Part shown: positions 1-34,458 of the stretch, one piece after another
Position numbering within the stretch: the stretch's first letter is position 1
Layout of the letters: every line of letters starts with the position of its first letter
Assembly (NCBI GenBank): GCA_052327205.1
Contig: CM126203.1
Location: 216,347,543-216,382,000 of the forward strand
Reading direction: 5' to 3'
Length of the DNA stretch: 34,458 nucleotides
From: Somniosus microcephalus
Lineage: Eukaryota
The notes under the pieces: model-generated
The model's input: the letters and a program-made list of their open reading frames with translations, nothing else
Databases searched by the model: none
Told to the model about the DNA's origin: nothing
Translations under genes and position numbers: made by a program

Positions 1-231
1 CTCCCCCTCCCCCCCCTCTCTTCGTCCCCCTCCCCTCTTCCTCCCCCTCGGTACCAGAACGGAATCAGTCCGACAACAGGAGGCCGGGTGCCCAGCGCGC
101 CGAAACGAGCCCGGGGTTCCTGGCGGTTAAAGCGGCGGGCCTTTGGACCTGAATGGCCGACGAACGCCTTTCACTGCGGACTCCCGTGTCCGATTGCGGT
201 CGGGGACGGCTCGTTGGGCACTCACGGCAGA

Positions 232-553
232 AGCACGGTGGCATAGTGGTTAGCACTGTTGCCTCACAGCGCCAGGGACCCGGGTTCGAATCCGGCCTCG
301 GGTGACTGTCTGTGTGGAGTTTACACATTCTCCCCGTGTTTGCGTGGGTTTCCTCCGGGTGCTCCGGTTTCCTCCCACAGTCCAAAGATGTGCGGGTTAG
401 GTTGATTGGCTATGATAAAAATTGACCCTTCGTGTTAGGGGGGATTAAATACGTGGGGTTACGGGGATAGGGTGGGATATGTGTCGGTGCAGGCTCGATG
501 GGCCGAAATGGCCTCTATCTGCACTGTGGGGTTTCTATGATTTCTATGATGAT
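232..553 (+). mobile_element. tRNA-derived SINE, HE1/V-SINE type, with CR1-like 3' tail
   Basis: Pol III A box TGGCATAGTGG (239-249) and B box GGTTCGAATCC (283-293); V-domain-like core (tgtgtggagtt...gcgtgggtttcctccgggtgctccggtttcctcccacagtccaaaga); tail gatgggccgaaatggcct...(tttctatga)2 resembles the CR1 tails elsewhere in the window. Confidence 0.9.
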
Positions 554-1075
554 GAAGAGCGAGGGGGAAGGAGAGAGAGAGAGAGAGAAGAGAGAGAAAT
601 TTTTTGAGCTTCAGGCCCGGCCAGTCTGTAATGGCCGCCACTCACCTGAATAATGGCAGTTTGAAGGATTAGGCCCCGCCCACAAACGCCCCCCACGACG
701 CAGCGCGCGGATTGGTCAACCATCACGTCACTCAACGCTAATGAGCGGTAGGATTGGTCAACACCTGAATAACGGCAGTTTGAAGGATTAGGCCCCGCCC
801 ACAAACGCCATGAAACGCCTCCCGTGACGCAGCGCATGGATTGGTCAACCTTCACGTCACTCAATGCTAATGAGTGGATTTCCCCTGTATGATTGGCCAA
901 CCGCTAATGAGTGGAATTTTGAAAGTTTTTTGTCTACTGTCCGAACAATTTTTGTCTGACCAAGAAGTAAATACGCCTAGGACACCCTGCTAATCATAAC
1001 CTTTCTTTTGATAACATGTGTAGGTACGCTCTATAACTTGAGTGATGCCCAGACAGAACTATCCTTTTTTATATA
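554..1075 (-). mobile_element. Helitron-like non-autonomous element, diverged copy A (may extend further left beyond the SINE)
   Basis: Reverse complement aligns block by block with 31410-31905 (tatataaa..gga; aagttata..gtacctac; aagaaag.tta; gcgtattta; gacaaaaattg; atccactcatta.cat.gagtgac; gaccaatc; tgtgggcggg; aggtgagtggc..ccat), followed by a CT-rich tract. Confidence 0.65.
644..878. repeat. Tandem duplication of ~118-bp unit inside element A
   Basis: cacctgaataa.ggcagtttgaaggattaggccccgcccacaaacgcc...gattggtcaacc.tcacgtcactcaa.gctaatgag occurs at ~644 and ~762. Confidence 0.9.
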
Positions 1076-1797
1076 CAGCACAGGATCAGACCATTCAGCC
1101 CAACTAGTCAGTGGTGTTTATACTCCACAGGAGTCTCCTCACATTCCATCTACCTCATCTCAGTCTTTCAGCATATCTTTCTATTCCCTTTTCTCTCTCA
1201 TGTACTTTTCTAGTTTCTTTCTGAAAGCAACTAAATTATTTGCCTTAACCACTGCCTGTGGTAGCAAAGTCTACATTCTAACCACTCTCCGAGTAAAGAA
1301 ATTTCTCCTCATTTCTCTATTGGATTTATTAGTAACTATCTTGTATTTACAGCCCCTAGTTTTGAATTCTCCCACAAGTGGAAACATTCCCTCCACATCT
1401 ACTCTCTCCAGCCCATTCATAATTTTAAAAGACCTCTATTCGGTCACCCCTATGACTTCTCTTTTCTAAAGAAAAAAGCCCCAACCTGTTCAATCTTTCC
1501 CCGACAGCTGTAATCTCTCAGTTCTGGTACCATCCTTGTAAATCTTTCTTGCACTTTCTCCAGTGCTGCTATGACCTTTTATAGTATGGAGACCAGAACT
1601 GTGCACAGTGCAGCCCAACGAGGGGTCCTATACAAGTTTAACATAACTTCACTACTTTTGAATTCTATACCCCTAGTAATAAATCCCAGTGCTTTGTTAG
1701 CATTTTTAATTGCTTTGCAGACCCGAGATGCTGCTTTTAATGATTTGTTCACCTGCATCCCTAGATCTCTTTGCTCTTCTACACCATTAGTTTCTTA
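1076..1797 (-). mobile_element. Degraded CR1 LINE 3' fragment
   Basis: Similar to the 3' end of the CR1 ORF2 at 16124-16700 and to its tail (gggctgaatggtctgatcctgtgctg on the minus strand). Confidence 0.8.
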
Positions 1798-2825
1798 GGC
1801 CTAGAAATTGGATAAGGCCCAAAACCAGGCAGGGGCATCACCCAGCACTATTTACCTGCGCCCGTTCAAAGTGGTGCAGGCAGCACGCAAAATTCATGCT
1901 GCCTGCTCATTTACATGATTGCAGCGCTGATCTCAGCGCTAAACACACTGCTGACTGGCTTAGCACTGAACAGGGAGGCCAATATCGGGTGCAGTCTACT
2001 GGCCAATAAAGTTTGGCCTAGGCTCTCTGCATTATTTAAAGGGGAGGTGATTTGTTGCAGAAGCACCTCCTGGTCAGTCTGAACATAGCCATGGCCCAAC
2101 AGCCAAGTGTAAGGACAAGATGATTTTCTGATGCGACACTGGAGGCCTTGGTCCTGTGGATCGAAAGACGCCATGAAAATCGTTTCCTATAAGCTGCGCG
2201 GCCATGTTGCTGGGCCTGCACAGCCCAGAATGGGCTTTTTCATTGTGCGAAACTGTGAAGGGGCCGTGCGCACAAAAGAAATTAGAGGGAACATTGGCCG
2301 TGAGGTCCTCTACCCACAGGGGGATAGGAAGCCTTCAAGGCTGAACACAAGGAGGATCTGGGAGGAGATTGCTCATGCCATCACTGCGACAAGTGTTGTC
2401 CCCAGGATCTGGATCCAGTGCGGCAAAAAGTTTAATGACCTCACACGAGTGATCAAGGTTGAGTGAATGCATCAACTGCCATATCCTACCATCTGCACCA
2501 CAAGCCTCACACACTGCTCAATGCACCACACCCCATTACTCACCTACCAACAATCTCTAGCTATCACCATTTATACTTCACAATCATAGCTTAATTTCAC
2601 CCTCACACACGTACCACTGCTGCAAGACTCACACCCACATCTCACACTGCAAGCTATTCAACCATGGCAGGCACATCACCCAAACACATTGCACCACACT
2701 CACTCACACACTTCCCTTTCTCTTGCAGGCCAAGCTGGCGCACAACTGCCGGGAGCACCTACAGATGGGTGGAGGGCAAGCCAGAATTGAGAACCTCATG
2801 GACCCGGAGAAAGCAGTGCTCATAA
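1798..2825 (+). mobile_element. Truncated PIF/Harbinger transposon (left end plus Myb/SANT gene remnant)
   Basis: Starts TTA|GGCCTAGAAATT, like the other Harbinger-type termini in the window; contains the Myb/SANT exons listed next. Confidence 0.7.
2091..2822 (+). pseudogene. Harbinger Myb/SANT-like DNA-binding protein remnant (MSANTD/NAIF1-like), two exons
   Basis: MAQQPSVRTR*FSDATLEALV...REVLYPQGDRKPSRLNTRRIWEEIAHAITATSVVPRIWIQCGKKFNDLTRVIK; GT donor at 2458; pyrimidine tract + CAG at 2728; exon 2 AKLAHNCREHLQMGGGQARIENLMDPEKAVL. Has an in-frame stop and a ~130-bp interruption. Confidence 0.8.
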
Positions 2826-2943
2826 TAATCCCCTTTCCTTCTTAAATGCATTATACCAGTCAATATTTAGTTGCCAATCTTGTTCGCTATGTAGCCATGG
2901 TTCAGTCATCCCTACTATATCCAGATCCTCTCTACAAATTATT

Positions 2944-3657
2944 GGCCTGGATTTTGCGGTCGGTGGTGTAATCCGTAGTTATGCCGACAGCACCGAACAG
3001 AATGTGAACTTACCTGATGGGGACCCTCCTTCAAGAATTTGCTGGCAGATGCTGCATGGTAGAGGGCAGCGTAGTGGGCCACGGATCCCAACAGCGCACT
3101 GTGCGTGGAAGCGCACCTGGGATCACGTGGACCAGTGCTCCAAATCAGCAAACAGAAGTGGTCTCTCTATTTATAACATAGATGTTTATGCACATTAAAT
3201 CCTGGAAGGTTTTCTTCCCCCCCTTTCCTCCACAGATTTATTTAAAGCTTATATGTTCCACATAGATGCAACTAATAAACAAATAAAACCCTCAATGTAA
3301 CAACCACTTCCTACAAACTTTTCAGGGACAATAACTACTTTTCATGGACCAAATCCTAAAATGCTTCCATTTCTGGCCTCATATAGCTTTTAAAATTACT
3401 TAGATTTGTCAGGAGGTATCCTCTTACACTGTAGGAACAGGCCCTGAGCCTATTTGTATCAGCCGTAACATTTTCAGGCATAATTGCTGGGCAATTAGCC
3501 CAACTCCATGTCAGCAAAAAAGATTTCCCCGTTGGTGCGGATCATGTCAAGTCGGAACTTAACAGATTGCAAGTTCAGGAAATTTGCGGTCCATTTCAAA
3601 GGTGGTATTATGGCGTACTCTGAATATGCCGTCATACCGACTGCAAAAATCCAGGCC
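2944..3657. mobile_element. Harbinger-type MITE
   Basis: TIRs ggcctggattttgcggtcgg / ccgactgcaaaaatccaggcc; 3-bp TSD ATT on both sides; internal similarity, in inverted orientation, to 27655-28319. Confidence 0.85.
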
Positions 3658-4814
3658 ATTACCTCCATTAATTGTTCCAACAGCATTAAAGAAGCAAACA
3701 CAAATAACCAGAAGTTGACATCTAAGCCTCTCCCATCAGCAGCAAACCATCTGTGGCAAGAAGCTTAATGAACAGAGGTGACAAACAATCCTGCACAGAG
3801 CCCTTGAGATAAACCACTCAGTATTGTAAAAAAAAATAGAAATGTAATCATCCACTTTAGATGGTGATTAAGGAAATATTTTTTAAAACACAAAATTTAT
3901 AGCCACCAGCTGCATTACTGCTACAGGTGAAACAATTCTTAAAAAGTGGGGAGAAAGTCATAAAAGTGTGGCATACTCAGCAAACCTAAAGACATATTTT
4001 CTTCCAAGCATATTGATAACTATGTTTAACTGATTTCTTGTGGTGATGGTAATGAAATATTTTGATAAATAAGGGGGTATGTATAAAAATAGAATACAGT
4101 GTTAAAATCATGGAAATCAATTTCCAAAAAACATGCCATTGTAAGAGATTACGCAACAAATACAGACAAAAGGTTAGGAAAGGGAGAATACCAAATTGCA
4201 AAAATGTTATGGAATTGAAACTGCTTTGTAAACAATGCAAATACCTATTATTGAATAGGTTTCATACAAATTTAATGCCCAACTTAAAAATCAAATATTT
4301 TTACTCAAGCCTAAACTCCGCACTGAAACTCCCTTATATTCTCTAATCACCTTAAGGCTCAATTTCTCAGATGCTCTCTAGCCAATTTCCCAAACTGAAT
4401 ACTTAAAATACCACCACATCCTGTACTGTACCAAGTACCATTTACCTAGCATGGCTGTTCGTGCCAATCTTCACAAGCTCCCTGCCCCCAACATTTGTTC
4501 TTAATTCTCACCCCACCCTACCTCTGCAACCTCTTCCAGCCCAAAGGTCGGGTTTGCATCCTCCATTCTTTCAACTCAGACTTACTGTGTGTTTCTCACC
4601 CCAAGCCCCACCCTGCAGCAGCATGGCTTTCAGCCATCGGGACCCAGTACTATAAAACTCACTCCCTCAATCCTGGTCTTGTTACGTCTCTCCCCATTCA
4701 GAATTACTATTCAAAACCTGTATCTTCAACCACATCTTCAGTCACTTCCCCCAAACCTTGGCTAGTCAGTCTCTTCCCCCACCCCCCCTCTACATTTGTG
4801 ATTTTTTAAAATTT

Positions 4815-6549
4815 TATTATTATTCGTTTTATGGGATGTGGGTGTCGCTGGCAAGGTCAGCATTTATTGCCCATTCCTAACTGCCCTCGAGAAAGTGGTG
4901 GTGAGCCGCCTTCTTGAACCGCTGCTGTCCATGTGGTGAAGGTACTCCCACAGTGCTGTTAGGTAGGGAGTTCCAGGATTTTGACCCAGCGACGATGAAG
5001 GATCGGCGATATACTTCTAAGTCAGGATGGCGTGTGACTTGGAGGGAAGCTTGGAGGTGGTGGTATTCCCATGCGCCTGCTGCCCTTGTCCTTCTAGGTG
5101 AAAAAGGTCACGGGTTTGGGAAGTGCTGCTGAAGAAGCATTGGCGAGTTGCTGCAGTGCATTTTGTAGATGGACACACTGCAGCCATGGTACGCCGGTGG
5201 TGGAGAGAGTGAATGTTTCAGGTGGTGGATTGGGTGCCAATCAAGCGGGCTGCTTTGTCCTGGATGGTGTCGAGCTTCTTGTGTGTTGTTGGAGCTGCAC
5301 TCATCCAGGCAAGTGGAGAGTATTCCATCACACTCCTTACTTGTGCCTTGTAGATGGTGGAAAGGCTTTGGGGAGTCAGGAGGTGAGACACTCACCACAG
5401 AATACGTAGCCTCTGACCTGCTCTTGTTGCCACAGTATTTATGTGGCTGGTCCAGTTAAGTTTCTGGTCAATGGTGACCCCCCCAGGATGTTGATGGTGG
5501 GGGATTTGGCGATGGTAATGCCGTTGAATGTCTTGGGACGGTGGTTAGACTCTTGCTTGTTGGAGATAGTCATTGCCTGGCACTTCTGTGGCACGAATGT
5601 TACCTGCCACTTATCAGCCCAAGTCTGAACGTCATCCAGGTCTTGTTGCATGTGGGCATGGACTGTTTATTATCTGAGGAGTTGTGAATGGCACTGAACA
5701 CTGTGCAGTCATCAGCGAACATCTCCATTTCTGACCTTACGTTGGAGGGAATGTCATTGATGAAGCAGCTGAAGGAGGTTGGGCCTAGGACACTGCCCTG
5801 AGGAACTCCTGCAGCGATGTCCTAGGGCTGTGATGATTGACCTTCAACCACCACAGCCATCTTACTTTGTGCTAGTTAAGACTCCAGCCAGTGGAGAGAT
5901 TCCCCCCGCCACCCCCGATTCCCATTGACTTCAGTTTTACTAGGGCTCCTTGATGCCACACTCGGTCAAATTCTGCCTTAATGTCAAGGGCAGTCACTCT
6001 AATCTCATCCGGAATTGAGCTCAAGGACCATGTTTGGACCAAGGCTGTAATGAGGTTGGGAGCCGAGTGGTCTTGGCGGAACCCAAACTGGGCATCAGGG
6101 AGCAGGTATTTGGCCGGATTGGATTTGTCCTGCTTTTTGAGCACAGTACATACCTGGGCAGTTTTCCACATTGTTGGGTAGATGCCAGTGTTGTAGCTGT
6201 ACTGGAACAGTTTGGCTAGAGGCGCGGCTAGTTCTGGAGCACAAGTTTTCAGCACTACAGCCGGGATGTTGTCAGGGCCCGTAGCCTTTGCTGTATCCAG
6301 TGCGCTCAGCCGTTTCTTGATATCACGTGGAGTGAATCGAATTGGCTGAAGACTGGCTTCTGTGATGGTGGAGACCTCAAGAGGAGGCTGATATGGATCA
6401 TCCACTCAGCACTTCTGACTGAAGATGATTGCAAACGCTTCAGCCTTGTCTTTTGCACGCACGTGCTGGGCTCCACCATCATTGAGGATGGGGATATTCA
6501 TGGAGCCTCCTCCTCCTGTTAGTTGTTTAATGGTCCACCACCATTCCCA
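4815..6549 (-). mobile_element. 5'-truncated LINE of a second CR1-group family (decayed RT)
   Basis: Minus-strand peptides KATGPDNIPAVVLKTCAPELAAPLAKLFQ, QFGFRQDHS, ALDIKAEFDRVWH, MQQDLDDVQTWADKWQVTF; frameshifts present; A-rich 3' end near 4815. Confidence 0.9.
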
Positions 6550-6901
6550 AATACCTAGAGATGTTTTGCTACGTTAAGTGTAAGCCGTTGTTACTAACTT
6601 TAACCAACATAGAAATACTGATATCACCTCTTAAAAGCAAATGAATTAAAACAGAAGAATACTTTCCAACTAAAATCAGGGATAAGAATCCAAATATGGT
6701 ACATTCAACACCCCAAGCACGAATAAGGTAACAACCAACATTAATCCAAAGAAAGTGTGTAAAATTATATGGTTTGGGACCATTATTTCAAAAGACATAA
6801 AATATCCTCGATGTCAAGATGGTGCAACAGAAATTAATTAGTAGGATTCCATCAAATGTTGCGCCAAATCTAACAATTTTATCAAAACTCTAAGAAGTTG
6901 A

Positions 6902-7555
6902 AACATAGCAACATAGAAGATAGGAGCAGGAGTAGGCCATTCAGCCCCTCGAGCCTGCTCCGCCATTCAATGAGATCATGGCTGATCATCCAAATTCAGT
7001 ACCCTGTCCCTGCTTTCTCTCCATATCCCTTGATCCCTTTAGCCTTAAAAAATATATCCAACTCCTTCTTGAATATATTTAATGAATTGGCCTCTACTGC
7101 CTTCTGTGGTAGAGAATTCCACAGGTTCACCACTCTCTGGGTGAAGAAATTCCTCCCCATCTCAGTCCTAAATGGCTTACCCCCTTATCCTTAGACTGTG
7201 ACCCCTGGTTCTGGACTCCCCCGCCATCGGGAACAGCCTTCCTGCATCTAGTCTGTCTAGTGCTATTAGAATTTTATAAGTTTCAATGAGATCCCCTCTC
7301 ATTCTTCTAAACTCTAGTGAATACAAACCTAATCGACCCAATCTCTCCTCATACGTCATTCCTGCCATCCCAGGTATCAGTCTGGTGAATCTTCGCTGCA
7401 CTCCCTCCATGGCAAGAACATCCTTCCTCAGATAAGGCAACCAAAACGGCACACAATACTCGAGGTGTGGTCTCACCAAGGCCCTGTACAACTGCAGCAA
7501 GACATCTTTGCTCCTGTACTCGAATCCTCTCGCTATGAAGGCCAGCATACCATTT
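6902..7555 (-). mobile_element. CR1 LINE 3' fragment (same family as 16031-19577)
   Basis: GMLAFIARGFEYRSKDVLLQLYRALVRPHLEYC...TRGHSLRIRG; tail nearly identical to 16031-16123. Confidence 0.95.
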
Positions 7556-7801
7556 GAAGGGAATTGAAAGTTCTCAATCCAAACTTTAGATAAAAAGGTG
7601 GAAGAAACTATCTGGAGATATTCTTGGGACTGACAATTAGACAAGATATCCAAAGGATGCAAGACTAATTCAATCCTGGGCTTCTTTTAACAGAAAGATT
7701 GAGAAAGAAGTTCAATGGTTTATGATCAGGAGAACGCCAAGTCTCAATTATTGCCTTTTAATCACTCAAGTTATTTGTTTATTAAACCACATGATTACAT
7801 T

Positions 7802-8552
7802 GGGCCGTATATTCCGATCCCTACGGGTGTGTATGTGCTGTGTACACACCCGTAGGGACATTAGAAATGCCGGATCCAGGCATGCCAAGTGCATGCGCTG
7901 AAACCGGCATTTCCGATCTGTCAAGAATGCTCTTGACAGATCGGATGCCTGCCCTGGAGAACGGCCTCTGCGGGCGGATAGTTCCGCTTTCTGGAGAACC
8001 TCCGCCCGCAGAAAACCCTTAGAAATCTTACGTCTGGTAAAAGCATGTGTAAGGCCTGCTTTTACCAGCATAAGATTTGAAAAATTTTTTTTTTTATTTT
8101 TTTTTTTTAAATTTTCCACTCATTTAAAAATAATTTTAAAAAGTTTATTTTTAGCCCCATAAAAAACAATTTTTTTTTCCAAAATTTAAATTTTTGTTTA
8201 AAATATTTAATTTATTGTAATTTCAACTCATTTTAAAAATGTGATTAAAAAAAAATGATTTAATGTTTAATGTTTTTGGGGTGATCTCCATTCATATATT
8301 TGATGCCAGGTCTATCTGTCAAGTGTATGAAGGGAGATTCCCTTCTGCTATTGGCTCCCCATGGCCCACGTGATCCCAGGGACACCTGCGAACCGCATGC
8401 GCCTCTGGGATACGTGGGCCCTGCGCATTTCGAGTTGGAGGCGCCCAGGAACGGGAGTATACGCACATCGGGAGCCCTCAGGTAAGTCCGTAGATTTTTT
8501 CCAGATCAGAGGCCTCCACGCACAGGAAGCCTCCGATCGGAAAACACGGCCC
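7802..8552. mobile_element. Harbinger-type MITE
   Basis: TIRs gggccgtatattccgatc / gatcggaaaacacggccc; TSD ATT on both sides; GC-rich arms around an AT-rich centre. Confidence 0.85.
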
Positions 8553-9539
8553 ATTATCTCTGTGAAATAGTTTTCATATTTTACAGAGACAACATAATTG
8601 AGAGGAGATGACATGGTGAAGAAAAAAGTTTAAAACCGACATCTCCGAGCCAATCCACAATCTGTGAAATGATTCTGTCTGAAATTAAACCGAAATATTT
8701 TAAATACATTCAGGTCATATAAAAATCCAACCCGTGGGATAGCAGTTTTACTTCGGCCTGGTGCTCACCATCGCTAATTGGATTTTAAATTGTAACCTGT
8801 AGATTTTCAGCTTTTAAAAGTAATCTTATTCCACACACAATCATAGGATTTGAAAAGGAAAAAGAAAAGATATTGTTCCTCAAGAATTAACCAACTTAAG
8901 TCATCACTGAATAATCTAGTCCAAATTTATGTTACAAGCTATACTAGTGGGAACTAAACAAAGTATCCAATAACTGGGAAAAGAGACCTTGACTGAACAG
9001 TCATCACCTTTTAATTACCAGAATGTATCAAGAGTCAGAATACAAAACTTGGCTCAATTGTAAAAAAAGAGATACTTCCTGCAAGGCACTGGAATCTCTG
9101 CCTCAGCTGACTGAAATTATGTACTCAAACCAATGCTGGAAGGACCAATAAGGATTTACCCTTCGACAAGGACAGAATAACTTGTTCTGTCTACTAGTAT
9201 GTTTTTAATTACACATAAGGGTAAAGGAAATGTACACATAGTGGAGAGCTATGCTGGAATGAAGTGTTGGTCAGAGATGGGACTACAAAAATGTGACACA
9301 GATTCCATTATCCATAGCCCCTTTAGCATGGTTCTCTGCTGGGAATGCAGATGCACTGAATGTACCCTATAGCCTACACCATTGTTGCCACTACCCTTTC
9401 TATAAATTCTGGGACTCTGAAGCTCTGCATGCTGTCAAGAAAATGCAATGGTTTATATAAATAAGGCAAATAGTATGCAAAAGGAATGAAAAAGAGGTAA
9501 GTAATATGTATAAACAGCTTGAGCTCCACTTTCATGATA

Positions 9540-9815
9540 CAGTAAACTCTTGTTTAAATGGCACTTTATCATCCGGAATACTTTAATAACCGGCAAAATA
9601 GATATATCTCAATACAAAACACCTCAATAACCGGTAATCTTGCCGAATCCATCCAGCACTCGTTTTGCCGAGTCCGAGTCTCCTGTTTTGACCGAGTTAG
9701 TCAGTGCTGAGTGAGTGGAAAAGCAGCATCGTGGTAGGTATACCTGTTATCCAGAATTTTTCATCAACCGGAACCATCCTGGTCCCATAGGTGCCGGAGA
9801 AGAAAGAGTTTACTG
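9540..9815. mobile_element. Tc1/mariner (pogo/Tigger-like) MITE
   Basis: TA|CAGTAAACTCTT ... AAGAGTTTACTG|TA terminal inverted repeat with TA TSD. Confidence 0.8.
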
Positions 9816-10489
9816 TATATGATAGCAAGATGGCAAGTGCAAATGTCCTATCTTGAAACTCCATGCATTTTGTAGCTATTTTTGAAGGATTATTGTTTCA
9901 GTAAGTTACTTGTAAGTTTTTTTGAACAAATATTTTTCAATTCTAATTCAGAACACTCAAATGTGCAACAAATTATTCTTAAAACATTCAGGCTCTTGCA
10001 TATAGGATTTATGTCCAATTCTGATGCCTCTGATAATGGATTCTAAGAGTTAAAGTGAAAAGAAAAATAGAAGTGCTAGAAATACATAGCAGGTCTGTTA
10101 GCAACTGAAAAAAGAAAAGACTAGTAAATTCAGGCCATGGGTCAGGAATGGAACAGCTGGATGGGGAAATGGAGCTTGGGAAGGGAAAGGAAGTAGATTC
10201 AGTCAGGTGAGAAATGGAAGAGGGTGTCAGAAAGTGGAGCAGTTGGACAAGATGGGAGCTGGATCAGGAATGGAATGGGACCGGAGGCCCAAGTTGCAGC
10301 AGGAATAGACCAGTCAGTTTTCCAGTTTTCTGTTATCTGGCAACTGGGAGCACCAAACTATGTGTCCTGGAGGGGGGGGGAATTATTCCTGGTGCTGAGG
10401 GTAGGGGCAAAGACCTGTGAGGGCAGCAGGGTTGATTCTGTATAAAATATAGCATATTACTATATTATTTATTACATGTACTTGTAAAA

Positions 10490-10807
10490 GAAAGACTTGC
10501 ATTTATATAGCGCCTTTCACGACCACCAGATGTCTCAAAGCGCTTTACAGCCAATGAAGTACTTTTGAAGTGTTGTAATGTGGGAAACGCAGCAGCCAAT
10601 TTATGCACAGCAAGCTCCCACAAACAGCAACGTGATACTGACCAGATATTCTGTTTTTTTATGATGTTAGTTGAGGGATAATTATTGGCCAGGACACCAG
10701 GGATAACTCCCCAGCTCTTCTTCGAAATAGTGCCATGGGATCTTTTACGTCCACCTGAGAGAGCAGATGGGGTCTCGGTTTAACATTTCATCTGAAAGAT
10801 GACACCT
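10490..10807 (-). mobile_element. Deu-domain SINE (SacSINE1/AmnSINE1-like), 5'-truncated, with L2-type tail
   Basis: Minus strand tctttcagatgaaatgttaaaccgagacccc...aaagatcccatggcactatttcgaagaagag...cctggtgtcctggccaa matches the Deu domain as recalled; tail gtgaaaggcgctatataaatgcaagtcttt. Confidence 0.8.
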
Positions 10808-10879
10808 AGCTGTATCAGAAAGGAAGTTCAAAAGTGAGGCACATTATAAATGTAAGAGATATAGTACAGAATTAAACTA

Positions 10880-11200
10880 TGAAAAATATAAATAGCGTCA
10901 AAGGGAAGCAAAAATAGGCAATTAGGGAAGCTAGGGAAGGGTATAAAAGAAAACTGGCAATCAACAAAGGGAAAAGTACATGAGAAGATAGTTAAACAGT
11001 GATGTGACAAAAACAAAGGGGCACTTAAGTGAAGGAATGTCAAAGTAAAACTTCAATATATTTCACCTCAGTTTTTAGAGAGGAAAAAGTACTTGGAGGC
11101 CAGTACTAGAAATAAATATTCAGAAGGAAACTGTATTAAAAGTAACATGACAAAATCATCAAGCCCAGATGACAAATATCTCAGAATACTAGGAGGTTAG
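10880..11200 (+). mobile_element. Highly degraded CR1 ORF2 fragment
   Basis: Weak traces of YF.SVF..E (11055-11085) and KS..PD..YLRIL (11153-11195). Confidence 0.4.
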
Positions 11201-11449
11201 GGGGGAGATCTTGTAAAACATTAAAGCTGCCCACCTGTCCAATTTGGGGCACTTGACTCTTTCTACTGTCCAACTGGAATATTAATTGTCCACCGGACAT
11301 TTGACATATAGCTGAATCAAACAGTGATAACCACAATTTCTTATTAGCTGTTCCTACTCTATCCATCACTGACCTTAAGAGGTAATGTTAATTATCTCAA
11401 TTATTACTTTGATATTGAATCATTTAGCCAAGGTATCTTTTGCAACAAT

Positions 11450-12149
11450 GGGCTGGATTTTGAGGTAAAAATAATGGTAAGGCTAACAGCACTCACTGTT
11501 ATTAATGTGTAAATCAGACAGCAACTTCCAACGACCACACATGCCACAATTAAATGCGTAAATCAAGAAGTTGCTGTCCGAGATACCCTGCTCCTCCAAA
11601 AATTGCAAAATAGTATATCGCCATCTAACTCACCGTTCAAATACATTAAACGGCATGAGGTTCTTGTACTTACCGGATATCTCCGCACTAAAATCGCCAG
11701 AAAAAGTTAAGGGTTGTCCATTCCAAGGTAAGTACCCTTTTAATGTCAAGCAACCTCTCTGGCACTGGAAATGAACTTTTACAAGTTTGGAATCTCATTC
11801 CTTCAGATTTTAATTATTGTTGAAGATTTACATTTTTTTTTACATTTTCAGTGTGTCTCTCTCTCTCTTAATCCCATCTTTCTTCCCTCTCTATTTTGCT
11901 TTCTGTATCTGATTTGACATTGAATTCACTATTCTAACAGACACTTCCTGGTTCAGACTCTGTGCTACTCACTAACTATTCTTCAATCTGATTGGTTAAG
12001 GAGATAGACAATTACTTGCCCTGTTCACACAGGTACCAGATGTACTGTAGAGGACACCAAGCTGTTTCGATCATTGGCTCACCAGGATTTCAAATGCAAA
12101 AGGTCTATAAAAAGTCTACATGCAAGTGTAATGAACGTCGCTCCAGCCC
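11450..12149. mobile_element. Harbinger-type MITE (older)
   Basis: Left end gggctggatttt, right end tccagccc; flanks AAT/ATT. Confidence 0.65.
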
Positions 12150-12464
12150 ATTATCTTTTCATGTAACAATTATGCAAACACTATAAATACAGCATCAAAT
12201 TCAATTATCTGTGATCTTGAAGGGCTAGAGTGTGTTTTGAAAGGCTATTATAATGATAGGAGAGGAAGAATGAAGATTTAGTAGGTGGCAATTTAAGGCA
12301 GAGCTCTTAAGAATAACAAAATCAAATTATGTAGCGACACTCAGATGAGGTACTGCAGATAGATTTCTGGGTATGGTCGATAATGCTTATTTTCTTGTAC
12401 TTTATTTGAGTTACCATATTTAGAAATACAAATGTTAATCATTTCAATTTTTTCCACTTTGTTA

Positions 12465-12935
12465 TAGGAAGGATTCAAAAGCAATGGAAGTGATGCAGCA
12501 GAGTCACTCGAGATGGGTTACAGTTATGAAGAGACTTAAGAAGCTAGGACTCTTTTTTTGGATGATCAGCCATGATCGCATTGAATGGCGGAGCAGGCTC
12601 GAAGGGCCGAATGGCCTACTCCTATCTTCTATATTTCCCATTTAGGATTAACTTGATTACTGGGTGATCCGATAGAGGCATTCAAGATTATAAGTGTTAC
12701 AATAAGGTGATGAATTATTTGCACAGGCCAGCCAAATAATGAGAAAGCTTAAAATTTAATGTAATCACAAAAATAAATTAAAGGGTAGGCTAAAAAAAAA
12801 ATCTATACGCCGAGAGCTGTTAGAACATGAAATTTTCGCCACAAACTAGTGTTGAAGCACAATCCATAGGGAATTAGATATAGTTGCTTAAAACAAATAT
12901 TAAATAGATATGGGGAGCAAACAAGCAAGTGGGTT
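12465..12935 (+). mobile_element. Degraded CR1 3' fragment with a nested younger CR1 tail (~12563-12635)
   Basis: gatcagccatgatcgcattgaatggcggagcaggctcgaagggccgaatggcctactcct tail embedded in decayed sequence resembling the ORF2 C-terminus. Confidence 0.65.
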
Positions 12936-13299
12936 TGAGATTAGGGAGAGGAAAACAAATCTGCCAATGCTCCTGTTCAAGATTGCTAGCCCATAGTTGT
13001 GCATATATGGAAGATGGGAGAGGACAGGATTGTACTGGGCTGTGATGCTTCTTGACAGTGCACCATTACACACCAACAGGAAGTCAACAAATTCAGAAAG
13101 AGAAACCTAGAAGAAAAAAAACTGTCCTTCTATAACCAATCCCGCTCCTGTGCACCAGATGCCTTGGTTGAACAAGAACTTGCATTTATAAAGCATCTCT
13201 AACGCAGAACATCTTAAAATGCTTCATATAGAGGTGTAATCAGACAAGAGAGAGAGATTTCAAGGAGCACAGTAGGGCTGGAGGAGGTTAAAGAGCTAG

Positions 13300-13939
13300 G
13301 GGCCTAAAAATTCGGTTGCTTTGCGCCTCCCGTTAGCGCCCTAATTCAGCGGGAGGTTAGCGGTGGCAGTAACCATTAGCGCTCCGCGGCGCTGCGCCAC
13401 CGGCGATGACGTCATCGCAGTGCCCCAGCCGCAATCTTCGGTAGCACCCCCGACATACCGCCGGACGCTATGTCTGACGGGGTCAGGGGGGCCTACCTGC
13501 AGCTGGGGCAGCACCAGTTAATGGCGAGGTGCCAGGCGGCCATTTTTGCTGCTGGCCGCCTGCCAGCACCCGTTATCGTCCTCCTGACCAGCCCCCCGCG
13601 GAGTGCCGGCTGCGCTCCGTAAGCCCGGCACTTTGAGTGCCGGGCTCTTTTGCCGGTACTCCGATCCCTGGTGGCCCAGCTGGGCCCTTCCCCTTTAAGA
13701 AGGGGAGGAAGGTCTGCAGTATCGCAGCACGGCGTGCCACAGAGCGTGGCATTGCAGCACGTAGCGCAGCGATATTCACTCGCAGCGCCCTAAGAGGGAG
13801 GCGGGGGAACGTCCAGTAGCACCCCGCTTCCCTCTTGGGGCGCTACCGATGAATTTCGGCCACAGGGGCACTAATTTCTTCGGGGCGCTAAAAGTAGCGA
13901 AGTTAGCGCCTCAAAGGGGGCGCGACTCAATTTTTCCCC
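13300..13939. mobile_element. GC/CpG-rich Harbinger-type MITE inserted in the L2
   Basis: Imperfect TIRs gggcctaaaaattcggttgc / gcgactcaatttttcccc; flanks TAG/CAG; L2 sequence resumes across it. Confidence 0.7.
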
Positions 13940-14489
13940 CAGGGAGAGGTAAGGCTATGAGGGATTTAAACATGAGGACAACAACTGGTAGAATTCAGGT
14001 ATATGGAGCCAATGTAGGTCAGCAAGGATAGAGGCGATAGGATACGGGCAGCAGAGTTTTGGACGAGCTAAAGTTTAGAGAGCATGAAGGATGGGAGGCT
14101 TCCAAGAGAGCATTTGACGAGTGAAGTTTGGAGGTGACAAAGGCACGGATGAGAGTGTCAATGGCAGATAGGCGGAGACAGTGACAGATACAAGTGATGT
14201 GACAGAGATGGATGTAAGTGGTCTTTATAATGGAGAGAACATGGGGTCGGAAGCTCAGCTCAGGTCGAACAGGAGGTTGCAAACAGGTTGGTTCAGCCTG
14301 AGACAGTGGCCAGAGAGGGGGAAGGTGTTGGTGGCAGGGAACGTGCTGGGCTGAAAGACGATGGCTTTGGTCCTCCCAATGTTTAACTGAAGGAAACTGC
14401 AGCTCATCTATAATTGGATATTGGACAAGCGATCTGGCAACATAAAAGCATTAGAGAAATCAAGAGGTACAGCTGAGTGTCATCAGCAT

Positions 14490-14765
14490 ACATAGAATCC
14501 ATACAGCACAGGAGGCCATTTAGCCCACTGTGCCTGTGCTGGCTCTTTGAAAGAGCTATACAATTAGTCCCACTCCCCTGCTCTGTCCCCATAGCCTGCA
14601 AATTTTTCCTTTTCAAGTATATATACACAATTTTCTTATAAAAGCTACTATTAAATTTGCTTTCACCACCTTTTCAAGCAATGCATTCCAGGCTGTAACA
14701 ACTCACTGCGTAAAAAAAAATTCTCCTGGTCTCCCCTGATTCTTTTGTCAATGATCTTAAATCTG
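14490..14765 (-). mobile_element. CR1-type 3' tail fragment nested in the L2
   Basis: gggctaaatggcctcctgtgctgtatggattctatg tail on the minus strand; interrupts the L2 RT next to YADD. Confidence 0.75.
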
Positions 14766-15049
14766 GAATGGTGTGATCAAGGGGCAGAAAGAAGATGAGG
14801 AAGAGGAAGGGGCCAATGATAGATCTTTGTGGCAACTCCAGAGATAACAGTGCAGGGGTGGGAATAGAAGCCATTGCTGGGGATGCTCTGGTTACAATCA
14901 GATAGATAAGCATGGAACCAAGCGAGGGCAGTCCCACGGAAGTGGACAATGGAGGAGAGGCTTTGGAGGAGGTAGTGTGGTGAAACATGTAAAATAGTGC
15001 AGAGATCAAGGAGGGTGAGGAGAGATAGTCCACCACAGTCAACAGTCTT

Positions 15050-15128
15050 CAACCTGAAACGTTAACTCTTTTCTCTCTCCACAGTTGCTGCCTGGCCTGC
15101 TGAGTTTTTCCAGCGTTTTCTGTTATTA
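15050..15128. mobile_element. Penelope-like terminal repeat fragment
   Basis: acctgaaacgttaactc...ctctccacagttgctgcctggcctgctgagtttttccagc, the same unit as the arm at 26790-26851. Confidence 0.6.
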
Positions 15129-15794
15129 CAGTCAATAGGATGTTTTGGTGCTGTGGCAGACACAGAAGCCCGATTGGAGATGGGCAACACATTCAAGGTT
15201 TTGAGAGGAAAAGGAGGTTGGAAATGGGGCTGTAATTGGCAAGGACAGAGGGGCCAAGGGTGGTTTTGAGTAGTGGGGTGATTATGGTAGTTTTCAATCG
15301 GATGGGAACAGAGGAGACAAAACTATGATGGGAGATAGGAGAGAAAGTAAAGAAGAACGCAGGGTCAGGACTGGGGCAGATGGATGTTTGGCTTGGTGGG
15401 CGAAGGGAAGAGCTGGGGCATGCAGAAGAGACAGCTGAATGTATGATCTAACTCATAGTGCCAAAGGAGTCCATGAGTTCCTCGCACTTGTTGGAGGCAA
15501 GGGTGCATGGGAGTGGGGGATAATGAGGTAGAGGTGGACGTGGGGGATCAGCAGTTCCTGCAGGGCCAGCAGCAGCACCGTGAGTGAAAACTACACCGAG
15601 AGAGGAGCAGCCAGTAAAGGGATGAGTGAAAGCTGGGGACTTCACTGTGGGGAAATAGTGAAAGATTGTTTCCACTGGTGGGCGAGTAGAAAAGTAGAGG
15701 ACAGAGACTGAGGCTTCTCACTGGAAGAACCTTGGGGAAATGGAGAAGGAAGGTTTTTAAACTGATTCTTCACCACAAGTGGCTATTATTAAAT

Positions 15795-15892
15795 AAGACT
15801 TGCATTTATATAGCACCTTTCACAACCACCGGACATCTCAAAGCGCTTTACAGCCAATGAAGTACTTTTGAAGTGTAATAACTGTTGTAATG
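15795..15892 (-). mobile_element. Deu-SINE tail fragment
   Basis: Near-identical to 10492-10580. Confidence 0.8.
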
Positions 15893-15894
15893 TG

Positions 15895-16030
15895 TATTGA
15901 GACAGAGACTAGATCATCATTTAAAAGGAATTGGGATAAGTATTTGAAAAGGAGGAATATACAATGATTGGGGAGAGTGCCAGCACAAGCACATGCACCA
16001 AGAGCTGAATAGGCTCCTCTTGGCTTGTAA
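15895..16030 (+). mobile_element. Old CR1 3' tail, tail-to-tail with the young CR1
   Basis: catttaaaaggaattgggataagtatttgaaaagg...gagctgaataggctcctct. Confidence 0.6.
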
Positions 16031-16123
16031 TACATAGATACATAGAAGATAGGAGCAGGAGTAGGCCATTCGGCCCTTCGTGCCTGCTCCGCCATTCGAT
16101 GAGATCATGGCTGATCCTTTAAT

Positions 16124-19075
16124 TCAGTATCCCGTCCCCGCCTTCTCTCCGTAACCCTTAACCCCTTTTGCCCGTAGAAATATATCTAATTCCCTCTTAA
16201 ATATATTTAATGAGCTGGCGTACACTGCCCTCTGTGGCAATGAGTTCCACAGGTTCACCACTCTCTGAGTGAAGAAATTCCCCCTCATCTCTGTCCTAAA
16301 TGGTTTAGCCCTTATCCTTAAATTATGTCCTCTAGTTCTGTTCTCACCCGCCAAGGGAAACATTCCTTCTGCATCCAGTCTGTCTAGACCTGTCAGAATT
16401 TTATACACTTCTATGAGGTCCCCTCTCAATCTTCTAAACTCCAGTGTGTACATCCCTAAACTACATAGTCTCTCCTCATAGGTCATTCCCGCCATTCCTG
16501 GTATCAGCCTGGTGAATCGCCGCTGCACCCCCTCCATGGCAAGAACATCCTTCCTCAGATGAGGCGACCAAAACTGTACACAGTACTCGAGGTGTGGTCT
16601 CACCAGTGCCCTGTACAGCTGCAGCAAGGTATCCCTGTTCCTGTATTCTAACCCTTTTGCTATGAAGGCCAGCATACCGTTTGCCTTCTTGACCGCCTGT
16701 TGCACCTGCATGCTCGCCTTCAGTGACTGGTGTACAAGAACACCCAGGTCTCTCTGTACTTCCCCCTCTCCCAATCTATTGCCATTTAAATAATAATTTG
16801 CCCTCCCGTTCCTGCACCCAAGGTGGATAACTTCGCACTTGTCCACATTATAGTGCATCTGCCATTTATCCGCCCAATCGCCCAGTCTGTCCAAATCGCT
16901 CTGGAGCTTCCTGGTCTCTTCCTCTGAGCCCACCCCCCCTCCTAGTTTAGTGTCGTCTGCAAATTTGGAAATGCTGCATCCGACTCCCTGATCCAGGTCA
17001 TTAATGTAAATTGTGAACAGCTGGGGGCCCAGGACAGATCCCTGTGGTACCCCACTTGTTACTGCCTGCCATTCAGAAAATGAGCCGTTTATTCCAACTC
17101 TCTGTTTTCTATCTGACAGCCAGTTCCCTATCCACGCCAAAACTTTCCCCTTTATCCCATGAGCCTCAATTTTCCATGCTAATCTTTTATGTGGGACCTT
17201 ATCGAAGGCCTTTTGGAAGTCCAGGTACACCACATCTACTGGCTCTCCCCCATCTATTCTACCAGTTACTCCCTCAAAAAATTCCAATAGATTAGTCAAG
17301 CACGATTTACCCTTTGTAAATCCATGTTGACTCTGTCCTATCCTGTCCCCATTTGCTAAGTGCTCCGCTATTTCATCCTTAATGATGGACTCCAGCATTT
17401 TGCCCACAACTGATGTAAGGCTTACAGGTCTGTAATTACCTGCTTTTTCCCTACCCCCCTTTTTGAATAGTGGGGTAACGTTAGCTACCCTCCAATCCAT
17501 CGGCACTGTTCCCGAGTCTAATGAATTCTGAAAAATCATCCTTAGTGCATCCGCTATCTCTAGGGCCACCTCCTTCAGTACCCTAGGATGCATGTTATCA
17601 GGCCCTGGGGATTTGTCCACCTTCAATCCCTTTAGCTTCCTTAACACCATATCCTTAGAGATATTGATTTGCGTCAGTTCCTCCTTTGCCAATGTCCCTA
17701 TTTTTCCCGATATCCCAGGGAGGTTTTTTGTGTCTTCCTTCGTAAAGACTGACCCAAAGTATGCATTTAGTTGATCTGCCATTTCCTTATTTCCCATTAT
17801 ATATTCCCCCGTATCTGACTGCAATGGACCAACTTTGGTTTTCACCAGTCTTTTCCTTTTGATATACTTATAAAAGCTTTTGGAGTTAGTTTTTATATTT
17901 TCCGCCAGCTTGTTTTCGTAAGCTATTTTGCCCCTCTTGATTATGCCCTTTGCCCTCCTTTGCTCTATCTTAAACTGTTCCCAATCTTCCGCTCTGGCGC
18001 TTTTTTTGGCTATTTTATACGCCCTATCTTTGGATTTTATGCTGTCTCTAATTTCCCCTGTTATCCACGGTTGAGTCACCTTTTTAGATTTCCTTTTATG
18101 CCAGATTGGTATAAACAATTTTTGCAATTTTGTCATTCTATCTTTAAATGTTTGCCATTGTTTATCTACCTCCAGTCCTCCCAGGAACGTTGTCCAATCA
18201 GACCTACTCAGTTCCCGTCTCATGGCATCATAATTCCCCTTGTTTAAATTCAGGACCTTAGTCTCTGAGTCAATTTCTTCGCTCTCCATTTCGAGTGAGA
18301 AATCGATCATGTTATGATCGCTCTGACCCAAGGGTCCCCGTACAACAAGATTACTGATTAGTCCCTTCTCATTGCACAGTACCCAGTCCAATATAGCCTG
18401 TTCCCGAGTTGGTTCCTCGACATATTGATCCAGATAACCATCCCTCAAACACTCAAGGAATTCCTCCTCCTCATTATTTTTACTGATTAGGCTAGTCCAA
18501 TCTATATGTAAGTTAAAGTCACCTATGATGACAGCTGTGCTCTTATTGCACGCTTCTCTAATTTCCCTCGTGATGCCCTCCCTAACCTCTATTTTACTAT
18601 TTGGAGGCCTATATACCACTCCTATTAATGTTTTTCGCCCCTCGCTATTTCTTAGCTCCACCCATATAGATTCTGTATTAACTGAGTTAATATCCTTCCT
18701 TTCAATTGCATTTATCCCCTCTTTTACTAGCAATGCTACCCCTCCTCCCTTTCTTTTTTGTCGATCCTTCCTAAATACTGAATACCCCTGTATGTTAAGC
18801 TCCCAGCCCTGCTCACCCTGCAACCATGTTTCCGTAATCCCAATTAGGTCATAATTATTAACCTCTATTTCCACAGCTAATTCATCTACCTTGTTCCTGA
18901 TGCTTCTCGCATTAAGGTATAAAACCCTCAGGCTTTTTTTATGCTCACATTTTTTATGAATTAGTTTGGCCCTTTGTTTTTTGTTCCTCACCCTTTTATC
19001 ATTTATTTCTGTCTGCCTTTCACTTTCCTCTATTTCACTACATAGGTTTCTAGCCCCCTGCCATACTAGTTTAAA
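16124..19075 (-). CDS. CR1 ORF2: APE endonuclease + reverse transcriptase (frame open from 19090; ORF track starts at GTG 18991)
   Basis: EN motifs YLNARS, GITETW, VYRPP, GDFN, LDWV, SDH; RT motifs [34 protein letters not shown]; no stops over at least 955 codons. Confidence 0.95.
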   Translation of the reverse strand, partial: FKLVWQGARNLCSEIEESERQTEINDKRVRNKKQRAKLIHKKCEHKKSLRVLYLNARSIRNKVDELAVEIEVNNYDLIGITETWLQGEQGWELNIQGYSVFRKDRQKRKGGGVALLVKEGINAIERKDINSVNTESIWVELRNSEGRKTLIGVVYRPPNSKIEVREGITREIREACNKSTAVIIGDFNLHIDWTSLISKNNEEEEFLECLRDGYLDQYVEEPTREQAILDWVLCNEKGLISNLVVRGPLGQSDHNMIDFSLEMESEEIDSETKVLNLNKGNYDAMRRELSRSDWTTFLGGLEVDKQWQTFKDRMTKLQKLFIPIWHKRKSKKVTQPWITGEIRDSIKSKDRAYKIAKKSARAEDWEQFKIEQRRAKGIIKRGKIAYENKLAENIKTNSKSFYKYIKRKRLVKTKVGPLQSDTGEYIMGNKEMADQLNAYFGSVFTKEDTKNLPGISGKIGTLAKEELTQINISKDMVLRKLKGLKVDKSPGPDNMHPRVLKEVALEIADALRMIFQNSLDSGTVPMDWRVANVTPLFKKGGREKAGNYRPVSLTSVVGKMLESIIKDEIAEHLANGDRIGQSQHGFTKGKSCLTNLLEFFEGVTGRIDGGEPVDVVYLDFQKAFDKVPHKRLAWKIEAHGIKGKVLAWIGNWLSDRKQRVGINGSFSEWQAVTSGVPQGSVLGPQLFTIYINDLDQGVGCSISKFADDTKLGGGVGSEEETRKLQSDLDRLGDWADKWQMHYNVDKCEVIHLGCRNGRANYYLNGNRLGEGEVQRDLGVLVHQSLKASMQVQQAVKKANGMLAFIAKGLEYRNRDTLLQLYRALVRPHLEYCVQFWSPHLRKDVLAMEGVQRRFTRLIPGMAGMTYEERLCSLGMYTLEFRRLRGDLIEVYKILTGLDRLDAEGMFPLAGENRTRGHNLRIRAKPFRTEMRGNFFTQRVVNLWNSLPQRAVYASSLNIFKRELDIFLRAKGVKGYGEKAGTGY

Positions 19076-19575
19076 TGCTCCCGAACTGCTTTATCAAAAA
19101 TTACCCCGAGAACATCAGTTCCATCTCTGCACAGGTGTAGACCGTCCCTTTTGTATAGGTCACACCTACCACAAAACTGGTTCCAATGCCTCAAAAATTT
19201 AAAACCCTCCCTCTTACACCACTGCTCAAGCCACGTATTTAGCCTAACTATCCTGTTCTCTGTACTCTTACTAGCACGTGGCACTGGTAGTAATCCAGAG
19301 ATTACTACCTTCGAGGTCCTACTTTTTAGCTTGGCTCCTAACTCCCGAAATTCTACTTGTAGGACCTCTTCCCTTTTTTTAGCTACGTCGTTGGTACCAA
19401 CATGTATCACGACAACTGGCTGTTCCCCCTCCCCCTCCAGAATGTTCTGCACCCGCGCCGAGACATCCTTGACCCTTGCACCAGGGAGGCAACATACCAT
19501 CCTGGAGTCTCGGTCGCGACCACAGAAACCCCTATCTATTCCCCTTACAATCGAATCCCCTATTACTATAGCCTG
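19066..19575 (-). CDS. CR1 ORF1 C-terminal SGNH/GDSL esterase domain (5'-truncated)
   Basis: QAIVIGDSIVRG (block I), PGA (II), VIHVGTND (III), DGLHL (V); ends ...EHLN*; upstream part lost at ~19577. Confidence 0.9.
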   Translation of the reverse strand, partial: QAIVIGDSIVRGIDRGFCGRDRDSRMVCCLPGARVKDVSARVQNILEGEGEQPVVVIHVGTNDVAKKREEVLQVEFRELGAKLKSRTSKVVISGLLPVPRASKSTENRIVRLNTWLEQWCKREGFKFLRHWNQFCGRCDLYKRDGLHLCRDGTDVLGVIFDKAVREHLN

Positions 19576-20231
19576 TCATTTTATGAAAATTGTTCTTTTA
19601 CTCAGTTTTAGCCCAGGGAATGGTTTAGAAATGTTGGTGCTGGACTGAGTTTAGGGCGATGTGCCCTGTGAGAAGTGCCCTAAACTCAAGAGCTACTGCC
19701 ATTTGAGCAATCTCTCGGTTTCATTCAGGTCGGTCTCTGCTGGCAATTTTGACACGCGAGGCCCAAGTGCAAATTGGCTCTGACTGAGTCTCCCAATTCA
19801 GAGTTGTCACCTTCACACAGAACCTGAGCCCAAACCAAAATCCAAGGAGTACAGAGAAAGAGAGAGATAAAGAAAGATGGGGTCTGTTAAAAGTGGCATC
19901 GACTGGGGAGCCGAACCGCACCTTGTGCAGTGCAGGGGGATTCTGGCTGTAGTTTCATCAAGAATATCAGCAGGTTATAGGATTACTACTAGTTGCAGAT
20001 AGGATATCGGGGCATTATACCTATTACTACCAGTTAAATATAAACTATCAGTGAGCTATTGTATTGGTTGGTTATGACGGGGTTAAATGTTACCAATATT
20101 ACTTTAGTTATCAGTGCAATTTTAGAGTTACTGTTAGTTCTTCCCCTTCATCAGTTTCCCCTCTTTCCTGCTCGCAGATGGCCTCCTGGTTCTTGGAACT
20201 TCCCGCACAACAGCTGCTGATGCAAAATGAT

Positions 20232-20482
20232 TACATAGAATTTACAGCAGAGGCAGGCCATTCAGACCAACTGTTTATACTCCACACAAGCCTCCTCCCA
20301 CCTCTCTTCATCTAACCCCATCAGCATAACCTTCTATTGCTTTCTCCCCTCATGTGCGTATCCAGCTTCTCCTTAAATGCATCGCGCTATTCACCACAAC
20401 TACTCCTGGTGGTAGCGCGTGCCATATTCTCGCTGCTCTAGAAAAAGAAGTTTCTCCTGAATTTCCTGTTAGATTTATTAGT
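20232..20482 (-). mobile_element. CR1-type tail fragment split by the Gypsy insertion (continues at 25379-25425)
   Basis: Similar to 1076-1345; reads agatttattagt|gaccaacttatatttatgg once the Gypsy element is removed. Confidence 0.75.
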
Positions 20483-20696
20483 TGTAGTGTATCTACCTTT
20501 AAGGGGAGAACTACTTTTTACAGCTCCTGTATACTGTAGTACCAGCAGTGACCACACCTGTATATAAACCCTGAGTAGGGATCTGTACTGTTAGTTTTAG
20601 AGTAACCCTCATCCAGTAAACACCTGTTGATTGTTCCTCTGCAGTCGCTGTCTATTTCTTGAAGGACACCATACATCAAGATTCACGGATTTAACA
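20483..20696 (+). repeat. 5' LTR (214 bp)
   Basis: TGTAGTG...TTAACA; TATATAAA at ~20561 and AGTAAA at ~20615; repeated at 25174-25378. Confidence 0.95.
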
Positions 20697-20697
20697 T

Positions 20698-20707
20698 TGG
20701 CGACGAG
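20698..20707 (+). promoter_or_regulatory. Primer binding site TGGCGACGAG (probably tRNA-Ser)
   Basis: One base after the LTR; complementary to ...CTCGTCGCCA, recalled as the 3' end of vertebrate tRNA-Ser(GCU). Confidence 0.8.
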
Positions 20708-21009
20708 TCGATTCGAGCCTACCTGCAACTCTGCAGAGGAAGGCCGATTCCAGAGGCACGGGCGTCGACCATCCGGCGGAGACTCCAGCGAGGCAGGCTG
20801 GCAACAGGTACGGCGCAGACCCATCCCGCACAGCGGCGGCTAGAGCCGACCGACGGCACAGGAAAAAGGCCGAGCAGCATCCGCGGGAGCAGAGAGAGGG
20901 TAAAGTGCACAGGGCGCAGCCGGGGTTCAGGACCGAGCGGCGTCAACGAGAGGCGCGCAGGAAAACGCGCAGAGCGCGGCCAGTGTTCAAGGGCTGAGCA
21001 ACGTCCGCG

Positions 21010-21133
21010 GGGGAAGAAAGGAAAGCGCGGGAGACGCCATTTGAGCCGCAGCGGAGAAGAAGGGAGAGCGCGGGAGACGCCATTTTGAGCCACAGCGGAG
21101 AAGGGAGAGCGCGGGAGACGCCATTTTTAGCCA
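21010..21133 (+). repeat. Three tandem ~40-bp units in the Gypsy leader
   Basis: gaagggagagcgcgggagacgccatttt(g)agcc occurs three times. Confidence 0.9.
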
Positions 21134-21161
21134 GTCTAACCACACCCAGGGATACCGAAGA

Positions 21162-24100
21162 GTGGCAGTGTCACAGCGTTCGACAATGGTCGAAGATTGG
21201 GCGACATATGTAGAACGCATAGAAGTGTACTGCAAGGCGAATGAAGTGCCAGATGCCAGGAAAGCACTGGTATTGTTGAATTCAATGGGTGCAAAAACGT
21301 ATGGCTTACTGCGAAACCTAGTAACCCCAGAGAAGCCAGTGGAAAAGGATTTTGAAAGCATAGTGGCAATCCTACAGGACCAGTTAAACCCCACACCGCT
21401 GCTGATAGCAGAAAGATTTAAGTTTCACAAAAGGAACCAGCATAAAGACGAAAGCAATGCTGAGTATTTAACGGAACTGCGCAAGCTATCGAAACACTGC
21501 CAGTTTGGAGCGGGACGAGCAGATACTTTAAAGGGACAAGTTTGTGTGTGGGCTTGAAAGTGAAGGAACCCAGAAACGGCTTCTATCAGAAAAGGATCTT
21601 ACGCTGGACAAGGCTTTCAGCATGGCAGTATCACACGAAGCAGCCGCACAGGGCACTGCAGAGATACAACGGAGACCGCAAGAATATGGCACAAATGAAA
21701 TGTCATACGGAGCAGTGAAGTGTTATCGCTGCGGCAGAACAACACACGACCATACGGATTGTTGGTTCAAGGACCAAGTGTGCAGACAGTGTGGAAAAGT
21801 AGGACACATAGCAAGAGTCTACAGGTCGGGAAAGGAAACCAGCAGCAAGAAATCTCCACAGGAGAAGTACAAAAAGGTACATAAGGTGACAGAGAGTAGT
21901 TCAGACGAACAGAAAAGTGATATAGACTCCGGAAGCAAGGAGCTGGGTTGTCTGAGACTACATAATGTAATCAAAATGGAGGATCACCAAACTATCTGGG
22001 TCACGCTCAAGATAGACGGAGTCCAAGTGAAAATGGAATTGGACACAGGATCAGCCCTAACAGTCATAAACCGAAGGGACTACAAGCGGCTTTTCTCACA
22101 TATACCCTTGAGAGATACAGAGATTGTCTTGAAGACGTACACGGGGCAAAAAGTCTACCCCAAAGGAAAAATAAGGGTGAACGTTATATATAACGGCAAG
22201 GAAACACCAAAAATGGACCTATATGTATTGCCAGATGGAGGACCACCACTACTAGGACGTGAATGGATCCGGAAGATACAGCTAGATTGGCATTCCATAC
22301 AAGCACTGACTGTAGATGCCAAAAAGGATGACGACGTCACACCTGGACGACTGTCAAAAATGCTAACTGACGCACAAGAAGTGTTCCAGGAGGGACTCGG
22401 AACACTAAAAGGCATAACAGCGACGATCAAAATAGAGGAAAATGCAAGCCCAAAGTTTCTTAAGGCCAGACCGGTGCCTTATGCGATCCGCCCAGCCGTC
22501 GAAGCAGAGCTGGAAGGTTTGGAACGTTCTGGAGTACTGTCCAAAGTGGACTGGAGTGAGTGGGCTACACCCATCGTTCCTGTAATGAAGAGGTCATTGA
22601 GTAATACGCCTGGGGAACCAAAGAAGGTTCGCATCTGTGGGGACTTTAAGGTGACAGTGAACCCAGTCCTTCACACGGTACAATATCCGCTTCCGCGGAT
22701 TGAAGATATTTTCGCCTCGCTATCTGGAGGAAAACGCTTCACTAAGATTGATCTGGCCCAGGCGTACCTGCAAATGGAGGTAGAAGAAGCCTCGAAACAG
22801 TACCTCACGATCAACACTCATAAAGGTCTCTACCAATACAACTGGCTGATGTTCGGGGTAGCATCAGCTCCGGCTATTTGGCAAAGGGCAATGGATCAAG
22901 TCCTGCAAGGGATTCCAGGGACCCAGTGTTATTTGGACGACATCCTGGTCACGGGCGAAATGACAGTGATCACTTCGCCAACCTGGAGCAGGTGCTCACT
23001 AGATTGAAGGAATATGGGCTCCGAGCTAATCGCCACAAATGCGAGTTTTTCCAGAAGCAGATCTTGTATTGTGGCCACGTTATTGATGAAGAGGGGTTAC
23101 ATAAGTCCCCTGAAAAGATTGAGGCAGTAGTCAAGGCTCCAGCACCGGAAAATGTGTCACAATTGAGGTCGTTCCTTGGGCTGGTGAACTACTACCATAA
23201 GTTCTTGCCGAATTTGTCTACAGTACTACACCCACTGAACACCCTACTGCAAACGGGGGTACCATGGAAGTGGAATGACTAATGTAAATGAGCTTTCCAG
23301 AAGTGCAAAGAATTGATCACATCAAAAGAGGTGTTGGCTCATTTCAACCCAGCACTACCAATTCGGTTGGCGTGTGATGCATCACCCTATGGTATTGGAG
23401 CGGTGCTGTTGCACAAATTCCCGGACGGCTCGGAGAGGCCAGTAGCCTTTGCGTCTCGGTCACTAACCTCAGCCGAGCGTAACTTCGCCCAGATTGACAG
23501 GGAGGCCCTCAGCCTAGTGTGGGGAGTGAAAAAGTTCAACCACTATCTGCACGGGCAGAAGTTCACCTTGCTGACTGACCACCAACCACTTGTCTCCATC
23601 TTTAATCCAAAGAAGGGCATTCCGGTGATGACTGCGCAACGGCTACAATGATGGTCCCTTTTTCTAGGGGCGAACCAATATGAAATCGAGTATAAGGGCA
23701 CGAAACAGCATGGAAACGCTGATGGGCTATCACGCCTGCCACTGCCTACTGCGGAGGAAGCACCAGCAGTGGACCTTGTCGAAATATTTTATTCGACTAT
23801 AATTGAACGCTTGCCAGTAACTAACGCGGATATAGAGAAGGAGACCCGAAATGACCCGACACTGTCTCGGGTATATGACTTGACGGTGAAGAGATGGCCA
23901 ACACATGGCGACGCACTGTTGACAGCATTCTCATCCAGAAGAGAACAGCTGTCAGTATGCCAGGGGACCTTGATGTGTGGATCCCGAGTGGTAATTCCAC
24001 CCAAGTTAAGGGAGAGAGTGCTCAATGAGCTTCACGAAGGCCATCTGGGAGGGGTGAAAATGAAAAGCCTTGCTAGGGCTTATGTGTGGTGGCCGGGGAT

Positions 24101-25075
24101 CGATCAGCAAATCGAGGACCTGACAAAGAGCTGCTCAAGATGCCAGAAGGTCCAAAATGCACCACCACATGCCCCTCTACACCCATGGGAGTGGCCCTCC
24201 TCTCCATGGCAACGGGTGCATATTGATTTTGCTGGTCCATTCACGGACTCAATGTTTTTAATAGCCGTGGATGCGCACTCGAAATGGCCTTAGGTGATCA
24301 AAATGTCCTCCACCACCACGGAGAAAACGATTGCAGTCCTATGGACCATATTTGCCAGGAACGGCTTGCCAGAGCAGATTTGCTCTGATAACGGACCACA
24401 GTTTGTGTCCGAAGAGTTTCGGAAATTTAGGAAAAGGAATGGGGTAAGGCATTACACATCCGCCCCGTATCATCCAGCCACAAATGGATTGGCTGAGAGG
24501 TTCGTACAAACCTTTAAAAAGGCAGTAAGGGCCATGTGCGATGACGACATTCCACTGCAGCATAAGGTGGACAATTTCCTGTTAGCCTACAGAAATGCGA
24601 CACATGCAGTCACCAACCAGACCCCGGCCATGATGTTCTTTAACCGAAGGTTGAGATCTCGTCTGGATTTGCTCAGACCAAATGTACGAAGAGATGTTGA
24701 GAATAAGCAATTCCAGCACATCAATGAGAAGCTGACAAGGAGCTTCAATGTAGGGCAACCAGTCTTGGCCCGCGACTACCGAACAGAGAAATGGCAACCA
24801 GGAACGATATGTACACAGTGGATGTTGGGGAGAACATTGTGAGATGCCATGTCGACCAGATCCTAGAGTCACAGGAATGAGTCAACCCCATGTCTCGCAT
24901 ACCTGGTGATGAACCCGATATACAGGTAGCATCTACCCCAGAAACAGTAGCATCGGAAGCTGACGAACCAACCGACGACAGGGGGCCAGAATCGCCTCTG
25001 CACCAAGAGCAAGACACTCAGGAAAGGCGCTATCCAGAAAGGATCAGGAAGCCGCCCCAAAGACTGAATTTATAA
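21162..25075 (+). pseudogene. Gypsy gag-pol, disrupted
   Basis: Gag EDWATYVER, zinc knuckles CYRCG..H..C and CRQCGKVGH; protease ELDTGSA; RT YLDD; RNase H LACDASPYG; integrase HEGHLG, IDFAGP, SDNGPQF, NGLAER. Stops at ~23280, ~23649 and ~24291 plus several frameshifts. Confidence 0.95.
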
Positions 25076-25142
25076 ATGGACTATTTTCAGTTAATGTTGC
25101 ATGTTAAAAGTGTTAATTGTTAAATGAATGTTATGGTACTGT

Positions 25143-25378
25143 TACACTACAATTCCTCCCCTTTTAGATTATGTACCTTTATTAAGGGGAGAACTACTTT
25201 TTACAGCTCCTGTATACTGTAAAGTACCGGCAGTGACCACACCTGTATATAAACCGAGAGGGCTCTGTACTGTTAGTTTTAGAGTAACCCTCATCCAGTA
25301 AACACCTGTTGATTGTTCCTCTGCAGTCTCTGTCTATTTCTTGAAGGACACCATACATCAAGATTCACGGATTTAACA
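25143..25378 (+). repeat. 3' LTR (its first bases and the PPT are inverted)
   Basis: 25174-25378 matches the 5' LTR with a few indels and substitutions; TGTAGTGTA plus the purine tract read on the minus strand at 25143-25166. Confidence 0.9.
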
Positions 25379-25599
25379 TTAGTGACCAACTTATATTTAT
25401 GGATGTTCAACTAAAGGGGACCCAAGCTTTATATAAATAATGTAAAAGGTATAATATAGATGCAATAACTTTTGCAGATCAGGTGATCAGACGTCACATG
25501 ATCAAACCTCCAGCAATACATCCAACCAGTTTGCAACCCTGAGGTTATCTTCCCTCTCCAGAATGTTCCTTTAGATTTTGGCACAGGAGGGGGGGTTGG

Positions 25600-26327
25600 C
25601 GCTGGCTGTGGGTTCGGGGTGCAGTTATTACTACGGGATTTTTTTTTTTTTTTTTTTTTTAAACTGCGCACCCGGCAATAACATGAGCAGAAATCAGAGC
25701 TCCTCTACAAATTGTGACAGGACGAAATAAGCCGCCGTTCCAGCCCGTCCTCCGCGCACAGAGTCTGTCGAAAGTCAATGATTCCACCGTACTGAGCAAC
25801 TCCGCGGGCCCCGGGCCTCCAGCAGTTTCACTTCAATATTGGACTCATTCTGATGCTGTGAGCCCGAGCCCGCTCACCGGTTCCGGGAGACTGTATCGGG
25901 TCAGAACTTCCGACTCCGGTACGTGCCTCGCGTTTAATATTTAATGGCATTATTTACGGCTATGTCGCGCTTGCTGCCTCACCTGTCGGTGTGTCTCTGC
26001 CGGTAAGTAACGCACAGTAACCCGTTCATGGCACGCTCTCACTCCCGCTTCCCCATCGCCGTTTCGCTTTCGGCTTCCGGCTTCTCCGACCTCACCAAAA
26101 CTGTCCTAACGGGAGAAATACAAATATCGCGAGATGAGAACGGCGGGTCACGTCACAATGGGAGAATGTGGCGGCGGCGGCGGCTCGTGCAGCGCGTGCT
26201 GGGCTCCGGTTGGGCAATCTGTGCTGCGGGGCTCTGAAGGCCCGACTGATTGTGTATTGCCTGAGTGAAATCAGAACGTCCAGCTTCGGGGATCATTATT
26301 GTCCTGTCAGCGATCAATATGCACGAT
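25600..26327. promoter_or_regulatory. CpG-island promoter-like region, possibly bidirectional
   Basis: CpG-rich sequence with no recognisable repeat; ETS motif CTTCCGG (26074-26080), TATCGCGAGA (26125-26134, BANP-like), TCACGTCA (26148-26155), (GGC)5; minus-strand donors CAG|GTGAGG (25983) and CCG|GTGAGC (~25879). Confidence 0.65.
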
Positions 26328-27103
26328 GGCCGGAATTTTCCGGGGTGGTACCGGGTACCATCGGTGGCGGGTCGGGTGGGAAAGTTATTTTTGACACCAG
26401 GTCGGGAACCCGCTGTCATCTCCCCTCCCCCTCATCTGCTTAATTTTATAATATTACCTATACACACACATCTTTTATTTGTACCAGTTACTGATACAAA
26501 AGTCTATAGATTTGTGACTAAAGCACCAATAACTTCCCAATTAATGTACTTTTTAAATTATGTTCTTGATCGTATTTGTAGACGGCGTCATAGTACTTAA
26601 TGATATTCAAATATTTCTTTGCCACTCAACTTTTATTATATTATTGTAGTGTACAGATTCAACACCCAGTTTGTTAGATTAAACTTCAAATGTAATGTGG
26701 CCATAGTCCCTTTTTAAAGAAAATGCTGGAAAAACTCAGCAGGCCAGGCAACATCCGTGGAGAGAGAAATAGAGTCAACGTTTTCAGGTCGTTGACTCTA
26801 TTTCTCTCTCCATGGATGTTACCTGGCCTGCTGAGTTTTTCCAGCATTTTCTGTTGTTATTTCGGATTTCCAGCATCCGCAGTATTTTGCTATCCCTTTT
26901 TAAAGATCCCGGCTGAAAAAGCGTCATGAATGACATCACCAGACCCGTTCCATCTCATTGGGCCGGGTAACTCACTGGGTGGGTTTAATAGGCCCCATTA
27001 AGGTAAGTTCATTTTCAACAGCAGGATGGAGCCAGCAGTGAGGTCGGGACCCGATGTAGCCACCGCCCGCACCAGACCCGCCATGGTAAAGAAAATTCTG
27101 GCC
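26328..27103. mobile_element. Harbinger-type MITE with an internal insertion
   Basis: Ends ggccggaatttt...tggcgggtc / gacccgcca...aaaattctggcc. Confidence 0.65.
26719..26851. repeat. 62-bp-arm near-perfect inverted repeat (Penelope-like termini)
   Basis: Arms 26719-26780 and 26790-26851, 9-nt loop, two mismatches. Confidence 0.9.
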
Positions 27104-27304
27104 GATGTGTTTGAAGAGGGACTTCATTTATCGGCGAAAAATGGAAATTACTGACAATAGATCTGGATTGCTCTAACAAAGTCGACAAAGGCCTCGCGGG
27201 ACTGACTTCTGAGATATCAACTATAAGACATGGCAAACCTAAATAGGTTGAAATATTTAAACTAAATGAGAACCTGATAGGTTTTTGAAACAAATCTGAA
27301 AGTA

Positions 27305-27631
27305 CAGGAAACTTTCTGGTATCCGGCACTGACTGGACCGAGCTGGTGCCGTACCATCAAAACTGCCGTAGAAACCAGCGCTAATGTTAAAACATATGGA
27401 GCTTTTGAGCTCCGTATGAATCAACAAACCCTGTTGCTTAACAGCTTCAAAACAGTCGGCCGCAGCTTAAAAACGTCTGTAGCTAAGCAACAGCTTCAGC
27501 TAGACCTTGCAGAGCCTGACTGGGAAAAAAAAAGCAACGAGAAGTAAAAAAACGTATAGGAAACGGCTCCTGAATTTTGCCGGTAGATAGCTTTCCAGAC
27601 ATTTAACCTCCGGTTAAACGAAAGTTTCCTG
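27305..27631. mobile_element. Tc1/mariner (pogo/Tigger-like) MITE
   Basis: TA|CAGGAAACTTTC ... GAAAGTTTCCTG|TA. Confidence 0.8.
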
Positions 27632-27654
27632 TACTTGAGACACAGCATGATAAT

Positions 27655-28319
27655 GGCCCTGAATTTGCGGTCTTGTCATACTACCTTTGAAATTGACCGC
27701 AGGTTAAGCGCATGCGCTAAATCCCAAACTTGCGCCCTGTCAGGTTCCAACTAGACAGATGATCCACTGCGACTTTCAAGTCCTCAGTGAAATCGAAAGG
27801 TTGGGCTAATTGCCCACCTACGGTGCATCAATTACGCTGCAAAATTTTACGGCTGGTGCAAACAGGAGGGGGGGAGGGGATGAGAAAATTGTATAATAAT
27901 TAAAAAGGAACATGTAAAGGCTCGGTTTGAGGGATGTGATTGTTTTTAATTTTTTTAAATCTTGCAGTCTTCCAGTAAATAACTACTTACTCCAAAGTAT
28001 TCCCTGTGCCTTTTATAGCCAAGTACTGTACTTGTCAAATAAATATAATTAGTATCACACCGTTTAATTTACAAGTTGTAATACATGGGGCTTTCTATGT
28101 TTCCTGATTGGCTAGTGAAAGGAGCACCGCCCCACATGATCCCAGGTACACTTGCACACTACATGCGCCCCTAGGATCCATGGGTCACTATGTTGCGCAC
28201 AACTCCGCAGCACTTCAAAACAAGTTTTCGCTTGGGGTTTCGCACAAGGTAAGTGTGAATTTCGTTTGAAGGCTGGCGGCGTACTCCTTAGCTACGCCAC
28301 TGATCACAATTTTGGAGCC
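27655..28319. mobile_element. Harbinger-type MITE related to 2944-3657, opposite orientation
   Basis: Left end ggccctgaatttgcggtc; internal ctacctttgaaattgaccgca and gttgggctaattgccca match the reverse complement of 3483-3606. Confidence 0.7.
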
Positions 28320-28639
28320 AACATTTATAGATATGATAAGTATTTTATTGAATTGGGGAGGAGGGAAAGGGAGTGAAGGAAAGAAAGAAAAAAACAAGTA
28401 AACAATACACACTACTGACAAACAGGAATGTTAATAACGACTGGCCTGCTTGAAATAAAAGTAGGAGATTGTTAAATGGTATGAAGGTTCACCGGCGGCT
28501 ATCAGCCACATGTTAAAGAAACAATACAACAGGAAAATAGCTAAAACAGAGAGACCCACCGTTGATGGGAAAGGTGAGACTGGTAGAAATGTGGCTCTGG
28601 AATTAAAATTGAAATGCTGGAAAATTGAGGATATAGCAA

Positions 28640-29475
28640 AGGTCTGAAATTACTACACTCATAATAAACAAAGGGACATTGATTAAGTGAGTGGGCAAAA
28701 CTGTGGCAGATGGAGTTAAATGTGAGATCATCCACTTTGGAAGAAAGATAGACCAGAATATTTTCTAAATGGCAAGAAGATAGGCGAGCAGAGAGAATTA
28801 GGGGTCCAAGTACAGAAATCCCTAAAAGCTAATGGACGGGTGCAAATAATAATTAAAAAGACTAATGGAATGTTGGCCTTTATCTCACGGGGGCTGGAAT
28901 ACAAAGGGACAGCTGTACAGAGCTCTGGTGAGAGCCCATCTTGAGTACTGCATTCAGTTTGGGCACCGCAACTCAAGCAGGATATATTGGCCTTGGAGTG
29001 GATGCAGCACAGATTCACCAGAATGAAGCTGGGGCTAAAAGGGTTAAGTTGTGAGGATAGGTTGCATCGGCACTAGGCTTGTGTTCCCTTGAGGATAGAA
29101 GATTAAGGGTGATCTAATTGAGTTTAAGATGATTAAAGGAGTGAGTTGATCGGGTAGATAGAGAGACACTCTGGTAGGGAGTCCAGAACTAGGAGGCATA
29201 ACCTTAAAATTAGAGCTAGGCCATTAAGTGGTGATGTCAGGAAGCAGTTCTTCACACAAACGGTAGTGGAAATTTGGAACTCTCTCAAAAGCTGTTTAGG
29301 CTAGGTCAATAAGATTCCAAAACTGAGATTGAAAGATCAGTGTTAGGCAAGGGTATTAAGGATTACAGAATCAAGGTGGGTAGGTGGAGTTAAGATTTGG
29401 ATCAGCCATGATCTAATTGAATGGCGGAACAGACTCAACGGGCTGATTGGCCTACTCCTGTTCCTATGTTCCTAA
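28640..29475 (+). mobile_element. Degraded CR1 3' fragment
   Basis: Decayed WA..WQM, ANGMLAFISRGLEYK and LEYC motifs; tail ggcctactcctgttcctatgttccta. Confidence 0.9.
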
Positions 29476-29737
29476 ATTGGAGAACTCCAAATTGCCTTGG
29501 AGAAAGATGACGTTGAGAGTAGTAAGGTTTTTGAAGAGACTCAAATGCTGGAGGAACAGTTAGTAATGGTCAGTATGCTTAATTCGACAAACTACCTATT
29601 GCAGTATTTGTTTAAAGGACATAACAATTTAAATGCATCTTGTCATCTGATATAGGGGTTAACTGTAATAATGGTTCTAACCATGTGGGAAACGGACGAC
29701 AGCAGATCGGCCGCTCATTTTACTTCGGTATAAAAGA

Positions 29738-31389
29738 ATTAGGAGCAGGAGTAGGCCATACGGCCATTCAATAAGCTCATGGCTGATCGACCTCCACTCC
29801 ACTTTCCCACCCGATTTCCATATCCCTTGATTCCCCTAGAGTCCAAAAATCTATTTATCTCAGCCCTGAATATACTCAACGACTCAACATCCACAGCCCT
29901 TTGGGGTAGAGAATTCCAAAGATTCACAACTCTGAGTGAAGAAATTCCATCTCCTCTCGGTCCTAAATTGCCAACCCCTTATCCTGAGACTATGCCCCCT
30001 AGTTCTAGACTCTCCAGCCAGGGGAAACAGCCTCTCAGCATCTACCCTGTCAATCCTCCTCAATCTTGTATGTTTCAATGAGATCATCTTTCATTTTTCT
30101 AAACCCCAGAGAGTATAGACTCAATCCCTCCTCACAGGACAACCCTCTCATCCTAGGGATCAATCCAGTGACCCTTCGCTGCACCGCCTCGAAGGCAGGT
30201 ATGTCCTCTCTGAGATAAGGAGACCAAAACTGTGCCCAGTACTCCAGGTGTGGTCTCACCAGGGCCCTGTACAATTGTAGTAAGACTTCCGTACTCTTGT
30301 GCTCCAACCCCTGGCAATAAAGGCCAACCTGCCATTCGCCTTCCTAATTGCTTGCTGGACCTGCATGCTAACTCTCTGTGTTTCCTATACGAGGACACCT
30401 AAATCTCTGAACACCAACATTTAATGGTTTCTCGCCATTTAAAAAATATTCTGTTTTTCTATTTTTCCTACCAAAGTGAATAACCTCACATTTTCCCACA
30501 TCTGCCACCTTATTGCCCACTCTCTGTGTCCTCCTCACAGCTTACTTTCTCATCTAGCTTTGTATCGGTGGCAAACTTGGATACATTGCACTCGGTACCT
30601 TCATCTAAGTCATTAATATAGATTGTAAATAGCTGAGGCCCAAGCACTGATCCCTGTGGCACTCCATTAGTTACAGCCTGCCAACCGGAAAATGATCCGT
30701 TTATCCTTACTCTGTTTTCTGTCCATTAACCAATCCTCTATCCATGCTAATATATTATCCCCAACCCCATGAGCCCTTATTTTGCATAGTAACCTTTTAT
30801 GTGGCACCTTAACAATTGACGTTTGGAAATCCAAATATACTACATCCACTGGTTTCCCTTTATCTACCTTGTTAATTACATCCTCAATAAACTCTAATAA
30901 ACTTATTAAACATGATTTTCATTTCATAAAACCATGTTGACTCTGTCTAATCATATTATGATTTTCTAAATGCCCTGATACCACTTCCTTAATAATGGAT
31001 TCCAGCATTTTCCCGACAACTGATGTCAGGCTAACTGGCCTGTTGTTTCCTGTTTGTTCTCTCCCTCCTTTTGCTCCCTTTCAATCTCCTGGGATCGTTC
31101 TAGAATCTAGGGAATTTTGGAAGATCACAACCAATACATCCATTATCTCTGCAGCCACCTCTTTTAGAACCCTGGGATGTAGGCCATCAGGTCCAGGGGA
31201 TTTGTCGGATTTTAGACCCATTAGTTTCTCAAGTACATTTTCCTCTATTGATATTAATTACTTTAAGTTCCTCACTCTTATTAGTCCCTTGGTTCCCCAC
31301 TATTTTTGGTATGTTTTTTGTGTCTTCTACTCTGAAGACAGATACAAAATATTCGTTTATACTCTCTGCCATTTCCTTATTCCTCATTA
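29738..31389 (-). mobile_element. CR1 ORF2 fragment, cut at 31389 by the Helitron-like element
   Basis: DVVYLDFQ, LLQLYRALVRPHLEY, TRGHSLRIRG, NLWNSLPQRAV; collinear with 16050-17800. Confidence 0.95.
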
Positions 31390-32004
31390 TCTTCTATCCA
31401 TCTATCTATCTATCTATATATATAAAGGAGTCGATCAGTCTGTCCTTCTGTCTGTCTGTCCTTCTGTCTGTCTGTCCTTCTGTCTGTCCTTCTGTCTGTC
31501 TGTCCTCGGGTGTGCGTCTGTCCGGCTATGCGCTCGAAAGTTATACCGTGTACCTACGCGCGCGTTACCTCCGAAGAAAGCTTACGCTTCCGGGACGCTG
31601 GTAAGCGTATTTAAGTTTCGGCCGGACAAAAATTGCGCCCGCGGTATCCGAAAAACCTTCAACATTCCGCTCATTATCCACTCATTACCATAGAGTGACA
31701 TTGAGGTCGACCAATCGTACAGTCGACCAACCCGATGGTCAACCAATCAATGCGTGGCGGGTTCGTCGCATGTGCAGCCGGGCCCTCCTAGAGTCGAGTG
31801 ACAGGACGATTGACCAATCCTATGCTTCGGTGACATGACGATCGACCAATCAGTGCGTGTGTGGGCGGGCCTTATCGTTCTGAACTGAGGTGAGTGGCCG
31901 CCATCTTTATTCTCACCTGTGTGTTTATTTGTTAGGAGCGATTTTTTTTTTTTTAATGTGTAAAACGTAAAAACACAATGTCTAAAACGTTAAAACACAA
32001 TGAA

Positions 32005-32365
32005 GATGGTGTCCCATCTTCTTAACAGCCGTTTAAAAAAAAAAATAATAACTTTTGGTGTTTTCAGCAAGAATGCGCGTTCCTTCTCCGTGGCAGCTTT
32101 TTAAAAACATTAAAAAACTTTCAAGCTGGCCTCCCATCTTCTTAACACCCGTTTATAAAAAAAATTTAAAAAAAAATTTCTGTTGCTTTCACAGACTGCG
32201 CGTTCCTTCTCCGTGGCAGCTTTAAATAAAAAATTTTTTTTTTTTAATTCTGTTGGTTTCACAGACTGCGCGTTCCTTCTCCATGGCAGCTTTTTAAAAA
32301 CATTAAAACACTTTCAACATGGCCTCCCAGCTTCTTAACACCCGTTTTTGAAAAAAAAAAATTTT
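32005..32365. repeat. Imperfect tandem subrepeats
   Basis: ccca.cttcttaaca.ccgttt x3 and tgcgcgttccttctcc.tggcagcttt x3. Confidence 0.85.
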
Positions 32366-32395
32366 TTTTCCTCCTTTCGCTGACCCCCTCAAAAC

Positions 32396-32419
32396 ACCCC
32401 TCCTCCTCCTCCTCCCCCT

Positions 32420-32474
<55 letters not shown>

Positions 32475-33875
32475 CTTCCCCCCCTCCCTCGCCACCCCCC
32501 CTTGCATCCCTCACCCTCTCCCTCGCCCCCTCCCTCTCCCCCGCCCCCTCTCCCTCCGCCCCCTCTCCCTCGCCCCCCCTCTCCCTCGCCCCCCCCCCTC
32601 CCTCGCCGCCCCCCCTCGCTCCCCCCCTCTCCCCCCCTCTCCCATCTCCCTCTCCCTCCCTCGCCCCCCCTCTCCCTCGCCCCCCCTCTCCCTCGCCCCC
32701 CCTCTCCCTCGCCCCCCCTCTCCCTCGCCCCCCCTCTCCCTCGCCCCCCCTCTCCCTCGCCCCCCCTCCCTCGCCCCCCCCTCTCCCTCGCCCCCCCTCT
32801 CCCTCGCCCCCCCTCTCCCTCGCCCCCCCTCTCCCTCGCCCCCCCCTCTCCCTCGCCCCCCCCCTCTCCCTCGCCCCCCCCTCTCCCTCGCCCCCCCTCT
32901 CCCTCGCCCCCCCTCTCCTCGCCCCCTCTCCCTCGCCCCCCCCTCCCTCGCCCCCCCTCCCTCGCCCCCCCTCCCTCGCCCCCTCTCCCTCGCCCCCCCC
33001 TCTCCCTCGCCCCCCCCTCCCCCTCCCTCGCCCCCCCTCTCCCTCTCCCTCGCCCCCCCTCTCCCTCGCCTCTCCCTCGCCCCCCCCCCTCTCCCTCTCC
33101 TTCGCCCCCCCCTCCCTCTCCCTCGCCCCCCCCCTCTCCTCTCCCTCGCCCCCCCCTCTCCCTCGCCCCCCCCGCTCTCCCTCGCCCCCCCCTCTCCCTC
33201 GCCCCCCCCTCTCCCTCGCCCCCCCTCTCCCTCGCCCCCCCTCTCCCTCGCCCCCCCTCTCCCTCTCCCTCGCCCCCCTCTCCCTCGCCTCTCCCTCGCC
33301 CCCCCCCTCTCCCTCTCCTTCGCCCCCCCCTCCCTCTCCCTCGCCCCCCCTCTCCCTCTCCCCTCTCCCTCGCCCCCCCCTCTCCCTCGCCCCCCCCCTC
33401 TCCCTCGCCCCCCCCCTCTCCCTCGCCCCCCACCTCCCCCCTCTCCCTCGCCCCCCCTCTCCCCTCGCCCCCCCTCTCCCTCGCCCCCCCCTCTCCCTCG
33501 CCCCCCCTCTCCCTCGCCCCCCCCTCCCTCGCCCCCCCTCTCCCTCGCCCCCCCTCTCCCTCGCCCCCCCTCTCCCTCGCCCCCCCTCTCCCTCGCCCCC
33601 CCCCCCTCTCCCTCGCCCCCCCTCTCCCTCGCCCCCCCTCCCTCGCCCCCCCCCCTCCCTCGCCCCCCCTCCTCCCTCGCCCCCCCCTCTCCCTCGCCCC
33701 CCCCTCTCCCTCGCCCCCCCCTCTCCCTCGCCCCCCCTCTCCCTCGCCCCCCCTCTCCCTCGCCCCCCCTCTCCCTCGCCCCCCCCTCTCCCTCGCCCCC
33801 CTCTCCCTCGCCCCCCCTCTCCCTCGCCCCCCCTCTCCCTCGCCCCCCCTCTCCCTCGCCCCCCCTCTCCCTCGC
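32396..33875. repeat. (CCT)n/(CT)n/(CTTT)n microsatellites followed by a ~16-bp (CTCTCCCTCGCCCCCC)n minisatellite
   Basis: Directly visible; C-run length varies between units. Confidence 0.97.
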
Positions 33876-34375
33876 NNNNNNNNNNNNNNNNNNNNNNNNN
33901 NNNNNNNNNNNNNNNNNNNNNNNNNNNNNNNNNNNNNNNNNNNNNNNNNNNNNNNNNNNNNNNNNNNNNNNNNNNNNNNNNNNNNNNNNNNNNNNNNNNN
34001 NNNNNNNNNNNNNNNNNNNNNNNNNNNNNNNNNNNNNNNNNNNNNNNNNNNNNNNNNNNNNNNNNNNNNNNNNNNNNNNNNNNNNNNNNNNNNNNNNNNN
34101 NNNNNNNNNNNNNNNNNNNNNNNNNNNNNNNNNNNNNNNNNNNNNNNNNNNNNNNNNNNNNNNNNNNNNNNNNNNNNNNNNNNNNNNNNNNNNNNNNNNN
34201 NNNNNNNNNNNNNNNNNNNNNNNNNNNNNNNNNNNNNNNNNNNNNNNNNNNNNNNNNNNNNNNNNNNNNNNNNNNNNNNNNNNNNNNNNNNNNNNNNNNN
34301 NNNNNNNNNNNNNNNNNNNNNNNNNNNNNNNNNNNNNNNNNNNNNNNNNNNNNNNNNNNNNNNNNNNNNNNNNNN
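33876..34375. other. Assembly gap (500 N)
   Basis: Run of N. Confidence 1.
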
Positions 34376-34458
34376 TTCATACAGTGCATAAACAGGTATA
34401 TCCCTGAGTGTATAAATATACATTCGCATTGTTTATATATATTCTCTCCCCCCCCAGT

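What the first reader, a model, noticed from the sequence alone, without database searches (positions are those of the whole stretch)
18980..19100. In-phase U_UUA_AAC -1 frameshift site joins the CR1 esterase ORF1 to an AUG-less ORF2
Seen: on the minus strand ORF1 ends GAG CAT TTA AAC TAG. The heptamer T-TTA-AAC (19075-19069) is in exact X_XXY_YYZ phase and the stop follows immediately. The -1 frame opens only at 19090 (after TGA TAA) and runs without a stop (FKLVWQGARNLCSEIEESERQTEINDKRVRNKKQRA...) into EN-RT. ORF2 has no in-frame ATG until about residue 228 of the track protein, after the endonuclease SDH motif; the track start at 18991 is GTG. Established: U_UUA_AAC is the coronavirus slippery sequence, and the best-studied LINEs make ORF2 by reinitiation or internal initiation rather than frameshifting. 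Inference: this CR1 family may make an ORF1-ORF2 (esterase-EN-RT) fusion by programmed -1 frameshifting. I see no convincing downstream pseudoknot, and I cannot check whether this has already been reported for CR1.
Basis: partly seen in the sequence, partly recalled or inferred. Interest (0 to 1): 0.75.

Follow-up and report, generated by a model that had tools for sequence, protein, structure and literature searches.

The report
Conserved frameshift signal in CR1 retrotransposons
A jumping gene found from sharks to crocodiles keeps, exactly where its first gene ends, the same 'slippery' seven letters that coronaviruses use to make ribosomes shift reading frame, which suggests it makes its copying enzyme as a fusion to the first protein, a mechanism not yet shown for this class of element.

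Summary
Observation confirmed. A 5'-truncated CR1 LINE on the minus strand ends its esterase ORF1 in T_TTA_AAC, in phase, directly before TAG. The -1 frame overlaps by 22 nt and runs 988 codons through endonuclease and RT, with no AUG until the end of the endonuclease. The signal is family-wide: 72 of 82 vertebrate-CR1-type ORF1 proteins end in LN-stop, and TTTAAAC plus a stop ends ORF1 in 18 published consensus rows from 12 species, sharks to crocodiles. Distant esterase ORF1s swap LN for GN, KN, FF or GF, the dipeptides of other slippery heptamers; one pair forces A_AAA_AAC with the -1 frame running into endonuclease. ZfL2-1-like esterases (2 of 25) and bacterial ones (1 of 17) lack it. No downstream structure was found; a G-run 10 nt downstream recurs. 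Best reading: programmed -1 frameshifting makes an esterase-EN-RT fusion (about 0.8). Against: no stimulator, UAAUG stop-start in 3 of 18 rows, no experiment. Ten literature searches found no report, but the 1997-2003 CR1 papers and Repbase were not readable.

The parts
19066..19575 (-). C-terminal half of CR1 ORF1 (SGNH/GDSL esterase domain, 169 aa plus stop); 5'-truncated
   Evidence: model with last helix 150-168
19069..19075 (-). Slippery heptamer U_UUA_AAC in phase with the last two ORF1 codons (Leu-Asn)
   Evidence: conservation
19066..19068 (-). ORF1 stop TAG, directly after the heptamer (TAG, TAA or TGA in relatives)
19069..19090 (-). 22-nt overlap of ORF1 and the -1 frame: the only stretch where a -1 shift can reach ORF2
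19054..19058 (-). G-run beginning 10 nt after the heptamer; candidate linear stimulator, or Gly codons of the transframe linker
   Evidence: relatives read by eye
19062..19064 (-). Out-of-frame ATG one base after the stop (4-codon ORF); does not enter ORF2
18914..19069 (-). 52-codon charged linker between shift site and the endonuclease N-A-R-S motif; no in-frame AUG; purine-rich and unstructured
18314..18913 (-). APE-type endonuclease domain
   Evidence: Pfam PF03372, ORF2 residues 60-259
18308..18310 (-). First in-frame ATG of ORF2, after the endonuclease S-D-H motif
16823..17455 (-). Reverse transcriptase domain
   Evidence: Pfam PF00078, ORF2 residues 546-756
16124..19090 (-). ORF2 reading frame, stop to stop, uninterrupted (988 codons)
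16030..16123 (-). 3' UTR with stem-loop (about 16090-16052) and short TCTATGTA-type repeated tail

Best explanation
This is the ORF1/ORF2 junction of a CR1 LINE whose family expresses ORF2 by programmed -1 ribosomal frameshifting. Most ribosomes finish ORF1 at Leu-Asn-stop and release the esterase ORF1p; a minority slip back one base on U_UUA_AAC and continue through a variable linker into endonuclease and RT, giving one ORF1p-EN-RT polypeptide, as gag-pol does. Shown: the anatomy, its conservation across jawed vertebrates, and heptamer swapping in distant esterase LINE ORF1s. Inferred: that slippage happens, that it is the main route to ORF2p, and that the pause comes from the adjacent stop and/or the G-run 10 nt downstream rather than from a pseudoknot.
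For: (1) In-phase heptamer inside a 22-nt overlap; no AUG before the end of the endonuclease. (2) 73 of 82 proteins in the vertebrate-CR1 clade end in a slip-compatible tripeptide (72 in LN) against 0.040 per position; 25 of 29 among 50%-identity representatives. (3) The residue before LN is one with no T-ending codon (K, E, Q, M, W) in 1 of 85, against 98 of 425 at positions -8 to -4, P 5e-8: the base before the Leu codon is constrained. (4) Four frame-shifted copies read FKL there; LN-stop plus FKL forces T_TTA_AAY_TRR, although TTA is only 18 of 110 Leu codons in this element. (5) DNA: 18 of 23 rows found by TTTAAAC+stop lie at the ORF1 end, 12 species, all three stops used. (6) A third clade ends in LN 13, GN 10, KN 3 of 67, with further KN plus a short variable tail and FF/GF endings; 39 of 66 have LN/GN/KN/FF/GF at this place with a compatible preceding residue. 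P0246/P0226 force A_AAA_AAC, fit for 14 of 14 codons in -1 and not in +1, and the -1 frame reaches N-A-R-S after 31 residues with no Met. (7) Controls: ZfL2-1-like clade 2 of 25, bacterial SGNH genes 1 of 17. (8) U_UUA_AAC, G_GGA_AAC, A_AAA_AAC and G_GGU_UUU are named as among the most shift-prone heptamers in PMC5009743.
Against: No stimulatory hairpin, pseudoknot or quadruplex 3' of the site (z-scores -0.36 to 0.52 in 4 of 4 downstream folds); a long-range partner at 17030 was matched by 15 of 200 shuffles and is not kept in another copy. UAAUG with the AUG in the ORF2 frame in 3 of 18 junction rows; one Met in the linker of P0073 and of P0074. EubMac_CR1-1 shows no intact heptamer, and HypSab-13 and ScyCan-13 show it without a stop right behind (gappy consensus). 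The Leu ends the last helix of the fold, so part of its conservation may be structural. Sequences are related, so the P values overstate independence. No translation data.
Confidence: 0.8

Rival explanations
1. Termination-reinitiation at or just after the ORF1 stop (SART1-type UAAUG, or LINE-1-type unconventional initiation) makes a separate ORF2p; the heptamer is a by-product.
For: UAAUG in ORF2 frame in 3 of 18 rows; in sharks that codon is nearly always R-T-N (ATG, GTG, GTA, GTT, ATT); SART1 and LINE-1 use reinitiation (PMC5972666 passages; PMC5009743); Met in two Hypanus linkers.
Against: The window has GTA there and its nearby ATG is out of frame; archosaur and lizard rows have GGT, GCT, AGC or AGT. 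Reinitiation does not explain the fixed T before the Leu codon, the swap among heptamers, or KN families whose stop lies about 10 codons later.
Confidence: 0.1
2. LN-stop is conserved for ORF1p function (end of the last helix, or a C-terminal binding motif), and ORF2 starts by some other means such as a non-AUG codon or internal entry.
For: Leu168 lies in the final helix of the model; ORF1 length after the catalytic Asp is nearly fixed at 26 residues in the vertebrate clade.
Against: L, G and K are chemically unlike yet exchange; KN is internal in one subclade; codon-level constraints (1 of 85; FKL in 4 of 4 shifted vertebrate-type copies) are not protein constraints; the solved ZfL2-1 esterase group lacks LN.
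Confidence: 0.06
3. The motif acts in DNA or RNA processing (splice acceptor, transcriptional slippage, RNA editing) to put ORF2 in frame or to give it a start.
For: CTAG at the window junction looks like a 3' splice site.
Against: TAA and TGA replace TAG in 7 of 18 rows, removing the AG; no pyrimidine tract; the longest run is three bases, short for polymerase slippage (own knowledge).
Confidence: 0.03

Closest known systems
Programmed -1 frameshifting at U_UUA_AAC (coronavirus ORF1a/1b; retroviral gag-pol type)
   Same: In-phase X_XXY_YYZ heptamer in a short overlap; structural protein in the 0 frame, replicase in -1; same set of shift-prone heptamers (PMC5009743 passages).
   Different: No 3' pseudoknot or hairpin at 5-9 nt found; host is a non-LTR element with no protease domain in ORF2; stop follows the heptamer directly.
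Protein-activated frameshifting of PRRSV (nsp1-beta plus PCBP on CCCANCUCC)
   Same: A linear motif about 10-11 nt 3' of the shift site instead of a structure (PMC5009743); here a G-run 10 nt downstream.
   Different: G-rich, not C-rich; no factor known; the G-run may only reflect Gly codons.
SART1 UAAUG translational coupling and LINE-1 ORF2 initiation
   Same: Bicistronic LINE RNA with low ORF2 output; UAAUG occurs in 3 of 18 CR1 rows.
   Different: Those make a separate ORF2p from its own start (PMC5972666); most CR1 junctions have no AUG.
ZfL2-1 esterase ORF1p (PDB 4C1B; PMC3905857)
   Same: Same SGNH esterase ORF1 family (E 7e-52).
   Different: Its D-x-x-H-P group shows no slippery signature (2 of 25; 0 of 23 end in LN/GN/KN).
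Other non-LTR recoding suggestions: Paramecium groups 1-2, Drosophila HeT-A
   Same: Frameshifting proposed in non-LTR elements (PMC5405496; PMC5009743).
   Different: Paramecium is +1 and only suggested from consensus; HeT-A's shift is within gag and it has no RT.

Membership tests
CR1 LINE with esterase ORF1 | ORF2 with APE endonuclease and RT | tested here: met
CR1 LINE with esterase ORF1 | SGNH esterase ORF1 upstream | tested here: met
   groups with shark and ray proteins
CR1 LINE with esterase ORF1 | 3' stem-loop and short-repeat tail rather than poly(A) | tested here: met
   (fold and tail read from the sequence)
CR1 LINE with esterase ORF1 | RT phylogeny inside canonical CR1 rather than L2 or Crack | not tested
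   no RT tree built; junction resembles rows labelled CR1 in PMC13343379 by eye
Programmed -1 ribosomal frameshift site | X_XXY_YYZ heptamer in phase with the upstream ORF | tested here: met
Programmed -1 ribosomal frameshift site | -1 frame open from the heptamer into a functional ORF lacking its own start | tested here: met
Programmed -1 ribosomal frameshift site | Nucleotide-level conservation and exchange among slippery heptamers | tested here: met
Programmed -1 ribosomal frameshift site | 3' RNA structure 5-9 nt downstream (classical type) | tested here: not met
   tested on this copy only
Programmed -1 ribosomal frameshift site | Measured heptamer-dependent shift and transframe protein | not testable with these tools
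   needs reporter, ribosome profiling or mass spectrometry
Protein-activated frameshift (PRRSV type) | Conserved linear motif 10-14 nt downstream | tested here: inconclusive
   G-run at 10 nt in the window, in 6 of 18 junction rows and in ScyCan-14; other spacing or absent in the rest
Protein-activated frameshift (PRRSV type) | Trans-acting protein bound to the motif | not testable with these tools
   none
Stop-start reinitiation (SART1 type) | AUG in the ORF2 frame overlapping or near the stop | tested here: not met
   absent in the window; present in 3 of 18 rows

The most novel reading that the evidence does not exclude
CR1, the dominant LINE of sharks and archosaurs, and a wider set of esterase-ORF1 LINEs use gag-pol-style -1 frameshifting as their normal route to RT, kept since before the split of cartilaginous and bony fishes, stimulated not by a pseudoknot but by an adjacent stop and a linear G-run 10 nt downstream that binds a protein or the ribosome. 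Their replicase is then an ORF1p-EN-RT fusion built into the particle through ORF1p multimerisation.
Probability: 0.45. Interest if true: 0.92.

Novelty: new variant of a known kind. Interest (0 to 1): 0.82.

Why it matters
How LINEs translate ORF2 is a long-standing question, answered so far by reinitiation or unusual initiation in LINE-1 and SART1. A conserved -1 frameshift in CR1 would give a third answer, in the most abundant LINE of birds, crocodilians and turtles and one covering 22-34% of shark and ray genomes as a group (PMC4316615 abstract, PMC13343379 text). It would fix the ORF1p:RT ratio, predict an esterase-EN-RT fusion, explain why intact CR1 ORF2s have no usable start, and mean that attempts to express CR1 ORF2 alone use the wrong N-terminus. 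A structure-free U_UUA_AAC site would also be a new natural model of frameshift stimulation. A short junction cassette makes all this directly testable.

Tried and rejected
DNA of relatives from genome contigs: the one scan returned 18 loci, all bacterial SGNH genes at 24-32% identity, used only as a control. Plasmid collection: no match. Other CR1 pieces in the window hold no ORF1 end. Rfam: nothing at gathering score in the window, one chance hit in the element. Local hairpin, pseudoknot stems and quadruplex downstream: none above shuffles. A hairpin upstream of the heptamer (19200-19076, z -2.13, 4 of 200 shuffles) was one of six folds, lies in coding sequence and could not be tested for conservation. 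Long-range pairing of the G-run with 17030 or the 3' UTR: rejected. GTG 18991 as a start: no support. Splice acceptor: rejected on TAA/TGA variants. Natural single-ORF fusions: 1 of 52 longer hits (P0074) joins esterase to endonuclease and is a shifted gene model. Host taxa of the third clade stayed unknown: no informative names were returned. Bird and turtle junction DNA stayed unchecked: supplements of PMC4316615, PMC2817409 and PMC11303007 gave only 3' ORF2 matches or nothing, one file each of the first two was unreadable. Metagenome and viral contigs stayed unchecked.
Full report
Observation. On the minus strand ORF1 ends GAG CAT TTA AAC TAG, with T_TTA_AAC at 19075-19069 in phase and the stop directly behind. 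The -1 frame opens at 19090 and stays open for 988 codons to 16124; its first ATG is codon 261, after the endonuclease S-D-H. Pfam gives a GDSL esterase for the 0 frame and endonuclease plus RT for the -1 frame; the ORF1 profile hits the ZfL2-1 ORF1 esterase structure 4C1B at E 7e-52. The copy is 5'-truncated: seven full-length relatives match only from residue 139-150. ORF2 is unbroken, so the copy is probably young (inference). Within the element 8 of 1153 in-phase codon pairs are slippery-type and 2 are TTTAAAC, so one copy alone proves little.

Protein evidence. Two homologue searches and one profile search gave 245 ORF1-like proteins. With the window protein, 174 of 246 covered the esterase through the catalytic D-x-x-H and were kept; 72 partial ones were dropped. 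A quick maximum-likelihood tree (the careful search did not finish) splits them into three groups. In the group holding the window and named shark, ray, chimaera and frog proteins, 73 of 82 end in a tripeptide that can be encoded by N-N-X, X-X-Y, Y-Y-Z, 72 of them in LN, against 0.040 per position inside the same proteins; among 50%-identity representatives 25 of 29 end in LN. The ZfL2-1-like group scores 2 of 25 and bacterial SGNH genes 1 of 17 with a stop in reach, 18 loci examined. The queries contained LN, which slightly favours LN-enders in ranking, and the proteins are related, so the P values are generous.

The constraint is on nucleotides. The residue before LN is K, E, Q, M or W, which have no T-ending codon, in 1 of 85 cases against 98 of 425 nearby. 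Four copies whose annotation slipped frame read FKL at this place; LN-stop with FKL allows only T_TTA_AAY_TRR, while TTA is 18 of 110 Leu codons in the element. One of them, P0074, continues into the endonuclease.

Heptamer swapping. In the third group, whose hosts I could not name, 28 of 67 end in a compatible tripeptide (LN 13, GN 10, KN 3) and 39 of 66 carry LN, GN, KN, FF or GF 21-33 residues after the catalytic Asp. GN follows Q or S (10 of 10 compatible with a G-ending codon) and KN follows S, T, R, Q, A or G (14 of 14 compatible with an A-ending codon). On the tree GN, KN, LN and FF/GF endings are interleaved within one supported subclade. In another, KN is followed by a short variable tail. 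P0246 and the shifted P0226 force A_AAA_AAC, fit in -1 for 14 of 14 codons and in no tested +1 offset, and the -1 frame reaches the endonuclease motif after 31 residues with no Met. The names LN = U_UUA_AAC and so on follow from the genetic code; four of these heptamers are listed as highly shift-prone in PMC5009743.

DNA evidence. Table S2 of PMC13343379 lists 1,003 vertebrate consensuses, of which I could see only the first 400 nt and read them by eye. TTTAAAC plus a stop gave 23 rows: 18 at the ORF1 end in 12 species (halosaur, bowfin, coelacanth, bullfrog, bearded dragon, alligator, crocodile, chimaera, stingray, sawfish, catshark, dogfish), 5 elsewhere. That search selects for the motif. 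Anchoring on esterase codons gave 17 rows, 9 at the esterase motif, 8 showing the end, all 8 with the heptamer, but I chose those codons, so this is not independent. Anchoring on the endonuclease start gave 6 rows: 3 with the whole heptamer, 1 starting inside it, 1 starting after it and 1 low-confidence gecko row without it. Two whole table parts (44 rows, chosen for their shark rows) held 5 rows spanning the junction: 4 with the whole heptamer, two of these without a visible stop behind it, and 1 starting inside it; only 1 row was new.

Stimulator. Four downstream folds were no better than shuffles; no stem over 5 bp and no quadruplex was found; a distant partner failed (15 of 200 shuffles). 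What recurs is a G-run: searches for three G-rich motifs seen gave 13 rows, 9 at the junction. It starts 10 nt after the heptamer in the window, in 6 of the 18 junction rows and in ScyCan-14; in the others the spacing differs or the run is missing, in consensuses that visibly drop columns. PRRSV uses a protein-bound linear motif 11 nt downstream. The run also encodes Gly in the -1 frame, so its role is open.

Rivals. UAAUG with the AUG in the ORF2 frame appears in 3 of 18 rows and two Hypanus linkers contain a Met, so SART1-type reinitiation may operate in some families or alongside; it cannot serve the window or the archosaur rows and does not explain the heptamer. A protein role for the Leu is possible, since it ends the last helix of the model (pLDDT 93.6), but does not explain codon choice or swapping. 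Splicing fails on TAA and TGA variants.

Literature. Ten full-text searches listed no paper on frameshifting in CR1. Seen: PMC13343379, parts 1 and 3 of 8, passages (no 'frameshift') and parts of its supplement; PMC5009743, passages from the first 300,000 of 449,034 characters (no 'CR1'); passages of PMC5972666, PMC3905857 (no 'frameshift'), PMC5405496, PMC4255032, PMC6609765, PMC11835228 and PMC2734521; supplement searches and listed abstracts only for PMC4316615, PMC2817409 and PMC11303007. Kapitonov and Jurka 2003 was not held. Haas 1997 and 2001, Kajikawa 1997 and Repbase or Dfam notes were not seen; from recall they describe closely spaced or overlapping ORFs and may mention frameshifting. 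BioRxiv supplements were not seen.

Verdict. The feature is real and far beyond chance at family level. It works, most likely, like a retroviral or coronaviral -1 shift site, but fails the classical test of a 3' structure, so I file it as a new variant: a probable programmed -1 frameshift in a LINE, unmeasured. Confidence 0.8, interest 0.82.

Noticed in passing
window 20482-25386 (+): Ty3/gypsy-type LTR element: direct repeats of about 225 nt at 20482-20704 and 25162-25386 (92.5% identical) around gag-like, protease, RT, RNase H and integrase pieces broken by frameshifts and stops.
   Followed up: partly
window 18248-18242 (-): A second in-phase TTTAAAC inside ORF2 just after the endonuclease; a -1 slip there was not examined.
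   Followed up: no
window 19200-19076 (-): Long hairpin predicted just upstream of the heptamer within ORF1 coding sequence (z -2.13, 4 of 200 shuffles); conservation untested.
   Followed up: partly
window 26718-26852: Near-perfect inverted repeat, 63-nt arms, 9-nt loop, with related single arms near 15044-15128; probably two SINE or MITE ends.
   Followed up: no
window 15795-15876 and 10492-10573: Two 82-nt copies, 94% identical, of an unidentified short repeat; no Rfam hit.
   Followed up: no
window 6903-7611, 28686-29471, 29730-31390, 1190-1779, 5239-6492, 12557-12635: At least six more 5'-truncated CR1 or L2-like pieces; none includes an ORF1 end.
   Followed up: partly
window 32420-33875 and 33876-34375: 1.4-kb C/T-rich simple repeat next to a 500-N assembly gap; its long open frames are artefacts.
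   Followed up: no
proteins P0007, P0302: CR1-type ORF1 esterases labelled as bacterial proteins (Pseudomonas aeruginosa; Planctomycetes MAG) on 2-4 kb contigs, probably animal contamination.
   Followed up: no
PMC13343379 Table S2, SquAca_CR1-3 and -18; AldAff_Crack-2: Two dogfish CR1 5' UTRs also carry TTTAAAC plus a stop upstream of ORF1; a halosaur row labelled Crack has an esterase-like end with the CR1 heptamer.
   Followed up: no
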